A stretch of 64,000 nt of DNA from Kiritimatiellia bacterium (GTDB lineage: Bacteria > Verrucomicrobiota > Kiritimatiellia > JAAZAB01). Numbering within the stretch: position 1 is the first letter of the stretch; every line of letters begins with the position of its first letter. The notes under the pieces are model-generated. The model had not been told where the DNA came from, made no database searches, and worked only from the letters and a program-made list of their open reading frames with translations. Location: contig JAXGPF010000012.1 of assembly GCA_040767085.1 (NCBI GenBank), forward strand, positions 32,001 to 96,000, written 5' to 3'. The translations under genes were made by a program, and so were the position numbers. Below, one piece after another: positions 1 through 64,000 of the stretch.

Positions 1-4
1 CGAA

Positions 5-991
5 ATGGAGCGCCCGCCGCAGATGCGGCAGGGCCCGTGGTTGGAGGGGATGCTCCAGGTCTTCGAAAAAACGGCGGGGCTGGGCGCGGAACTGCTCAGC
101 ATCGAATCGGTCGGCGGCAAGGAATTACATGATGAAGCCCTGGCCAGTTGCGACCTGCCGGGAGTGATTTTCGCGCAGGCGGTGCTGGGCGTACGGGACA
201 TGGAATTCCTGTGGGACCATCTGAAGGACATCGCCGACCGGCATGGCGTGATATGCGCGGGCGACACTGCTTGCGGGTTTGCCAACACCGCCATGGTCCT
301 GGCCGACCGGGGCATGATTCCGCGCGTGTTCGCGGCGGTAGTGCGGGCCATCAGCGCCGTGCGCTCGCTGGCGGCCTACGAATGCGGGGCGGTGGGGCCG
401 GGCAAAGATTGCGGGTACGAGAATGTATTTCTGAAAGCGATTACCGGCTGTCCCATGTCCATGGAAGGCAAGACGGCCGCCTGCGCGCATTTGAGCGCGG
501 TGGGCAATATCGCGGCGGCGGCCTGCGACCTCTGGAGCAATGAGTCGGTGCAGGATATCAAGCTGTTGAGCGGGATGGCCCCCACCTGTTTCATGGAACA
601 ATTGATCTACGATTGCCGGCTGATGAACACCGCCGCCGCGGATGGGCCTGCCGGCGCGCTCAAACTGCGCGACTGGCTGGTCAAAAGCGATGCGCGCCTG
701 GACCCCCAGGCCTTCATCCTGGCGCCGGAAAATGTTCTGGCCATCGCGCGCGCCATCGTGGCGGCCCCTGGCCATTACCGGGCCGCTTGCGCGGCGGCGG
801 CAAAAACCATCAGCCTGCTGGAGGAAGGCGGGCGGGCGGGGGTGGTCAGCATCAGCCCGCGCGAGCAGCCCTGGTTGGATCGCATGCGCGAGGGCTTGGC
901 GGAAATGCCGGAACGGGAAGATGCTTTCATCGCGCAGATGTTGCCGCTGGTGGATGCGCAGCGTTGCCGGTTGGCGGAATACGGACTGTGA
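5..991 (+). CDS. mtaB: Methanol:corrinoid methyltransferase (MtaB family), probably 5'-truncated by the window edge
   Basis: Recognised MtaB motifs SIESxGGKExHD, GDTACGFANTAMVLA, GPGKDCGYE, MEGKTAACAHLS, DLWSNESVQ; the frame is open to the window start. Confidence 0.85.
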   Translation: MERPPQMRQGPWLEGMLQVFEKTAGLGAELLSIESVGGKELHDEALASCDLPGVIFAQAVLGVRDMEFLWDHLKDIADRHGVICAGDTACGFANTAMVLADRGMIPRVFAAVVRAISAVRSLAAYECGAVGPGKDCGYENVFLKAITGCPMSMEGKTAACAHLSAVGNIAAAACDLWSNESVQDIKLLSGMAPTCFMEQLIYDCRLMNTAAADGPAGALKLRDWLVKSDARLDPQAFILAPENVLAIARAIVAAPGHYRAACAAAAKTISLLEEGGRAGVVSISPREQPWLDRMREGLAEMPEREDAFIAQMLPLVDAQRCRLAEYGL

Positions 992-2231
992 TGCCGGATT
1001 CAGGGTGATCCCAGGACGCGCAATGCCGGCGCCGGTAATCGGCGGGAGTGACGCCGGTGTTTTGGCGGAAAACGCGGGAAAAGTAACTCTGGTCGGAAAA
1101 GCCGCACTCAAAGGCGATGTGCACGAGGCTTTTATCGGTGCGGGCGAGCAGCTCGCGCGCGCGGTTCACCCGCAAGTGCGTCAGGATTTTGGTAAAGGAT
1201 TGCCCGGCATGCGCCGTGAGCATGCGCGAAAAATGGCTGGGCGACATCCCAACGGCCCGCGCGGCGGAATTGCGGGTGAGGTCCCGGTCGAGGTGCTGCC
1301 GCAGGTGTTCCAGCGCGCGTTCCAGGATGTGCGCGTGCGGATTGTAATGGCGCTGCGCGCCGGATGTAAGTTGCGCCAGCAATTCATCCACCCATTTTTG
1401 CGCCGCCGCCTGGTTGCAGAGCGCGGGCAGCCGCATTATGGTCCGGTGGAACGCGCCAGCCAGCGCCGGCGGGTCGCCGCCAGCCTCTAACGCGGCGCGG
1501 TAGCACATGACCGCCAATTCCAGGGCTATGTTCCGGGTTTGCGCCAGATCGTCCGGCGGCAAACCCGCCAGGATGCGGCAGGTGATGCGATGCGCCCGGT
1601 CCGCGTCGCTGTCATGCACTGCGGTCAGCAGGGCCGGCTCCTCGCGCAGATATACCAGCCGGGCCTCCGGCCGCCGCCAGGTTTTAACGGCGTGAATGGC
1701 TTCCGCCTTGTCGCGTTCGCGCCGGGCCGCCAGGCGCTGTTGCAGCATCCGGGCGGCGTTCAGGAGATTGCGCCGCTCCGCCAGCTCCTGCAGGGCGACG
1801 ATGGCGGCGCGGATGCGCGCCGGCGGGAGGGTCTGGCCGGATGGATTTTCCGGGGCCACGCCCACCACCACCAGCCCGCCCAGCAGCAGGTCGTTCAGCA
1901 TCAGCGGCACGGCCCATAATAAAAAACCGGCCGGGCAGATTGCCAGGCAGGATTCGCCCCAGCGCAACGCTTCCGCCACCGCGTCGCGCCGGGTGGCGCA
2001 ACAAGCGGCTGCCTGCCCGCAGCGCCGGCAGGCGGCGCGTCCGTAAAATATCGCTCCCGCGGGAGTGACGCAGACCAGGGGAAACCCGGTCAGGTCCATG
2101 TAAGTTTGCTGCAGGTTGCGGAACTCCGCCGGACTGAGCAGGCGAGCGGGCGAGGCCGGCGCGGGTGGCGGCGGGACAACGGCGCGGCGGCCGGGTCTGC
2201 CGGCGCCGGGATGTGTCGGGCATGGCTTCAT
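927..2231 (-). CDS. AraC-family regulator with N-terminal PocR-type sensor domain
   Basis: C-terminal AraC double HTH (IAFECGFSDQSYFSRVFRQNTGVTPADYR); N-terminal Cys-containing PocR-like region (LTGFPLVCVTPAG...CPAGFLLWAVPL). Confidence 0.8.
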   Translation of the reverse strand: MKPCPTHPGAGRPGRRAVVPPPPAPASPARLLSPAEFRNLQQTYMDLTGFPLVCVTPAGAIFYGRAACRRCGQAAACCATRRDAVAEALRWGESCLAICPAGFLLWAVPLMLNDLLLGGLVVVGVAPENPSGQTLPPARIRAAIVALQELAERRNLLNAARMLQQRLAARRERDKAEAIHAVKTWRRPEARLVYLREEPALLTAVHDSDADRAHRITCRILAGLPPDDLAQTRNIALELAVMCYRAALEAGGDPPALAGAFHRTIMRLPALCNQAAAQKWVDELLAQLTSGAQRHYNPHAHILERALEHLRQHLDRDLTRNSAARAVGMSPSHFSRMLTAHAGQSFTKILTHLRVNRARELLARTDKSLVHIAFECGFSDQSYFSRVFRQNTGVTPADYRRRHCASWDHPESGITVRIPPTGNAAHPPAATSAR

Positions 2232-2253
2232 GCGCTGGATTGCTCCGGGCGCT

Positions 2254-2739
2254 TCAAACAGATTGCTTGTCAGACGAGGCCGCCAATTTCTTGGTCAGGA
2301 CGAACATCTTGAAGGCATCGGTGACGATGACGTCTTCCGCGTGGAATCCCTGTTTCAGGCAAAGCTGCAACGCCTGCTGCATCTGGTCCGTGCCCCGGAA
2401 ATTGACATTCTGGTAATGCCGGTCGAAACAGAATTCCAGGGCTTTGCAAAGAAGCATGGCGCCGTATCCCTGGCCGCGGCAATCCTTGCGGACAAACACC
2501 CGGCGCAGGAGAGCGGTATCGGGCGCATCCTCCTTGATGGCGACGGTGCCGACAATGCGGCCGTCTTTTTCCGCCACGAGGAAAATATCCTTGGCGCCGC
2601 TGTAGTAGGCGGAGGGATTTTCCAGGTCGTGCCGGGCGTAAGCGCCCTGCACGGCGCCGAATTCATCGCGCATGATTTCATCAATCAACTGGCGGACCTG
2701 CGTGTTGTCGGCGGGTTGAATCTGGCGGATGGAAATCAT
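2254..2739 (-). CDS. GNAT family N-acetyltransferase
   Basis: Acetyl-CoA motif VFVRKDCRGQGYG; start placed at MISIRQ behind a GGAAGG RBS. Confidence 0.85.
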   Translation of the reverse strand: MISIRQIQPADNTQVRQLIDEIMRDEFGAVQGAYARHDLENPSAYYSGAKDIFLVAEKDGRIVGTVAIKEDAPDTALLRRVFVRKDCRGQGYGAMLLCKALEFCFDRHYQNVNFRGTDQMQQALQLCLKQGFHAEDVIVTDAFKMFVLTKKLAASSDKQSV

Positions 2740-2770
2740 GGTGTGCCTTCCTGGTTCGGCCGGGTTTGTT

Positions 2771-5506
2771 TCATGGGGGCGGGGCGGCGGCGTCCGGCGC
2801 GCCGCCATTGGCCGGGGCGGCGGGCGTGGGGAGTTCCAACTCGGGGCGCTGCCGCGGCTTGGTGTTCTCTTCCTGGTCGGGATCAGGCTTGGCCAGGTCG
2901 CTGGCGGTCCATCCCTTCAGCCACAAGTTGGTGGAAGCGCCCATGGCGGAATGGCGCCGGGCGGTCTCTTCCATGGCGCGTTCCGGGGTGTCCAGCACGT
3001 AGGGCGTGATCATGACCAGCAATTCGCGCCGGGCTTTTTCCTCGGAATCGGAACGGAACAACATGCCCAGCAGCGGAATCCGGCGCAAAAATGGAATGCC
3101 GGTGTTCCCGGTGGACTCCTCCGTGCTGACCAGCCCGCCCAGCACGATGGTCCGGCCGTCGTTGATGGCGACGGAGGCGTTCAGTTCGCGGGTGGTGATA
3201 ATCGGCACCTTGTTCTGGTCAATTGTCACATCGCCGCCGACGTTGTCGATGGTCTGCTCGATGTCCATCACCACGAACCCTTTTTTATTGATGCGCGGCG
3301 TCACCACCAGTTCGATGCCGATGTCGGTGTAGGCGTAGCCCGATTGCTGCACGCCGCCGGAAGATAAACTGGTGGAGGTGACGATGGGCCGCCGTTCGCC
3401 CACGAGGATTTTAGCCTCGGTATTGTCGGTGGTGAGGATAATCGGCGTCGAAAGAATGCGGGCGTCGGATGAAGTGGCCAGCATGTTCAACACGGCGTCA
3501 ATGTTGAAGTCAAAGAACGTAAAATAATAAGTCAGGCCGGAGCCGGGCCCGGCCGGGCTGTCGCCGATGGTGTTGATGGCGGCGGCGTTGCGCAGCACGG
3601 CCTCGGCGCCGGCCCGGCTGGCGCCTGAGAACCCCAGGAATGCCCGGCGTCCGCCCGATTGTTTTTCATTGTAGGCAATCATCGAGCGTTGCAGCCAGTC
3701 CACGCCCATGCGCGTGTTGTCGTCCAGATTGACCTCAATGATGACCACCTCGATCAGGACCTGGGAGAGCATGATGTCCACCTTGGTCAGGACGTCTTCA
3801 ATCACCTCCATGTCGGTTTTGCTGGCCATGATCAGCAGCGCGTTGATGCGGGGATCGGCGATGATTTTGACGTCATCGGAAAGCCGGCCTTCAATGGTAA
3901 TTTCGCCGCCCGCGTTGCCGCCGCCGGCGGGGGCAGGCTGGGCCGGCGCAGGCTGGGGAAAGGATGTCGGCAGCGGCCGGGTGCGGCTGTCGTCCTGTCT
4001 CTTGTCGGTGGGTGTTTTAGCGGTCGAGGATGACTTGGAGGCGCCGACCAGGCTGTTTAAAACATCCACCACTTTCTCAGAATCGGCGTATTCCAGGCGG
4101 ATGACCTTGATGGAAACATCCGGGTCAACCTGTTTGTCGAGGGCGGCGATGATGTTGTCGAAAAAGTCAAATTGGTCCGGCCGGGTGATGATGATCAGAA
4201 TGTTCGTGCGGTCGTCGGCGACGATTTTAACCTTACCCTGGATCAGGCTGCGTTCCAGGGAGCCGGCGGCGGAGGGGGTGGCCGCGGCGGCGGCCGGGGT
4301 CGGCGGCTGGCCGGGACGGCGGAGCGGCATGCGCGCGGCGAGCAACTGCTGCCGCAGCAGGGAGGCGCGGTTGTCGGTGGTCTGGGTATCGGCGATAATG
4401 GCTTCGATTTTCGACTGGATTTCGGAAGCCTTAGCGTAGCGGATTTGAAAAATACGGAATTCCTCGCGGGAACCGATGGGCAGATCGATTAATTCCAGCA
4501 CCTCGGCGATCCGTTTCAGGTTGACGGCGGTGTCGGTGATCAGCAGGCAGTTGATGCGTTCCAGCGGAATGATCTTGCCGTTGGGGCTGACGAGATTCTG
4601 CAGCGTGCCCTGCGCCTCGGCGATTTCCAGGTGCTTCAATTCCATGATGCGGCTGACCAGGTGGCCGGTGTCGCTGACCTTTTCATCCAGCGGCCCGGTC
4701 AAGGTGGCCATGCCGGACTGGCGGGCGACGCCGATGGGGACGACTTTCAGGAACTTATCGCCCATCGGCACCAGGGCAATGCCATGCATGCCCAGGATGC
4801 CCTCAATGGCCAGCAAAGCTTCGCGCTTGGGGATGCGGCGCGGGCATTTTAACGTGATTTTCGCCGCCGGAACATCCGGCGCTTTCATCAAGGCCCGTCC
4901 AGTCCATTCGCTGTACTGCTTCAAGACTTCATCCACATCCCAGTTTTCGTACTTGAGCCGCACCGGCAATTCATCCGAGTTGGTGGTGACCAGGTCCGGT
5001 TCCCAGTCGTCTTCATCTTCCGCTGCGATTCCGGCGGCCGCCTGATCCGACGCGGAAGAGGGGGTGAACCCGGTGAAAGGCCCCGCGGTGACTGGCGCGG
5101 CGGCAGGCTGACCGGCGCTGCCATCGCCAATGTTCCGCAGGCTTTTTTCAGGCCTGCTGGCCGCCGGGCTGGCCGGCAGTTCCGGCGCGGCGGCATGGGG
5201 GGGCACGGCCTCCGCCGATGCCGGGGCGAGTTGACCGGCGCGGTCATTGTCCGGCATGAAAACAGGGAGCGGCGCATTGGTGAGCGGGACCGGCTGGAAA
5301 AAATTCGGCGGGTTGGTAGTTCCCGGCGCAAATCCGAAAACCGGCGGGCGCGCGGACGGCTGGATTTTGCCGGCCTGGCCGGCGGCGGGCGCCTGCTCCG
5401 AGCCGCTGCCGGGTTCTTCCGCGTCGGCGAGGCGGGCCGTGACGAACAGCCCGGCGGCAAACAAGGCCGCGGGCAGGCATTTTAGAATATGGCGGTGCAT
5501 GTTCAA
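2771..5506 (-). CDS. gspD: Type II secretion secretin
   Basis: Signal peptide, long Pro/Ala-rich N-terminal extension, N-domain repeats (ADDRTNILII, ADPRINALLI), secretin core (QVLIEVVIIEV, GIPFLRRIPLLGMLFR). Confidence 0.9.
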   Translation of the reverse strand: MNMHRHILKCLPAALFAAGLFVTARLADAEEPGSGSEQAPAAGQAGKIQPSARPPVFGFAPGTTNPPNFFQPVPLTNAPLPVFMPDNDRAGQLAPASAEAVPPHAAAPELPASPAASRPEKSLRNIGDGSAGQPAAAPVTAGPFTGFTPSSASDQAAAGIAAEDEDDWEPDLVTTNSDELPVRLKYENWDVDEVLKQYSEWTGRALMKAPDVPAAKITLKCPRRIPKREALLAIEGILGMHGIALVPMGDKFLKVVPIGVARQSGMATLTGPLDEKVSDTGHLVSRIMELKHLEIAEAQGTLQNLVSPNGKIIPLERINCLLITDTAVNLKRIAEVLELIDLPIGSREEFRIFQIRYAKASEIQSKIEAIIADTQTTDNRASLLRQQLLAARMPLRRPGQPPTPAAAAATPSAAGSLERSLIQGKVKIVADDRTNILIIITRPDQFDFFDNIIAALDKQVDPDVSIKVIRLEYADSEKVVDVLNSLVGASKSSSTAKTPTDKRQDDSRTRPLPTSFPQPAPAQPAPAGGGNAGGEITIEGRLSDDVKIIADPRINALLIMASKTDMEVIEDVLTKVDIMLSQVLIEVVIIEVNLDDNTRMGVDWLQRSMIAYNEKQSGGRRAFLGFSGASRAGAEAVLRNAAAINTIGDSPAGPGSGLTYYFTFFDFNIDAVLNMLATSSDARILSTPIILTTDNTEAKILVGERRPIVTSTSLSSGGVQQSGYAYTDIGIELVVTPRINKKGFVVMDIEQTIDNVGGDVTIDQNKVPIITTRELNASVAINDGRTIVLGGLVSTEESTGNTGIPFLRRIPLLGMLFRSDSEEKARRELLVMITPYVLDTPERAMEETARRHSAMGASTNLWLKGWTASDLAKPDPDQEENTKPRQRPELELPTPAAPANGGAPDAAAPPP

Positions 5507-5606
5507 GTTCAGTATAGCAGAAAGGATGGAGCAATTTTAACGGTTTGTTCCGATTAACTCACGAGAGTATTCCAAAAAATCGGGCAAAGGGCAATAAATT
5601 TACACT

Positions 5607-6263
5607 TTATTCCGCCGTCTCGGCTGCCGGTGTTTCAGCTGGTTCGGCTGACGAATTGGTTGGGGATTGGCCCGCGGGGCCGGGGGCGGTTTCGGCCGGG
5701 GCGCCGGCCGCCGCAGGCTGGCTGGCGGCGTCGTCGGGCGAGAGCCGGCTGTATATGCATACGATGACGAAATTGCCTTTCAATTTGGCGTCTTTGCCGG
5801 AAACCAGGGAGACGGTCAATTCCTCCATGTCCATCACCGCGGATTGTTTTTCCAGGGCGTAGATAAACCGCACCAGGGCTTCCAATTCGCCTTCCCATGT
5901 GCAATCGATCAGCAATTCCAGCAGATCGCCGAATGCCTTTTCCTTTTGCGCGTTGCGCTTGATCAACGTCAGGTTGCTTTCGCCTGCCAGCCGCTCCAGC
6001 AGGCGCAGGTAGTCGGCGGTCACGTCGCGGTCGGCAGGATGGCGGTCAACGCTGGTGCGGAGTTTATCCATACGTTCCACCCATTGCGGGCGCTGGTCCA
6101 CCAGGCGTTGGGCGAGCTTGATTTGCTCGGTAACGGCCTGGTGGTAATGGCGCATTTCCTGCCAGGCGGCCAGGCGGGGGTGAATCACCCAGTAGGTCAT
6201 TCCCGTCAGCAATACCAGCCCGGTGCACCACCCCAGGATCAATTCGCGTTGGGAGATTTTCAC
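5607..6263 (-). CDS. GspM/PilO-like inner-membrane platform protein
   Basis: MKISQRE followed by a single TM, coiled coil and GELEALVRFIYALE motif; lies between GspL-like gene and gspD. Confidence 0.7.
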   Translation of the reverse strand: MKISQRELILGWCTGLVLLTGMTYWVIHPRLAAWQEMRHYHQAVTEQIKLAQRLVDQRPQWVERMDKLRTSVDRHPADRDVTADYLRLLERLAGESNLTLIKRNAQKEKAFGDLLELLIDCTWEGELEALVRFIYALEKQSAVMDMEELTVSLVSGKDAKLKGNFVIVCIYSRLSPDDAASQPAAAGAPAETAPGPAGQSPTNSSAEPAETPAAETAE

Positions 6264-7816
6264 TTGGGCTCCTCGGGGAAGCGGGCGTTCATCTGGAAGG
6301 TTTGCACCGTAATTTCCCGGCGCTTGCCGGGTTGGACGCTGCCCATTTCAACCTGGTCGAACAGCGCTGTCCCGTCAAGCGCCTGCTTGAAATCATAAAT
6401 CGGCTCGACGGTTTCGGCTTCACCGCGCAAGATCACGCTCCGCCCGCGTTTGAAGTGGAAGGAAGTAATATTGGCGCCGGCTGGCAAAAGGTGGCTGACT
6501 TCCCGCAGGGCTTCCAGGGCCAGGCGGTTGCGGGCCAGGGATTGCTCGAATGAGCGCAATTTGCGCTGTAACATGCGCACTTCTTCCGACGGCACTTTCA
6601 GGGATTGCATCCGCGCGTCCAGGCGTTCGTTGCGGATGCGCTCCAGGCGGTAGCCGCTGAAAAACGCCCCCATGCCGGCCAGCCATACCGCCAGGATCGC
6701 GGCGGTCGCCAGCAGCAATTTGCGTTTTAATTGCCGCGCCGCCGACGCCGCGCGCCAGGCCGCGGGGATGAAGTCCATGACCGCCTTCTCGCCCTGGGGG
6801 ACGGCGCGCGGCTGGAACGGCGGGGCAAGCATCCGCCGGGCGATGGAGGAACTCAAGGCCGGCAGGTCGGCCAACGGGGCGAGTTCCACCGGACAGTTCA
6901 AAGCCTTGGCCAGAATGTCCCGCCAGGCCGGTGTTCCGGTCCCGCCGCCGGACTCAGGCAGGACACCGGCTCCGGCGGAGCCATCCCGGATATCCTCCCT
7001 GGCCCCGTCCTGCCCGCCGCCGGACCAGAAACGCACTCCGGCAATGGCGGCCGGCCCCTGTTCGATATCCAGCGCCAGGGTTAAATTCTGAATTTCCAGC
7101 ACCAGTTCGGCGGCGAATTCTTCCGGGGGCAGTTCTTCCGGAAAGTGCATCAGGTTGAATGACAGCGGCTGCCCGCGCTGCGCAGTGATCAGCAGAATCT
7201 GGCCGGCTTCCAAGATGCCGAAGATACGCCGGTCAGCGCCGGAGTCCCGGCTGGCACCGGAGTCCCGGCTGGCACCGGAGTCCCGGCTGGCGCCGGAGTC
7301 CCGGCTGCCGATGTAGTCGCGGATAACGCGCCACCAGACTGCGGGCGCGGCATCCAGACGCCGCAAATCCAGCCCGGCGCCGGCGCAGAGCGCGCCGATG
7401 AAATCCACGGATTCCTTCTGCACGCCGGCCATCAGCACCAGCCGGCGGTTTTCGCTGCTCTCCAGCGTTTCATAGGCAATGGCCATGTGATCGTCGGGAA
7501 ACGGCGAAATCTTGTCCATCTGCAGTTGGATCATGCTGTCCATTTCCGCGGCGTCGCAGGCTGGCAGTTCCATGACGCGGATCAACATGCGTTCCGAGGG
7601 CAGGGCAAAGGCAACCGGGCCAGCCAGGGCGGGAAATTGCTTCCGGAGCTGCGCGGCCAGGGCCTTGGGATCCGCGGCCGCCGCGTCGTCAACTTCCAGG
7701 GCGCCGGATTCCGGCGGGGCGTAAACCGGTCCCTCCGGCCCCGCTGTCACGGCGGTCCAGTGGAATGTGTTGCCGCGCCGGAACATGCCGGTGATTATTT
7801 TCTTGCCGATGCGCAT
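6260..7816 (-). CDS. GspL / PilM-PilN-like protein
   Basis: Actin-like N-terminus (RVMELP...ISPFP), one TM, PilN-like C-terminus; 4-nt overlap with the next gene. Confidence 0.75.
   Translation of the reverse strand: MRIGKKIITGMFRRGNTFHWTAVTAGPEGPVYAPPESGALEVDDAAAADPKALAAQLRKQFPALAGPVAFALPSERMLIRVMELPACDAAEMDSMIQLQMDKISPFPDDHMAIAYETLESSENRRLVLMAGVQKESVDFIGALCAGAGLDLRRLDAAPAVWWRVIRDYIGSRDSGASRDSGASRDSGASRDSGADRRIFGILEAGQILLITAQRGQPLSFNLMHFPEELPPEEFAAELVLEIQNLTLALDIEQGPAAIAGVRFWSGGGQDGAREDIRDGSAGAGVLPESGGGTGTPAWRDILAKALNCPVELAPLADLPALSSSIARRMLAPPFQPRAVPQGEKAVMDFIPAAWRAASAARQLKRKLLLATAAILAVWLAGMGAFFSGYRLERIRNERLDARMQSLKVPSEEVRMLQRKLRSFEQSLARNRLALEALREVSHLLPAGANITSFHFKRGRSVILRGEAETVEPIYDFKQALDGTALFDQVEMGSVQPGKRREITVQTFQMNARFPEEPK
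7236..7307. repeat. In-frame tandem repeat, 4 x 18 bp (GCRCCGGAGTCCCGGCTG), encoding (SRDSGA)4
   Basis: Read directly from sequence and translation. Confidence 0.95.
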
Positions 7817-7870
7817 AACCTGGCATTGTCCATGATTGCCCGGAATCTGTCAATTCCTATCGCCGCGGGC

Positions 7871-8962
7871 TCATTCGGTTGATCCTTCCGTCCACTTGAG
7901 AATTTGCAGCTTCTTGCCGTCGAGTTTAATGATGCAATTGATCTGGATAGCCATATCCTTCACCTGGCCGACCGACTTCAGGTTGAAGATGCCATTGTGC
8001 TTAAAGGCGGGATTGTCGCCCTCAATCAAATTCAGTAGCGCTTTCAGTTCGTTCAAGTCGTTGTCGGTATATGGGATATCATCGCTGGTGCCGATAATGC
8101 CGTCGGGGCCGGCGCGCGAATCTATGATCTGCTGGGCCAGCAGGGAATCAATATTGTAATACCCCATCAGGGTGTCCAGGTCGGCGGCGTTGACGTTGAG
8201 TTTGCCGTCGGAGGGGTAAACGGTGAAAAAGCCGGCCAGGGCGTCAAAGACCGTGATTTCCCGGTCGGGAATGATTTCGTCAAATCCCTTGATCATGATC
8301 AACTCGTTCACCGTGTCGAGCATGCGGTTCTTGGCCTTGTAGGGCGGGTCGAGGCTTTCGTAGTAATCCGATTCCGCGCCATTCAGGAGCGTATCATCGC
8401 CCTCATCCACCCAGTCCACCAGCGTGTCCACCAGCACGATGCCGATATCCCACGGCACACCGGCCTGTTCCAGGATGGAGGCCATCCGCGCGGCCGCCAG
8501 TTTGTATTCATCCGATACGGAAGGTTTGAGCAGGTCCTGGATCAGCTTGACCAGGTCGATTTTGCCGTTTTCCGGGGTGATAGAAACCTTGATGAGGCCG
8601 CTGCCCAATTCGCGCTGCAATTCGGCGCCGCCGCCGTTGTAGATTGCCAGGGTGGCCGCGCGCATTTCTGTGTCTTCACCGAGGGATATATATGATTCCG
8701 ATTCGTGGTTTTTCAGGGCCGGGTCGTCGGTGGCGAACATGGCCATGCGCGCCAGTTCAATGCCGGAGCGCGCGAGGTATTCCGCCTGCAGCTTGCGCCG
8801 CCAGGTGGAGGTGATGCGCGACTCGATGTGCATGTCAAAGGCAAACGCCAGCACAAACATTGAAAGGAGGCCCACCACCCACAAAACCACCACCAGGGCC
8901 GAGCCGTCGCGGGTGTTTTGGCTTACGGACACGGATTGCATGCCGGCATTCGTTGTTTTCAT
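7871..8962 (-). CDS. gspK: Minor pseudopilin GspK
   Basis: GSALVVVLWVV N-terminus, AEYLARSGIE, DWVDEGDD, ELIMIKGF, GKLNVNAA. Confidence 0.85.
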   Translation of the reverse strand: MKTTNAGMQSVSVSQNTRDGSALVVVLWVVGLLSMFVLAFAFDMHIESRITSTWRRKLQAEYLARSGIELARMAMFATDDPALKNHESESYISLGEDTEMRAATLAIYNGGGAELQRELGSGLIKVSITPENGKIDLVKLIQDLLKPSVSDEYKLAAARMASILEQAGVPWDIGIVLVDTLVDWVDEGDDTLLNGAESDYYESLDPPYKAKNRMLDTVNELIMIKGFDEIIPDREITVFDALAGFFTVYPSDGKLNVNAADLDTLMGYYNIDSLLAQQIIDSRAGPDGIIGTSDDIPYTDNDLNELKALLNLIEGDNPAFKHNGIFNLKSVGQVKDMAIQINCIIKLDGKKLQILKWTEGSTE

Positions 8963-9789
8963 GGCGGGCCGCCTCTTTGCGGATGGGACAGGGGCGCGAC
9001 GGGTATTACGACCGTGCGCCGCAACTCCACCGGGTCATCGCCCGGTTCCAGCGGCGTCAGGTAAAGCGACATTTCCACGGCCAGGGGGAGGGTATTGGTC
9101 AAGGCGTCCTCCCATTCTTCTTCCCATTCCCAGCCGTCGTCGCCGACATTGGTGGAGACGCGGCAATCCAGGCCGACGATATTGGCCGCGATGAAAAAAG
9201 GCGGCTCTTCTTCCGGGTCGAAATCATCCAGCAGCCCGGTGTAAGGCGGCCAGGCGCGCGCCGCCAGGGCCGGCTGCCCATCCTCGTCTTCCTCCACGGA
9301 TAGTTGTATCCGGTGCGGCCCATGTTGCCGGGGCGAGTCCTGCGGCAGCAGTTCGGGGCCGTTTTTGACCCAACTGATAACATCGCGCGCCTCCGCGCCT
9401 TCGCCGTTGTCCTCCAGCCAGAAACCGAATCCCGCGGACTGCGCGCCGGCATCGGCGGAGTATGGGTAAAAGGACGAACGCAGCCCGGCGGAGATTTGTT
9501 CCATCATGAATTCCCCGCGGTTGAGATTGTCCGCCATCGTCGTGCCGCGCTGCCAGGCGCGGGTGATGCCGTAAAACGTGCTGAGGGCGATGGCCATGGC
9601 GGTGGCCATGATCGCCAGGGCGATCAGCAGTTCCAGCAGGGTGAATGCCCGTTGCGCCGGGCGGGAATCCCCGACCGGCGGACCGGCCGGGGCAGGGTGC
9701 GGCCTCCGGCCGCGGCTTGCGGCGTATCCGGCATCGCCCGGGCGACATGGCAAAAGGGCGGCGCAGCAAGCATTTGACACCTTGTTCAT
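8959..9789 (-). CDS. Prepilin-type N-terminal cleavage protein, GspJ-like (start uncertain)
   Basis: RAFTLLELLIALAI type III signal; directly upstream of gspK with a 4-nt overlap. Confidence 0.7.
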   Translation of the reverse strand: MNKVSNACCAALLPCRPGDAGYAASRGRRPHPAPAGPPVGDSRPAQRAFTLLELLIALAIMATAMAIALSTFYGITRAWQRGTTMADNLNRGEFMMEQISAGLRSSFYPYSADAGAQSAGFGFWLEDNGEGAEARDVISWVKNGPELLPQDSPRQHGPHRIQLSVEEDEDGQPALAARAWPPYTGLLDDFDPEEEPPFFIAANIVGLDCRVSTNVGDDGWEWEEEWEDALTNTLPLAVEMSLYLTPLEPGDDPVELRRTVVIPVAPLSHPQRGGPP

Positions 9790-9854
9790 ACCGTTCCAAT
9801 TTAGCGCAAAAGGCCGGGCGATACAATACAAACATCGCCGGGGAGGACTTCCTC

Positions 9855-10160
9855 GGCGCGGTACGCCGTTCGGCTGCTGCAGAAGCATTCCGGAATGTCC
9901 GTCAAAGCCGGACCGCTACAGGAATCTGGATGTAGTGGCGTCCGGCTTCGCTGCAGCTACGCCGGATACGGCCAGGCTTCGGCGGGCATGGCCAAGGATT
10001 GTCTTGCGTAGGGCTGCGTCATTCTCGTGAAAGACGGCTCCGTCGGAGACGTCGCCCTACCTTCAGCAGATTCCCCAGGTGGGGCGAGCTCTACGAGCGA
10101 GCCGTCCGACTTTGACGGACTTCGTATTGCTCAGCCGGGCAAGCTGACCGCCCTCCCGAA
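9855..10160. repeat. Modular REP-like repeat cluster
   Basis: CGGCTCCGTCGGAGACGTCGCCCTACC (10035-10061) with inverted partner 10078-10104; modules shared with clusters at 17.3, 22.8, 28.4, 30.3 and 50.0 kb. Confidence 0.85.
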
Positions 10161-10232
10161 GAATAAAAAACAGAAGGTCAGACGTTCGGATCAATCCACC
10201 TGCATCAGGAGGTCTGATGCTGGCCTGACGCT

Positions 10233-10274
10233 AATTAGATCCCGTTCGAAAAGGTTTTCGAACGGAATCTAATT
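10233..10274. repeat. Inverted repeat with 20-bp arms (one mismatch) and a 2-nt loop
   Basis: AATTAGATCCCGTTCGAAAA-GG-TTTTCGAACGGAATCTAATT. Confidence 0.9.
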
Positions 10275-10277
10275 GCG

Positions 10278-10419
10278 TTGGCTGGCGTGGCTGTGCCCGC
10301 CATAGTTCGCCGCGGCGAACGACGGCTGGGAAGGCGGCCCTCCAAGAATACAAAACTACAGGTTTTAGGAGGATTGGATTACACCCGAACCATTCTGCGC
10401 GGACTTTTGAAAGCAATTC
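10278..10419 (+). mobile_element. MITE-like dispersed repeat, copy A (left terminal repeat missing)
   Basis: Collinear with 30639-30797 (-) and 60864-61023 (+); core palindrome GTTCGCCGCGGCGAAC. Confidence 0.75.
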
Positions 10420-10679
10420 TTTTTAATGCAATAAAAAAAGTCCCGGATTGCGCAAGATTTGCGGTATGCTAATATCTTGAAGCCCATGCATGGCTCGGTG
10501 CGTATCCGCGCAGACACCCTGCACAAATCTTGTGCGTGTAAAATTTCAGGCCAATAAACCTAAATACGGCAGTTGGTAAGTTTGCCGCGGATGCGCGGCG
10601 GCAAGGGTGACGGTGTATTAATATACTCCGAACCCTTGCCAACAAAGCAGATGCGGCAAAATCGCCAACCATTTTCCGG

Positions 10680-10777
10680 TTTGAAATTCAAAAATTTTCT
10701 CATACCCGAAAGGTGTTTGCGACAGAAATCCAATCTGCCATGTTTTCAATTGCTTACGTCAATTTTTGAATTTCAAA
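10680..10777. promoter_or_regulatory. Perfect 17-bp inverted repeat, candidate operator pair
   Basis: TTTGAAATTCAAAAATT (10680-10696) and AATTTTTGAATTTCAAA (10761-10777), upstream of a membrane-HTH gene. Confidence 0.5.
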
Positions 10778-10815
10778 TGCCGGATTTAGGATAAACCTAA
10801 TTGGAGGTGAACATC

Positions 10816-11475
10816 ATGTCTGATCAACAACCTGCGCCGGCGCCGTGTGCGCCGGGTGAACGGCCGCCTTTTAATGAGATTTCGGTGTTGTTTCCCATCC
10901 TCACGTTATGCACCGTGGCATACCTGGCCATGATCACGGCTGAATTTTTCCTGCAAGGCAGCTTGCGGGTGCCCGCCCAGATGTTGCCGGTATACATTGC
11001 TCTGCTGGGAGCTTATGCGGCGGACAAGGAAATCCGGCGTTGGGTGGGCGTGCCGGAGCCGTCCCGGCATGGATCGCTGTTTGTCTATGCCTGGCTGCTG
11101 CTGTTCCTGGTCATGATAGTGATCCATTTCTTCCGGAGCGAATTACCCTTGCCCGACGATTTGACCAGGGTGGTTTTGCAGGTGCTGGGAATTTTCTTCG
11201 GATCCAAGGCGTCGAAATATGTCCATGTCAAACGCCAGGATGCCGCGGCGTCCGAGACGGAAATCGAATTGACGCGCAGGCAGACACTCTTGATGGAACA
11301 TTTACGGGCGAAGGGGACCTTAACTTGTTCCGATGCCGTGGCGCTGTTGGGAGTGTCAAAGAGCGCCGCCAAGCGATTGTTGACGCGCATGCAGGAGCAA
11401 GGGCTGATTCGGCTGGAGGGCGAAGGCCGCGGCGCTCATTATGTCGCGGTGCATCCTGTTGACGCTCGCTCCTGA
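10816..11475 (+). CDS. Membrane protein (about 4 TM) with C-terminal winged HTH
   Basis: GGAGGTGA RBS; four hydrophobic segments; LTCSDAVALLGVSKSAAKRLLTRMQEQGLIRLEGEGRGAHY. Confidence 0.75.
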   Translation: MSDQQPAPAPCAPGERPPFNEISVLFPILTLCTVAYLAMITAEFFLQGSLRVPAQMLPVYIALLGAYAADKEIRRWVGVPEPSRHGSLFVYAWLLLFLVMIVIHFFRSELPLPDDLTRVVLQVLGIFFGSKASKYVHVKRQDAAASETEIELTRRQTLLMEHLRAKGTLTCSDAVALLGVSKSAAKRLLTRMQEQGLIRLEGEGRGAHYVAVHPVDARS

Positions 11476-11494
11476 AAAAACGGCTCGGCTAGTT

Positions 11495-11572
11495 GAGCCG
11501 TTTCGGGCCATTGATTGGGCCGTTTCGGGCCGATACGGGCCGTTTCCTGGGCCGTATCGGGCCATTTGGGCT
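11495..11572. repeat. Phased G(G/A)GCC pentamer array
   Basis: Pentamers at 11495, 11505, 11517, 11527, 11537, 11549, 11559, 11568 (last is GGGCT). Confidence 0.75.
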
Positions 11573-11597
11573 ATTAAGCGTGTCGCAATGCCGACTG

Positions 11598-11825
11598 TCA
11601 TGAAAATGGGGCGGCGGCTTTTGACGGCTCCGTGGCAGGCACAGGCTGGTTGGCGGCTTTGTTGGCGTCCAGTCTGGCTTGGATGTCCGGCACCAGCTCA
11701 CGGATTTTCTTGGTGGTGCTGCCGGAGACATTGCCCTCGCCTCCCATGGCTTTCCAAATTCCACTAACGCTGGTGGCTCCCTGGGCGATGGCGGACTCTA
11801 CTGCTTCCTTCGTGATGATGTTCAT
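11598..11825 (-). CDS. Small hypothetical protein, possibly HTH-like and truncated
   Basis: AAGGGGG RBS; amphipathic helices (AIAQGATSVSGIWKAMG...VSGSTTKKIRELVP). Confidence 0.55.
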   Translation of the reverse strand: MNIITKEAVESAIAQGATSVSGIWKAMGGEGNVSGSTTKKIRELVPDIQARLDANKAANQPVPATEPSKAAAPFS

Positions 11826-12363
11826 TTTGACCCCCTTGAATTAGATGATATTTCTAATTTTGCGGGGGTGGTCCTACCGTGAATTTTTCCGGAAGTCAAG
11901 CTGGAACGCACGGAAAAATGCACGAATTTACAGGGGATTTCGTGAATTATTGGGGATTTTGGGGAATAATTGCTTGACTTGGTTGCGTCGGGTGGGGTAT
12001 GAATTTAAATGATTATTTATAGGAGATGTGGGGCATGATTTTGGTTGAATTGGATTAAGCCCAATATTGGTTGGGAATAATTATCCAATTGCATGGCTCA
12101 TTATTGTTATTCCGGCGTGTTTGATTATTGGATTCTATCCAGATGCACAGGCACAAATATATTATAGGTATTATTGATAAAAAAAGACAAAATACTGAAA
12201 GGTTATAATCGTGAAATATCATCATGTTCTCCAAGGGACAATTGCTCTATTACTATTGTGTCTGACGGTGATAGTGGAGTGGCAATAAATAGTATAATTA
12301 TATTCCGGCGGTATAGGATTATTGAAGAAGCCAATAATATCAACAACTATATTAAGAGGTTTT

Positions 12364-12825
12364 ATGAGAAACAATTTGTTATACATCATGACTAGTATCG
12401 TTTTGTTATTTAGCATATTATTAACTTCATGTGAAAATGATTCTAGTAATGGCAATTCTGAATCTGGTGAACGTACATATGTGTCATGGTCAAATAGCGA
12501 AAATGGCGAATGGGTGTTAGACGCCAATAATGATTTCGTAAGGTTTGATGCAGATACACGCGAGATGGTGCTTGGTGATACGGTGTGCCCATCTTTGACT
12601 CTTGGAGATGACGGCAGTATTTACCATAACGGGGCAAGAATTGGTAGAGTGGCTGGTTGGGCGAGTTCAAATGAAGGCACTGTTGTTGTAATGGCTGGAA
12701 ATAATGATAACGAACTTATTGATATATATGGGACGGCACCGAATGTGGGATGGCAATATCATAAAATATCTAATGACAGAAAACCACAGCCAACTCCATA
12801 TCCACCATATTATCCGCCATGGTAA
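12364..12825 (+). CDS. Putative lipoprotein
   Basis: AAGAGG RBS; hydrophobic signal ending in lipobox LTSC; Pro/Tyr-rich tail. Confidence 0.7.
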   Translation: MRNNLLYIMTSIVLLFSILLTSCENDSSNGNSESGERTYVSWSNSENGEWVLDANNDFVRFDADTREMVLGDTVCPSLTLGDDGSIYHNGARIGRVAGWASSNEGTVVVMAGNNDNELIDIYGTAPNVGWQYHKISNDRKPQPTPYPPYYPPW

Positions 12826-12834
12826 ACTCATTGT

Positions 12835-13308
12835 ATGGCTTATAAAAATACGGCTATTGAAGCAGCACGGGCAGTTGTTGTTGAGGACATCCATTATTGT
12901 GAACAAGCATACGTCGCCGATCCTTTGAATCAAGTAGCTCGGCGTAATTTAATAAGAGCAGAGTTTGCGTTTATAGATGCCGGGCTTCACGTTATCAAAT
13001 ATATGGGTGCCGGTGGCGATGAACACAAAATACCACAAAAGACCCCCGCTAAAGAAGGTATGATTAATGCCTATGATAATCTTGCCGATAAATTGAAGAT
13101 TCCGATAAAATTTAAAAGAAATAATGCAGGGTGGGATGCCATGACCAAGGCAATAAAAATACGTGATCGTATTACACATCCTAAAAAACCATCAGACCTC
13201 GTAATTTCAGATTCTGATATGAAGATTTTCAAAAGGGCTGTCGAATGGTTTGCAACGGCTATGGTGGAGATTAAATCTGTAGTTGAAAATAATCTTTGCA
13301 CTATTTAA
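12835..13308 (+). CDS. HEPN-like domain protein (putative RNase)
   Basis: All-helical character with RX4H motif (RDRITH) preceded by GWDAMTKAIKI and an N-terminal RRNLIRAEFAFID segment. Confidence 0.65.
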   Translation: MAYKNTAIEAARAVVVEDIHYCEQAYVADPLNQVARRNLIRAEFAFIDAGLHVIKYMGAGGDEHKIPQKTPAKEGMINAYDNLADKLKIPIKFKRNNAGWDAMTKAIKIRDRITHPKKPSDLVISDSDMKIFKRAVEWFATAMVEIKSVVENNLCTI

Positions 13309-13324
13309 AACGAAAGGGTTGTTA

Positions 13325-13981
13325 ATGGAAGACAATACCAGTGATAAAGTTCCGGAAGATGTAATTTCAAAGACGGCTTCTGGAAATATGTCCTTAGTTT
13401 ACGGTATTATTAATTGGTGCAGGAAAATATCAATTATACATCTATGTGTTATTATAGCGACGTTAACAGGTGTAGGGTTCTTGGCGTTATTTGCATGGAA
13501 GTTAAAAATCGAGCATCCATTGTTATGGGCGAAAAGATCTATTGGAATTCATCAGGCATGGGAAGGCGTTCATGGAATAATTATTATTTATCGGACTGAT
13601 ATTCTTGTTGATCAATCAGGAAGAAAATCAGTTGTTTGCAAAGTGTTGGCAAAATTTGAAAATTTAGAAGAAGATTCTATTCTAACTATTGACAAAATAG
13701 TTTTGGAATTTTATGCCAAGGACGTTAAAGAGGATAAATTAGATATTTATCATGATAATAGCTTGTGCTATTATTATAATTATGGAAATGCAAAATTGTT
13801 TTTGTGGGATACCGAAATAGATATATCACAAAAAATGGGTGACAGGAATAAATCTGGTGATATACGTGGATGTTATACAATCGTCATGCCTGTAGATTAT
13901 TTTATAAAAACTGAAAATATGTTCGTTAAAATATTTGGATCTCATCAAAATATCAAACCTGTCGAACAAATAACTGAATAG
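13325..13981 (+). CDS. Hypothetical single-TM protein
   Basis: Long ORF in AT-rich DNA; TM segment IIHLCVIIATLTGVGFLALFAW. Confidence 0.55.
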   Translation: MEDNTSDKVPEDVISKTASGNMSLVYGIINWCRKISIIHLCVIIATLTGVGFLALFAWKLKIEHPLLWAKRSIGIHQAWEGVHGIIIIYRTDILVDQSGRKSVVCKVLAKFENLEEDSILTIDKIVLEFYAKDVKEDKLDIYHDNSLCYYYNYGNAKLFLWDTEIDISQKMGDRNKSGDIRGCYTIVMPVDYFIKTENMFVKIFGSHQNIKPVEQITE

Positions 13982-14042
13982 ACTGTATTTTTACCTTGCA
14001 TTTATGGTAATCAATATTACCACAAAGCACAGGAGCAACAAT

Positions 14043-14375
14043 ATGAACAATAATCCCCACTTAAAAAATGAGCATAGTATAAAATGGCTCAAATATCCAC
14101 ATAAATATCCTTATCTTCGCGAGGGTACAGCAATGGTGTCCAGAAAAGATGTTTGGCTGAAGAAATATTACAATAAAAATGGCACCCTTATTGGCTTTGC
14201 TATTCTTAAGCCGGAAACCAAAGCCATAAAAGCATATTATTACAGAAGATACTGGTGGATTAAGGACCGCACTGGTGAAACGGCTTGTGATCCATACGTT
14301 AGCGGTTACCCTGGCTAAGCGGTTAAACCATCAACCATTGCTGTTGGCACCAAATCGGAACGTGGCAGAGAATAA
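14043..14375 (+). pseudogene. DUF6009-like gene interrupted by in-frame TAA at 14316-14318
   Basis: AGGAG RBS; motifs IKWL..YPYLRE, LIGFA, RRYWW; readthrough gives YPG*AVKPSTI, resembling the recalled family motif P-x-E-A-V-x-P-x-T. Confidence 0.55.
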
Positions 14376-14416
14376 ATATATTGTGGTTTATTTAAAATTG
14401 TCTTAGACGGGTGGGT

Positions 14417-14908
14417 ATGTTGTTTTTCAAAACATTTAACATAAGTCCGAAAATAATATTGGCTCTGTGTTGCACGGTAGCATGGACCTCTGCAACCTAT
14501 GGTCAATTGGATAAATCTGAGGAGTATTTCCAGACTCTTTATGGCAAACCCAAACACATTGAGCAAGAAAGCGACGGATCAAAAATATTATTTTACATCG
14601 ATGATTCTTACATCATTACGGTCAGATTTATTAGGGGGACATCTGTCTTGATCGCGTATGAAAAGATCGATGGAAATAAGGGGACACAAGAACAGGTAGA
14701 TTTGACGGATGGGGATATCAAAAGATTCTTGGAAGAGTATAGAGATGGACAACAGTGGAAGCCTGTTAAAGTACCCAGCTCAAGATATGTAACAGGGGCT
14801 TCAAAGATGTGGAAACGCTGTGATGAGAAACTCGTTGCAAATTATCAGTCTGAAACAAAACTTCTTTATTTAGCCACGCCTGATTATCTTAACAAACAGG
14901 AAGAATGA
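14417..14908 (+). CDS. Hypothetical secreted protein
   Basis: Signal-peptide-like N-terminus, then LDKSEEYFQTLYGKP. Confidence 0.6.
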   Translation: MLFFKTFNISPKIILALCCTVAWTSATYGQLDKSEEYFQTLYGKPKHIEQESDGSKILFYIDDSYIITVRFIRGTSVLIAYEKIDGNKGTQEQVDLTDGDIKRFLEEYRDGQQWKPVKVPSSRYVTGASKMWKRCDEKLVANYQSETKLLYLATPDYLNKQEE

Positions 14909-15085
14909 AAACGCATCATTGAAGGGCGTGGGAATAAGCTGCTATATTTAGGCAGGATTGCGAACCCAAAATGGGGAAAACGGCAGAGTGGGCAAGCAAA
15001 AATCCAAGAGGGACAGCGTGATGGGATGCGCCTTGCCAACCCCAAAAAAATGACATCAATTCCATTGCCCCCACGATCACCCCAC

Positions 15086-15141
15086 GAGCACATTTTTGAG
15101 CACGACTGACCACTTTTGAGCAAAATTGAGCACATTGACCA
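15086..15141. repeat. Phased GA(G/C)CA pentamer array
   Basis: Pentamers at 15086, 15098, 15108, 15118, 15128, 15137. Confidence 0.7.
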
Positions 15142-15244
15142 AGCCCGCCCAGGCAAAAAACGGCTAAAAATATTACTGGACAATGGGCTGTTTACGCTCC
15201 AATCATGCTGAAAACATTGGCATTTCCCAACAAAAACAATGGAT

Positions 15245-15273
15245 TTGACATGCCCGGCGAAAAAAAGTAGGCT
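15245..15273 (+). promoter_or_regulatory. sigma70-type promoter of tRNA-Val
   Basis: TTGACA-17 bp-TAGGCT, 15 bp before the tRNA. Confidence 0.7.
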
Positions 15274-15288
15274 GTTGTTTGTTTTTCC

Positions 15289-15365
15289 GGGCGATTAGCT
15301 CAGTTGGTTAGAGCACTACCTTGACATGGTAGGGGTCACAGGTTCGAGTCCTGTATCGCCCACCA
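15289..15365 (+). tRNA. tRNA-Val(GAC)
   Basis: Acceptor GGGCGAT/ATCGCCC, anticodon arm CTACC-TTGACAT-GGTAG, T loop GGTTCGAGTCC, encoded CCA. Confidence 0.97.
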
Positions 15366-15390
15366 GCCTTCGCCCGTCAATTGGTGCGGC

Positions 15391-16410
15391 ATGATTATCA
15401 GGACTTATGCGTATCCGCGGGCGGGATTGGTCGGCAATCCCTCCGACGGGTATTTCGGCAAGACCATCTCGTTCGTCTTCAGCAACTTCCGGGCGGAAGT
15501 GACGCTATACGAGTCGCCGGAACTGGAAATCCTGGCCAATACCCGCGATCATTCCCGCTTTAAAAATATCGGGCATCTGGCGGAAGATGTGCGCCATTTC
15601 GGCTACTACGGCGGCATCCGGCTGCTCAAGGCCACCATGAAGCGGTTTCACGACTACTGCGTGGAAGCCGGGATCAAGTTGCCCAACCGTAATTTCACCG
15701 TCAGTTACCACACCAATATCCCTTCGCAGGTGGGGTTGGCCGGTTCCAGCGCCATCATCACTGCCTGCCTGCGGGCTTTGATGCGGTATTACGAGGTTAA
15801 AATACCGCTGCCCATCCAGCCTAACCTGGCGCTTTCCGTGGAAAACCGCGAACTGGGCATCTCCGCCGGGTTGCAGGACCGGGTCGTGCAGGCATACGAA
15901 GGCCTGGTTTACATGGATTTTGACCGCGGCCATATGGAGCAGCACGGTTATGGCCGCTACGAGCGTCTCGATCCGGCTGCTTTGCCGCTCTTGTATATTG
16001 CCTATCGCGACGATTTGTCAGAAGGCTCGGAAGTGTTCCACAATGATATCCGGGGCCGGTTCGAACGCGGGGAGCCGGAAGTGCTCGACGCGATGCGTTT
16101 CTGGGCGGATTTGACCGACCGGGTCAAGGCACGCTTGCTGGAGGGCCGGGGCGCCGACATCGGGCCGCTGCTGGACGCTAATTTCGACCGGCGCTGTAAA
16201 ATTTATAAAATCAGCCCCGGCAATCTCAAGATGGTCGAAGTTGCCCGGACCGTCGGCGCCAGCGCCAAGTTTTCCGGCTCCGGCGGCGCGATTGTCGGGA
16301 CTTATACGGATGAAGGCATGTTCGCGCGGCTGCGCGCGGTGCTGGCGCCCATGAACGTGAAAATTTTTAAGCCGGCGCTTAAACTGCCGGATTCGGAGGA
16401 GGCCTTATGA
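15391..16410 (+). CDS. GHMP kinase, glucuronokinase-like
   Basis: RAGLVGNPSDGYFGKTIS, IPSQVGLAGSSAII, AGLQDRVVQAYEGLVYMDF, KFSGSGGA match the plant-type glucuronokinase pattern. Confidence 0.8.
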   Translation: MIIRTYAYPRAGLVGNPSDGYFGKTISFVFSNFRAEVTLYESPELEILANTRDHSRFKNIGHLAEDVRHFGYYGGIRLLKATMKRFHDYCVEAGIKLPNRNFTVSYHTNIPSQVGLAGSSAIITACLRALMRYYEVKIPLPIQPNLALSVENRELGISAGLQDRVVQAYEGLVYMDFDRGHMEQHGYGRYERLDPAALPLLYIAYRDDLSEGSEVFHNDIRGRFERGEPEVLDAMRFWADLTDRVKARLLEGRGADIGPLLDANFDRRCKIYKISPGNLKMVEVARTVGASAKFSGSGGAIVGTYTDEGMFARLRAVLAPMNVKIFKPALKLPDSEEAL

Positions 16411-17267
16411 TTCGTAAAGCTGTCATTCCCGCGGCCGGTTTCGGCACGCGTTTTCTGCCCGCCTCGAAATCGCAGCCCAAGGAAATGCTGCCGATTGTGG
16501 ACACGCCCACCATCCAGTACGTGGTGGAGGAGGCCGTGGAAGCCGGCATTACCGATATCCTGATGATCATCGGCAAGGGCAAGCGCGCCATCGAGGAGCA
16601 TTTTGACCGGCATTTCGACCTGGAGCAGGAGTTGGAAGCCAAAGGCAAGACCGCGGAGCTGGAGGCCATCCGCCGCATATCGGAACTGGCGAATGTGCAT
16701 TTCGTCTGGCAAAAGGAACTGAACGGACTGGGCGATGCGGTTTCCTACGCCCAATGCCATATCGGCAACGAGCCGTTCGCCCTGCTGCTGGGCGACACGA
16801 TCGTAGATTCCGATACGCCGGTAACGGCGCAATTGATCAAGATTTTCGACCGTTACCAGGAGTCAGTGGTGGCGCTGGAAGAGGTAGAGCGCGCGCGCGT
16901 CAGCCGTTATGGCGTCATGGCCGGCCGCCCGATTTCCGAGAATCTCTACATGATCGAAGATTTCATCGAAAAACCGACGGTGGAAGAGGCGCCGTCCAAC
17001 CTGGCGATCGCCGGGCGTTATATTTTTACCCCGGGCATTTTCGACGCGCTTTCCCGGATTGCCGCCGGTAAAAACAACGAAATCCAGCTCACCGACGCCA
17101 TGCGCCTGATGGTGAAAACCCGCGCCATGTTCGGCTGGCGGTTTCAGGGCGCGCGGTATGACATCGGCAATAAGCTCGACTTCATCAAGACCAACATCGT
17201 TTTCGCCCTGAAACGACCGGATATGCGCGATGAGCTGCGCGATTTTCTGCGCACCTTGCCGGAATGA
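16407..17267 (+). CDS. galU: UTP-glucose-1-phosphate uridylyltransferase
   Basis: KAVIPAAGFGTRFLPASKSQPKEMLPIVD, EKP, EIQLTDA. Confidence 0.92.
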   Translation: MIRKAVIPAAGFGTRFLPASKSQPKEMLPIVDTPTIQYVVEEAVEAGITDILMIIGKGKRAIEEHFDRHFDLEQELEAKGKTAELEAIRRISELANVHFVWQKELNGLGDAVSYAQCHIGNEPFALLLGDTIVDSDTPVTAQLIKIFDRYQESVVALEEVERARVSRYGVMAGRPISENLYMIEDFIEKPTVEEAPSNLAIAGRYIFTPGIFDALSRIAAGKNNEIQLTDAMRLMVKTRAMFGWRFQGARYDIGNKLDFIKTNIVFALKRPDMRDELRDFLRTLPE

Positions 17268-17274
17268 TCCCGGG

Positions 17275-17605
17275 ACGCGGCGCATCCGCCTGCGCCTGGC
17301 TTCGGTACGGCACGCCCGCGGCTTGTCCTGCGTAGGGCTACGTCATTTTGGGAAAGGCGGCTCCGTCGGAGACGTCGCCCTACCATTTAATAAGTATATG
17401 CCACGGGTAGGGCGAGACCTCCGGGCGAGCCGTCCGTGCGCGGCTCCGTCGGAGACGTCGCCCTACCTTCACAGATTTCCCAGGTGGGGCGAGCTCTCCC
17501 TGCGGGCTACGTCCGGCTTTGACGGACTTCGCTGCAGCTTCGGCGGACACGGCCACTACTTGTCCTGCGTAGTCTGACGAAGAAGGACGTGGCGCATCCG
17601 GACAC
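17275..17605. repeat. Modular REP-like repeat cluster with two REP pairs
   Basis: CGGCTCCGTCGGAGACGTCGCCCTACC twice, GGTAGGGCGAGACCTCCGGGCGAGCCG, CGTAGTCTGACGAAG module. Confidence 0.85.
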
Positions 17606-17625
17606 AACTGGCGCTAATTTCTAGT

Positions 17626-17653
17626 TTGACCCGGACGCGTTTTGCCATACAAT
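17626..17653 (+). promoter_or_regulatory. Candidate sigma70 promoter of the polyol operon
   Basis: TTGACC-16 bp-TACAAT. Confidence 0.45.
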
Positions 17654-17746
17654 GGCCATGACTCGGATTTGTGCCGGCCCGGCCGGCGCAGGCCATTGAT
17701 CAAAACCCGCGGTCCGGCCGTCCCGCGGTTAATGTAAAGGAGCGCT

Positions 17747-18793
17747 ATGCAAGCAGCCGTCATCGAGAAACCCGGCGTGATCCTGGTTAAGGAAGTGCCC
17801 CAGCCGCGCGCGGGCGCGGGGGAAGTGTTGTTGAAAGTCGAAGCCTGCGCGCTCTGCGGCACCGATCAGCGCGTGCTGGCGGGCGAGAAGCACGTGGATG
17901 TGCCGGTCGTGGGCCACGAAATCACCGGGCGGGTGGCGGAAGTCGGGCCGGGCGTCAAGGGCGTCAAAGTTGGCGAGCGCTACGTGGTGCAGACGGTGAT
18001 CGGCTGCGGGGAGTGCCCCATGTGCAAGGAGCACCGCGAGAATCTCTGCGAAAAGGGATTTATCGCCATGGGTTACCAGTTTAACGGCGGGTTTGCGGAA
18101 TACACCCTGATGCCGCGCGTAGCGGTGGAGCAGGGCTGCCTGATCCCCGTGCCCGAGGAAATTGATGCCGGCGTGGCCACCCTGATCGAGCCTTTAAGCT
18201 GCTGCGTTAACGGTATGGCTTACATCCCGATGGAGCAGATCGGGCATATCGTGGTTTTCGGCGGCGGCATCATCGGCGTGATGAACGCCCTCGTGGCGCG
18301 CGCGCGCGGCGCCAGGACCGTCACCATCATGGATGTCTCCGCCGCCCGGCTGGAACTGTTGCGTAAATTGAAACTGCCTTTCGACAACCTGGTGGATACC
18401 TCCAAGGTCAAGCCGGAGGAGTGGGTGGCGCAGGCCACCGGCGGCCGCGGCGTGGATGCGGTGGTCGTGGCGGCTTCGGTTAAAAGCCTGGTGGGTGTGG
18501 GCCTGGGGCTGCTGCGGCGCGCCGGGCATCTCTCCATTTTTGCCGGCATGCCCAAGTCCGATCCGGTGCTGCCGCTGGACTTGAACCGCATCCATTACTA
18601 TGAAATCAACGTGCATGGCGCCAACAGTTCCGCCCAGCGTTCCTACCTGGCCGCGCGCGACATGCTGGTTTCCGGGCGGATCGACGGCCGTCCGCTGGTC
18701 ACCCACCGCTTCCCGCTGGCGCGGTTTAACGAAGCCGTCAGCGTGCAGAGCAATCCTGCCAGCGGTTCGTTGAAAGTCGTGGTGATCCCATGA
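17747..18793 (+). CDS. Zn-dependent polyol/alcohol dehydrogenase (MDR family)
   Basis: CGTD, GHE, CGECPMC...C structural Zn site, GGGIIG. Confidence 0.9.
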   Translation: MQAAVIEKPGVILVKEVPQPRAGAGEVLLKVEACALCGTDQRVLAGEKHVDVPVVGHEITGRVAEVGPGVKGVKVGERYVVQTVIGCGECPMCKEHRENLCEKGFIAMGYQFNGGFAEYTLMPRVAVEQGCLIPVPEEIDAGVATLIEPLSCCVNGMAYIPMEQIGHIVVFGGGIIGVMNALVARARGARTVTIMDVSAARLELLRKLKLPFDNLVDTSKVKPEEWVAQATGGRGVDAVVVAASVKSLVGVGLGLLRRAGHLSIFAGMPKSDPVLPLDLNRIHYYEINVHGANSSAQRSYLAARDMLVSGRIDGRPLVTHRFPLARFNEAVSVQSNPASGSLKVVVIP

Positions 18794-19584
18794 GCGCGCC
18801 GGCACTGCCAGACAAGCGCGCCATCGTCACCGGCGGCAGCCAGGGACTGGGCGCCGCCCTGGTGGAACGGCTGCTCCGGGAAGGCTGCCGGGTCATGGCC
18901 GCGGATATCCAGGTGGAAGCGCTGGAAAAACTGCAAGCCGGCCTGGCCGGCCGTTACCCGGCGGCCCTCCAGATTCAACGCTGCGATGTCACCAACGAAG
19001 ACGAGGTGCGGGCGCTGGTGGAATCGGCGGTTGCGAAATTCGGCGGGCTGGATATTTTCGTGGCCAATGCCGGCATCCTGATTTCCGGGCCGATCGCCGG
19101 GTTCCCCGTGGAAAAATGGCGCAAGGTGATCGACGTCAACCTCGTGGGGCAGATGCTCTGCATGAAACACGCCCTGCCGGCGATGCAGGCCGCGGGCGGC
19201 GGTTCGTTCATTCAGATCAATTCCAAGTCCGGCAAAAAGGGATCATTCAAAAACTCGGCTTACGCGGCCTCCAAGTTCGGCGGCATCGGCCTGGTGCAGA
19301 GCGCGGCGCTGGAGATGGCGGAAAGCGGCGTCCGGGTGAACGCGGTCTGCCCGGGCAACATGCTGGATTCGCCGCTCTGGGTGAACAGCCTGTTCAAGCA
19401 ATACGCCCAAAACCAGGGCGTCAGCGAGGCGGAAATCCGGCAGCGCTACATTAACCAGGTGCCGATGAAGCGCGGCTGCAGTTATGACGATGTATGCAAC
19501 CTGGCGGTATTTCTGGCGTCGGACCAGTCAACCTACATGACCGGGCAGGCGATCAACGTCACCGGCGGCCAGGAAATGCGCTGA
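18790..19584 (+). CDS. srlD: Sorbitol-6-phosphate dehydrogenase-like SDR
   Basis: TGGSQGLG, IQINSKSGKKGSFKNSAYAASKFGG, YMTGQAINVTGGQEM. Confidence 0.8.
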   Translation: MSAPALPDKRAIVTGGSQGLGAALVERLLREGCRVMAADIQVEALEKLQAGLAGRYPAALQIQRCDVTNEDEVRALVESAVAKFGGLDIFVANAGILISGPIAGFPVEKWRKVIDVNLVGQMLCMKHALPAMQAAGGGSFIQINSKSGKKGSFKNSAYAASKFGGIGLVQSAALEMAESGVRVNAVCPGNMLDSPLWVNSLFKQYAQNQGVSEAEIRQRYINQVPMKRGCSYDDVCNLAVFLASDQSTYMTGQAINVTGGQEMR

Positions 19585-19640
19585 TCCGCAGTTCCCAATT
19601 CCAACCTCAAACAACTGTTGAACCTGATTCAACCCCTGGC

Positions 19641-19682
19641 AACCCTGAACCCCGAACTCTGAACACCGAACACCGAAATCTG
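19641..19682. repeat. Degenerate heptamer tandem repeat x6
   Basis: aaccctg aaccccg aactctg aacaccg aacaccg aaatctg. Confidence 0.8.
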
Positions 19683-19695
19683 GAGGAACGGTTAT

Positions 19696-21234
19696 ATGTC
19701 CAAAACCTGGCGGCTGATGGCGGTTGACCTGGGCGCTTCCGGCGGCAAGTGTTTTTACGGGGAGTTGGCCGGCGGCGCGTTTTCCATGCGTGAAGTGCAC
19801 CGGTTTGCCCATGAATGCGTGGCTTTCGCCATCCCGGACCGCGCCGGGCAGGTGGCGGAACGCATGGTTTGGGATGACACCCTGATCTATGCCAACATTA
19901 TCGCCGGATTGCAGAAACTCTGCCGCGAATACAGCGCCGAACTGGACAGCATCGGCGTGGATACCTGGGGCGCGGACGGCAATTTGATCAGCGCGGACGG
20001 CGATATGCTCGGCAAGATCTACGCTTACCGCGACCACCGGCTGGATCATATGATCGAACAGGTCCGGGCGCGCATTCCCGCCGAACGCCTCTATGCCATT
20101 ACCGGCATCCATTTCCAGCCCTTTAACGTCAGCAATCAACTGCTGTGGCTGATGCTGCACCGCCGGCAATTGCTGCTGGAAGGTTGCCGCTACCTGCCGG
20201 CGCCGACTTTGTTTTATTATTACCTGGGCGGCGCCATGGTCGTGGATTCCACCTGGGCCAGCGTAACCCAGTTGATGGATGCCGCCCGGCGCGACTGGAG
20301 CGCGGAAGTGCTCCAGGCGCTGGGGATTCCCCGGGGCATCATGCCTGAGATCGTTCCGCCGGGCGCCAGGATCGGGACCATGCACAGTATCCTGGCCGAT
20401 CAGGTTGGGCTGAAAAATCCGCCGGCCTTAATTGCCGCACCCGGGCATGATACCGCCAGCGCCTTTGCCGCCGCCCCTGCCGCCGATCCTGCCCATGCGC
20501 TGATCATCAGTTCCGGCACATGGTCGCTGGTGGGGCGGCTGGTGCCTCGGCCGATTACCACGCCGGCCGCCATGGCCGCCAACCTGAGCAACGAAGGCGG
20601 TATTGGCAATATCCGCTTGTTGAAAAACTGCATGGGCGGCTGGCTGGCGCATGAATTGCGCCGGGTCTGGCGCGGCCAGGATGGCCGGGAAATGCCGTGG
20701 GACGAGATGTATCAGCGGGCGGCTGCCGCCCCGGCATTTGCCGCCTTGATTGATCCGGACGATCCGGGTTTCTATAATCCCTCCAATATGGAAGAGGCGC
20801 TGCTGGCCTATTGCCGCAAAACCAACCAGGCGCCGCCGGATGGCCGCGGGGGATTGCTGCGCATGGTGTACGAAAGCCTGGCCTTAAAGTATCGCGTCAT
20901 CCAGGAAGACCTGGCCGCGGTATGCGGCAGCGCCGCCCGGATCGTTCATATCGTTGGCGGCGGCGCCCGCAACACGATGCTGAACCAGTTCGCTGCGAAT
21001 GCCTTGCATATTCCGGTGGAAGCGGGTCCGTTTGAGGCTACCGCCATCGGCAACTTGATGGTGCAGGCCGTGGGGATCGGGGCGGCGGAATCGCTCGCGG
21101 CGATCGTGCCGTCCGTCCGGCGGGCTTTCCCCGTAGATGTGTTCCAGCCGCAATCAGAAGCGGCCGCCGGATGGGATCGGGCCTACGCGCGCTTCCGGGC
21201 ACTCGCCGCGGAAGAACGGCGGTCAAGGGACTGA
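19696..21234 (+). CDS. Rhamnulokinase-like FGGY carbohydrate kinase
   Basis: AVDLGASGG, GVDTWGAD, GHDTASA, ISSGTWSLVG, SNEGG, EATAIGN. Confidence 0.85.
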   Translation: MSKTWRLMAVDLGASGGKCFYGELAGGAFSMREVHRFAHECVAFAIPDRAGQVAERMVWDDTLIYANIIAGLQKLCREYSAELDSIGVDTWGADGNLISADGDMLGKIYAYRDHRLDHMIEQVRARIPAERLYAITGIHFQPFNVSNQLLWLMLHRRQLLLEGCRYLPAPTLFYYYLGGAMVVDSTWASVTQLMDAARRDWSAEVLQALGIPRGIMPEIVPPGARIGTMHSILADQVGLKNPPALIAAPGHDTASAFAAAPAADPAHALIISSGTWSLVGRLVPRPITTPAAMAANLSNEGGIGNIRLLKNCMGGWLAHELRRVWRGQDGREMPWDEMYQRAAAAPAFAALIDPDDPGFYNPSNMEEALLAYCRKTNQAPPDGRGGLLRMVYESLALKYRVIQEDLAAVCGSAARIVHIVGGGARNTMLNQFAANALHIPVEAGPFEATAIGNLMVQAVGIGAAESLAAIVPSVRRAFPVDVFQPQSEAAAGWDRAYARFRALAAEERRSRD

Positions 21235-21288
21235 CCGCCCTACCGAAGAACTGGGAAGAACGGCGGTCAAGGGACTGACCGCCCTGCC
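21211..21288. repeat. Two direct copies of a GTAG-type REP hairpin
   Basis: GAAGAACGGCGGTCAAGGGACTGACCGCCCT(A/G)CC x2; the first overlaps the kinase stop codon. Confidence 0.85.
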
Positions 21289-21291
21289 TGT

Positions 21292-22074
21292 TCAAACGCA
21301 TTTGAATGCAAATTCCGCCGCGACGATCGTATGATCGGACGGCCGTTCCGAACGGCGGGGGGCAAGGTCAATTTCGCTGCCGGTGGACTTCTGCGCCAGC
21401 GCCGGCGAAGCGAGGATGTGGTCCACGCGCCAGCCGGTATTGCGCTGCACGGCGTCGCGCACGCGGTAGTCAAAAAAACTGTATTGCCCCGGCTCCGGAT
21501 GATGCTTGCGGAAGACATCCACGAATCCCCAGGCCAGCGTCTGCTCGAATGCCCGGCGCACGGACAGGTGGAAGCAGACATGATTCTCCTGCCGCTCGGC
21601 GTTGTGAATATCAATGGCCGCGGGCGCCACGTTCAGGTCGCCCACCCAGACCACGGGATCGGCCGTCTTGAAATGCCGGTCGAAATACCGCCGCAGCCGG
21701 GCAAACCATTCCAGCTTGTATTGAAACATCGGGTGGTCAAGTTCGCGGCCCTGCGGGACATAGGTGTTGACCACCTGCAGGCGGCCGAACCGGGCGTACA
21801 GCAGCCGTGTGGCGTCCCTTGGCCCGCCATCATCGAAGCCGCCGCGGAATTCATCGGGCTTGCGCCGGGAAACGATCGCCACTCCGTTGTAGGATTTTTC
21901 ACCCTGGAAAACCGCATGGTAGCCCTGGGCCAGGAAATCGCCCGCGGGAAATTCAGAATCCGTCACCTTGGTTTCCTGGAGGCACAAAACTTCCGGCCGG
22001 CGGCGTTCCAGCCAATCCAGCACGACCGGCAGGCGCGTCCGCAGGGAGTTGACGTTGAAAGTTGCGATCAGCAT
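21292..22074 (-). CDS. xth: Exodeoxyribonuclease III
   Basis: ATFNVNS, CLQETK, YNGVAI, GDLNVAP, GWRVDH, PSDH. Confidence 0.93.
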   Translation of the reverse strand: MLIATFNVNSLRTRLPVVLDWLERRRPEVLCLQETKVTDSEFPAGDFLAQGYHAVFQGEKSYNGVAIVSRRKPDEFRGGFDDGGPRDATRLLYARFGRLQVVNTYVPQGRELDHPMFQYKLEWFARLRRYFDRHFKTADPVVWVGDLNVAPAAIDIHNAERQENHVCFHLSVRRAFEQTLAWGFVDVFRKHHPEPGQYSFFDYRVRDAVQRNTGWRVDHILASPALAQKSTGSEIDLAPRRSERPSDHTIVAAEFAFKCV

Positions 22075-22077
22075 GAT

Positions 22078-22109
22078 AAAAAAAGAGCGCCGCCCGGCGG
22101 GCGGCGCTC
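22078..22109 (-). terminator. Rho-independent terminator
   Basis: 11-bp stem GAGCGCCGCCC/GGGCGGCGCTC followed by U7 on the minus strand. Confidence 0.8.
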
Positions 22110-22126
22110 CAGGTGTCAGGCGTGGT

Positions 22127-22525
22127 TTATTCTTCGGAATCGCCCTGGCCGCTCAGCGGGCCGGTAGCTTCCGGGCCGCCTTCGGCGGGAGCGGCGGGCG
22201 CTGCGGGAGCGGCTTGCGCCGGGGCCACGGGTTCAATCGCAGTCACGCTGTCCAGTTGGATGTTTTTCTGGTCGCCCGTCTGGCTGATTTTGCCCTTTCC
22301 GGTCACCTTCACATCCTGGCCGGCGCAATCGCATTTGCATTTCGCGCAGGCATCGGCCGGCATATCCACCTTGCAGCCGTCGGCCATCTTCAACACGCAC
22401 TTTGTGCCTTCCTTGCACATTTTGCCTTTCAGGCAGATCGTGTCGTCTTTGGCCTGTTCCGCCATGACCGCTCCCGCCGCCATCATCAAACCAACCGCCG
22501 CGCTGACAATAATTTTCGACTTCAT
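22127..22525 (-). CDS. Small secreted Cys-rich protein, OB-fold-like, with Ala/Pro tail
   Basis: AGGAG RBS, signal peptide, 8 Cys, VKVTGK strand. Confidence 0.65.
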   Translation of the reverse strand: MKSKIIVSAAVGLMMAAGAVMAEQAKDDTICLKGKMCKEGTKCVLKMADGCKVDMPADACAKCKCDCAGQDVKVTGKGKISQTGDQKNIQLDSVTAIEPVAPAQAAPAAPAAPAEGGPEATGPLSGQGDSEE

Positions 22526-22789
22526 TTTTTTACTCCTGATTGCTTGCTGAGTTTTCCGCATCGTACTGCTTAGGAAATATGTTTATCCCCCGGATGCATC
22601 CTTTCGCGACAATAAGGTTTAAATCCATCATGCGGCAAGCCCGGGGCGCATTTCCCAGGGTAGGGCGCAGCACCTGTGCCACGGCTGGCCGGGTTGCAGG
22701 AAAAACCGACCGCGTTTGCAGCATACTAACGTACAACTTTTTACTATGTATCACACCCGCCCGGCAAAAAGCAAGCCGAAAACATGTCC

Positions 22790-22990
22790 GGCTCGAGCCG
22801 TCCGCCCGCGCGGGGATGAGCGGAACCACGGATGGCGCTGATGGCACGGATGGGAGAGACGTCGCCCTACCTCCAACAGGTTTCCCCGGTGGGGCGAGCT
22901 CTCCCTGCGGGCTACGTTCGGCTTTGACGGACTTCGCTGAAGCTATGCAGGGCAAGCCGAGCGAGCCGTCTGCCCGCGCGCGGGGGGATG
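22790..22990. repeat. Modular REP-like repeat cluster
   Basis: GAGACGTCGCCCTACC, GGTGGGGCGAGCTCTCCCTGCGGGCTACG shared with 17.5 kb; direct repeat CGAGCCGTCYGCCCGCGCG...GGGATGAGCGG at both ends. Confidence 0.8.
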
Positions 22991-22999
22991 AGCGGCCGG

Positions 23000-24256
23000 T
23001 CAGCGCGCGGTTTGGAGCAGGCGGTAGGCGGCGCGCATGGCCGCTTCCGGGTCAGGCGCGCCGCCGGCGCAATATGCCGCCTCGAATTGCCGCTGGGCGG
23101 CCGCCATGTGGGCTTGGCATTGATAGCGGCGGTACAGGCGGTCGGCTTGCGTGTAAAACCGGCCGCTGACCAGCGGCCGGAAACTGGCGGTACACGCAAG
23201 CGGCACGGGAAAGTAAACCGAATGGCGGGTATTGCCGCAGCAGACGTAATTCACGGATTGCTCCGGATGGCGTCGGTCAATTACCTGCAACTGCGCGGAG
23301 ATGGTCATCCAGAAATGTTCGCGATCGTCGTTGCACAGCGCATCCGGCGCATGCCGGCGGTCGCGGGTGATGGCGAACAAGTCGCGCGGCGCGGGGTTCC
23401 CGCGGCGCCGCGCCAGCAGTTCGGTCATCCGCGCGCGCCGGGTCAGTGTGTTGCGATTGGCAGGTGCGGTCTGCCAGCGCCGGGCGGGGGGCAGCAAGAA
23501 GTGGTTGGAGATGACCAGGCTGCCCCGGGAAAAGAATTTGCAGGTGTAATCGCCGGCGCCGGTTTCCACCAATAGTCCCTGTTCGGCATCCGCGAAGGTG
23601 TAAATCGCGCCGCGCGTCGGACTGGCGCCGCCGGCCAGTTTTTCGGTCATCAGCCAATCCATCAGGCGCGGAATCTCCCGGACATTGCGCGCGCGTTCGG
23701 CCAGCAGGCGCAGGATATGGCAATCGTTCAGGCGCGGCTCGTCCGGCAGGGTCACATGGCTGCCGGTATTGTTCGCGCCGGCGAGCGGCCGCCCGGAAAA
23801 AACATGCGCCGCCCCCAGGTTGCCGATGTCTTTGGCCATTTGCAGGGGCGCGCCGTCCGGCAGACGGGTGGTGTAAAAGGTTTGGGCGTGGTTGCACTCG
23901 TCGCGGATTTTCAGCAATTGCACGGCCGCGCGGCCGACCGATAACCAGGTGGTGCAGTGCATGCCGGCGTCCGGCGGCGGAGCCGGCGGGAAGGGGCAGT
24001 TCAGCCAGAGAATATCATTAATTGCCACGCCGGCGCCGCGCGCCATGCCCGCGGCTTCCGTCAGCCAATGCGGCGCCGCCCGCCGCAGGATGTCCTTAAA
24101 CTCCCGCAGATATGCGCGGCTGACGCGCGCCGGTTGGCGCTGCTGTTCCATCTGGCGCCGGCGCCCGGCAATCCGCTTCCGCAATACCGCGGCCGCCAGC
24201 CGGCCCAATTGCAGCCCATTCCGCGCAGCGTTGCCGGATAGTTCAAAATATTGCAT
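23000..24256 (-). CDS. Ntn-hydrolase, peptidase C45-like
   Basis: GxxxxxGxQxG start, ExxGMAxGAG, internal HCTT nucleophile position, KIRD, SNHF. Confidence 0.6.
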   Translation of the reverse strand: MQYFELSGNAARNGLQLGRLAAAVLRKRIAGRRRQMEQQRQPARVSRAYLREFKDILRRAAPHWLTEAAGMARGAGVAINDILWLNCPFPPAPPPDAGMHCTTWLSVGRAAVQLLKIRDECNHAQTFYTTRLPDGAPLQMAKDIGNLGAAHVFSGRPLAGANNTGSHVTLPDEPRLNDCHILRLLAERARNVREIPRLMDWLMTEKLAGGASPTRGAIYTFADAEQGLLVETGAGDYTCKFFSRGSLVISNHFLLPPARRWQTAPANRNTLTRRARMTELLARRRGNPAPRDLFAITRDRRHAPDALCNDDREHFWMTISAQLQVIDRRHPEQSVNYVCCGNTRHSVYFPVPLACTASFRPLVSGRFYTQADRLYRRYQCQAHMAAAQRQFEAAYCAGGAPDPEAAMRAAYRLLQTAR

Positions 24257-24278
24257 AGGTCCATCCTTTAATGTTGGA

Positions 24279-25838
24279 TTATGATCGTGAAAGCCGCCGG
24301 AGCAGTTGCCAGACGGACTGGCGTTCGGCGGCGTTCAGAACGCGGCGGAAATAATACCCTCCGAACGCCAGCAACGCGAGCGCCGTGACCGCGTAGCGCC
24401 AGCCGCAGGCGGCCGGCGCCGCGATGCCGGCCAGGAGCGCCAGGCACAAGGCCGCGCATTCCAGCAGCCGGCGCGACGTTGGGCGCGTCGCCGGCGCCTG
24501 GCGTCCGGCAATAAATAATAATGCCACCAGGTCAATGCCCGCCCGCAGAAACCAGGCCATGGCGGCGCCGGCGATTCCATGCCAGGCGATGAAGACCGGC
24601 AGGGCCAGCATAAAAATCACCAACTCCGCCAAATGCAGCCCGGCCGGCAAATCCGGACGGCCCAAGCCTTGCAGGAAGGCGAACGGCACGTAGGACAATC
24701 CGTTTAAAAAAACGCCGGCCGCCAGCCAGCGCATAACCGTTGAGCTATTGGCGGAATATTCTTCGCCCAGCCATAAGAACAATCCCTCCGGCGCCAGCGC
24801 GACCACCAGCAACGCGGCCGGGAACAGGATGCCCGGCAGGTAGCGCATGCCGCGGCTGAATAACAAGGCCGTGTCGCGGGCGCCGGCCTCCGGAGATGCG
24901 GCCGCGCCGCGGGCCGCGCTGGCCGAGAACGAGGGGAACAGCACCGATACCCAGGCGCGCGGAAAGACCAGCAGCCGGATCACGATTTCCGAAGCCGTGC
25001 CGTAATATGCCACCGAAGTTGCGGAAACCATGGCGCCAATGATGAACCGGTCAACATGCGCCATGAACGGCATGACCAGCGAGGAAACCGTCAGCCAGCC
25101 GCCGAACCTGGCCATGGGAGCGACCAGTGCCCATTCCACCCGCGGCCGCGTGCGCAAAGCCGGGATTTTGACCAGGCAGAGCGCCAGGTAGGCCAGCGTC
25201 TCCGCCAGCCGGCCGGCGATCAGCACCGCTACCACCGCCGGCAGGTAGTTGGTAATCAGCACCACGCACAGCGGTCCCAGGAAAGTGAAACTGCCGGCGG
25301 GGATGCGGACGCAATTGATTTGCCGGAAAAACTGGTGGGATTCCAGCATGCCGATCAGGCCGGTGGTGGCGATCACCACCGGCATGCCGAGGGCGACGAT
25401 GTAAAATGCCGTCAAGGTTTCGGCCCGCAGGTTTTCCGGCAGTTGCAGCCAATGCCCGGCCAGCAGCGGCGCCAGCGCGCCGATGGCCAGCATCAGCAGG
25501 CAGCCGATCCCCAGCATCAGGAGCATGGCCGTCCAGAACAGCTGCGGAATTTCAGCGGTGTGTTCGGAGCCGCCCAACCCCAGTTTCGCGGACGCCATTT
25601 TGGTTAAAGCACGTCCGAGGCCGAGGTCGAAAATGCTGAAGTAGCCGACCAGCATCCAGATTAACAGGAGCAGGCCGTAACGCTCGTTGCCGAGGCGGTT
25701 GATCAGGATGGGATAGGCAAAGAGCGCCAGGACCATCGGCAGGCACATGCCGGCCAGATTCCAGACAGTATTGCCGGCCAGGCGGCGTGCGCCGGGCCGG
25801 GCGTAATGATTTTGCGGGTTTTCCGTCAGGGAAGACAT
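24279..25838 (-). CDS. Polysaccharide flippase (Wzx/MOP family)
   Basis: NTVWNLAG, LGNERYG, FDLGLGRALT, DRFIIG...VAYY; many TM helices. Confidence 0.85.
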   Translation of the reverse strand: MSSLTENPQNHYARPGARRLAGNTVWNLAGMCLPMVLALFAYPILINRLGNERYGLLLLIWMLVGYFSIFDLGLGRALTKMASAKLGLGGSEHTAEIPQLFWTAMLLMLGIGCLLMLAIGALAPLLAGHWLQLPENLRAETLTAFYIVALGMPVVIATTGLIGMLESHQFFRQINCVRIPAGSFTFLGPLCVVLITNYLPAVVAVLIAGRLAETLAYLALCLVKIPALRTRPRVEWALVAPMARFGGWLTVSSLVMPFMAHVDRFIIGAMVSATSVAYYGTASEIVIRLLVFPRAWVSVLFPSFSASAARGAAASPEAGARDTALLFSRGMRYLPGILFPAALLVVALAPEGLFLWLGEEYSANSSTVMRWLAAGVFLNGLSYVPFAFLQGLGRPDLPAGLHLAELVIFMLALPVFIAWHGIAGAAMAWFLRAGIDLVALLFIAGRQAPATRPTSRRLLECAALCLALLAGIAAPAACGWRYAVTALALLAFGGYYFRRVLNAAERQSVWQLLRRLSRS

Positions 25839-26192
25839 CCGGGGCAATATATGCCATACGGCCGGCCGGCACAAGCGCCGTTTTCAATTGCCTCAGGCAC
25901 CGGCGTTTGTTAGCTTCAGGTTCACGATCGTATCCAGTCATCTCAAACACCGTTGCGAGGCGGCACATGCGCATGATTGATTCCTAAAAAACACGGCATA
26001 GGCCAGCCGCAGGAATAACGCTGGGAACCTTTGCCGCCATTGTTGGCGCCGATCTCGGGCGGCTGGAGGATGTGCCGGTTTTCGGCGCCCTGGTGCTGGT
26101 CTGGAAAATCGGCGCCGGCCGCTGCCGGATATCGCAGATCGAAGCCGTCAAGGCGCTGGGGCGCCAGGACGGCGCGGCCCGGCGTTACCTGG

Positions 26193-27014
26193 TCAATCTG
26201 CTCCGCGCCTGGCTGAATTCCGATTGAGCCGCGGCGCCGCGCGGTGATTGCGGATGACGCGTTGAAAGGCGGCGGGGACCGTCTGGTCCCGCTTGATTTT
26301 GCGCAAGGTCGCCGCCAGTTCATCCACCCACATGTTCATGTAGGTTTCCCCTTTTTTTCTGGAAGCCGTGTGCGGTTCGCCCACGCACAATTCCGGATAC
26401 TGCATTGGCCAGCTTACCGGTACCGTGGCCGCGCCGATATCGGGCAGCCGGTTGATGGGGAAGGACTTTTTCTTCATTTTTTCCAGGTGAACCAGTCCGT
26501 CGCCGGACGCCATCACCATGCTGGTTTCCACCGAGCAGGCATGACCGTAATGCGCGGCTTGATCCATCTGCGCCATGGCCTTGAATTTCCCGGCATAGGC
26601 GGGAATATTGTAAATTGCATAAGGCTTGCCGGCTTCCAGAATGCGCGCTGGAAATATCGCGCCCAGGTAACAGCCATGTCCGTTGGCCAGGCATATTTTG
26701 GTGAAGCCGTTCCGGGCCGCTTCGTCGCAGATGTTTTCCAGCAGCATGAAGATAACGTCCTGCTTGATATGCACACCGCCCGTGCCCGCCGGCGCGCCCG
26801 TGACGACGCTGTAGTAAAGCGTCGGCAGGATGGCGACCGTCTCCCTTTGGGCGAGCCGGCGCATGGCTTCATCCACCGCCAGCCCGTCCGATCCCAAGGG
26901 CAGATGCGGTCCATGGGTTTCCAGACATCCCAGCGGCAGCACCGCTACGCCCTTGCTTGCCCGCCGCAACTTCGGGAAATCCCCGGCGCTGACCCGCGCC
27001 CAGAAACATTCCAT
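26193..27014 (-). CDS. Creatininase-family amidohydrolase
   Basis: LPLGCLETHGPHLPLGSD, NGHG, GHACSVETS. Confidence 0.88.
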   Translation of the reverse strand: MECFWARVSAGDFPKLRRASKGVAVLPLGCLETHGPHLPLGSDGLAVDEAMRRLAQRETVAILPTLYYSVVTGAPAGTGGVHIKQDVIFMLLENICDEAARNGFTKICLANGHGCYLGAIFPARILEAGKPYAIYNIPAYAGKFKAMAQMDQAAHYGHACSVETSMVMASGDGLVHLEKMKKKSFPINRLPDIGAATVPVSWPMQYPELCVGEPHTASRKKGETYMNMWVDELAATLRKIKRDQTVPAAFQRVIRNHRAAPRLNRNSARRGAD

Positions 27015-27111
27015 GATCCGATCCTCCTGTTGGTTTATCCTGAATTTAAAGTATGCCGTTCCACGGCATCAACTGCCTATCCGCGCCGGCCCGCGGCCAG
27101 GCGGCGGGCGG

Positions 27112-28131
27112 TCAACGGTTTTTGGCGATGACATCGCCCACGGCCGCAATGGCCGACATGTGCTGCTCCCGATGTTGTTCCAGCGTCGCCCGCCAGCTGG
27201 TTTGCATAAATCCGTACAGGCGTCTGGCGGCGATGTTTTTGCGGCAGAATTTCACCGTCTCGGCGAAATTGACGGGTTTCGACGTTATCCCGCCGGTGGG
27301 AACCTGATCCATCCGCAGTTTTTCCAGGTCCAGGTACGCCTGCACGGGTTTCAGCCGCAGCGGCTTGGTCATGTTCCCGCGCGGCCGGACCGGGTCGTCC
27401 ATGACCTGCGGATTGGCCCGGATCAGCACGGTCGCCGGATGCACCCGCTTGTAATACCACCAGTTGCTCTGCAGCACGTCCCGCCGCATGTTTTTGGCGA
27501 AATCCAGGGGATGGTACCACTGGTAATCGGACCAAATCCACGGGCGGGCGCCATGGCCGCGGACGGCATCGCACAGCAGGTTCAAGTCATGCCAGTACAG
27601 GTCGAACTGGCGGATGACCGTCAGGCGGTTGTAAATCTGGTTGACGGCGGTTTCCTCGTCCATGCCGAGATGGAAAAAGCGCGGCCCGTCAAAAATCTCG
27701 CAGACCTCGGCGATCAAGTCGCGGCAGACGCGGTAATAAGTTTCCGTGGCTAGCATCCGGGAATACTGGCCAAGCCAGACATCGTGCGCCGCGGCGAAAT
27801 TCAGCTTGGGAATGATTTCAATCCCCATATTCCGCGCCGCGGCAATTTCCTTTTTCAAGCGCGCCGGGGTCCAGGCGTTTTTGACGGCGATTTCCGGGTG
27901 ACTGCGGTAGGCCACGCCGTCGCCCAGGTCCAGCACGACCATGTTCATGCCGGCCGCGGACATGGCGCGCAGGATGTCCCGCCAGAGCCGCTCGTCGAAC
28001 CGCAGATAGGGCTTGGCGACGGCTTCGCTGGTTTTGTTCTTAAAAAGGGATTCCGAGCAATCGAACCACATATTGTAGCTTAAATGGATGAGGTTGGCCC
28101 AGATGGGCGGCCGCGGTTGATGTGTTCCCAT
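27112..28131 (-). CDS. GH20-like TIM-barrel protein
   Basis: IPKLNF, FHLGMDEE acid pair; start at MGTHQ behind AAAGGA, as the longer ORF N-terminus is translated repeat DNA. Confidence 0.6.
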   Translation of the reverse strand: MGTHQPRPPIWANLIHLSYNMWFDCSESLFKNKTSEAVAKPYLRFDERLWRDILRAMSAAGMNMVVLDLGDGVAYRSHPEIAVKNAWTPARLKKEIAAARNMGIEIIPKLNFAAAHDVWLGQYSRMLATETYYRVCRDLIAEVCEIFDGPRFFHLGMDEETAVNQIYNRLTVIRQFDLYWHDLNLLCDAVRGHGARPWIWSDYQWYHPLDFAKNMRRDVLQSNWWYYKRVHPATVLIRANPQVMDDPVRPRGNMTKPLRLKPVQAYLDLEKLRMDQVPTGGITSKPVNFAETVKFCRKNIAARRLYGFMQTSWRATLEQHREQHMSAIAAVGDVIAKNR

Positions 28132-28349
28132 GGCGAATCCTTTTTCCCGGCTTTTCCCGGCTGCGAGCTCGAGATTAATGACTTTATGCGCATCGGCGCA
28201 TGTGCAAGCGTACACTGGCGAGATTAGGTGCGGCCCACAGCCGGGGCAAGCGGAATGTTTTGCTATTTTGTGGAATTTCTTGCTCACCCCCTCCGGCGGA
28301 GTTTTTCGGGGGGGGGGTGATTTGTTCCGAGTCAAGTCAACCGCCGAAT

Positions 28350-28530
28350 GTCCGCCTGCGCCCGGCTTCGGCGCGGCACGCCGTTCGGCTACTACAATTC
28401 CGGACTGTAGTAGCGCCCGCCTACGCTTGGCTTCGGCGGGCACGGCCACTGCTTGTCCTGCGTAGTCTGACGAAGCAGGATGTGGCGCATCCGCCGAAGT
28501 TTGGCGAAGCAGGACGTGGCGCAATCCGGC
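28350..28530. repeat. Modular REP-like repeat cluster
   Basis: CGCCGTTCGGCTACTACAATTCCGGACTGTAG shared with 30.44 kb; TTGTCCTGCGTAGTCTGACGAAG shared with 17.56 kb. Confidence 0.85.
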
Positions 28531-28706
28531 CGGCCGTGTGGACAGGCGCGCGCTTTTTTGCTTGTTTTAATAAGCCTTGGAACTTAAGTTCGATGCGCGG
28601 TCAAACATGGCAGGATCATGACCGGCAAGGCCCATAACCGCATGGGACGTTTAATTCACAATATCCGGATTTGAGTTCCGGTCTGGCGCCAATCAGGGAG
28701 ACAAAG

Positions 28707-30242
28707 ATGAAAAAAATTGTTTTATCGGCCATGGCGGTTTCCGGAATCTGTCTTGGCGGCGAATCTTCCGCCCGTATTATCGCTTACCGCGACGGTCAGG
28801 ACCTGCTGGTCCGAAGCCATTTTTCGGCAACGCAGGATGTCGTCATAAAGGTGTTTTACCACACATCATCCGGGGTGCCCAACGAATTGGCCTACCTGGT
28901 TCCGAAATCCGCGCCCTTGCTGGATTATGCGAATTTTAAGGCCATGCATCGCGGCGGCGATGAAATTCCGGCCTATCCGATGCCCATGTACGGCACGCTC
29001 GGCGGCAATCACGGATCGCCCTACGGACGGCAACTGAAAATTCCAGGGCACGGCTTGAAGGTGGCCGACCTCGGGGCCCGGCTGACGACGGAAGGCAAGG
29101 GTGATTTTTATATTATTCGCATCATTGACCAGGACCATATCCTGGTCCACCCGGAAAACCGCGGCAAACCGGGCTTCCCGATCTTCGCCGCCCTTTGCTC
29201 CGGTGATAAGCTGCTGCGGGGCGGCGTCGAACTGGCCTACGCCGAGTTGGCCATGCAGCAGGTTTATCCCGGCAATCGTTACCGGGAAAACGCATACCTG
29301 GCGAACGGCGCCAATCCGCTGCCCGACAAAACCGAGACGCCGTGCGATTTTCTCGACCATGTGGTTGATTATGACGTCATCATGCCGGATGCGCGGGTTG
29401 AGCTGTTCAAGAGCAAGCCCGGCATTGCGCATGATTTCATCGCGCCGGAACTGCCCGGTTTGCTGAACGTGCGCAGTATCTATCGCTATCAGGATAACGG
29501 CGCCTGCGTCGTTTCCGTTAAAAACACGGTCCTTTACGATATGGCCGGCTACAATTGCCTGGGCGTCATGCTGTGCTGGTCGGGCGAGATTGCCGGGAAA
29601 AAGAAAACCGAATTCTACATTCCCAAGCTCAAGCCGCTGCAAGCGGCCGGCTTCGAAACTGCGCCGGCCCTGGCGTGCGACTTTTCGGCCATTTATACGA
29701 TGCCGGATGAAATGCCGGTCGGATATAATATCGTTAAAAGCGATTGCCTGGACCCGGAAGACCCGCCCGACCGGTTCATTCGCCTGGCAGGCGATCAGGG
29801 GCGCGAAATCGGCGTGGCGCTCGGGTATTCCCTGTTTGAGGGCGTGACGGCTAAAAGCCGGAAAGCCGCGGATCGGGAAAAAATCTACCATCTTTACCGG
29901 ACGAAAAAAATGTATCCTTATTGTATCAACGTCAAAAACTGCGCGCAAGGCGATGTCCGGGAAGTGCTGGCCTACCGGCAGTATTTCGATCCGCGGCGCG
30001 AGCCGGATGCCACGGCATTTTATTTCCATCGCCAGCGGAATTCCGAAGTGGTCTATCTCGATTTCCACAAATCTTTGACCGAGAAATGCATCGCCCTGCC
30101 GGCTTACATGGCGGGCAAGCAGATCGAGGTTTTGGAGCGGACCCCGTCGGTCACTCTGCACACTGCGGGCGCCGTGCCCGCCGGGGGTATTTCCCTGAGT
30201 GTGGCCAGCGATTACGGTTATATTGTGCTGAAGCTCGATTGA
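28707..30242 (+). CDS. Hypothetical secreted protein
   Basis: GGGAG RBS, MKKIVL signal peptide, long ORF with host-like codon usage. Confidence 0.75.
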   Translation: MKKIVLSAMAVSGICLGGESSARIIAYRDGQDLLVRSHFSATQDVVIKVFYHTSSGVPNELAYLVPKSAPLLDYANFKAMHRGGDEIPAYPMPMYGTLGGNHGSPYGRQLKIPGHGLKVADLGARLTTEGKGDFYIIRIIDQDHILVHPENRGKPGFPIFAALCSGDKLLRGGVELAYAELAMQQVYPGNRYRENAYLANGANPLPDKTETPCDFLDHVVDYDVIMPDARVELFKSKPGIAHDFIAPELPGLLNVRSIYRYQDNGACVVSVKNTVLYDMAGYNCLGVMLCWSGEIAGKKKTEFYIPKLKPLQAAGFETAPALACDFSAIYTMPDEMPVGYNIVKSDCLDPEDPPDRFIRLAGDQGREIGVALGYSLFEGVTAKSRKAADREKIYHLYRTKKMYPYCINVKNCAQGDVREVLAYRQYFDPRREPDATAFYFHRQRNSEVVYLDFHKSLTEKCIALPAYMAGKQIEVLERTPSVTLHTAGAVPAGGISLSVASDYGYIVLKLD

Positions 30243-30277
30243 GCCGCCGGCCGGTGCATCCTAGCGGAATGGCGGAT

Positions 30278-30495
30278 GAGCCAATTTCAAAAGTCGCATG
30301 CCCGCCTGCTCCAGGCTTCTGTGTCGAACGCCGTTCGGCTATTACAGTAATCTGGATGTAGTAGCGCCACGGTGTGGCGCATCCGGAATCCGGGATGCCG
30401 AACGCCGTTCGGCTACTACAGTGGAAAGTATGCCGAACGCCGTTCGGCTACTACAATTCCGGACTGTAGTGGCGCCACTGCGTGGCGCATCCGGT
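30278..30495. repeat. Lone MITE-type end followed by a REP cluster
   Basis: GAGCCAATTTCAAAAGTC, then three CGAACGCCGTTCGGCTA(C/T)TACA and two TGTAGTRGCGCCAC...GTGGCGCATCCGG. Confidence 0.8.
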
Positions 30496-30638
30496 TCCTC
30501 ATTTTGAGTGCGGCTCGACGCCGCTTTTCCCCTGCGAGCCTGCCGGATGAAAGCGGTATCAAGCTTGCTCCAACCGAGCGGGGCTGCCGCAGTCCAAGAG
30601 ACTGATCAAAAAGGAAGATTGAAATGCAGAATATCCGT

Positions 30639-30797
30639 AGTTAATTTCAAAACTCCGCGTGGAACAGTTGGGGTGTAACCCAACCCTCTAAAAACCAGTG
30701 GTTTTTGTGTTTTTGGAGGGCCGACTTCCCAGCCGTCGTTCGCCGCGGCGAACTATGGCGGGCACAGCCACGCCGGCCAAGACTTCTGAAATTGGCT
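30639..30797 (-). mobile_element. MITE-like dispersed repeat, copy B
   Basis: Imperfect 17-bp terminal inverted repeats AGTTAATTTCAAAACTC / GACTTCTGAAATTGGCT. Confidence 0.8.
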
Positions 30798-30817
30798 TCA
30801 GACCAGAATGGCCGGAT

Positions 30818-33800
30818 TTACGCCGGCAACGCGGCGGCGGCGCGCTGGACGCGTTGCCGGCATTGGTCGAGCAGGGCGGCGAAGGCAGTGGCGGAGCAAT
30901 CGCTCCCGATCGCGCGCCGGGCCAGGGCGGCCAGGGCGTGGGGATCCTGGGGGATGACATAAACCTGGCGGTCTTCAAAAAGCTGCAGGCAGTGTTCCAC
31001 CCGGCGCAGCAGGATATAGTCGGTCCGTAACGCATCGGCCTCCGCGGCGGGCAGAATGCCCGCGCCGGCCAGCAGGGCCAGGCTGGCGAGGGTGTTGCCG
31101 TTCAGCAATTCCGGCCGTCCGCCGGCGTGGATCAACTGCAAACCCTGAACCAGGAATTCCAGATCGCGGATGCCGCCCGGCCCGTTTTTCAAATCGCGTT
31201 GCGGAAAACCGCCGGCAGCGGCGATCTTGCCGCAGGCCATGGCGCGCAGGCGCCGGATGGAGGCGGCAACCTGAGCGGGGGCGCGCGGCAGCCGGAGAAT
31301 TTCGCCGGCGCCGTCGCAGAAGGCCTGGCCGAGCGCCAGGTCGCCGGCCACCGGGCGGGCTTTCAGCAGCGCCTGCACTTCCCAGAGCGCGGCTTTCCGG
31401 CGGTAATACTCCAGGAGCGCCGGCAGCGGGTACACCAGCCGCCCGGCGGATCCGTAAGGGCGCAGGCGGAAATCCACGCGGTAGGCATAACCTTCGGCGG
31501 TGTGGCCGGCCAGGTCGGCGGCGATACGGCGCAGGGCGCGGCTGCAGATTTCCTGCTCGCGCGGGTCGCCGCCGGCGCAGATGCCCAGCAAATCAATGTC
31601 CGAGCTGTAATTCAATTCCTGGCCGCCGAGTTTGCCGAAGGCCAGCACGCAGAACCCCGGGATGGCGCCGCCATGTTCATCCCGGAAGCGCTCCAGCGCC
31701 AGCCGGATAATGGTTTCCGCCAGGGCGGTGATACCGGCGGTGATTTCCGGGAGGGGCGCGCGGAGGCAGATATCGCGGGCGCCGGTGCGTAGAATTTCGC
31801 GGCGCCGGAATTGGCGGATCGCATCCCGCCAGTCGCCGCCGGCAGCGGCCAGGAAGTTGCGCAAATCGGTTTCAATCGCCGACATGGAACGCTGGGCATT
31901 GAAGATGTCCGGCGCGGTCACCCAATCGAAGAAGCCGGGATTGCGGATCAGGGTATCGGCCAGGAACTGGCTGGCGGCGAAAATGCCGAGCAGGATTTCC
32001 AGGCGGCGCGGCTGGGAGAGCAGCAGCGCGTAATGGCCGGCGGCATCGGGCAGGGATTGCGTGAAACGCTCCCAGTTGTTGAGCGCCATGTCGGGATCGG
32101 CGCTGTGTTTCAGGCTGTCGCCCGCCAGGATGGCCAGGCGGGCGAAGGCCGTGCGGCGCGCGGCGTCGCCTGCCAGCCGTTGCAGGTTGGTCAGGGCGCG
32201 GCGGCCGTCATGGAAGCCCGCCGCCCGCAGGATTTTCCGGCTGACGGCGGCGGGCAGGGCGTCTGACAACACCAGGTCGGCCAGGTTGCCGCCCGGCGGA
32301 CCCGGCAGAGCCGCGCGTCCGAAATGGCGTTCCACAAAGGCGCGGACGGTGGCGGTCTGGGTTTTGAAATCCACGCGCAACTGCTGCTCGGGCGTCATTT
32401 CCGGGGTTTGCCGGTAGCCCATGCGGCGGGCCAGGTGGACGAACTCCGGCGCGCCTTCCGGCGGCAGGCACAAATCGCGGGCGGAGCCGCGCAGCATGCG
32501 CAAGCCGTTGATCAGGCGGCGCAGGAAATAATACGCGCCGGCCAGTTCCCGCGACTCATCGGCGGTCAAAACACCCAGCTCGGCCAGGGCTTCCAACGCT
32601 GCATGAATGCGCGGAGTGCGCAGCTTGGGGAACCGCTCGGCGTGCATGACCTGCAGAATCTGGACATCGTATTCCAGGTCCACCAGCGCACCGGGACTGA
32701 ACTTGGCATTGTCCAGCCGCCGCCCGCCGCTCGAGGGAATATCGCGTTCCGGGCGGGCGGCGGACGCTGCCGCGGCGGGCTCAGCCTTGGCCGCCCACTG
32801 TTTTTCGCGCAATTGCCGTAGGGATGCCACGTCCAAAGGCCGGCCGGAATAAATAAATTCATCCCGCAGCCGTTCCACGCGCGCGCCCAGGGCGGGGTCG
32901 CCGGCGACATGGCGCAGCCGCACGAGCGCCAGCCGTTCATAAGCCTGCGCCGGGCCGTCGGGCGCGTAATAACGGCAGAAACTTTCCAGGCTGCTGGCGA
33001 GCGGACCGCTGTTGCCGTAAGGGCGCAGGCGCAGGTCAATATGGAAAATGCCTTCGCGCTTGGCGCGCACTTGCTCGGCCAGCAGGCGGGCGAAGCTGTC
33101 GAAGAATTCGGCATTCGACAACGGCGCGAGACCGTCCGTCCGCCCGTTATCGTTATAAACCAGCAGCAATTCGATGTCGGAGGCGTATCCCATGGCGACG
33201 CCCCCGAATTTGCCCAGGCCGCAGATCGCCCAGGCGGTTTCCAGGCCGGCCACCGTGCCCGGCCGCCCGTGGCGTTCGACCAGCAAGCGGTAGATCAAAT
33301 CCGCCGCGGCCTGAATCACGGCCTCGGCGAGCTGGGTCAGGGCTTCGGCGAAAGCGCGGACATCGCTGTCCGGTTTCAGAATATGGTCGAGGTCGATCAG
33401 GAAAATCTCGCGGTCTTTGAAGTCGTTCAGGCGCTGGAATTCATCGCCGCTGCCGGCGGCGGCGTCCAACTCCGCCTGCAGGGCGCGCCGGAGGTCGGCG
33501 GGCGCATGGGCGAACCGGCGGCCGGCGACGTGGGGCTGCAGGATGGGCAGCAGCGATTCATATTGCAGGCGGATGAAATCCTCCCAGATGAAATCGCTGG
33601 CGCCCAGCAGGCGCGCCAGTTCCTGGAGCGCGTCCGGCTGCGCCAGCAAATCCGCCCAGGCGCCGCTGGCCGGGGTCTGCATGATGTTTTCCGCCAGCTG
33701 CCCGAAGCGGCCGAGAGCGGTATAGGGATCGGGCGCATGGCCAAGGAAGTAGGTGAACTGCTTCGTCAGCAGCGCGGTAAACTTGATCTGATCCAGCCGC

Positions 33801-34573
33801 GCCGGGTCGGTCGGCGGCCGGCCATCGCGATCCACCACGTCAATTTCGTCAGTGATCCAGCCGGCTGCCGTGCGGATGCGCACGCGTTCGATGGACATGC
33901 CCTGCAGGGCGAGCGCGCTGCTCATGGCGAAAAGGAAAGCCGGCGTGTCCTGCGCCATGACTTGCAACCGGGTGAAGTCCTCCGCCGGGCGCAGGTCCAG
34001 GGTGACCGGGTAAAGCACCGGCAAATCCGCCAGGCGCAGTTCCGCCAGGCGGGCGGCGACCATTTCATTGACGCGGCGCCGCGCGTCCTCGATCTTTCCG
34101 TTTTCCAGCAGAGCGATGGTGGTTCCAATGGATTTTTCGAATGCCGCCGGCCAGCCCGCGGCGTCGGCGGCGGCATCCAGTTCGCCGGCGAAGTAATCGA
34201 TGATCAAGCGCCGCCCGCCGGCGGCGGGCGCATCCGTCTTTCGCGCGTCCGGCCGGCGCCGGGCATAGGTGAAGATTTCGCCCGCCAGGATGTTGAAACC
34301 GCCGGCGGCCAGCAGGCCGGTGATCAGGGAAAACAGCGCCGGGTAATCGTAAGCCATGACCGTGCAGGCCATGCGGCGCCCGGGGCCGGGCTCGAAAATC
34401 ACGGCGGAAGGCGCGGCGGGCGACAGGGCGGCCAGGGCGCGCAGGTGGCGTTGCATCTGCGCCGGCTGGAAGAAGTCGAAATAATTGTCATCCAGGCGCG
34501 CCAGGTGTTCCGCCAGCAGCGCCGGCGGGAGTTCGGGACACAGTGCCTGCAGTTCGTGGAGCGCCGGTTTCAT
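30818..34573 (-). CDS. glnE: Glutamine synthetase adenylyltransferase with two N-terminal ACT domains
   Basis: Two NTase motifs (GKFGGVAMGYASDIE; GKLGGQELNYSSDID), each followed by DxRLRPYG; ACT-like DYPALFSLITGLL and DTPAFLFAMSSAL. Confidence 0.85.
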   Translation of the reverse strand: MKPALHELQALCPELPPALLAEHLARLDDNYFDFFQPAQMQRHLRALAALSPAAPSAVIFEPGPGRRMACTVMAYDYPALFSLITGLLAAGGFNILAGEIFTYARRRPDARKTDAPAAGGRRLIIDYFAGELDAAADAAGWPAAFEKSIGTTIALLENGKIEDARRRVNEMVAARLAELRLADLPVLYPVTLDLRPAEDFTRLQVMAQDTPAFLFAMSSALALQGMSIERVRIRTAAGWITDEIDVVDRDGRPPTDPARLDQIKFTALLTKQFTYFLGHAPDPYTALGRFGQLAENIMQTPASGAWADLLAQPDALQELARLLGASDFIWEDFIRLQYESLLPILQPHVAGRRFAHAPADLRRALQAELDAAAGSGDEFQRLNDFKDREIFLIDLDHILKPDSDVRAFAEALTQLAEAVIQAAADLIYRLLVERHGRPGTVAGLETAWAICGLGKFGGVAMGYASDIELLLVYNDNGRTDGLAPLSNAEFFDSFARLLAEQVRAKREGIFHIDLRLRPYGNSGPLASSLESFCRYYAPDGPAQAYERLALVRLRHVAGDPALGARVERLRDEFIYSGRPLDVASLRQLREKQWAAKAEPAAAASAARPERDIPSSGGRRLDNAKFSPGALVDLEYDVQILQVMHAERFPKLRTPRIHAALEALAELGVLTADESRELAGAYYFLRRLINGLRMLRGSARDLCLPPEGAPEFVHLARRMGYRQTPEMTPEQQLRVDFKTQTATVRAFVERHFGRAALPGPPGGNLADLVLSDALPAAVSRKILRAAGFHDGRRALTNLQRLAGDAARRTAFARLAILAGDSLKHSADPDMALNNWERFTQSLPDAAGHYALLLSQPRRLEILLGIFAASQFLADTLIRNPGFFDWVTAPDIFNAQRSMSAIETDLRNFLAAAGGDWRDAIRQFRRREILRTGARDICLRAPLPEITAGITALAETIIRLALERFRDEHGGAIPGFCVLAFGKLGGQELNYSSDIDLLGICAGGDPREQEICSRALRRIAADLAGHTAEGYAYRVDFRLRPYGSAGRLVYPLPALLEYYRRKAALWEVQALLKARPVAGDLALGQAFCDGAGEILRLPRAPAQVAASIRRLRAMACGKIAAAGGFPQRDLKNGPGGIRDLEFLVQGLQLIHAGGRPELLNGNTLASLALLAGAGILPAAEADALRTDYILLRRVEHCLQLFEDRQVYVIPQDPHALAALARRAIGSDCSATAFAALLDQCRQRVQRAAAALPA

Positions 34574-34761
34574 GCCGGGCCAGTATAATTAAAGCGCGGG
34601 GGGAAGAAAGCAAATTTTACCGGAACGCATATCCGCTTGACCGGCGGCGGAATTTGTGTTTAATTCAATGAATTCCATGAACCTGGCAGGCAGAAGGCGG
34701 CCGTCCGCCGGCAATGCCGGCAGGACGGTTGATGAACCAACAGCAGAAAGGCGACACCAGC

Positions 34762-35871
34762 ATGCGCAAAATACGTGTGGCGATTATCGGGCAGGGCCGC
34801 AGCGGCCGCAACATCCACGGCCAGTATTTGATCAAGGATCCGCGCTACCAGATCGTGGCCGTGGCGGATTTCCTGGAAGAGCGCCGCCGGCGGGCGATGG
34901 AGGAATACAAGTGCGACGCCTATGCCGATTATCACGACCTCTTCAAGCGCAACGACCTTGACCTGATTGTCAACTCGACCTTCAGTTACATGCATGTGCC
35001 GGTTACACTGGAGATTTTGAAGGCGGGATTTAACGTGCTCTGCGAGAAGCCGCTGGCGTCGCGGGCGAAGGATGTGGACAAGATGATCGCCGCCGCCAAA
35101 AAGGCCCGCCGCATTTTCGCGGTTTACCAGCAATCCCGGCTGGCCGGTTACTTCCAGCAGGTGCAGAAGGTGATCAAGTCCGGCGTACTGGGTAGGATTG
35201 TGCACATCAACATCGCTTTCAACGGCTTCTCCCGGCGCTGGGACTGGCAGACGCTGCAGGCGTTCAATGGCGGCAACCTGCTCAATACCGGTCCGCATCC
35301 GTTGGACCAAGCCCTGCAGCTTTTCGGCGAGGGCATGCCGAAGGTGACGTGTTTCATGGACCGGGTCAATACCGCCGGCGACGCCGAGGATCACGTTAAG
35401 TTGATCCTGAGCGGGCCCGGGCATCCCACGATTGACCTGGAGATTTCCTCCGCCTGCGCGTATCCCTGCTTCACCTACAACGTCTACGGTTCCTGCGGCG
35501 GCTTGAAGGGCTCGACCTCGGCCATGGAATGGCGCTATTTCAAGCCCCGCGAGGCCCGCAAGCTGAAACTGGTGAAAACGCCGATTTCCACGCCCGCCGG
35601 TTTGCCCGCCTATTGCGACGGCGCCAGCCCGGACAACCTGAAGTGGTATGTGGATGCCTGGCCGGTCAGCGTGCAGCCCGTCAAAAAGCCCAACGCCGGC
35701 GGTTATACCGCCGCGCAACCGCCCGTGGAAATGGCAGCCAGCTACTACACCATGCTGTACAAAGTCCTGACGAAGAAAACGCCGCTGACAATCACGCCCG
35801 AGCAGGTCCGGCGCCAGATCGCCGTGATCGAAGAGTGCCAGCGGCAGAATCCCCAGATTTATGGGAAGTAA
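34762..35871 (+). CDS. Gfo/Idh/MocA oxidoreductase
   Basis: IIGQGRSG, CEKP, GGNLLNTGPHPLD. Confidence 0.9.
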   Translation: MRKIRVAIIGQGRSGRNIHGQYLIKDPRYQIVAVADFLEERRRRAMEEYKCDAYADYHDLFKRNDLDLIVNSTFSYMHVPVTLEILKAGFNVLCEKPLASRAKDVDKMIAAAKKARRIFAVYQQSRLAGYFQQVQKVIKSGVLGRIVHINIAFNGFSRRWDWQTLQAFNGGNLLNTGPHPLDQALQLFGEGMPKVTCFMDRVNTAGDAEDHVKLILSGPGHPTIDLEISSACAYPCFTYNVYGSCGGLKGSTSAMEWRYFKPREARKLKLVKTPISTPAGLPAYCDGASPDNLKWYVDAWPVSVQPVKKPNAGGYTAAQPPVEMAASYYTMLYKVLTKKTPLTITPEQVRRQIAVIEECQRQNPQIYGK

Positions 35872-37270
35872 CGACACATTCATCAACCCCGCCGCGATTG
35901 AAAAATTGCTGGTAGAGGCCGCCCAGCCCGACCGGCGCCGGGCGTTCGAGGTGTTGGACCGCGCGCTGGAGAAAAAAGGGTTGGCGCCGGAAGACGCGGC
36001 GGTATTGCTGAACACGGACGATCCGGAAGTGACGGAGCGCCTGCTGGAAGATGCCGGCCGGGTCAAACATGAAATATACGGCCGGCGGCTGGTGCTGTTC
36101 GCGCCGCTGTATATCGCCAACTATTGCTCCAACAACTGCCTGTATTGCGCTTTTAGGCGCGATAATCGGGCGGTGCGGCGCCGCGCGTTGAGCATGGCGG
36201 AAGTGGCGGAGGAAACCCTCCGGCTGGAACAGCAGGGCCACAAGCGGCTGCTGCTGCTGACCGGCGAGGACCTCACGCGCTCGAGCCTGGACTATTTCCT
36301 GGAAGCAATCCGCACGGTCTATGCCACGAAGACCCCGGACGGCAAGGGCGCCATCCGGCGGATCAACGTTGAAATCGCGCCGTTGGATGAAGCCGGGTTC
36401 CGCCAGTTGAAGGCCGCCGACATCGGCACGTATGTTCTATTCCAGGAGACCTACCACCCTGAAACCTACGCTCGCATGCATCCCGACGGCCCCAAGGCGG
36501 ACTACCGCTGGCGCCTTTACGCCATGCATCGCGCCCAGGCGGGCGGCATTGACGATGTCGGCATCGGCGTCTTGTTCGGCCTGCATGCGGATTACCGGTT
36601 CGAAGTCCTGAGCATGCTGGAGCATGCCCGCTGCCTCGAAAGGGATTGCGGCGTCGGTCCGCACACGCTCAGCGTGCCCCGGCTGGAGCCGGCGCTGAAC
36701 GCCCCGGCCGCGCAACAGCCGCCGTACCCGGTGTCGGACCATGATTTCAAGCGGCTGGTGGCCATCCTGCGGCTGGCAGTGCCCTACACGGGCATCATTC
36801 TTTCCACCCGCGAAAAGGCGGAACTCCGCAACGCGTTGTTCGCCCTGGGCGTGTCGCAGATCAGCGCCGGTTCCCGCACCAATCCCGGCGGGTATGGCGA
36901 AAATGGCGACGACCCGGCGACCGCCCAGCAGTTTGCGCTGGGCGACACCCGCTCGCTGGAGGAAGTCATCCGGGCGGTCTGCGCCGCCGGCTACCTGCCG
37001 TCGTTCTGCACGGGGTGTTACCGGCAGGGGCGCACCGGACGGGACTTCATGGACCTGGCCAAGCCCGGGCTGATCAACCAGTTTTGCCTGCCCAACGCCA
37101 TCCTGACATTCGCGGAATACCTCTTGGATTACGCCGGCCCGGAAACGCAGGCGGCGGGGCAGCGCGTGATTCAGGCGCAGATGGAGGAAATCCGCGACCC
37201 CGGGCGCCGGAGTGAAACCGTCCGGCGTCTGGAAGCATTGCAAGCCGGCCGGCGCGATCTCTATTTTTAA
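35861..37270 (+). CDS. hydG: [FeFe]-hydrogenase H-cluster radical SAM maturase
   Basis: CSNNCLYC plus C-terminal CX2CX22C (CTGC...C), which separates HydG from ThiH; LFQETYH, GVGPHTLSVPR. Confidence 0.9.
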   Translation: MGSNDTFINPAAIEKLLVEAAQPDRRRAFEVLDRALEKKGLAPEDAAVLLNTDDPEVTERLLEDAGRVKHEIYGRRLVLFAPLYIANYCSNNCLYCAFRRDNRAVRRRALSMAEVAEETLRLEQQGHKRLLLLTGEDLTRSSLDYFLEAIRTVYATKTPDGKGAIRRINVEIAPLDEAGFRQLKAADIGTYVLFQETYHPETYARMHPDGPKADYRWRLYAMHRAQAGGIDDVGIGVLFGLHADYRFEVLSMLEHARCLERDCGVGPHTLSVPRLEPALNAPAAQQPPYPVSDHDFKRLVAILRLAVPYTGIILSTREKAELRNALFALGVSQISAGSRTNPGGYGENGDDPATAQQFALGDTRSLEEVIRAVCAAGYLPSFCTGCYRQGRTGRDFMDLAKPGLINQFCLPNAILTFAEYLLDYAGPETQAAGQRVIQAQMEEIRDPGRRSETVRRLEALQAGRRDLYF

Positions 37271-37291
37271 GAAGCATAAGGAGCAAGCATA

Positions 37292-38323
37292 ATGTTAAGG
37301 ATAGCATTTGCGGGATTCAGGCATTCGCACATCATGGGCGTGTACACTTACGTCAAGGCGCACCCCGCGGAATGGCAACTGACCGGCGCCTGCGAAGAGG
37401 ATGCCGCGGCGCGGGAGCAATTGGCCGCGCAAGGCAAGGTGGAAATCACCCACCGGGATTTTTCCGCCATGCTGGACGCCGTGGAGTGCGACGTTGTGGC
37501 GGTGGGCGACTATTACGGCCGGCGCGGGCAGTTGCTTATCGCCGCCCTGCAGCGCGGCAAGCACGTGATTTCCGACAAGCCCATCTGCACGGATATCCGG
37601 GAGTGGGAGCGGATCGCCGCCCTGGCGCGGTCAAATCAATTGAAAGTCGGCTGCCAGTTGGATGTGCGCGCGAGCGGCAACTTCCGGCGGATGCGGGAAG
37701 CGGTGCGCGGCGGCCTGATCGGCGAGGTGCTGTCCGTCGCCGTGGGCGGCCAGCATCCGCTCAATCTCGGTGTGCGGCCTGCCTGGTATTTCGAGCCGGG
37801 CAAGCATGGCGGCACGATCAACGACATCGGCATCCATGCCTTCGACTTTATTCCATGGATCACCGGGCAGGATTTTGCCGAAGTAGCGGCCGCGCGCACC
37901 TGGAACGCGCTGGCGCCGCAATATCCGCATTTCCAGACCGGCGCCCAGTACATGCTGCGTCTGCAAAATGACGCCGGCATGCTGGCCGACATGTCGTATT
38001 TCAGCCCGGCGCAGTTCAAGAGCCGCCTTCCGCAATACTGGCGGACGACGCTCTTCGGAACCGAGGGTGTTTTGGAAACCAGCTCCGGCGCCAGCCATGC
38101 GACCCTGGCGCGCAACGGCCAGTCGGCCGTGGAAGAACTCCCGGCTTTGCCGCCGTCCGAGGATATCGGGATCATGCCCAGTTTTGCCCGCGAGATTCAG
38201 GGCGCCGCCGCAGGGCTGACGGTGAGCACGGCGGAAGTGCTGTATGCCAGCCGGATCGCCTTGCTGGTGCAGCAGGCGGCTGACACCCATGCCACGGGCG
38301 TCAAATTGCCCCCGCGCGCATAA
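37292..38323 (+). CDS. Gfo/Idh/MocA oxidoreductase
   Basis: Rossmann start, SDKP, HGGTINDIGIHAFD. Confidence 0.85.
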   Translation: MLRIAFAGFRHSHIMGVYTYVKAHPAEWQLTGACEEDAAAREQLAAQGKVEITHRDFSAMLDAVECDVVAVGDYYGRRGQLLIAALQRGKHVISDKPICTDIREWERIAALARSNQLKVGCQLDVRASGNFRRMREAVRGGLIGEVLSVAVGGQHPLNLGVRPAWYFEPGKHGGTINDIGIHAFDFIPWITGQDFAEVAAARTWNALAPQYPHFQTGAQYMLRLQNDAGMLADMSYFSPAQFKSRLPQYWRTTLFGTEGVLETSSGASHATLARNGQSAVEELPALPPSEDIGIMPSFAREIQGAAAGLTVSTAEVLYASRIALLVQQAADTHATGVKLPPRA

Positions 38324-38389
38324 AGACGGGCGCCGCCGGCGTCCTGTCGTTGCCAGGCGGCGGGGCTTGGATCACACCGCCAGAGTCGG

Positions 38390-39970
38390 ATGGATATCAT
38401 GCAAGACAAAACCAGGACGCCCGTTTACCTGCTGGATTGGATGCATGTCTGCCACGGCTGGATGGACCGCTCGTTCGACCCGGCCTTGCTCTCGGAGCGC
38501 GGCCGCGAAATTGCCGCGGCGGACCGGCAACGCACCGGCGGCGCGTTCCCCGACATGGCCGGCCGCTGGATGGTGCGGGTGAAGGTGCCTTACGGCATCC
38601 GCATCACAGTGGAAAAAGGCCGGGTGGACGAGCAGCCCTGGCTGACAGCCGACCAGCCCTGGGAAGCCGGTTGCGCCTGGGTGACCGTGATTCATGAAAA
38701 AGACCTGTATCGCTGCTGGTATGTGTGCGCGCGGAATGACCCCGCCCCGGAACACCTGGTCGGCGACCGGGAAGCCAACCGGCGTTTCGGCAAAGACGAT
38801 GCCCGGTATGTTCTCTGTTACGCCGAAAGCCGGGATGGCCGGCAATGGGCAAAACCCGCACTTGGCCAATATTGTTTCAATGGCTCCCGCGCCAACAACA
38901 TCGCCTGCCCCTACGGCAAGGAAACCGCCGTTTTCCGGGACGACAGCGCGCCGCCGGCGGAGCGTTACAAGTGTTTCGATTTCGATAAACTGCCGGATTT
39001 ACCCCCGGGCGAAAAGAATCCCTACGCGGCGAGCGGTTTGTTTGGCGCGGTATCGCCGGACGGCCTGGCCTGGCAACGCCTGCCGCAGCCTCTGATCCGC
39101 TATTTCTGCGACACGGAAAACATCGGGTATTGGGACCCGGAATTGCGGAAACTGGTGGGTTACTTCCGCGGGCATTTTTTCCCGGACGGCGTATACGGCG
39201 GCCGCGCCATCGCCCGCGCGGAAACCGATGATTTCCGCAACTGGCCCATGCCGCAGGTCATCCTGACCCCGGGCGCCGAGGAGGCGCCCTGCGACGATTA
39301 TTACACCAACGGATTCACCCCGCATCCCGACGATCCGTCGTTGCGCTTTTTCTTCGCCTCCATCTACCACCGCAACAGCGACCTGGTGGATGTGCGGCTG
39401 GCAGCCAGCCGCGATGGCCGGGTGTTCAACTGGGTGTCGCGCGAGCCGATTATTGAATGCCGGCCCGGCAGCCAGTGGGCGGCTTCGGGCATTTATGCCG
39501 GGCCCAACCTGCTGTATCTGCCCGACGGACGTCTGGGCTTGCCGTTGCGCTGCACCAGCCAGGCGCATAACGAATCGCATGCCGCTTATTACCGGGATTA
39601 CCAGACGCCGCCCGGCGGACTGGCATGGGCCACCTGGGAGCCCGGCCGTCTGGCGGGAATCGAGGCGGAAAACCTGGGCGAGTTCTTTACCATGCCGCAA
39701 GTATTTGACGGCCGCGGGATTGAAATCAACGCGCGCACGACGCGCGCCGGCGCCGTGGAACTGGAAATCTGGGAACAGGTTGCCGGCCGCCACAGCCGGA
39801 CCATCCCGGGCTTTACTTTCGCCGATCACATTCCCTTCCGCGGGAATGAATGCCGGGCAATCTGCCGTTTCAAAGGGCAAAAGGATCTGGCGGCCTTGCG
39901 CGGGAAACGCCTGGAACTGCGGTTCCGGCTCAGCAGCGCCAAGATTTTCAGCTACCGGTTTGCGGAATGA
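38390..39970 (+). CDS. Hypothetical beta-propeller glycoside-hydrolase-like protein
   Basis: Repeated Asp-box-like S-x-D-G-x-x-W motifs (SRDGRQW, SPDGLAW, SRDGRVFNW). Confidence 0.6.
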   Translation: MDIMQDKTRTPVYLLDWMHVCHGWMDRSFDPALLSERGREIAAADRQRTGGAFPDMAGRWMVRVKVPYGIRITVEKGRVDEQPWLTADQPWEAGCAWVTVIHEKDLYRCWYVCARNDPAPEHLVGDREANRRFGKDDARYVLCYAESRDGRQWAKPALGQYCFNGSRANNIACPYGKETAVFRDDSAPPAERYKCFDFDKLPDLPPGEKNPYAASGLFGAVSPDGLAWQRLPQPLIRYFCDTENIGYWDPELRKLVGYFRGHFFPDGVYGGRAIARAETDDFRNWPMPQVILTPGAEEAPCDDYYTNGFTPHPDDPSLRFFFASIYHRNSDLVDVRLAASRDGRVFNWVSREPIIECRPGSQWAASGIYAGPNLLYLPDGRLGLPLRCTSQAHNESHAAYYRDYQTPPGGLAWATWEPGRLAGIEAENLGEFFTMPQVFDGRGIEINARTTRAGAVELEIWEQVAGRHSRTIPGFTFADHIPFRGNECRAICRFKGQKDLAALRGKRLELRFRLSSAKIFSYRFAE

Positions 39971-40005
39971 TTTTTCAGCCGGCAATGAACCAGAGGGAGA
40001 GCAGT

Positions 40006-43000
40006 ATGAGCAATTTATGGCGGGCGGGAGCGACCGCGCTGGCGTGCGCGTTGTTTGGCAACCTGGCGCCGGCCGCGGCGGACGGGCCGCTGCGGGTGGG
40101 CGTTTACCAGGCGCTGGGCGGCGCGGGCATGCTGGAGGCCCTGCGGGCCGCGCCAGGGCTGGATTGCGCGGAAGTTGACCGCCTGGATGCGGAGACGCTG
40201 TTCCAATACGACGTGGTGGCGCTGCCCGCCCTCCGCGGCATGTCAGACCGCGCATGGGAAGATGCGCTGGAAGCCTATGTGCGCTGCGGCGGAGGCTTGC
40301 TGCTGCAGCACAATGCCGCCGGATACCGCGGCTGGAATCGCGCGCTCTTCCCGGAATTATTCGCCGATGGCGGCTCCAGCCGCCAGCGTGAAATCAAGGT
40401 GGCGGACGCCGGCGACCCCGTGACTGCCGGCGTGCCGGCGCAATTCATACAGGATTACCAGGACCATGTCGTCCTGGCGCCCGGCCCAAGCGGCCGCGTC
40501 CTCGCACGCGATGCCGATGGCGCGGCGGTGGCGGTGGCCGGCGCGGTGGAACAGGGGCGAGTCATCGGCAGCGGCCTGCTGCCCGGCGTGTTCGTGGAGC
40601 GGGCCAAGCATGTGGAACGCGCGCCCGGCGCGGGCGAACGCGCGTTTCTGGTCCAGGCGGTGAACTGGCTGGGCGCCGGACGCTGGACGGGGCTGGATGA
40701 AGCGGAGCGCGCCGCGCGCCGCCGGCGGGTGGAACTGGCCATCGAATTGCGCAATGCCGCCCTGGTGGCAGAATCGGGCAATCCCCTTGCCGCCACCATC
40801 GGCGGCGGATCCGGCGCCGATTGGTTCACGGATTCCATGTATAACGATCATGGATTTGTGCACCCGCCGATCGAGATTCTGCCGGGCCGGTTTTTCATGT
40901 TCGACGGCTTGGTGACGGCCATTGCCGCGCGCAATGCAATCTTGCGCCCGTATGGCGAGACACTGGCCATCCTCCAGCAGTTGAAGTGGTTGGGCGTCAC
41001 GGACATCATCACGCATACCGGCGGCCCGCAATGCAATCTCCGTTACCTGAGCAAAATGACCAATGCGGTGTATGGCTCGCGCGCGAAGCGCTACGGCGGG
41101 GATTACCTGGAAATCATCGTCAGGGCCGCGCACGAAACCGGGATGAATGTCTGGGGATTCTGGCATTCGAAACAGGAGGGCGGGTCGTTTCCCATCGCCG
41201 ACGCCCGGGGCCAGCCCTATGCCGCGTATGGCGATATTAAAAACCCCGCCTATTTGCAGCAGGCCCGGTATTGCCTGGACGAGCTGGCGGAGCGTTATAA
41301 TCCTTACGGCAATTTCAAGGGCGTTTTTCTGGATGAGCTCTGGCATGCCTTTTCCGCGGATTACATGGAAGGCCAGACCAACGCCTTCGCCGAGTTCTGC
41401 CGCGCGCAATTCGGCGAGGCCCCGCCCGCCGCGCTGGACTTAAGCGCCCGGTTCGCCCAGGGCCCGGACTGGTGCGATCCGGCGGATGTCTGGTGGCGGC
41501 GGTATGTCCTGTTCCGCAATCATTTCACGGTCAAATACATCCGCGCCGTCACGGCCTATGCCAATTCCAAAGGATTGCAGACCATGCCGCAAGTTGGTTT
41601 CGGCTTCCGCTGGTTCAGCGGGCATGGCGATACGGCGGGATTGCTGACGGCGGGCAATCTGCCGTGGACTTACGAAAACCGCAACAACAGCCGCTACGAG
41701 CAGTACCCGTCGGACAGCATCATCCTGGCCAGCCACAGCCGCACCCACAGCGGCATCCAGCAAGTCTGTCACCTGCGCGGTAAATACGGTTCGCAATTCG
41801 CGCTGGAGCAGACCTGGTCGATCTTCAGCGGACAAAATCCGCGCGTGCTGGAAGTTTTCGCGCGGCAGGTGCGCGCCAACCGGGAATGGTACGGCGCCGC
41901 GCCGTTGAGTCCCTATGCCCTGGTGGTCAATCACGCGGGCATGGATTTGTCGTTGTCCAACGCCGTCGCGGAATACAAAATCATCGCCAACGGCGTGCAG
42001 GCCTGGCTGCAGCAGCGTTATCCCGTCGGCCAGTTGATGATCCAGGATCACCAGTATTTCGGCCGGTATGCGGCCCTGATCGGCGCGCGGCATGGGCTGC
42101 GGTTCATGTCCGACGCGGCTTTTGCGGCCTTGCGCCGCTACCTCGAGGATGGCGGCGCGCTGTTGGTGTTGGACGATCAGATCAGCACCGCGCGCGCGGA
42201 TTTGACCGGGGTGGCGGATCAATTTGAAATCCTGACGGGCGTGGGCCGGGCGCCCGCCGGAGACGCCGGCGCGCCTTATGCCGGCGCGATTGTCTGGGCG
42301 GCGCCCTTGACCAATGCGCCCGCCTTGTCCGGGTCGGGGCTGGTCTGCCGGGCGGCGGGCGCGCTGGGTCCGGAGACGGCGGTCCTGGCGCGGCGCGATG
42401 ACGGCGCGCCGCTGGTCACCTGCCGGCGCATCGGCCGCGGCCGGGTGGCGGTATTTCACGGCGATATGACGCAATGGCTGGCGCAGCCCCAGACGCGCGC
42501 CGCCGCCCTGGATTGCGCCGCCGCCGTGCTGGACCATCTGGCGCCTTCGCCCATCCGCCTGGAAGGCAATGCGCAAATCTACAATGCCGTGCGCCAGGGC
42601 AACTGGGTGGCGGTGTCGCTGGTGGGATTGGGCACGGATTACGCGACGTTCAGCACAAATTTCCCCGCGCGCGGCCGGTTGCGGGTGGATTTGCAGGCGC
42701 TGGGTCTGGACTTCCCGCAATACAAAGTCGTGAGCCTGGCGCGCGATCGCGAACTTATGCCCGACGGCAAACATTGGGACGAATTTTCGCGAAATTACTG
42801 GACGGCCGCCATCCTGGACGCGGATGGCGTGGAAGTCTATATTCCCCGGAATTCCCTGGCCGACCTGGAGTTGCGCTGCACCATCGAGAGCGAACGGCTG
42901 CGTAAATTCGTGCTGCCGATGTGGAACAAGTCCAGGCAGGCCCGGTCGTTTGAGCACGAAATCCTGGCCATCGCCCCGGTGGAGGAAGCCGCCATGGTTC

Positions 43001-43014
43001 CGGTTCCCAGGTGA
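40006..43014 (+). CDS. Large secreted protein with GATase-like/ThuA-like domains and a putative glycoside-hydrolase barrel
   Basis: Signal peptide; YVRCGGGLLL and YLEDGGALLV domains; central FKGVFLDE motif. Confidence 0.6.
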   Translation: MSNLWRAGATALACALFGNLAPAAADGPLRVGVYQALGGAGMLEALRAAPGLDCAEVDRLDAETLFQYDVVALPALRGMSDRAWEDALEAYVRCGGGLLLQHNAAGYRGWNRALFPELFADGGSSRQREIKVADAGDPVTAGVPAQFIQDYQDHVVLAPGPSGRVLARDADGAAVAVAGAVEQGRVIGSGLLPGVFVERAKHVERAPGAGERAFLVQAVNWLGAGRWTGLDEAERAARRRRVELAIELRNAALVAESGNPLAATIGGGSGADWFTDSMYNDHGFVHPPIEILPGRFFMFDGLVTAIAARNAILRPYGETLAILQQLKWLGVTDIITHTGGPQCNLRYLSKMTNAVYGSRAKRYGGDYLEIIVRAAHETGMNVWGFWHSKQEGGSFPIADARGQPYAAYGDIKNPAYLQQARYCLDELAERYNPYGNFKGVFLDELWHAFSADYMEGQTNAFAEFCRAQFGEAPPAALDLSARFAQGPDWCDPADVWWRRYVLFRNHFTVKYIRAVTAYANSKGLQTMPQVGFGFRWFSGHGDTAGLLTAGNLPWTYENRNNSRYEQYPSDSIILASHSRTHSGIQQVCHLRGKYGSQFALEQTWSIFSGQNPRVLEVFARQVRANREWYGAAPLSPYALVVNHAGMDLSLSNAVAEYKIIANGVQAWLQQRYPVGQLMIQDHQYFGRYAALIGARHGLRFMSDAAFAALRRYLEDGGALLVLDDQISTARADLTGVADQFEILTGVGRAPAGDAGAPYAGAIVWAAPLTNAPALSGSGLVCRAAGALGPETAVLARRDDGAPLVTCRRIGRGRVAVFHGDMTQWLAQPQTRAAALDCAAAVLDHLAPSPIRLEGNAQIYNAVRQGNWVAVSLVGLGTDYATFSTNFPARGRLRVDLQALGLDFPQYKVVSLARDRELMPDGKHWDEFSRNYWTAAILDADGVEVYIPRNSLADLELRCTIESERLRKFVLPMWNKSRQARSFEHEILAIAPVEEAAMVPVPR

Positions 43015-43053
43015 AGCGGCCACCCCCGGGCTGATAATCGCTGCGGTGGTGTT

Positions 43054-45192
43054 ATGAGGAATGCCGTCAAAAAAATCCTGCAGGGATTGGGGGTGGGCCT
43101 CGGGGCGGCGGCGGCCGCCGGGTTGATCTGGTCCGCCGGCTGGCTGGATGGGTTCGAGTGGAAAACCTGGGATTGGCGCGCCCGGATCATGCAGCATCCC
43201 GGTCCGGCCACCGACCGCATCCGCCTGATCCTGCTCGATCAGCCCAGCCTGGACTGGGGCGCCCAGCGCGGATTAAGCTGGCCCTGGCCGCGCGAGGTGT
43301 ATGCGCCGATCGTTGACTTCTGCCGCCGCCAGGGCGCGCGCGCCGTGGCGTTTGACGTTTTGCTCACCGAGCCGTCCAAGTATCTCGTGGCGGAGGAGGC
43401 AGCTCTCGGAGCGGCGGCGGCCGCCGCCGGCAATTTCGTGGCGGCGGTGTTCCTGGGCGCCGGCTCCGGCAGCGCCACCAACTGGCCGCCGGACATGCCG
43501 CCGCCGTACCGCCGGGCCGGCGCCTCTGTTCCAGATCACGACTGGCCCCCGGGCATGGTCTTGCCGCGGGCGACTTTTCCGATTCCGGAAATTGCGACCA
43601 ACGCCGCGGTGCTGGCGAATGTTTACGCCAATCCCGATGCCGACGGCGTGTATCGGCGCGTGCGCCTGGGCCAGGTATTCGATGGGCGGCTGGTGCCGGC
43701 CCTGGGCCTGGGCGCCTGGCTGGCGGCGGACCCGGAAATCCGCCCGGTTTACGAAAACCGCGCGCTGCGTTGCGGCGATTACCGGGCGCCGCTGGATGCC
43801 GCCGGACATGCGCTGCTGAGATTCCGCGGCAAATCCCGAACGCACCGCGCGTTCAGCGCGGCGGCGGTAATCGAGTCCGAACTGCTGGCGCAGGCAGGCC
43901 AGCCGGGCAGCCTGCCCGCCGACGCCTTCCGCGATTGCTACGTGTTTTTCGGCTTCAGCGCGCCGGGCTTGTACGATTTGCGGCCCGTGCCCGTCAGCGG
44001 GATTTACCCGGGCGTGGAAATTCATGCCACGATGCTGGACAACCTCCTGTCCCGCGACTTGATGCGGGACGCGCCGCGGCACTGGACCTGGCTCTGGCTG
44101 GTTTTGCTGGGCGGCAGCTACGGCCTGGCGGTGCGCGGCGGCCGCAATGCCCGCGATAATCTGCTGGCCTTCGCCCTGGCGCTGCCGGCGCCGGCCATTG
44201 TGAGCCTCTGGGCTTACAGCCGCGGGTTATGGCTGCCGCTGCTGCCCCCGACGGCGGCTGCCGCGCTGGCGCTGATCGGCGGGGTGCTGCTGAATTACGC
44301 CACGGAAGGCCGGCAGAAACGTTACATCCGTTCGGCTTTCCGGCAGTACCTGAGCGAGGCGGTGATCGCGCAATTGGTGGCCGATCCCAGCCGGCTGACG
44401 CTGGGCGGCGAGCAGCGCACGCTGTCAATCTTCTTTTCCGACCTCCAGGGGTTCACCGGCATTTCGGAAAAACTCAACCCGCGCGAACTGACCAGCCTGC
44501 TGAACGAATACCTCACCGCCATGACCGACATCATCCAGGCGGAAGGCGGCACCGTGGACAAGTATGAAGGCGACGCCATCATCGCCTTCTGGAATGCGCC
44601 GCTGCCGCTGGCCGACCATGCCCTCCGCGCCGTGCGCGCGGCCCTGCAATGCCAGGCGCGGCTGGCGGATATCCGGCCGGATTTGAAGGCGCGGTACGGC
44701 AGCGACTTGTTCATGCGCATCGGCGTCAACACCGGTCCGGTGGTGGTGGGCAACATGGGGTCGCACAACCGTTTTAACTATACCATCCTGGGCGATGCCG
44801 CCAATCTGGCCTCCCGGCTGGAAGGCATCAACAAGCAATTCGGCACTTTCACCCTCATCTCCGAAGCCACGCAGGCCGAACTGGCCATGGCGGGGGAGCA
44901 TGGGATCGCGGTCCGGGAGCTCGGACGGGTGGCCGTGGTGGGGCGCCGCGCGCCGGTGCTGGTTTATGAGCCGGTCTGCCGGGCGGACCTGGCCGCCCGG
45001 CGGGCGGACTGGGAAAAATTTGCCGCGGCCCTGGCGGATTTCTATGCCGGGCGGTTCGCGGCGGCCCAGGCGCGATTCGCGGAATTGCAGGAGCGCGACC
45101 CGCCTGCCGCGGCCTATGCGCGCAAGTGCCAGGCCTTGCTGGACCGGCCGCCGGCCGCGTGGGAAGGGGTTTGGACGATGACGGAAAAATGA
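43054..45192 (+). CDS. CHASE2-domain class III adenylate cyclase
   Basis: WPWPR, PGVEIHA, three TMs, FSDLQGFT, DKYEGDAI, YTILGDAANLASRLEG. Confidence 0.92.
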   Translation: MRNAVKKILQGLGVGLGAAAAAGLIWSAGWLDGFEWKTWDWRARIMQHPGPATDRIRLILLDQPSLDWGAQRGLSWPWPREVYAPIVDFCRRQGARAVAFDVLLTEPSKYLVAEEAALGAAAAAAGNFVAAVFLGAGSGSATNWPPDMPPPYRRAGASVPDHDWPPGMVLPRATFPIPEIATNAAVLANVYANPDADGVYRRVRLGQVFDGRLVPALGLGAWLAADPEIRPVYENRALRCGDYRAPLDAAGHALLRFRGKSRTHRAFSAAAVIESELLAQAGQPGSLPADAFRDCYVFFGFSAPGLYDLRPVPVSGIYPGVEIHATMLDNLLSRDLMRDAPRHWTWLWLVLLGGSYGLAVRGGRNARDNLLAFALALPAPAIVSLWAYSRGLWLPLLPPTAAAALALIGGVLLNYATEGRQKRYIRSAFRQYLSEAVIAQLVADPSRLTLGGEQRTLSIFFSDLQGFTGISEKLNPRELTSLLNEYLTAMTDIIQAEGGTVDKYEGDAIIAFWNAPLPLADHALRAVRAALQCQARLADIRPDLKARYGSDLFMRIGVNTGPVVVGNMGSHNRFNYTILGDAANLASRLEGINKQFGTFTLISEATQAELAMAGEHGIAVRELGRVAVVGRRAPVLVYEPVCRADLAARRADWEKFAAALADFYAGRFAAAQARFAELQERDPPAAAYARKCQALLDRPPAAWEGVWTMTEK

Positions 45193-45236
45193 CTAGCCTG
45201 GTGGATGCCCGTTTGCAAACGGGAGAAAGGCGCCGG

Positions 45237-46034
45237 ATGCGCAAAGAGTGGCTGATGCTGACGGTCATGTGGGCGGCGGCGCAGTTGGCGCCGGCGGGGG
45301 AAACGCTGGCCTTGCCGTATGACTCCGCCGCACGGGAGGAATTCAGGGACAAACTGGGCATGCTGTCGGTGACGCTGCCCGCGGGTTATCAGGTCCGCGA
45401 TCAATCCACTGCCGACCGCACCAAGGTAACCCTGCGTTACGGGAATGATTGCCAGGTGATCCTGATCAGTTCCGTCATGCGCCAGCCCTGGGATGCGCCG
45501 GCGGAAATGGAAAAGAAAATGGCGGCCTTGCGACAGGGGCGGGTCGTGGGAAAATCCGAAGAAATTACGTCCCGGCTGTGCCGTCTGGACGCAGCCGACG
45601 GCTACGAGTACCAGGTCCGGAAAAGCGCTTGGCATTGCCTCCAGGGCTTCGCGGGAGTGGCGCGCGGCCGCAGTTACGTGTGTGTCGTAGAAGTCAACGG
45701 GCGCCCCAACGCCGCGGACGCGGCCCGACCGCTGGTGGAGGCGATTAACAACTCGTTTAAAGTGCTGGCGCCGGTGCCGCCGCCGGCCCGGCCGCAGCCG
45801 GGCGCGCCGCCTCCGCCGCCAGCCGGCCCGGCCGATGACTGGGCCGCGGCGGAGGCAGCCATCAAGGTGAATGGCGTGATCCGCAAACAGCAACAGGTGC
45901 TGGCAATGATCGGCGGACAGATGGTGGCGACGGGCGAGACCGTGCGTATTCTCTATGACGGCCGGACATATCCGTTCCGCGTGATCTCCATCAATCCGGA
46001 CCGTGCGCGGGTGGCGGTTGTGCCGGTGAAATAA
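45237..46034 (+). CDS. Hypothetical secreted protein with Pro-rich linker
   Basis: Signal peptide; short C-terminal beta domain (IKVNGV...AMIGGQMVATGE) reminiscent of T2SS GspB/C-like modules. Confidence 0.6.
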   Translation: MRKEWLMLTVMWAAAQLAPAGETLALPYDSAAREEFRDKLGMLSVTLPAGYQVRDQSTADRTKVTLRYGNDCQVILISSVMRQPWDAPAEMEKKMAALRQGRVVGKSEEITSRLCRLDAADGYEYQVRKSAWHCLQGFAGVARGRSYVCVVEVNGRPNAADAARPLVEAINNSFKVLAPVPPPARPQPGAPPPPPAGPADDWAAAEAAIKVNGVIRKQQQVLAMIGGQMVATGETVRILYDGRTYPFRVISINPDRARVAVVPVK

Positions 46035-46068
46035 AGCCAATTTCAAAACTCACGTTTTGAAAGCGATA

Positions 46069-47886
46069 TCAACCCGCGGCCGGGGCCGGCTCCAGCACGG
46101 CGCGAATCCGGCGCACTCCGGCGCTGGAGGCTTCCTCCTTGACGATGCGGAAACGGCCCAACTCGCTGGTGTTGGCGACATGCGGGCCCCCGCAAACCTC
46201 GGCCGAAAAATCGCCGATGGCGAACAATTTTACTTGCTCGCCGTACTTGGCGGTGAACAACGCCATGGCGTTTTTGCGGCGCGCGGTTTCCAGGTCGGTC
46301 ATTTCCATCGTCACCGGCAAGGCCCGGCCGATGACGCCGTTCACCAGTTCTTCCACGCGCTGCAATTCCTCCGGCGTCATTTTGGCGGGGTGCGAGAAGT
46401 CGAAGCGGAGGCGTTCGGCGGTGATATTGGAGCCTTTCTGGCGGACATGGCCGCCCAGCACGATTTGGAGCGCGCGGTGCAGCAGGTGCGTGGCGGTATG
46501 GAGCCGGGTGGTGGCTTCGGAGTGATCCGCCAGACCGCCCTTGAAAGCCTTGTCGGCCCCCTGGCGGGAAACTTCCTGGTGCTTGGCGAAGGCCTTGTCG
46601 AAGCCCGGCTGGTCAACGTCCAGGCCGCGTTCGCGGCAGATTTCAGCGGTAAATTCTAAGGGGAAGCCGTACGTGTCATAAAGCCGGAAGGCCACCCGTC
46701 CGCTTAAAATCTTCTGGTCATGGGCGTGCAATTGTTCCAGGGCCTTGTCCAGCTCCTGCATGCCCTGGCCCAGCGTTTTTTCGAATTTTTCCTCCTCGCC
46801 CGCCAGTTCCCGGAGGATGTTTTCCCGGTTGTGGCGCAGTTCCGGGTAGGCGGCCTGGTAACCGGCGATGATGGTGTCCGCCACGGCGCGGGAGAATCCC
46901 GGAGCGAGGCCCAGCTGCTTGGCATGGCGCACGGCGCGCCGGATCAGCCGGCGCAGGACATAGCCCTGGCCGAGGTTGCCCGGGACAATGCCCTGCTCGT
47001 CGCCGATGATGAACACGGCGCTGCGCAGATGGTCGGCAATCACCCGGAACGCCCGCGTGATTTCCGGCGCGGCGTCGAAGGCCTTGCCGCTGGCGTCGGC
47101 GATGGCGGCGATAATCGGCTGGAAAAGTTCGGTTTCATATACCGAATGTTTGCCCTGGAGCATGGCGGCGGTGCGCTCAACCCCCATGCCGGTGTCCACG
47201 TTATGCTGCTGCAGGGGAGCGTAAACGCCTTCCGCGGTCTTGTTGTACTGCATGAAAACGTCATTCCAGATTTCGAAAAATTTGCCGCAGCCGCAGCCGG
47301 GCCGGCAGCCGGGGCCGCAGGCCGGCCGGCCGGTATCCACGAACATTTCCGTGTCCGGACCGCAAGGGCCGGTTTTGCCGGCAGGCCCCCACCAGTTGTC
47401 GTCCATCGGCAGGAAGAATATATGCCGCTCGTCCACCCCGAGCCGCTTCCAGATATCCGCGGAGGCGGTATCGGCCGGAACGTTCGCATTGCCCTCGAAC
47501 ACCGTCACGTAAAGCTGCTCAGGGCGGAAATCCAGGCAATCCGGCGCAGTCAGGAATTGAAACGACCAGGCAATGGCCTCCTGCTTGAAATAATCGCCCA
47601 GAGACCAATTGCCGAGCATCTCGAAGAATGTCAGGTGCGAGGCGTCGCCCACGGCATCGATATCGCCGGTGCGGATGCACTTCTGCACATTGCACAGGCG
47701 CCGCCCGGCGGGATGGGGTTCGCCCAGCAGGTAGGGCACCAGCGGGTGCATACCGGCGGTGGTGAATAAAACCGTGGGATCGTTCTGTGGAATGAGCGAC
47801 TGCCCGGTAATCAGGGCATGGCCCTGCTTTTGAAAGAAATCGAGGAACAGCTTGCGTAATTCGTTGGCGTTCAGGGCTTTCATCAA
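46069..47886 (-). CDS. alaS: Alanine-tRNA ligase, short form lacking the C-Ala domain
   Basis: [25 protein letters not shown], editing motifs HTATH and CGGPH; ends right after GVRRIRA. Confidence 0.93.
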
Positions 47887-48923
47887 CCGGCAATTTCCTT
47901 CATGCGGGCTTTGATTTTCTCGATGAGCTTTTCCTGAATATCCGGCCGGGTCTTGAGAAATTCCACCGCCGCCTCGCGCCCCTGGCCGATTTGTTCGCCG
48001 TCGAGCGAGAGCCAGGAGCCGCGTTTGTCAATCAGCTCGTGCTGCAGGGCGGCGTCAACGATCGAAGCGCACCAGGAGATGCCGGCGGCGTACATGATGT
48101 CGAATTCCGCTTCCATGAAGGGCGGGGCGACCTTGTTCTTGACGACTTTAACCTTAGTGCGGTTGCCGATGATATGGCCGGCATTGTCTTTGATGACGCC
48201 GATTTTGCGGATATCCAGTCGGACGGAGGCGTAAAATTTCAGGGCCTTGCCGCCCGTGGTGGTTTCCGGGTTGCCGAACATCACGCCGATTTTCTCGCGC
48301 AACTGGTTGGTGAAGATGCAGCAGGTCTTGGAGGTGGAAATCACCGCGGTCAGTTTCCGCATGGCCTGCGACATCAGGCGGGCCTGCAGGCCCATCTGGG
48401 CGTCGCCCATTTCACCGTCAATTTCCGCGCGCGGCGTCAAGGCCGCGACGGAATCGATGACCACCACGTCCATGGCATTGCTGCGGATCAGGGTTTCGGC
48501 GATGGTGAGGGCTTCCTCGCCCGAGGATGGCTGCGAGATCAGCAGGTCGTCCAGTTTGACCCCGATTTTCTTGGCATAAATCGGGTCCAGGGCGTGTTCG
48601 GCGTCAATAAACGCCGCCACGCCGCCGTTTTTCTGGGCGTTGGCAATGATGTGCAGCGTCAGGGTGGTTTTGCCGGACGATTCCGGGCCGTAGATTTCAA
48701 TGATGCGCCCGCGGGGAATGCCGCCGACGCCCAGGGCCATGTCCAGGGAGAAGGCCCCGGTGGAAATCACCGGTATGGCGGCGATGGTCGCGGCGTCGCC
48801 CAGGCGCATGATCGCGCCTTCGCCGAATTCCTTCTGAATCTGGTTCAGTAAACTGTTCAAGACCGCGGAATTGTCGCGGGGGCCGGTGTTTTCCTGGGGT
48901 TTGGATGCTTGTTTGGCGGCCAT
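47883..48923 (-). CDS. recA: Recombinase A
   Basis: [38 protein letters not shown]. Confidence 0.98.
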
Positions 48924-48936
48924 GTTTGCTTGTCCT

Positions 48937-49917
48937 TTATTTTGCGTACCCATGCGGATGGGCTTGATGCCATTGCCAGGCGGTTTTGACGATGTGCGCG
49001 ATCTGGCTTTGCGCCGGTTGCCAACCCAGCGCCGCGCGCGCGCGGGCGTAATCGGCTACCAGGCGCGGCGGATCGCCCGGCCGGCGCGGCATGAAATGCG
49101 CCGGGATCGGGTGCCCGGTGATCCGGCGGGCCGCCTCCAGCACTTCCCGGACCGAACAGCCCGCGCCGGTGCCGAGATTGAAAGCGGCGCCGGCATTCTC
49201 CGGGAGTTTATGCAAGGCCTGGACATGCGCCAGGCCCAGGTCCCCGATGTGGATGTAATCCCGGATGCAGGTGCCGTCGGGCGTGGGGTAATCGTCGCCG
49301 TAAATCTGCAAGTGCGGCGCCTGCCCCAGGGCTACCCGCAGGATGTTGGGAATCAGGTGCGTTTCGGGGGTGTGATCTTCCCCGTGCCGCGGCGTCGCGC
49401 CGCAGGCGTTAAAGTAGCGCAGAAACACGGTCTGCCACTGGTGCGCAGCGGCATACCACCGGAAAATCTGCTCGCACATCAGCTTGGATCCGCCGTAGGG
49501 ATTGGTGGGCGCCTGCGGGGTGTTTTCCGTAATCGGCATTTCGGACGGCTCGCCGTAGGTCGCGCAGGTGGAGGAAAACACCAGGCGCCGCACACCCGCC
49601 TTGCGCATGGCTTCCGCCAGATTAACGGCCCCGCCGACATTGTTGACGAAATAAAGTTCCGGGTGGGCCATGGATTCGCCGACCAGCGCATAGGCGGCGA
49701 AATGCATGACGGCATCCGGTTTTTCCGCGGCCATGGCCCGTTCGATCTGGTCGGGACGGCGCAGGTCGCCCTGGATGAAATTCGCCCGCTGGTCCACCGC
49801 CGCGCGGTGGCCGCGTTCCAGATTGTCGAAAACCACCACCTCGTGGTTCTCATTCAGAAGCATTTCCGCGGCCACGCAACCGATGTAACCGGCGCCACCT
49901 GTGACAAAAATTTTCAT
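48937..49917 (-). CDS. galE: UDP-glucose 4-epimerase
   Basis: [30 protein letters not shown]. Confidence 0.93.
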
Positions 49918-50016
49918 GGTCGTTTATTATAGCGTCTTTTTAAAATTTGGCCATATTTTTATGCGCCGGGCATGGGAACAAATCAAGCCCAATGCCTGCC
50001 TGGGCCCGCAAATCAC

Positions 50017-50132
50017 GGCTGCGTCATTCTCGGCGGCTCGCCCGGAGGTCTCGCCCTACCCGCGACAAATACTTATGAAACGGTAGGGCGAGGTCTCCGT
50101 ACCGAGCCGTCTGTTCTGAGAATGACGCCGCC
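50017..50132. repeat. Inverted GTAG-type REP pair nested inside CGTC-type inverted ends
   Basis: GGCTGCGTCATTCTC-[..CTCGCCCTACC..GGTAGGGCGAG..]-GAGAATGACGCCGCC. Confidence 0.85.
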
Positions 50133-50249
50133 TGGGCCTGCAAATTAAAAAAAAACAGAAAACAGTGTTCGTAACAAGTCAAGTGTCCGCTTTTTGTAAC
50201 AAGTGATCTGTCCGATTTGTTATTGTGTGTTGTTGCTCCTGGGGTGAGG

Positions 50250-50277
50250 ATTTTCCTCCCCCGCGGGGGAGGAAAAA
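50250..50277 (-). terminator. Hairpin terminator inside the IS, after the transposase stop (repeated at 61169-61196)
   Basis: TTTTCCTCCCCC-GC-GGGGGAGGAAAA. Confidence 0.6.
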
Positions 50278-50279
50278 GT

Positions 50280-51464
50280 TTATGCGACGTCCTCCAGCGA
50301 CGCCGAAATGTTCAACGGTCCTTGGTAGCGGCCAACCACATGCGGGCCATAACGGATGGACACCGTGCCATCGAGGTGCTCGCAGACTTTAACCCGGCAC
50401 TTGGCGAAGCTGAAACGCCATTTTGATGGTCCAATCTGCAAGCGGCGACTCCCGACAGCCACGGTATTGTCATTTTGAACCTCTCGCGCATGCTGCACAC
50501 AGAAAATGCTGTCCAAATCCTGCTCACCGCAAGGCACGAAACACGTTCCTGTTTCCCGCGCCTTCACCTTCATGTTGCGATTGAAGGAAGGCAGAAACTG
50601 TTGTTGAATATAGACGTTGGCCTCGGCCATCGTCCGGATTCCCGCCTGCCTTAATTCCTGCGGCAGGCGCCCTTGCCAGGTCTTAAACATCCGCTCTATT
50701 CGCCCACGTCCCTGGGGGCTATAGCTCGGAATATGTTCGATCCCCAACTGTTGCAACGCCCGTCCAATTTGCGTCAATTGACGCCGGTCCACCGCCCCGC
50801 CTTCTTTGGGCGTATAAAAGAAATGACTGCCACGATCCGTGTACAGACTGCAGAAAACCCCATGTTTAATAATGACTTCTTTCAACCCCTTCATCACCGT
50901 TAATGTCCCTTCCTGGGGCACAAGATAGGCCGTGTAGACTTCGCTGGTGGCATCGTCCATCACCAGGATCAGATCCTGCTTCTGGCCCGCCAGCAGGGGC
51001 AACCAGGCATGGGTGCTGCCATCCACCATCAACATCATCCCCGCCATTGGTCGCCGTTCCCGCTGCTGCCGATGCGGCCCTCGTTTCCGGGCCTTCGCCA
51101 CCAACCCGGCCGTCTGCAAGGCGCTCTTGACCCACTGATAACTGAGCTCGATCCCATGCTCCGCCTGCAGCTTCTCGTGAAAATGCCTCACATTGAAATC
51201 CATGTATTCTTCTCGGTACAACCTCAGCACCTGCTTCACCGTCGCAAGGGGCACGCGCCGCGGCCCCGGTATCTTCCGCCGACGATCCAGCAGCCCGTCG
51301 TAACCATACCGCTCGTAGCGCCCTTTCCAGCGCCGCATGGTCCGGTAGCTCACACCTAGTATCTCCGCCGCCTCCCACCACATTAACCGCCCTTCAATCG
51401 CACGCAAGATCACTTCCTGTACCTTCATTGCCCGCTCCAGTGCTGCCTTCGGATATTCATCCAT
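50280..51464 (-). CDS. DDE (rve-type) transposase
   Basis: N-terminal HTH; VDGSTH, MDDATS, YTDRGSHF, SPQGRGRIERMFKTWQGRL. Confidence 0.92.
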   Translation of the reverse strand: MDEYPKAALERAMKVQEVILRAIEGRLMWWEAAEILGVSYRTMRRWKGRYERYGYDGLLDRRRKIPGPRRVPLATVKQVLRLYREEYMDFNVRHFHEKLQAEHGIELSYQWVKSALQTAGLVAKARKRGPHRQQRERRPMAGMMLMVDGSTHAWLPLLAGQKQDLILVMDDATSEVYTAYLVPQEGTLTVMKGLKEVIIKHGVFCSLYTDRGSHFFYTPKEGGAVDRRQLTQIGRALQQLGIEHIPSYSPQGRGRIERMFKTWQGRLPQELRQAGIRTMAEANVYIQQQFLPSFNRNMKVKARETGTCFVPCGEQDLDSIFCVQHAREVQNDNTVAVGSRRLQIGPSKWRFSFAKCRVKVCEHLDGTVSIRYGPHVVGRYQGPLNISASLEDVA

Positions 51465-51632
51465 ATAACCCCCCTTTGAATGCACCATCCTGACAGCTTT
51501 AAGCGGACAAATCATTTGTTAATTATGCGGCCAAGTCATTTGTTTACGACAAAAAACAGAAAACAGTTGAATTACGGCGGGCTTTTTGGTATTCAAATAA
51601 TGATGCTGCGCGTTGAAGCGCCGTGTCAGTTC

Positions 51633-52463
51633 ATGAATAATAAATATGCGTTAGGTTGGGTGCCGGATGTTCCGGACGTGCGCGACGTTCCATTTGCCGC
51701 CGTTTTTCGCGTGCCGCGCCGGATGCCGGCGGCCATGGATTTGCGCGCGGGCTGCTCCCCGGTGGAAGATCAGGGCGCTTTGGGCTCCTGCACCGCGCAA
51801 GCCCTGGTTGGCGGATTGGAGTATCTGCAGTTGCGCGTTTGGACGCGCCCGCGCCATCCGGCCGGGCCATCCGCGCGTCATCGGGATTTAAGCCGCCTGT
51901 TTTTATACTACAACACGCGCGCGCTGATGGGAACCATTCGTGAGGATTCGGGCGCCATGTTGCGCACCGGGCTGAAATCGCTGCGCAAGACGGGCGTCTG
52001 CGGCGAGGATTTATGGCCCTACCTGATCGAGCGTTTTGCCGAAGCGCCGCCGCGCAAGTGTTACCAGGCGGCGTTGGCTTGCCGGGTCCAGGCCTACCAG
52101 CGCCTGGCCAGTCTGGCGGAAATGAAAGCCTGCCTGGCGGAGGGGTTGCCGTTTGTTTTCGGTTTTGCGGTTTACGAGCATGTGATGGATGCCGCCACCG
52201 CGCGCACCGGCCGGATCCGGCTGCCGCGCCGGCAGGAGCGGATGCTGGGCGGACACGCCGTGCTGGCCGTCGGGTATCGCGACCGGGATCGCACGCTGAT
52301 TTTCCGGAATTCCTGGGGCGCGCCATGGGGCGATGCCGGCTATGGCGAAATCCCGTATGCCTACTTGGAAAGCCGCGAACTTTCCGATGACTTCTGGTGC
52401 ATCCAATCCGCTTGCGGCGCAGGCGGACAGACGCGGCCGGGACGGAGGGTTGCCCGTCCATGA
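51633..52463 (+). CDS. Papain-family (C1) cysteine peptidase
   Basis: DQGALGSCTA, GGHAVLAVGY, RNSWGAPWGDAGY. Confidence 0.9.
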   Translation: MNNKYALGWVPDVPDVRDVPFAAVFRVPRRMPAAMDLRAGCSPVEDQGALGSCTAQALVGGLEYLQLRVWTRPRHPAGPSARHRDLSRLFLYYNTRALMGTIREDSGAMLRTGLKSLRKTGVCGEDLWPYLIERFAEAPPRKCYQAALACRVQAYQRLASLAEMKACLAEGLPFVFGFAVYEHVMDAATARTGRIRLPRRQERMLGGHAVLAVGYRDRDRTLIFRNSWGAPWGDAGYGEIPYAYLESRELSDDFWCIQSACGAGGQTRPGRRVARP

Positions 52464-53689
52464 TGCTGGTGTTTTCGGGGCTGGTGTTGTTGGCCGTGCT
52501 GCTGGCGCTTTCCGCCTTTTTTTCAAGCGCGGAGACGGCGTTCTTTTCGCTCAATCCGATGCAGATTCACCGGATCCGCCGCGTGCATCCACGAGCGGCC
52601 CGCGAGATTGAGGCGCTGCTGGGCGCGCCCACGCAATTGCTTTCCAGCATCCTGATCGGCAACACCCTGGTCAATATGGCTTGCGCCGCGGTTGGCTATG
52701 GGGTATGCGAATGGTTCTGGCCCGGGCGGGGCACGGCCATCTCGATCCCGGCCATGACCTTTCTCCTGATCGTCTTCGGCGAAATCAGTCCCAAGCGCCT
52801 GGCCGTGCGGTTCCCGGAGAAATTGGCGGTGGTTTACCGCCGGCCTTTGAACATCACCATCTGGCTGATGACACCCCTGCGCCTGTTGATCGAGTGGGTT
52901 ACCAGCCGCCTGCAATCGCATTTCCGCCCGCATCGGCCGGTTTTGACCGGCGAGGAACTGCTGACGGCGGTGGACGTCAGCCATGAAGACGGCGCGTTGA
53001 ATACCGAAGAGCGGCTGATGGTGGACGGCATTATCCGCCTGGAAGACATTCAAGCCAAGGATGTCATGACGCCCCGCGTGGATTTGATCGGGGTGGACCT
53101 GGATGACGATCCCGCCGTGCAGGAACAAACCGCCCGCCGGTCGCATTTCCGGTATCTGCCGGTGTACCAGGACAGCCTGGACGAGATTGTCGGTTTTCTG
53201 GATGTGCCGCGTTATTTGCTCGATCCGGCGCGCGATTTGAACGCCGCCACCATCCCGCATTTTTACGTGCCGGACACCGCCCCGCTGGATACTCTGCTGA
53301 CCAGTTTCCAGCAACAGCGGCGGCGGATCGCCATCGTCATTGACGAATACGGCGGCACGGCCGGGATGATTACCCGCGGCGACATCCTGGATGAAATCGT
53401 GGAGTCGGTGGACAACGAGTTCGGCGGCCAGCCCGCGGGCATCCAAACCATGGGCGATAATTGCTGGCTGATTCACGGCAATATCAGCCTGGAGGACATC
53501 AATTACGAACTTGACCTGGAACTGGAAGCCGAGGGCGCCGACCGCCTGGCCGGCTGGGTGACGGCCCGGGCGGAACATATTCCCAGGGTCGGCGAAGTCG
53601 TGGCGGCCCAGGGTTGCCGGGTGACGGTCCGCCAGATGAAAAAACACCGCATCACCATGCTGATGCTTGAAAAAATCGAATCCGATTGA
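52460..53689 (+). CDS. CNNM/CBS/CorC (hemolysin-family, CorB-like) protein
   Basis: SAFFSSAETAFFS, GEISPK, VMTPR, IDEYGGTAG. Confidence 0.9.
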   Translation: MMLVFSGLVLLAVLLALSAFFSSAETAFFSLNPMQIHRIRRVHPRAAREIEALLGAPTQLLSSILIGNTLVNMACAAVGYGVCEWFWPGRGTAISIPAMTFLLIVFGEISPKRLAVRFPEKLAVVYRRPLNITIWLMTPLRLLIEWVTSRLQSHFRPHRPVLTGEELLTAVDVSHEDGALNTEERLMVDGIIRLEDIQAKDVMTPRVDLIGVDLDDDPAVQEQTARRSHFRYLPVYQDSLDEIVGFLDVPRYLLDPARDLNAATIPHFYVPDTAPLDTLLTSFQQQRRRIAIVIDEYGGTAGMITRGDILDEIVESVDNEFGGQPAGIQTMGDNCWLIHGNISLEDINYELDLELEAEGADRLAGWVTARAEHIPRVGEVVAAQGCRVTVRQMKKHRITMLMLEKIESD

Positions 53690-53698
53690 CGCACCGGT

Positions 53699-54685
53699 AT
53701 GTTCATCCTTGAAATATTTCTGCTGCTTCTGTGCCTGGTGTGGGCCGCGTTCTTTGCCGGCATTGAAACTGGTGTGATTTCCATCAACCATTTAAAATTG
53801 CGCCACCTGGCGGAGGAGGAAGAAGACCGTCGCGCTCAATTGCTCGAACGCTTTCTCGCCAATCCCGACCGCCTGCTGGGCACCACGCTGGTAGGTGTCA
53901 ACATCTGTATGGTGGGAGCATCGGTCCTGGGCGCGCGCCTGGGGCATGGCCTGCCGGGCCGCGGCGGCGAGATTTTTACGGAAGCCCTGACGACCATGGT
54001 GGTTTTGATTTGCTGCGAGTATCTGCCCAAGGCGTGGCTTCAAAGCAATCCCATCGCGCGCTGCCGGCCGTTCGCCGGCGTATTGTGGGGCGCTTCGCTG
54101 GTGTTGAAGCCGCTGGCGGATTTTTTCAACTGGTTGACGATGTTTTTGCTGCGCGGCCTGCCCGCGGGGAAGGCGCAAGGCCTCCCGGTGGTCACGCGCG
54201 AAGAAATTGACATCCTGGCGAAAGAAAGCGCCGAACACGGCAATCTGACGCCCAAGCAGCGCATTATGATCCATCGCGTGGTGGACCTGGCCGGCAAAAA
54301 CGCCGCGCAGATCATGGCGCCCCGGGAGCGCATGGTGTTCATTGACAGCCAGGCAACGGCGGAGGAGTTTTTAACCCGGTCGCGCGGGTCCAACTTCACC
54401 CGGTTGCCGGTGTATGACCGGACGCGCGGAGTGTTTGTCGGCATCGCCAATCTGTTCGATGTGCTGGCCGCTCCGGCTGCCCGCTATGCCGAGCCGATTA
54501 CCCGGTTTATGCGGCCGCCGCAATTCCTGCGCGATACGACGCCCCTGACGGAAGTCCTGCCCCGGCTGCGCCGTTCGCGCCAGCCGCTGGCCCTGGTGGC
54601 TAACGCCCGGACGGAAGTCATCGGCCTGCTGACCACGGAAGACGTCCTGCGCCTGATTATCGGCGTGGATGATCCGGCGCAATAA
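53699..54685 (+). CDS. CNNM/CBS domain protein lacking the CorC domain
   Basis: FFAGIETG, LLGTTLVGVN, EYLPK, FTRLPVY, TTEDVL. Confidence 0.85.
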   Translation: MFILEIFLLLLCLVWAAFFAGIETGVISINHLKLRHLAEEEEDRRAQLLERFLANPDRLLGTTLVGVNICMVGASVLGARLGHGLPGRGGEIFTEALTTMVVLICCEYLPKAWLQSNPIARCRPFAGVLWGASLVLKPLADFFNWLTMFLLRGLPAGKAQGLPVVTREEIDILAKESAEHGNLTPKQRIMIHRVVDLAGKNAAQIMAPRERMVFIDSQATAEEFLTRSRGSNFTRLPVYDRTRGVFVGIANLFDVLAAPAARYAEPITRFMRPPQFLRDTTPLTEVLPRLRRSRQPLALVANARTEVIGLLTTEDVLRLIIGVDDPAQ

Positions 54686-54710
54686 GCGGCCCGGCTGCGC
54701 GCGGCCGGTT

Positions 54711-56414
54711 TCAACCCGCGCCGGCCTTGCCGGATTCCCGGGCCCAGCCGTCCCGCAGGGTCGCCGTCCGGTTAAAGACTGGCGCCCCCGGCCGGCTGTC
54801 CGCCGGATCGGTGAAAAAGTACCCCAGGCGTTCAAACTGGTAATGCGCGCCCGGCCCGGCCTGGGCCAGCCCCGGTTCGCACATGGCGGTAACCTTCTGC
54901 AGCGAAGCGGGATTCAGTACCCGGCGGAAATCTCCGCCGGCGGCGGCTTCGTCGGCGGGATCGGGCACGGTGAACAGCCGATCATAAAGCCGGGCTTCCA
55001 GCGGACGGGCGTGGAGCTGGGAAACCCAATGCAGGGTGGCCTTGACCTTTTTATTGCGCTTGGCGCCGGCGCCGCTGCGGGAATCGGGATCGTAAACGCA
55101 ATGCACTTCCGCCGGCTCGCCGGTGGCGGGGTCTTTCACCACGCCGGTGCACTCGACGCAATAGCCGTAACGCAGCCGCACCGCGCGGCCCGGCGCCAGC
55201 CGGTAAAATCCGGACGGCGGATTTTCCATGAAATCATCCCGTTCGATCAGCAGTTCCCGGCTGAACGGCACCGGCCGGACGCCCTGGGCGGGGTCTTCCG
55301 GGTTGTTGACGGCCTCCATGTTTTCCACCCGGCCGGCGGGGTAGTTCTCGATCACGAGGCGCAGCGGGCGCAGCACGGCCATGGCGCGCGCGGCGCGGCG
55401 GTTCAAATCGTCGCGCAGGCAATGTTCCAGCAGCGCCACGTCCGTCAGACTGTTGAATTTGGTGACGCCGATGCGCCGGCAGAATTCCCGGATGGCGGCC
55501 GGGGTGTAGCCGCGCCGGCGCAGTCCGGCCAGGGTCGGCATACGCGGATCGTCCCAACCCTGCACGAGGCCCTCCTGGACGAGCAGCTGCAGCTTGCGTT
55601 TGCTCATCAGCGTATATGACAGGTTCAACCGGGCGAATTCGATCTGCTGGGGATGGCAGGGGGTGGCGAGGGCGTCCAGAATCCAGTCATAAAGCGGGCG
55701 GTGGACTTCGAATTCGAGGGTGCAGATGGAGTGGGTGATGCCCTCGACGGCATCGGACAGGCAGTGGGCGAAATCGTACATGGGGTAAATGCACCAGGTG
55801 TCGCCGGTGCGGTGATGCGGCGCGCGGCGGATGCGGTAAATCACCGGATCGCGCAGGTGCAGATTGGGGGAGGCCATGTCGATTTTCGCGCGCAGAACGT
55901 ACTGGCCGTCCGCGAATTCGCCGGCCTTCATCCGGCGGAACAAGTCCAGGCTTTCCGCCGGCGGCCGGTCGCGCCACGGACTGGGCCGGCCGGGCTGGGT
56001 CGGCACGCCGCGGTAGGCTTTGAATTCCTCGGCCGTCAGGGTGCAGACATAGGCCCGGCCGAGTTGGATCAGGCGTTCGGCGCAATCATACAGGTGCTGG
56101 TAATAGTCGGAGGCGAAATGCAGGTGTTCCCCCCAGTCGAATCCCAGCCACCGGATGTCCGCCTGGATGGCGTCCACGTATTCCACGTCCTCGGTGGCGG
56201 GATTGGTGTCGTCAAACCGCAGGTGGCAGCGTCCGCGGAATTCCTCCGCCAGGCCGAAATTCATGCAGATGGACTTGGCATGGCCGATGTGCAGGTACCC
56301 GTTGGGTTCGGGCGGGAAGCGCGTGACCACCTGCCCGCCATGCTTGTTGGCGCGCAAATCGGCGGCGATGATGTCTTTGATAAAATGGCTGGCGGTGTCA
56401 GTGTCAGTGGTCAT
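54711..56414 (-). CDS. glnS: Glutamine-tRNA ligase
   Basis: [39 protein letters not shown]. Confidence 0.95.
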
Positions 56415-56478
56415 GGTAAAGGGTGTCTCTTTCAAAAGAGTTCAGTGTTGGATGGGCGTTTGATTGCGCCGGCGCCCG

Positions 56479-58005
56479 TTAATCCGCGGCGCCGTAAGCG
56501 GCGCGGTAGGATTTTTCCAGGTCTTTCAGTTGTTTGCCCTTGAGCGCGATCCCCTGGGTTTCCAGGGTTTCCAGCGCGTAATGCAGGCGGCGCAGGGTCA
56601 GGTCGCGGCCCAGCAGAGCCATGGCGTCGAACGCCGGGAGCGCCGCCGGCGCACCGGCCAGCGCCGCGTAGAAAACAGGCATGATCTGCTTCAGTTTCAT
56701 TTTTTCGATTTCAGCGATCCGGTTGAAAACGCCGCGGATGGCGTCCGTGTTCCAGGCGGGCGGCTTTTCCAGTTCCCACTGGGCGGTTTTCAGCAGGCGC
56801 GCCACGCCGGGCCCGTCCAAGCCGCCGGAACTTTGCACCAGCAGGGCCGGGGGGTAATCCAGGCGGTCGGCAAACAGGAAGGCGGCCTGGGGCACAAAAT
56901 CGGCCAACTGGTTCAGGCGCGGTTGGGCCAGGGGAATGATGTTCTGCCAATAGGCATCGTTCAACAGCCAGGCTTGCAGGCGCTGCCATAGTGCCGCCGG
57001 CGCCAGGCTGCGCAGGTAGCGGCCGTTGAAGTGCTGGAGTTTCTGGAAATCGAAAACCGGTCCGCCCAGGCTGATGCGGTCAATCTCAAAATGCTCCGCC
57101 ATTTCCGCGAGCGTGAAAATTTCGCGGCCGTCGGCGAAGCTGTAAGCCATGAGCCCCAGGTAATTGATCAGCGCTTCCGGCAGGAAGCCCGCCTGCCGGT
57201 AATACAGGATGCTGGTGGGATTGCGGCGCTTGGAGAGCTTGGACTTGTCCGGGTTGCGCAGGAGGGGAAGATGGGCGAATTCCGGCGGCGTCCAGCCGAA
57301 GGCCTGGTAAAGCAGGATATGCTTCGGCAGCGAGCTCAGCCATTCTTCGCCGCGGATGACATGGGTGATGCCCATCAAATGATCGTCCACGACATTGGCC
57401 AGGTGGTAAGTCGGGTAGCCGTCCGATTTGAGCAGCACCTGGTGGTCCACCTTGGCCCAGGGAATGCGGATTTCGCCCCGCAGGCGATCGCGCATCGCGC
57501 ATTCGCCGTCCGCCGGGACGCGCAGGCGGAGGACATGCGGTTCCCCCGCCGACAGCCGGCGCGCGGCATCCGCTGGCGCCAGCCGGGCGCACAATCCGTC
57601 GTATCCGGCGCAGTCGGCGCCGGCCTGGCTCCGCCGCAGTTCCGCCAGGCGCTCCGCGGTGCAGAAACAGGGGTAGGCCGCGCCCGCGGCCAGCAGCCGC
57701 CGGCCGTGTTCCAGGTAAATCCGCGTGCGTTCGCTCTGGCGGTAGGGCGCGTGCGGTCCGCCGCAGTCGGGGCCTTCATCCCAGGGAATGCCCAGCCAGC
57801 GGAGCGATGCCAGAATGGCCTGTTCCGATTCGGCGGTCGAACGCGCCTGGTCGGTGTCTTCCACGCGCAGGATGAACTGGCCGCCATGCCGTTTGGCGAA
57901 AGCGTAGTTAAACAGGGCCATGAAAGCCGTGCCGATATGGGGCGCGCCGGTGGGCGAAGGCGCCACGCGGGTCCGGACAGTTGGCTGGTTGTTCTGGGTA
58001 TGCAT
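56479..58005 (-). CDS. gltX: Glutamate-tRNA ligase
   Basis: APSPTGAPHIG, RVEDTD, PTYHLANVVDDH, KLSKR. Confidence 0.95.
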   Translation of the reverse strand: MHTQNNQPTVRTRVAPSPTGAPHIGTAFMALFNYAFAKRHGGQFILRVEDTDQARSTAESEQAILASLRWLGIPWDEGPDCGGPHAPYRQSERTRIYLEHGRRLLAAGAAYPCFCTAERLAELRRSQAGADCAGYDGLCARLAPADAARRLSAGEPHVLRLRVPADGECAMRDRLRGEIRIPWAKVDHQVLLKSDGYPTYHLANVVDDHLMGITHVIRGEEWLSSLPKHILLYQAFGWTPPEFAHLPLLRNPDKSKLSKRRNPTSILYYRQAGFLPEALINYLGLMAYSFADGREIFTLAEMAEHFEIDRISLGGPVFDFQKLQHFNGRYLRSLAPAALWQRLQAWLLNDAYWQNIIPLAQPRLNQLADFVPQAAFLFADRLDYPPALLVQSSGGLDGPGVARLLKTAQWELEKPPAWNTDAIRGVFNRIAEIEKMKLKQIMPVFYAALAGAPAALPAFDAMALLGRDLTLRRLHYALETLETQGIALKGKQLKDLEKSYRAAYGAAD

Positions 58006-58104
58006 GAGACGCGGTAAAAAAACAGCGCCGCCGGCGTAATCCGCTCCGGCGACGCTGGGCCAATGCCAGTTAAATCATAAGAGCCGGCGGCGGCTCGGAG
58101 CGCG

Positions 58105-58584
58105 CTATTTCACCGGGGCGGCCGGCGCGGGCGCGGCTTCTTCCTTGACCGCGGGCGCGGGTTCGACAGGCTTGGCGGCTTCCTGGGGCGCTGCCGTTTC
58201 CGCGGCCGGCGCGGGCGCCGCGGCGGCCGCCGGGGCAACTTCCTCGGGTTTGGCGGCCGCGATGGTTTCCACGTTCTTCACCGTGATCCAGCGCCGGTTC
58301 TGATCGTCAAAGCTGAAAGTGCCGGAAACGCGGACCTTGGCCCCGTCCATGGTTTCCAGGGGTTTGCTGGCTTCATCGAGGGTGATCTCATAACTGGTGA
58401 CAACCAGGCGGATGGCGCTTACCTTGCCGTCCTTGTCCTTGACAACGTTGACCACCCCGCTTTTCCGCACATCAAAGGGAATCCGCTGCTCGGCCCCGCC
58501 GGCGGCGGCTTCCTGCGCGCGGACCGCGGCGCAGCTTATCAGGATGGCAGTGGCGGCGCTGACGATTTTTGCGGATGCACGCAT
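58105..58584 (-). CDS. Small secreted OB-fold-like protein with Ala/Pro tail
   Basis: AAGGAG RBS, signal peptide, KVRVSGT strand, PAPAAE repeats; TTGACG-16 bp-TATACT upstream. Confidence 0.65.
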   Translation of the reverse strand: MRASAKIVSAATAILISCAAVRAQEAAAGGAEQRIPFDVRKSGVVNVVKDKDGKVSAIRLVVTSYEITLDEASKPLETMDGAKVRVSGTFSFDDQNRRWITVKNVETIAAAKPEEVAPAAAAAPAPAAETAAPQEAAKPVEPAPAVKEEAAPAPAAPVK

Positions 58585-58728
58585 GGGAGACTCCTTAATA
58601 AAGTTAATGGTGCGGTTGTCTGTGCGATCAGGCCGGAATCCCGGCAAAATCAGCAGACAGTATAACCGATTTGCCCGCCGCGTCAATCAGATTGCACCGG
58701 TTTTTTGCAAGGCGTCCGCCCGGGGCGT

Positions 58729-58770
58729 AAAAAAGGCATAGCCGGAATTCCGGGCCATTCCGGCTATGCC
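58729..58770 (-). terminator. Rho-independent terminator of the peroxiredoxin gene
   Basis: 14-bp stem GGCATAGCCGGAAT/ATTCCGGCTATGCC with U6 on the minus strand. Confidence 0.8.
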
Positions 58771-58794
58771 GATAATCAGCGATTGATGCCGGGC

Positions 58795-59481
58795 TTACTT
58801 CCCGTGCGGACATTTTTTCAGGCACAGAAACCAATCCAGGCACTTGACATCCGCCCCGGCCTGGTGCATGCGTTCCTTGGCCGCGCCGCAGGATCCGGGC
58901 GGCGGCACGATCACGTCCTCGCCGGGCACCCAGTTGGCGGGCGTCGCGATCTTGTGCTGATCGGAATGCTGCATGGCCACCAGCAGGCGTTTGACTTCTT
59001 CCATGTTGCGCCCGTTGGAAAGCGGGTAGTAAAGGATGGCGCGCACCTTGCCGGTGGGATCGATCATGAACACCGCCCGCACCGCCTGGGTGTTGCTCGC
59101 GCCGGGCTGAAGCATGCCGAAGGCTTTGGAAACTTCCATGGTCAGGTCGCTGATGACCGGGAAATTGACCTCGATGTTCTTCATGCCCTTGTATTCGATT
59201 TTTTCCTTGATGGTGCGCAGCCAGGCGATGTGGCTGTAGGTGCTGTCAATCGAAAGGCCCAGCAGCTTGCAGTTGAGCTTCTCGAATTCCGGCTCCATGG
59301 CGGCGAAAGTCATGAACTCCGTCGTGCAAACCGGCGTGAAATCCGCGGGATGGGAGAAAAATATCACCCACTTGCCCTTGTAATCTTCCGGGAAGTTGAT
59401 CATCCCCTGCGTGGTTTCCGCCTTGAAGGACGGGGCCTGCTCGCCGATCAGCGGCAGCTTAACGGGCGTTGCTTCAGTCAT
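58795..59481 (-). CDS. Peroxiredoxin (Prx6 subfamily)
   Basis: HPADFTPVCTTE, GRNMEE, ATPANW, C-terminal Cys cluster. Confidence 0.92.
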   Translation of the reverse strand: MTEATPVKLPLIGEQAPSFKAETTQGMINFPEDYKGKWVIFFSHPADFTPVCTTEFMTFAAMEPEFEKLNCKLLGLSIDSTYSHIAWLRTIKEKIEYKGMKNIEVNFPVISDLTMEVSKAFGMLQPGASNTQAVRAVFMIDPTGKVRAILYYPLSNGRNMEEVKRLLVAMQHSDQHKIATPANWVPGEDVIVPPPGSCGAAKERMHQAGADVKCLDWFLCLKKCPHGK

Positions 59482-59526
59482 AGTCGTGATTCCTTGGTTT
59501 ATTCCAAAGTGTTTTAAAACGGACGG

Positions 59527-60030
59527 TTACTTGGTGTGCATCTGCAGCATGGTTTCCAGGTCTTCCATTTCAGCCTGAAGGTCTTCCTCATGCTCGACCT
59601 CGTCCTGCAATATCTGGAGGACGGTATTGTAAGTTACCGGATCCTTGCCCATGGTCAGGTTCAACAACTTGCGGTAGGTCATAATCGCGCATTGCTCGCC
59701 GGCGATATTCTGCTCCAGCACTTTTTTGACGAACGGATCATCCGGCGCTTCGTAGCCGCAATTGGTATGCTTGTACCAATCTGCCGGCTTGGTGATCGGC
59801 GTCCCGCCCAGCTGCAGGATGCGCATAGCCAGCATGTCGGCATGCCGGAGCTCGTCGGTGGCGTGCTGGGTCAATTCCGCGATGACGGCTTCCTTCATCG
59901 GGCCCTTGACGACCTTGGCGCCGATCCAGTACTGGTAATAAGCCAGCCATTCATCGGCAAAGGCCTTGTTCAGCACCTGCACCAGCTGCGTGACATCCAT
60001 GTCAACTATTTCTCTGCCCTTGGTTCCCAT
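59527..60030 (-). CDS. DPS-like (DpsL) ferritin-family protein
   Basis: ADEWLAYYQYW, DELRH, NCGY, GEQCAI, DEVEHE. Confidence 0.85.
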   Translation of the reverse strand: MGTKGREIVDMDVTQLVQVLNKAFADEWLAYYQYWIGAKVVKGPMKEAVIAELTQHATDELRHADMLAMRILQLGGTPITKPADWYKHTNCGYEAPDDPFVKKVLEQNIAGEQCAIMTYRKLLNLTMGKDPVTYNTVLQILQDEVEHEEDLQAEMEDLETMLQMHTK

Positions 60031-60034
60031 GGTA

Positions 60035-60193
60035 TTATCCTTTCCTTGATGTGTTTTCTTTGACCGCGATCATCGGTTTTTTGCAACAGACCAACTGGCC
60101 GCCGCCGACTTCCAGCACCTGGACGACATTGCCGCAGATTGCGCAGCGCCAGACCTCGCCGACTTTTTTGATTGCTTCAAGTTTGCATGCCAT
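60035..60193 (-). CDS. Desulforedoxin-like Fe(Cys)4 protein, 52 aa (absent from the ORF track)
   Basis: Manual translation MACKLEAIKKVGEVWRCAICGNVVQVLEVGGGQLVCCKKPMIAVKENTSRKG shows CxxC...CC. Confidence 0.88.
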   Translation of the reverse strand: MACKLEAIKKVGEVWRCAICGNVVQVLEVGGGQLVCCKKPMIAVKENTSRKG

Positions 60194-60287
60194 CAGTCAA
60201 TGATCCTTTCAATGCTGCTTGAACGCCGAGGTTGAGTCTCGCCATCGTCACCTCCCCGCTTCCTTTTATTTGGCATTTAATACTAAT

Positions 60288-60305
60288 TAATAATAATTAT
60301 TATTA
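60288..60305. promoter_or_regulatory. Fur/PerR-type operator candidate
   Basis: Perfect 18-bp palindrome TAATAATAATTATTATTA between the Fur-family gene and the oxidative-stress genes. Confidence 0.7.
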
Positions 60306-60346
60306 CAAGTAAAATTCTTGCGCCCCGGGGAAAACGGCTTTTTTTG

Positions 60347-60832
60347 CTAGCCTGTCGGCAGTTCCTGGCAATGGCGGCACTGTCCGCGAAATTCGATGTG
60401 CACCCGTTCGATCCTGCCGATCGAGGCCAGTTCCGAGGGTATCGCGAAGCGATCCAGAATGGCGGAGTTCAAATCGATGATCTTGCCGCAATGCGCACAG
60501 ATGAAATGGTGGTGGCAATCGGTATTGGCGTCGTACCGGGCCCGGTCGTTAATGGTGGACACCCGGAAAACATTGCCGTTTTCCTCGAAGATCCGCAAGG
60601 TCCTGTAAACCGTATCCAGCGAAATCGCCGGCAGACGCTTGCGCACCCTCTGATAAATGGTTTCCGCATCGGGATGCTCCGTCGTCAGGGATAATTCCCG
60701 CAGGATTTCCCGGCGCTGGCTGGTGGCTTTGAGGCCTTTTTGGCGGCACGCTTTAATAAAATGCTCTACGCGTTTTTTAGTGATTTTTTTCACAATAAGC
60801 GTTGGATAACAATAATTTAAATGTTTAAACAA
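60347..60832 (-). CDS. Fur-family repressor, PerR-like
   Basis: TSQR, HPDAE, ISLDTVYRTL, RYDAN..HHHFICAHC, C-terminal CRHC. Confidence 0.88.
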   Translation of the reverse strand: MFKHLNYCYPTLIVKKITKKRVEHFIKACRQKGLKATSQRREILRELSLTTEHPDAETIYQRVRKRLPAISLDTVYRTLRIFEENGNVFRVSTINDRARYDANTDCHHHFICAHCGKIIDLNSAILDRFAIPSELASIGRIERVHIEFRGQCRHCQELPTG

Positions 60833-60863
60833 TATGATATATCAAAAAAACCATTTGTCAATA

Positions 60864-61023
60864 ATCCAATTTAAAAAGTCCTGGCCGGGGTGGCTGTGCC
60901 CGCCATAGTTCGCCGCGGCGAACGACGGCCGGGAAGCCGGCCCTCCAAGAACATAAAAACCACAGGTTTTTAGAGGGGCGGATTTACACCCCAACCGTTC
61001 TGTAAGGACTTTTGAAATTAACT
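60864..61023 (+). mobile_element. MITE-like dispersed repeat, copy C
   Basis: Ends ATCCAATTTAAAAAGTC / GACTTTTGAAATTAACT; same core as copies A and B. Confidence 0.8.
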
Positions 61024-61084
61024 CCAATGTCAATTTCAGGTTGCCGCCGCACGTATGTCGCGCGCGTGTCGGGGCGCGCGCGCG

Positions 61085-62470
61085 TGTTCGTAACAAGTCA
61101 AGTGTCCGCTTTTTGTAACAAGTGATCTGTCCGATTTGTTATTGTGTGTTGTTGCTCCTGGGGTGAGGATTTTCCTCCCCCGCGGGGGAGGAAAAAGTTT
61201 ATGCGACGTCCTCCAGCGACGCCGAAATGTTCAACGGTCCTTGGTAGCGGCCAACCACATGCGGGCCATAACGGATGGACACCGTGCCATCGAGGTGCTC
61301 GCAGACTTTAACCCGGCACTTGGCGAAGCTGAAACGCCATTTTGATGGTCCAATCTGCAAGCGGCGACTCCCGACAGCCACGGTATTGTCATTTTGAACC
61401 TCTCGCGCATGCTGCACACAGAAAATGCTGTCCAAATCCTGCTCACCGCAAGGCACGAAACACGTTCCTGTTTCCCGCGCCTTCACCTTCATGTTGCGAT
61501 TGAAGGAAGGCAGAAACTGTTGTTGAATATAGACGTTGGCCTCGGCCATCGTCCGGATTCCCGCCTGCCTTAATTCCTGCGGCAGGCGCCCTTGCCAGGT
61601 CTTAAACATCCGCTCTATTCGCCCACGTCCCTGGGGGCTATAGCTCGGAATATGTTCGATCCCCAACTGTTGCAACGCCCGTCCAATTTGCGTCAATTGA
61701 CGCCGGTCCACCGCCCCGCCTTCTTTGGGCGTATAAAAGAAATGACTGCCACGATCCGTGTACAGACTGCAGAAAACCCCATGTTTAATAATGACTTCTT
61801 TCAACCCCTTCATCACCGTTAATGTCCCTTCCTGGGGCACAAGATAGGCCGTGTAGACTTCGCTGGTGGCATCGTCCATCACCAGGATCAGATCCTGCTT
61901 CTGGCCCGCCAGCAGGGGCAACCAGGCATGGGTGCTGCCATCCACCATCAACATCATCCCCGCCATTGGTCGCCGTTCCCGCTGCTGCCGATGCGGCCCT
62001 CGTTTCCGGGCCTTCGCCACCAACCCGGCCGTCTGCAAGGCGCTCTTGACCCACTGATAACTGAGCTCGATCCCATGCTCCGCCTGCAGCTTCTCGTGAA
62101 AATGCCTCACATTGAAATCCATGTATTCTTCTCGGTACAACCTCAGCACCTGCTTCACCGTCGCAAGGGGCACGCGCCGCGGCCCCGGTATCTTCCGCCG
62201 ACGATCCAGCAGCCCGTCGTAACCATACCGCTCGTAGCGCCCTTTCCAGCGCCGCATGGTCCGGTAGCTCACACCTAGTATCTCCGCCGCCTCCCACCAC
62301 ATTAACCGCCCTTCAATCGCACGCAAGATCACTTCCTGTACCTTCATTGCCCGCTCCAGTGCTGCCTTCGGATATTCATCCATATAACCCCCCTTTGAAT
62401 GCACCATCCTGACAGCTTTAAGCGGACAAATCATTTGTTAATTATGCGGCCAAGTCATTTGTTTACGACA
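61085..62470 (-). mobile_element. IS1202-family insertion sequence, copy 2
   Basis: Same ends and identical ORF translations at a constant 10919-bp offset; 16-bp target duplication TCGGGGCGCGCGCGCG (61069-61084 and 62471-62486). Confidence 0.9.
61199..62383 (-). CDS. DDE transposase, copy 2
   Basis: Translation identical to copy 1. Confidence 0.92.
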   Translation of the reverse strand: MDEYPKAALERAMKVQEVILRAIEGRLMWWEAAEILGVSYRTMRRWKGRYERYGYDGLLDRRRKIPGPRRVPLATVKQVLRLYREEYMDFNVRHFHEKLQAEHGIELSYQWVKSALQTAGLVAKARKRGPHRQQRERRPMAGMMLMVDGSTHAWLPLLAGQKQDLILVMDDATSEVYTAYLVPQEGTLTVMKGLKEVIIKHGVFCSLYTDRGSHFFYTPKEGGAVDRRQLTQIGRALQQLGIEHIPSYSPQGRGRIERMFKTWQGRLPQELRQAGIRTMAEANVYIQQQFLPSFNRNMKVKARETGTCFVPCGEQDLDSIFCVQHAREVQNDNTVAVGSRRLQIGPSKWRFSFAKCRVKVCEHLDGTVSIRYGPHVVGRYQGPLNISASLEDVA

Positions 62471-62535
62471 TCGGGGCGCGCGCGCGTTGACATTTGCATG
62501 CTTTTATGTTACACAAACCGTCAAGTTAACATTCC

Positions 62536-64000
62536 ATGCAACCAGACAGCCAAAGCCATAATCCCGCAACCGATCCCGCAACCTTGCGGGTCTGTCCGGC
62601 GCAGATCGAAGTCACGCCGGGGCGCCCGGTGGAGAATACCGGGCGTATGCTGGCCGTCATCGAACAGGCGCGCTCCGCCGGGGCGGACCTGGTGGTTTTT
62701 CCCGAGCTGGCCATTTCCGGGTACCTGCTGGGCGATACCTGGGAACAGCCGGCTTTTCTGCGGGAATGCGCCGCCTGCGGCGAACGCGTCCGGGAAGCAG
62801 CGCGCGGACTGACCGTCATTTTCGGCAATGTAGCGGTGGATTGGCGCAAACGCAACGAAGACGGCCGGCCCCGGAAGTATAACGCTTTGTTTACGGCGTC
62901 GGAAGGCGCATTCCACGGGCCGGCGGGGGGGGCTTATCCGTTTGTCATCAAGACGCTCCTGCCTAATTACCGCGAATTTGACGATAGCCGCCATTTTTTC
63001 GATCTGCGTAAACTGGCCCAGGAATCCGGTGTGGCGCCGGCGGCCTTGGTTGCCCCGGTCTCCGCGGGGCGGGTGAAAATCGGGTGCGTCTTGTGCGAGG
63101 ATGCCTGGGACGCGGATTATCATTTCGCTCCTTTGGCGGCCTTGCGCGCACATGCGCCGGATTTATACGTGAATTGCAGTTGTTCGCCGTTCACGCGGGG
63201 CAAGGCCGGCAAACGCCGGCGCGTTTTTGCCGCCCAGGCGGTCCGGTTGGGCCGGCCATTGATTTGCGTCAACGCGCTCGGCATGCAGAACATCGGCAAG
63301 ACGGTCTATGTTTTTGACGGCGCCTCCGCGGTCTATGACGGCGCGGAACGGGAGATTCTTTTGCCGTCTTTTGAGTCCGCCGCCCCGGTGTTGGATATAC
63401 CGCTGGACGGCCGGCCGTTCGGCGCGCCCGCGCCGGCGGGCGGCGGCGATGACCTGCCGGAGATTTTCCAGGCGCTGCTGGCCGGCGCCCGGCGCTTTCT
63501 GCAGCGCTGCGGGATTGAGCGCGTCGTCGTCGGCCTTTCCGGCGGCATCGATTCGGCCGTGGCGGCCGCGCTTTATCGCCAGGTGCTGCCCCCGGAACGG
63601 CTGCTGGCAGTCAACCTGCCTTCCCGGCACAATTCCCTCACCACCATCAACCTGGCGCGCCAGACGGCCGCCAACCTCGGCTGCCTCTACGCGGAAATAC
63701 CGATTGACGAAAGCGTGGAAATGACGGTGCGCCAGTTAAACGGTCTGCGCGTGGCCAGCGTGGATGGCGCCTTGCGCCGGGAATTGCACCTGACGGAAGG
63801 CGGGGTGGAAAACATCCAGGCGCGGGACCGGTCGGCGCGCGTGTTGGCGGCCGTGGCGGCGGCTTTCGGCGGCGCTTTCACCTGCAATGCCAACAAGACT
63901 GAGGCCGCCGTGGGTTATTCCACCTTGTACGGCGACCTGGGCGGATTCCTGGCGCTGCTGGGCGATCTTTGGAAGGGTGAAGTTTACCGGCTGGGCCGGC
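62536..64000 (+). CDS. nadE: Glutamine-dependent NAD+ synthetase, runs off the window end (absent from the ORF track)
   Basis: Manual translation: VFPELAISGY, KTLLPNYREFDDSRHF, LCEDAW, GLSGGIDSAV, ENIQARDR, NKTEAAVGYSTLYGD. Confidence 0.92.
   Translation, partial: MQPDSQSHNPATDPATLRVCPAQIEVTPGRPVENTGRMLAVIEQARSAGADLVVFPELAISGYLLGDTWEQPAFLRECAACGERVREAARGLTVIFGNVAVDWRKRNEDGRPRKYNALFTASEGAFHGPAGGAYPFVIKTLLPNYREFDDSRHFFDLRKLAQESGVAPAALVAPVSAGRVKIGCVLCEDAWDADYHFAPLAALRAHAPDLYVNCSCSPFTRGKAGKRRRVFAAQAVRLGRPLICVNALGMQNIGKTVYVFDGASAVYDGAEREILLPSFESAAPVLDIPLDGRPFGAPAPAGGGDDLPEIFQALLAGARRFLQRCGIERVVVGLSGGIDSAVAAALYRQVLPPERLLAVNLPSRHNSLTTINLARQTAANLGCLYAEIPIDESVEMTVRQLNGLRVASVDGALRRELHLTEGGVENIQARDRSARVLAAVAAAFGGAFTCNANKTEAAVGYSTLYGDLGGFLALLGDLWKGEVYRLGR

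Follow-up and report, generated by a model that had tools for sequence, protein, structure and literature searches.

How a target is chosen is less well understood than any other aspect of most insertion sequences (IS). For the IS1202 family, the available sections of the published description list ISTde1, ISCARN53/62/63, ISHahy13, ISShha1, ISVisp7 and others as members of an ISTde1 subgroup, marked by a stretch of 5-10 aa inserted into the transposase after its second D and before the E (10.1101/2022.12.17.520857; PMC10132070). As described in these sections, such elements are ~1.3-1.5 kb long, have TGT ends, make 15-17 bp target duplications and encode a single DDE transposase of 394-450 aa with an N-terminal HTH, two extra D between D1 and D2, and a Q seven residues after the E. 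In the ISAba32/ISAjo2 branch (the dif and pdif 'hunters'), the IRL end adjoins the XerC side of dif-like sites (10.1101/2022.12.17.520857; PMC10132070). These elements are described there as mostly plasmid-borne and orientation-specific, with a 5-6 bp duplication that the landmark directly flanks. The same sections ascribe targeting to the 5-6 bp subgroup alone and describe none for the ISTde1 subgroup (10.1101/2022.12.17.520857; PMC10132070).

Safe-haven or promoter-proximal insertion is also found for Tn7 (TnsD/attTn7) and for IS5 upstream of fucAO, glpFK and flhDC. In the accounts available to us, Tn7 uses its own sequence-specific protein and one site, and the IS5 cases are activating insertions obtained by selection, for which DNA structure is the guide and which lack a base-exact rule at every promoter. 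Some eukaryotic LTR retrotransposons take the machinery of transcription initiation as their landmark, namely yeast Ty3 and Ty1 at Pol III genes and fission-yeast Tf1 at Pol II promoters. Their integrases are tethered by TFIIIB, AC40 or Sap1, and this brings them to a safe haven immediately upstream of genes. We know of no homology between their targeting parts and those of the IS studied here.

This IS resembles the ISTde1 subgroup, as far as described, in its duplication length, TGT ends, size and single HTH-bearing DDE transposase with the two extra D and the Q. It is orientation-specific and has its landmark directly flanking the duplication, like the 'hunters', but differs from them in landmark and duplication length. 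It differs from the ISTde1 subgroup as described in having a base-exact promoter target. We conclude that this is a promoter-targeting IS. In a search of the full-text literature, with most subscription journals, ISfinder/TnCentral pages and paper supplements outside its coverage, no account came up of this or another bacterial IS targeting promoters.

The element and its two copies in the window

The genome of a sludge bacterium carries 31 full copies of this 1386-bp IS, of which 28 are identical, and the IS is active. Two copies lie in the window, i.e. the whole 64,000-nucleotide stretch of DNA analysed, with the following features.

50151-50165, no strand: left 15-bp target duplication of copy 1, AAAAACAGAAAACAG, same as 51552-51566
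50166-51551, minus strand: IS copy 1, 1386 bp, TGT..ACA ends
50168-50217, no strand: IRR end, two tandem 25-bp subterminal repeats, putative transposase binding sites
50251-50276, no strand: perfect 26-bp palindrome immediately 3' of the transposase stop
50280-51464, minus strand: transposase gene of copy 1, 394 aa counted from the ATG common to homologues
51499-51551, no strand: IRL end, two tandem 22-24-bp subterminal repeats, the end facing the target promoter
51552-51566, no strand: right 15-bp duplication of copy 1, AAAAACAGAAAACAG, at promoter positions of about -36 to -50
51567-51572, plus strand: -35-like box TTGAAT of the C1-peptidase gene, followed by a 17-bp spacer
51587-51595, plus strand: extended -10-like element, TGG (51587-51589) and TATTCA (51590-51595)
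61069-61084, no strand: left 16-bp target duplication of copy 2, TCGGGGCGCGCGCGCG
61085-62470, minus strand: IS copy 2, same sequence and orientation as copy 1
62471-62486, no strand: right 16-bp duplication of copy 2, TCGGGGCGCGCGCGCG
62487-62492, plus strand: -35 box TTGACA of nadE, followed by a 17-bp spacer
62507-62515, plus strand: extended -10-like element, TGT (62507-62509) and TACACA (62510-62515)
62536-63999, plus strand: nadE, glutamine-dependent NAD synthetase (Pfam CN_hydrolase and NAD_synthase), running off the window

The IS ends read TGTTCGTAAC... and ...TTTACGACA, with terminal inverted repeats that open 5'-TGT and tandem inner repeats, in line with the IS1202-family trait of TGT repeats that carry a conserved inner block near position 20. 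Both window copies have the transposase gene on the minus strand, so that the transposase-start end (IRL) faces the target motif. The transposase ORF of copy 1 extends upstream to 51515; the transposases of homologues are 394-397 aa long. Metagenome contigs from four runs of four studies contain the IS as a separate unitig spanning exactly 61085-62470, which independently confirms its boundaries. The word depth of this unitig is 54-130 against ~3-8 in neighbouring contigs, a depth that is not a copy number. Among the matches listed for contigs of four DNA runs over 52000-64000, none bridged or skipped the IS.

The transposase scores 352.4 bits against NF033594 (transpos_ISNCY_2; cut-off 250) and 113 bits against the IS481 model, under the cut-off of 224; its Pfam matches are HTH_28/HTH_32. 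The plasmid tblastn matches listed at 29-34% identity are, where annotated, labelled ISNCY, ISKpn21 or IS1202-like ISEsa1, and two more listed at 43-46% identity carry no such label. Twelve sequences share D165, D187-D188, D227, E274 and Q281 (411-aa numbering) without exception, and the same columns are invariant in ISKpn21 and in a distant second clade. They include the DDE triad, two extra D between D1 and D2, and the Q (in place of K/R) seven residues after the E by which the IS1202 family is recognised. Judged by these sequence features, we place the IS in the IS1202 family (formerly ISNCY, IS1202 group) and, by its 15-17 bp duplications, assign it provisionally to the ISTde1 type, in agreement with the branch proposed in a first-pass annotation of this DNA. 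The stretch from the second D to the E differs by 2 aa in length from that of ISKpn21, the sole reference compared; this member of the ISAba32/ISAjo2 subgroup has a transposase ~31% identical to ours, with a long C-terminal extension. An AlphaFold2 model from a 12-row alignment was poor (mean pLDDT 58.3, pTM 0.42), with the domain order alone usable: a predicted helical N-terminus, a central alpha/beta core and an all-beta C-terminus at ~339-397.

Target sites and the genes behind them

The first-pass annotation had described window duplications of 15 and 16 bp, each followed by TTGAnn-N14-TG-N-TA, with the IS in the same orientation relative to this motif, and had suggested that an alignment of all copies on the outer end of the duplication would reveal a common signal. 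We read the motif directly at both sites. Perfect duplications flank 22 copies (15 bp in six, 16 bp in 14 and 17 bp in two), and a TTG box is flush with the duplication in all of them, at the IRL side in 21. The common orientation thus stands for the window copies but not genome-wide, where one copy is flipped (TTGCCA-N17-CATGAT adjoins its duplication on the other side), nor in a distant clade of opposite polarity. Given a TTG background of 1.59% per position, 21 of 22 corresponds to a binomial p of ~4e-37. When all right flanks are considered, 27 of 31 have TTG at a distance of 15-17 nt from the tip of the IRL, and 26 of these flanks are distinct. The alignment of the 26 anchored flanks did yield a signal, TTG(A/C)nn-N14-TGnTA, with TTG in 26/26 and TA at positions 24-25 (T26 T26 G26, A12/C12 ... 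T16 G16 n T19 A21). Since spacers in occupied sites vary (16 bp in four, 17 bp in 17, 18 bp in one) and the duplication always adjoins TTG, the anchor of the cut is the -35 box, not the -10 box. The targeting rule itself, i.e. that the IS lands at the upstream edge of a promoter -35 box, is in our judgement almost certainly correct.

For the copies without a duplication, we looked for inversion partners: no left 16-mer equals the right 16-mer of another copy, which makes deletions or lost partners the likelier cause. The IRL repeats (TTGGCC, TTGTCC) were considered as mimics of the target box; this was rejected because the targets avoid G or T at box position 4 (one each in 26).

Several observations bear on the promoter character of the sites. 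TA occupies positions 24-25 in 18 of the 26 sites. The corresponding share is 2.6% when all genomic TTG are taken, 8.1-9.5% for TTG in a low-GC context and 24.3% for low-GC TTGACA (p = 1.7e-6 for the last control). As TA exceeds the low-GC rates, the -10 signal is no by-product of TTG in AT-rich DNA. TTG and TA occur at 16-18 bp spacing in 22/26 sites, and 4/26 lack TA. Upstream of TTG, A/T accounts for 86-90% of the bases at positions -5 to -7 in this 61% GC genome, and host tRNA promoters are alike. The -10 boxes are unusual. Both window boxes lack the final T, as had been pointed out from the sequence, and so do most occupied sites (T in 5/26 at fixed 17-bp spacing). A stock sigma70 consensus scan that required this T called neither window site. 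Among occupied promoters the final T is present in 4/22 against 24/30 tRNA promoters (p = 1.4e-5), and TG precedes the -10 box in 15/22 against 8/30 (p = 0.005). Occupied sites are thus not a fair sample of host promoters. A genome-wide census of the excess over a positional baseline was too noisy (53 +/- 17 per offset) to size the class of promoters with TG and no final T. From their sequence, gene context and conservation, we regard the targets as probable sigma70-type promoters.

The first co-oriented ORF downstream has Pfam matches in 21 of the 28 loci examined. One target is the sole promoter-like site ahead of a tRNA-Ala(GGC), the only one of its kind, and nadE is single copy (one tblastn match in the genome). 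Occupied genes presumably stay expressed, since those behind the insertions include central metabolic genes, the only tRNA-Ala(GGC) and an intact single-copy nadE. In-frame ATG codons lie at 51600 and 51603, beyond TATTCA, and the C1-peptidase transcript is possibly leaderless. Both window promoters are unoccupied and conserved in sister species: TTGACA and TACACA of nadE are identical in two same-genus genomes without the IS there, and TTGAAT of the C1-peptidase gene is kept at the unoccupied orthologous site of one. A search for the IS in four same-genus genomes gave no match, which does not establish its absence because these are fragmented MAGs, where repeats are often unassembled.

The rule in distant relatives

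Homologues are very numerous: of 8000 candidates scored, at least 7999 reached E <= 1e-20. We fetched 80 loci, found a duplication in 45 (the 35 without one were left out) and retained 39 insertions that passed strict filters. These have 44-66% identity and come mostly from Alphaproteobacteria MAGs, several from the same MAGs. TTG adjoins the duplication on the IRL side in 33/39, the fixed offset that had been anticipated for homologues, and on the IRR side in 1/39. The duplications are of 15 (5), 16 (22) or 17 bp (12). A TAnnnT box follows 17 bp on, with A at position 25 in 32/39 and T at position 29 in 30/39, so that these targets satisfy the pattern of a -35 TTGnnn, a 16-18 bp spacer and a -10 TAnnnT. 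Of six non-TTG cases, five keep nTG and a TAnnn box at the right spacing (four TAnnnT, one TAnnnC). The form of the -10 box differs by host, being TGnTA here and TAnnnT in the relatives, most of which are alphaproteobacterial; this is what one would expect with the host polymerase defining the site. The Mesorhizobium plasmid match (46% identity, 86% coverage) is apparently partial, and no duplication was found around it.

A class-wide search with NF033594 placed 8 of 301 genomes above the cut-off. It gave few new first-clade sites, two of which duplicated loci L031 and L038, and it revealed a second, distant clade that follows the same rule with opposite polarity. A member of this clade in the same genome, 20-24% identical to the first IS, has 16-bp duplications adjoining TTG in 3/3 assessable copies. 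Its relatives show TTG in 3/6, the remaining three being TTT, TGG and GTG.

What the transposase may recognise, and what follows

We propose that the transposase targets sigma70-type promoters at the upstream edge of their -35 box, with one staggered cut flush with the upstream side of TTG and a second one 15-17 bp farther upstream. Because of where these cuts lie, the promoter would retain its own DNA to about -51, and the IS would sit just beyond it with the transposase gene pointing away. The landmark would be the promoter while RNA polymerase holoenzyme occupies it and sigma region 4 rests on the -35 box, and the long duplication would render the insertion harmless, a safe haven. Such a landmark would parallel the docking of ISAba32/ISAjo2 beside the XerC side of dif. 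We lean towards this account as a whole, rule and polymerase-held promoter together, and think it somewhat more likely than not that RNA polymerase is read and not the DNA itself. A more specific version, in which the transposase does not read DNA and docks on promoter-bound holoenzyme with sigma region 4 as the ruler, is tentative and to us falls somewhat short of an even chance. A complex prediction for transposase residues 18-411 with the genome's sigma70 region 4, run without controls, scored 0.00 against a mark of 0.32, a value that counts neither for nor against docking.

Alternatively, the transposase, or a transpososome that probably has four protomers since there are two binding sites per end, could read a two-part DNA word, TTG and TGnTA two helical turns away, with polymerase uninvolved. 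The invariant TTG flush with the cut is compatible with this, and the TG excess and missing final T relative to host tRNA promoters could mean that the transposase itself reads TGnTA. The final T is also scarcer than in unoccupied TTG[AC]-N16-TGnTA sites, where 34 of the 60 non-coding ones heading the list carry it, and the second element, which shares this host, has ordinary TAnnnT boxes without TG at its three assessable targets, which implies that the TGnTA bias goes with the element and not the host. However, relatives use TAnnnT without TG, so close family members would need to have different second half-sites; the spacer may be 16, 17 or 18 bp long, and -35 variants other than TTG are also used where the -10 is good. 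Moreover, 37 of 128 unoccupied motif matches lie within confidently coding DNA, against none of the 11 occupied TG+TA sites at 17-bp spacing (an ORF-based reading rather than a formal classification), each of which is upstream of a co-oriented ORF, and the sites share the upstream A/T tract that host promoters typically have. We consider direct reading of such a word unlikely on this evidence.

Insertion could instead be random or weakly biased, with purifying selection leaving the copies upstream of promoters. Insertions in genes would be counter-selected and surviving copies are all intergenic, but selection cannot set the duplication flush against TTG in 22/22 or produce an orientation of 21 to 1. 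Neutral intergenic sites that are not promoters are unused, and the 28 copies that are 100% identical indicate a recent burst with little time for purging. The base-exact offset contradicts this explanation, which is very improbable. That the IS targets Xer (dif-like) sites, as does the ISAba32/ISAjo2 branch of the same family, where the available sections place the IRL next to the landmark at duplication-length distance (10.1101/2022.12.17.520857; PMC10132070), hardly deserves credence: the duplications are of 15-17 bp and not 5-6 bp, there are ~27 different targets in one genome, each ahead of a gene, and the flank logo (26 sites) carries no information outside TTG(A/C), the region of TGnTA and a short tract of A/T, with no 11-6-11 palindromic pattern found in it.

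These results suggest that the signals by which the cell starts transcription show the IS where it can land safely. The rule would explain how a genome can carry dozens of copies without broken genes, and it would give annotators a free promoter marker in uncultured bacteria. It also makes testable the idea of a bacterial transposase that uses the transcription machinery as a landmark, like the yeast retrotransposons. If docking on the holoenzyme is true, the IS would be to bacteria what Ty3 with TFIIIB is to yeast, and a principle common to the family would emerge, in which IS1202-type transpososomes dock on a DNA-bound host protein (XerC for one branch, sigma70 for others). Sites where -35, TG and -12T are present and the melting-stage -7T is missing would then reflect the capture of long-lived closed complexes, and the insertion pattern would be a natural record of polymerase dwell. 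Docking would also open a route to promoter-proximal, gene-sparing insertion tools.

The element and its copies

The first element studied here is an IS1202-family insertion sequence (IS) with two copies in the window, before a C1-peptidase gene (copy 1) and before nadE (copy 2).

Features of the element in the window
50166-51551, transposase on the minus strand: IS copy 1, 1386 bp, TGT..ACA ends
61085-62470, transposase on the minus strand: IS copy 2, identical to copy 1
50280-51464, minus strand: transposase gene, the sole gene of the IS, 394 aa from the start common to homologues
50251-50276: perfect 26-bp palindrome (TTTTCCTCCCCCG/CGGGGGAGGAAAA), 3 bp beyond the transposase stop

The transposase matches the NCBIfam model NF033594 (ISNCY family) at 352 bits (cut-off 250) and the IS481 model at merely 113 bits. 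Its identity to ISKpn21 is about 31%, and the residues that mark the IS1202 family (D, DD, D, E, and Q seven positions past E) are invariant in alignments. With its 15-17 bp duplications the IS fits the ISTde1-type branch described by Siguier et al. and by Harmer and Hall; where the subgroup's diagnostic indel would lie, a comparison with ISKpn21 shows just a 2-aa length difference. PMC10132070 lists family members of culturable hosts, such as Vibrio and Shewanella elements with 16-bp duplications, and the family also has a 27-28 bp branch. Each IS end carries two tandem subterminal repeats of 22-25 bp. We rejected the palindrome as a canonical terminator because, on either strand, the T run comes before the stem. 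Just upstream of copy 1 lies a hairpin-forming element of about 120 bp (50013-50135; RNAfold -74 kcal/mol), probably a MITE- or REP-like repeat, with dozens of genomic copies at 85-97% identity; the 67 BLAST segments found combine it with a second stretch.

The genome (4.08 Mb, 28 contigs, 61% GC) carries 31 full copies, of which 28 are 100% identical, and one further end fragment at a contig edge. Perfect target duplications flank 22 copies (15 bp in six, 16 in 14, 17 in two). In 21 of these 22, the three bases past the duplication on the IRL side (the end at the transposase start) are TTG, against a genomic background of 1.59% per position (p about 4e-37). The exception has TTGCCA-N17-CATGAT flush with the duplication on the opposite, non-IRL side and a leftward ORF, and we therefore read it as a flipped insertion at a promoter. 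Three more copies show near-perfect duplications followed by TTG. Six have no duplication, and in four of them TTG stands 15-16 nt from the tip of the IRL. Overall, TTG lies 15-17 nt from this tip in 27 of 31 right flanks (26 distinct).

At L003 (C27:142265-143650), a single extra copy of the terminal 15 bp of the IS, its IRL tip, stands between the IS and a 16-bp duplication, with TTGACA next; the element may have hit this promoter twice, the second time with a 31-bp stagger, before the two copies recombined. The copies at C1:8893-10278 and C28:105706-107091 share their right flank (TCGGCGCTTCCGACA then TTGACT...) and differ in their left flanks, by either segmental duplication, rearrangement via the IS or an assembly variant on a 13-kb contig.

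Promoter-like boxes at the insertion sites

Direct reading placed the two window duplications, and the boxes TTGAAT/TATTCA and TTGACA/TACACA, exactly where the first-pass annotation had them when it proposed promoter targeting from the sequence alone. A stock consensus scan that requires the final T of the -10 box calls neither site.

We aligned the 26 distinct flanks on TTG, its first T being position 1. The -35-like box reads T26 T26 G26 (A12/C12) C15 (A11/T8); downstream come T16 G16 at positions 21-22 and T19 A21 at positions 24-25, where the TA of the -10 box is expected. At this fixed spacing, TA is present in 18 of 26 sites, against 2.6% of all 129,398 genomic TTG, 8.1-9.5% of TTG followed by low-GC sequence and 24.3% of TTGACA in low-GC context (p = 1.7e-6 against this highest control). 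TG and TA occur jointly in 11/26 sites versus 0.2-3.0% in controls. When spacers of 16-18 bp are allowed, TA is found in 22/26 (spacer 16 in four, 17 in 17, 18 in one). The duplication stays flush with TTG whatever the spacer, which argues that the cut is measured from the -35 box and not from the -10 box. Inside the duplication, A/T makes up 86-90% of positions -5 to -7 from TTG, as before host tRNA promoters. Most targets are preceded by A/T-rich tracts; the copy 2 duplication lies within an alternating GC run (61053-61084, GCGCGCGTGTCGGGGCGCGCGCGCG).

The first co-oriented downstream ORF has Pfam domains in 21 of the 28 loci surveyed (all but L029, L030 and the 95% copy). Downstream genes include transketolase, PEP carboxykinase, glutamate dehydrogenase, PurL, NadE, regulators and others. 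nadE is single-copy in the genome, and another target is found 16 nt upstream of tRNA-Ala(GGC), the sole gene for that anticodon. At unoccupied orthologous sites in same-genus genomes the boxes are conserved and the spacers otherwise diverged: the nadE site in G002 and G003 keeps an identical TTGACA-N17-TACACA, and the peptidase-gene site in G004 retains TTGAAT with TAATTA as its -10. Boxes, gene context and conservation together indicate that the occupied sites are probably promoters. In the C1-peptidase gene, the 8th base past the -10 hexamer is the first base of the second ATG (51590-51605; likewise at locus L140 in G004), which suggests that the gene's mRNA may be leaderless.

Insertion is base-exact and orientation-biased: the element lands at the upstream edge of a -35-like box, with a -10-like box and a gene further downstream. 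We regard this site rule as nearly certain; selection alone as the explanation of the site pattern is effectively excluded.

Relatives and a second clade of opposite polarity

A profile scan of GTDB genomes gave 80 loci with transposases 44-66% identical, from Kiritimatiellia, Verrucomicrobiota, Methylomirabilota, an actinomycete and many Alphaproteobacteria MAGs. The search for duplications relied on terminal TG/CA, a repeat in the flanks and similarity between the inverted repeats, made no use of TTG, and succeeded in 45 loci. Six were excluded, for a mismatch (L062, L065, L093, L108) or an 18-bp repeat (L032, L068; L068 also ends in GCA, not ACA). TTG is flush with the duplication in 33/39 on the IRL side versus 1/39 on the IRR side (the transposase-stop end). 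In the -10 region, 32/39 have A at position 25, 30/39 T at position 29 and 23/39 T at position 24. Five of the six non-TTG relatives have nTG and a correctly spaced TAnnn box (four TAnnnT, one TAnnnC). Because TTG and TAnnnT prevail at the right spacing, these targets appear to be canonical TTGnnn-N17-TAnnnT promoters without TG.

A class-wide search revealed a second clade (1.44-1.57 kb, 16-bp duplications) whose transposases are just 20-24% identical to that of the first element. Their best NCBIfam match is NF033594 at 153-170 bits, below the cut-off, and they retain the DD and Q signature. The genome studied here has four copies of one such element (about 1458 bp, ends TGTCGGGGG..CCACGACA, 16-bp duplications), whose IRR end abuts -35 boxes.

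Copies of the second element, with the sequence past the IRR-side duplication for three of the four: TTGACT-N16-TATGCT, TTGACT-N16-TAGTAT and TTGTGA-N17-TAGGCT
C2:84903-86360
C22:592720-594177
C24:289994-291451
C25:265199-266656 (fourth copy)

At C25, the first element directly follows the duplication of the second; one promoter can thus receive both. Six insertions of second-clade relatives show TTGCAA, TTGACG, TTGCCA, TTTACC, TGGAGA and GTGCGT on the IRR side, and TTG in 0/6 on the IRL side. Since the second clade also abuts TTG boxes, the site rule would predate the split of both clades, and the promoter-facing end would vary across the family, in a small sample of nine sites.

How the promoter may be recognized

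We consider polymerase-mediated capture of the target more probable than not. The transpososome would dock against a promoter held by sigma70 holoenzyme and make its two cuts at the -36/-35 junction and 15-17 bp further upstream. Through the duplication, the promoter would keep its own DNA to about -51, proximal A/T tract included, and we propose that expression survives insertion because this DNA is kept. A protein landmark is supported by analogy: in the ISAba32/ISAjo2 branch, according to the two family-defining papers (10.1101/2022.12.17.520857; PMC10132070), the landmark is likewise flush with the duplication and the IRL adjoins it, there the XerC side of dif, here the -35 box. Xer targeting of the present element is effectively excluded. 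That the transposase instead reads the target DNA directly seems less probable to us; the -10 form differs between relatives' targets and those in this genome, as expected if the host polymerase defines the site.

Occupied promoters in this genome mostly lack the final -10 T (-7T): 4/22 have it, and about half carry A there. It occurs in 24/30 promoter-like sites upstream of tRNA genes (p = 1.4e-5) and, among unoccupied non-coding matches to TTG[AC]-N16-TGnTA, in 34 of the first 60 listed. TG is commoner at occupied sites (15/22 versus 8/30 before tRNA genes, p = 0.005). The final T is present in relatives' targets and in the three targets of the second clade. Possibly, what the element captures is polymerase held in closed complexes that are long-lived, at promoters with all the duplex-read elements and without the melting-stage base. 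Extended -10 promoters may also better tolerate losing far-upstream DNA, or the first element's transposase may itself read TGnTA.

The accessible parts of the same two papers present solely the 5-6 bp subgroup as targeted, and our full-text literature search turned up no bacterial IS reported to target promoters. The present analysis contributes a 31-copy single-genome test with -10 box controls, the -35 anchoring, an insertion in flipped orientation, empty sites with conserved boxes, the -7T bias and a second clade of reversed polarity in the same host. In the class-wide search, the Escherichia coli control genome also gave an NF033594 match that exceeds the cut-off, and this family member could be a convenient entry point for experiments.
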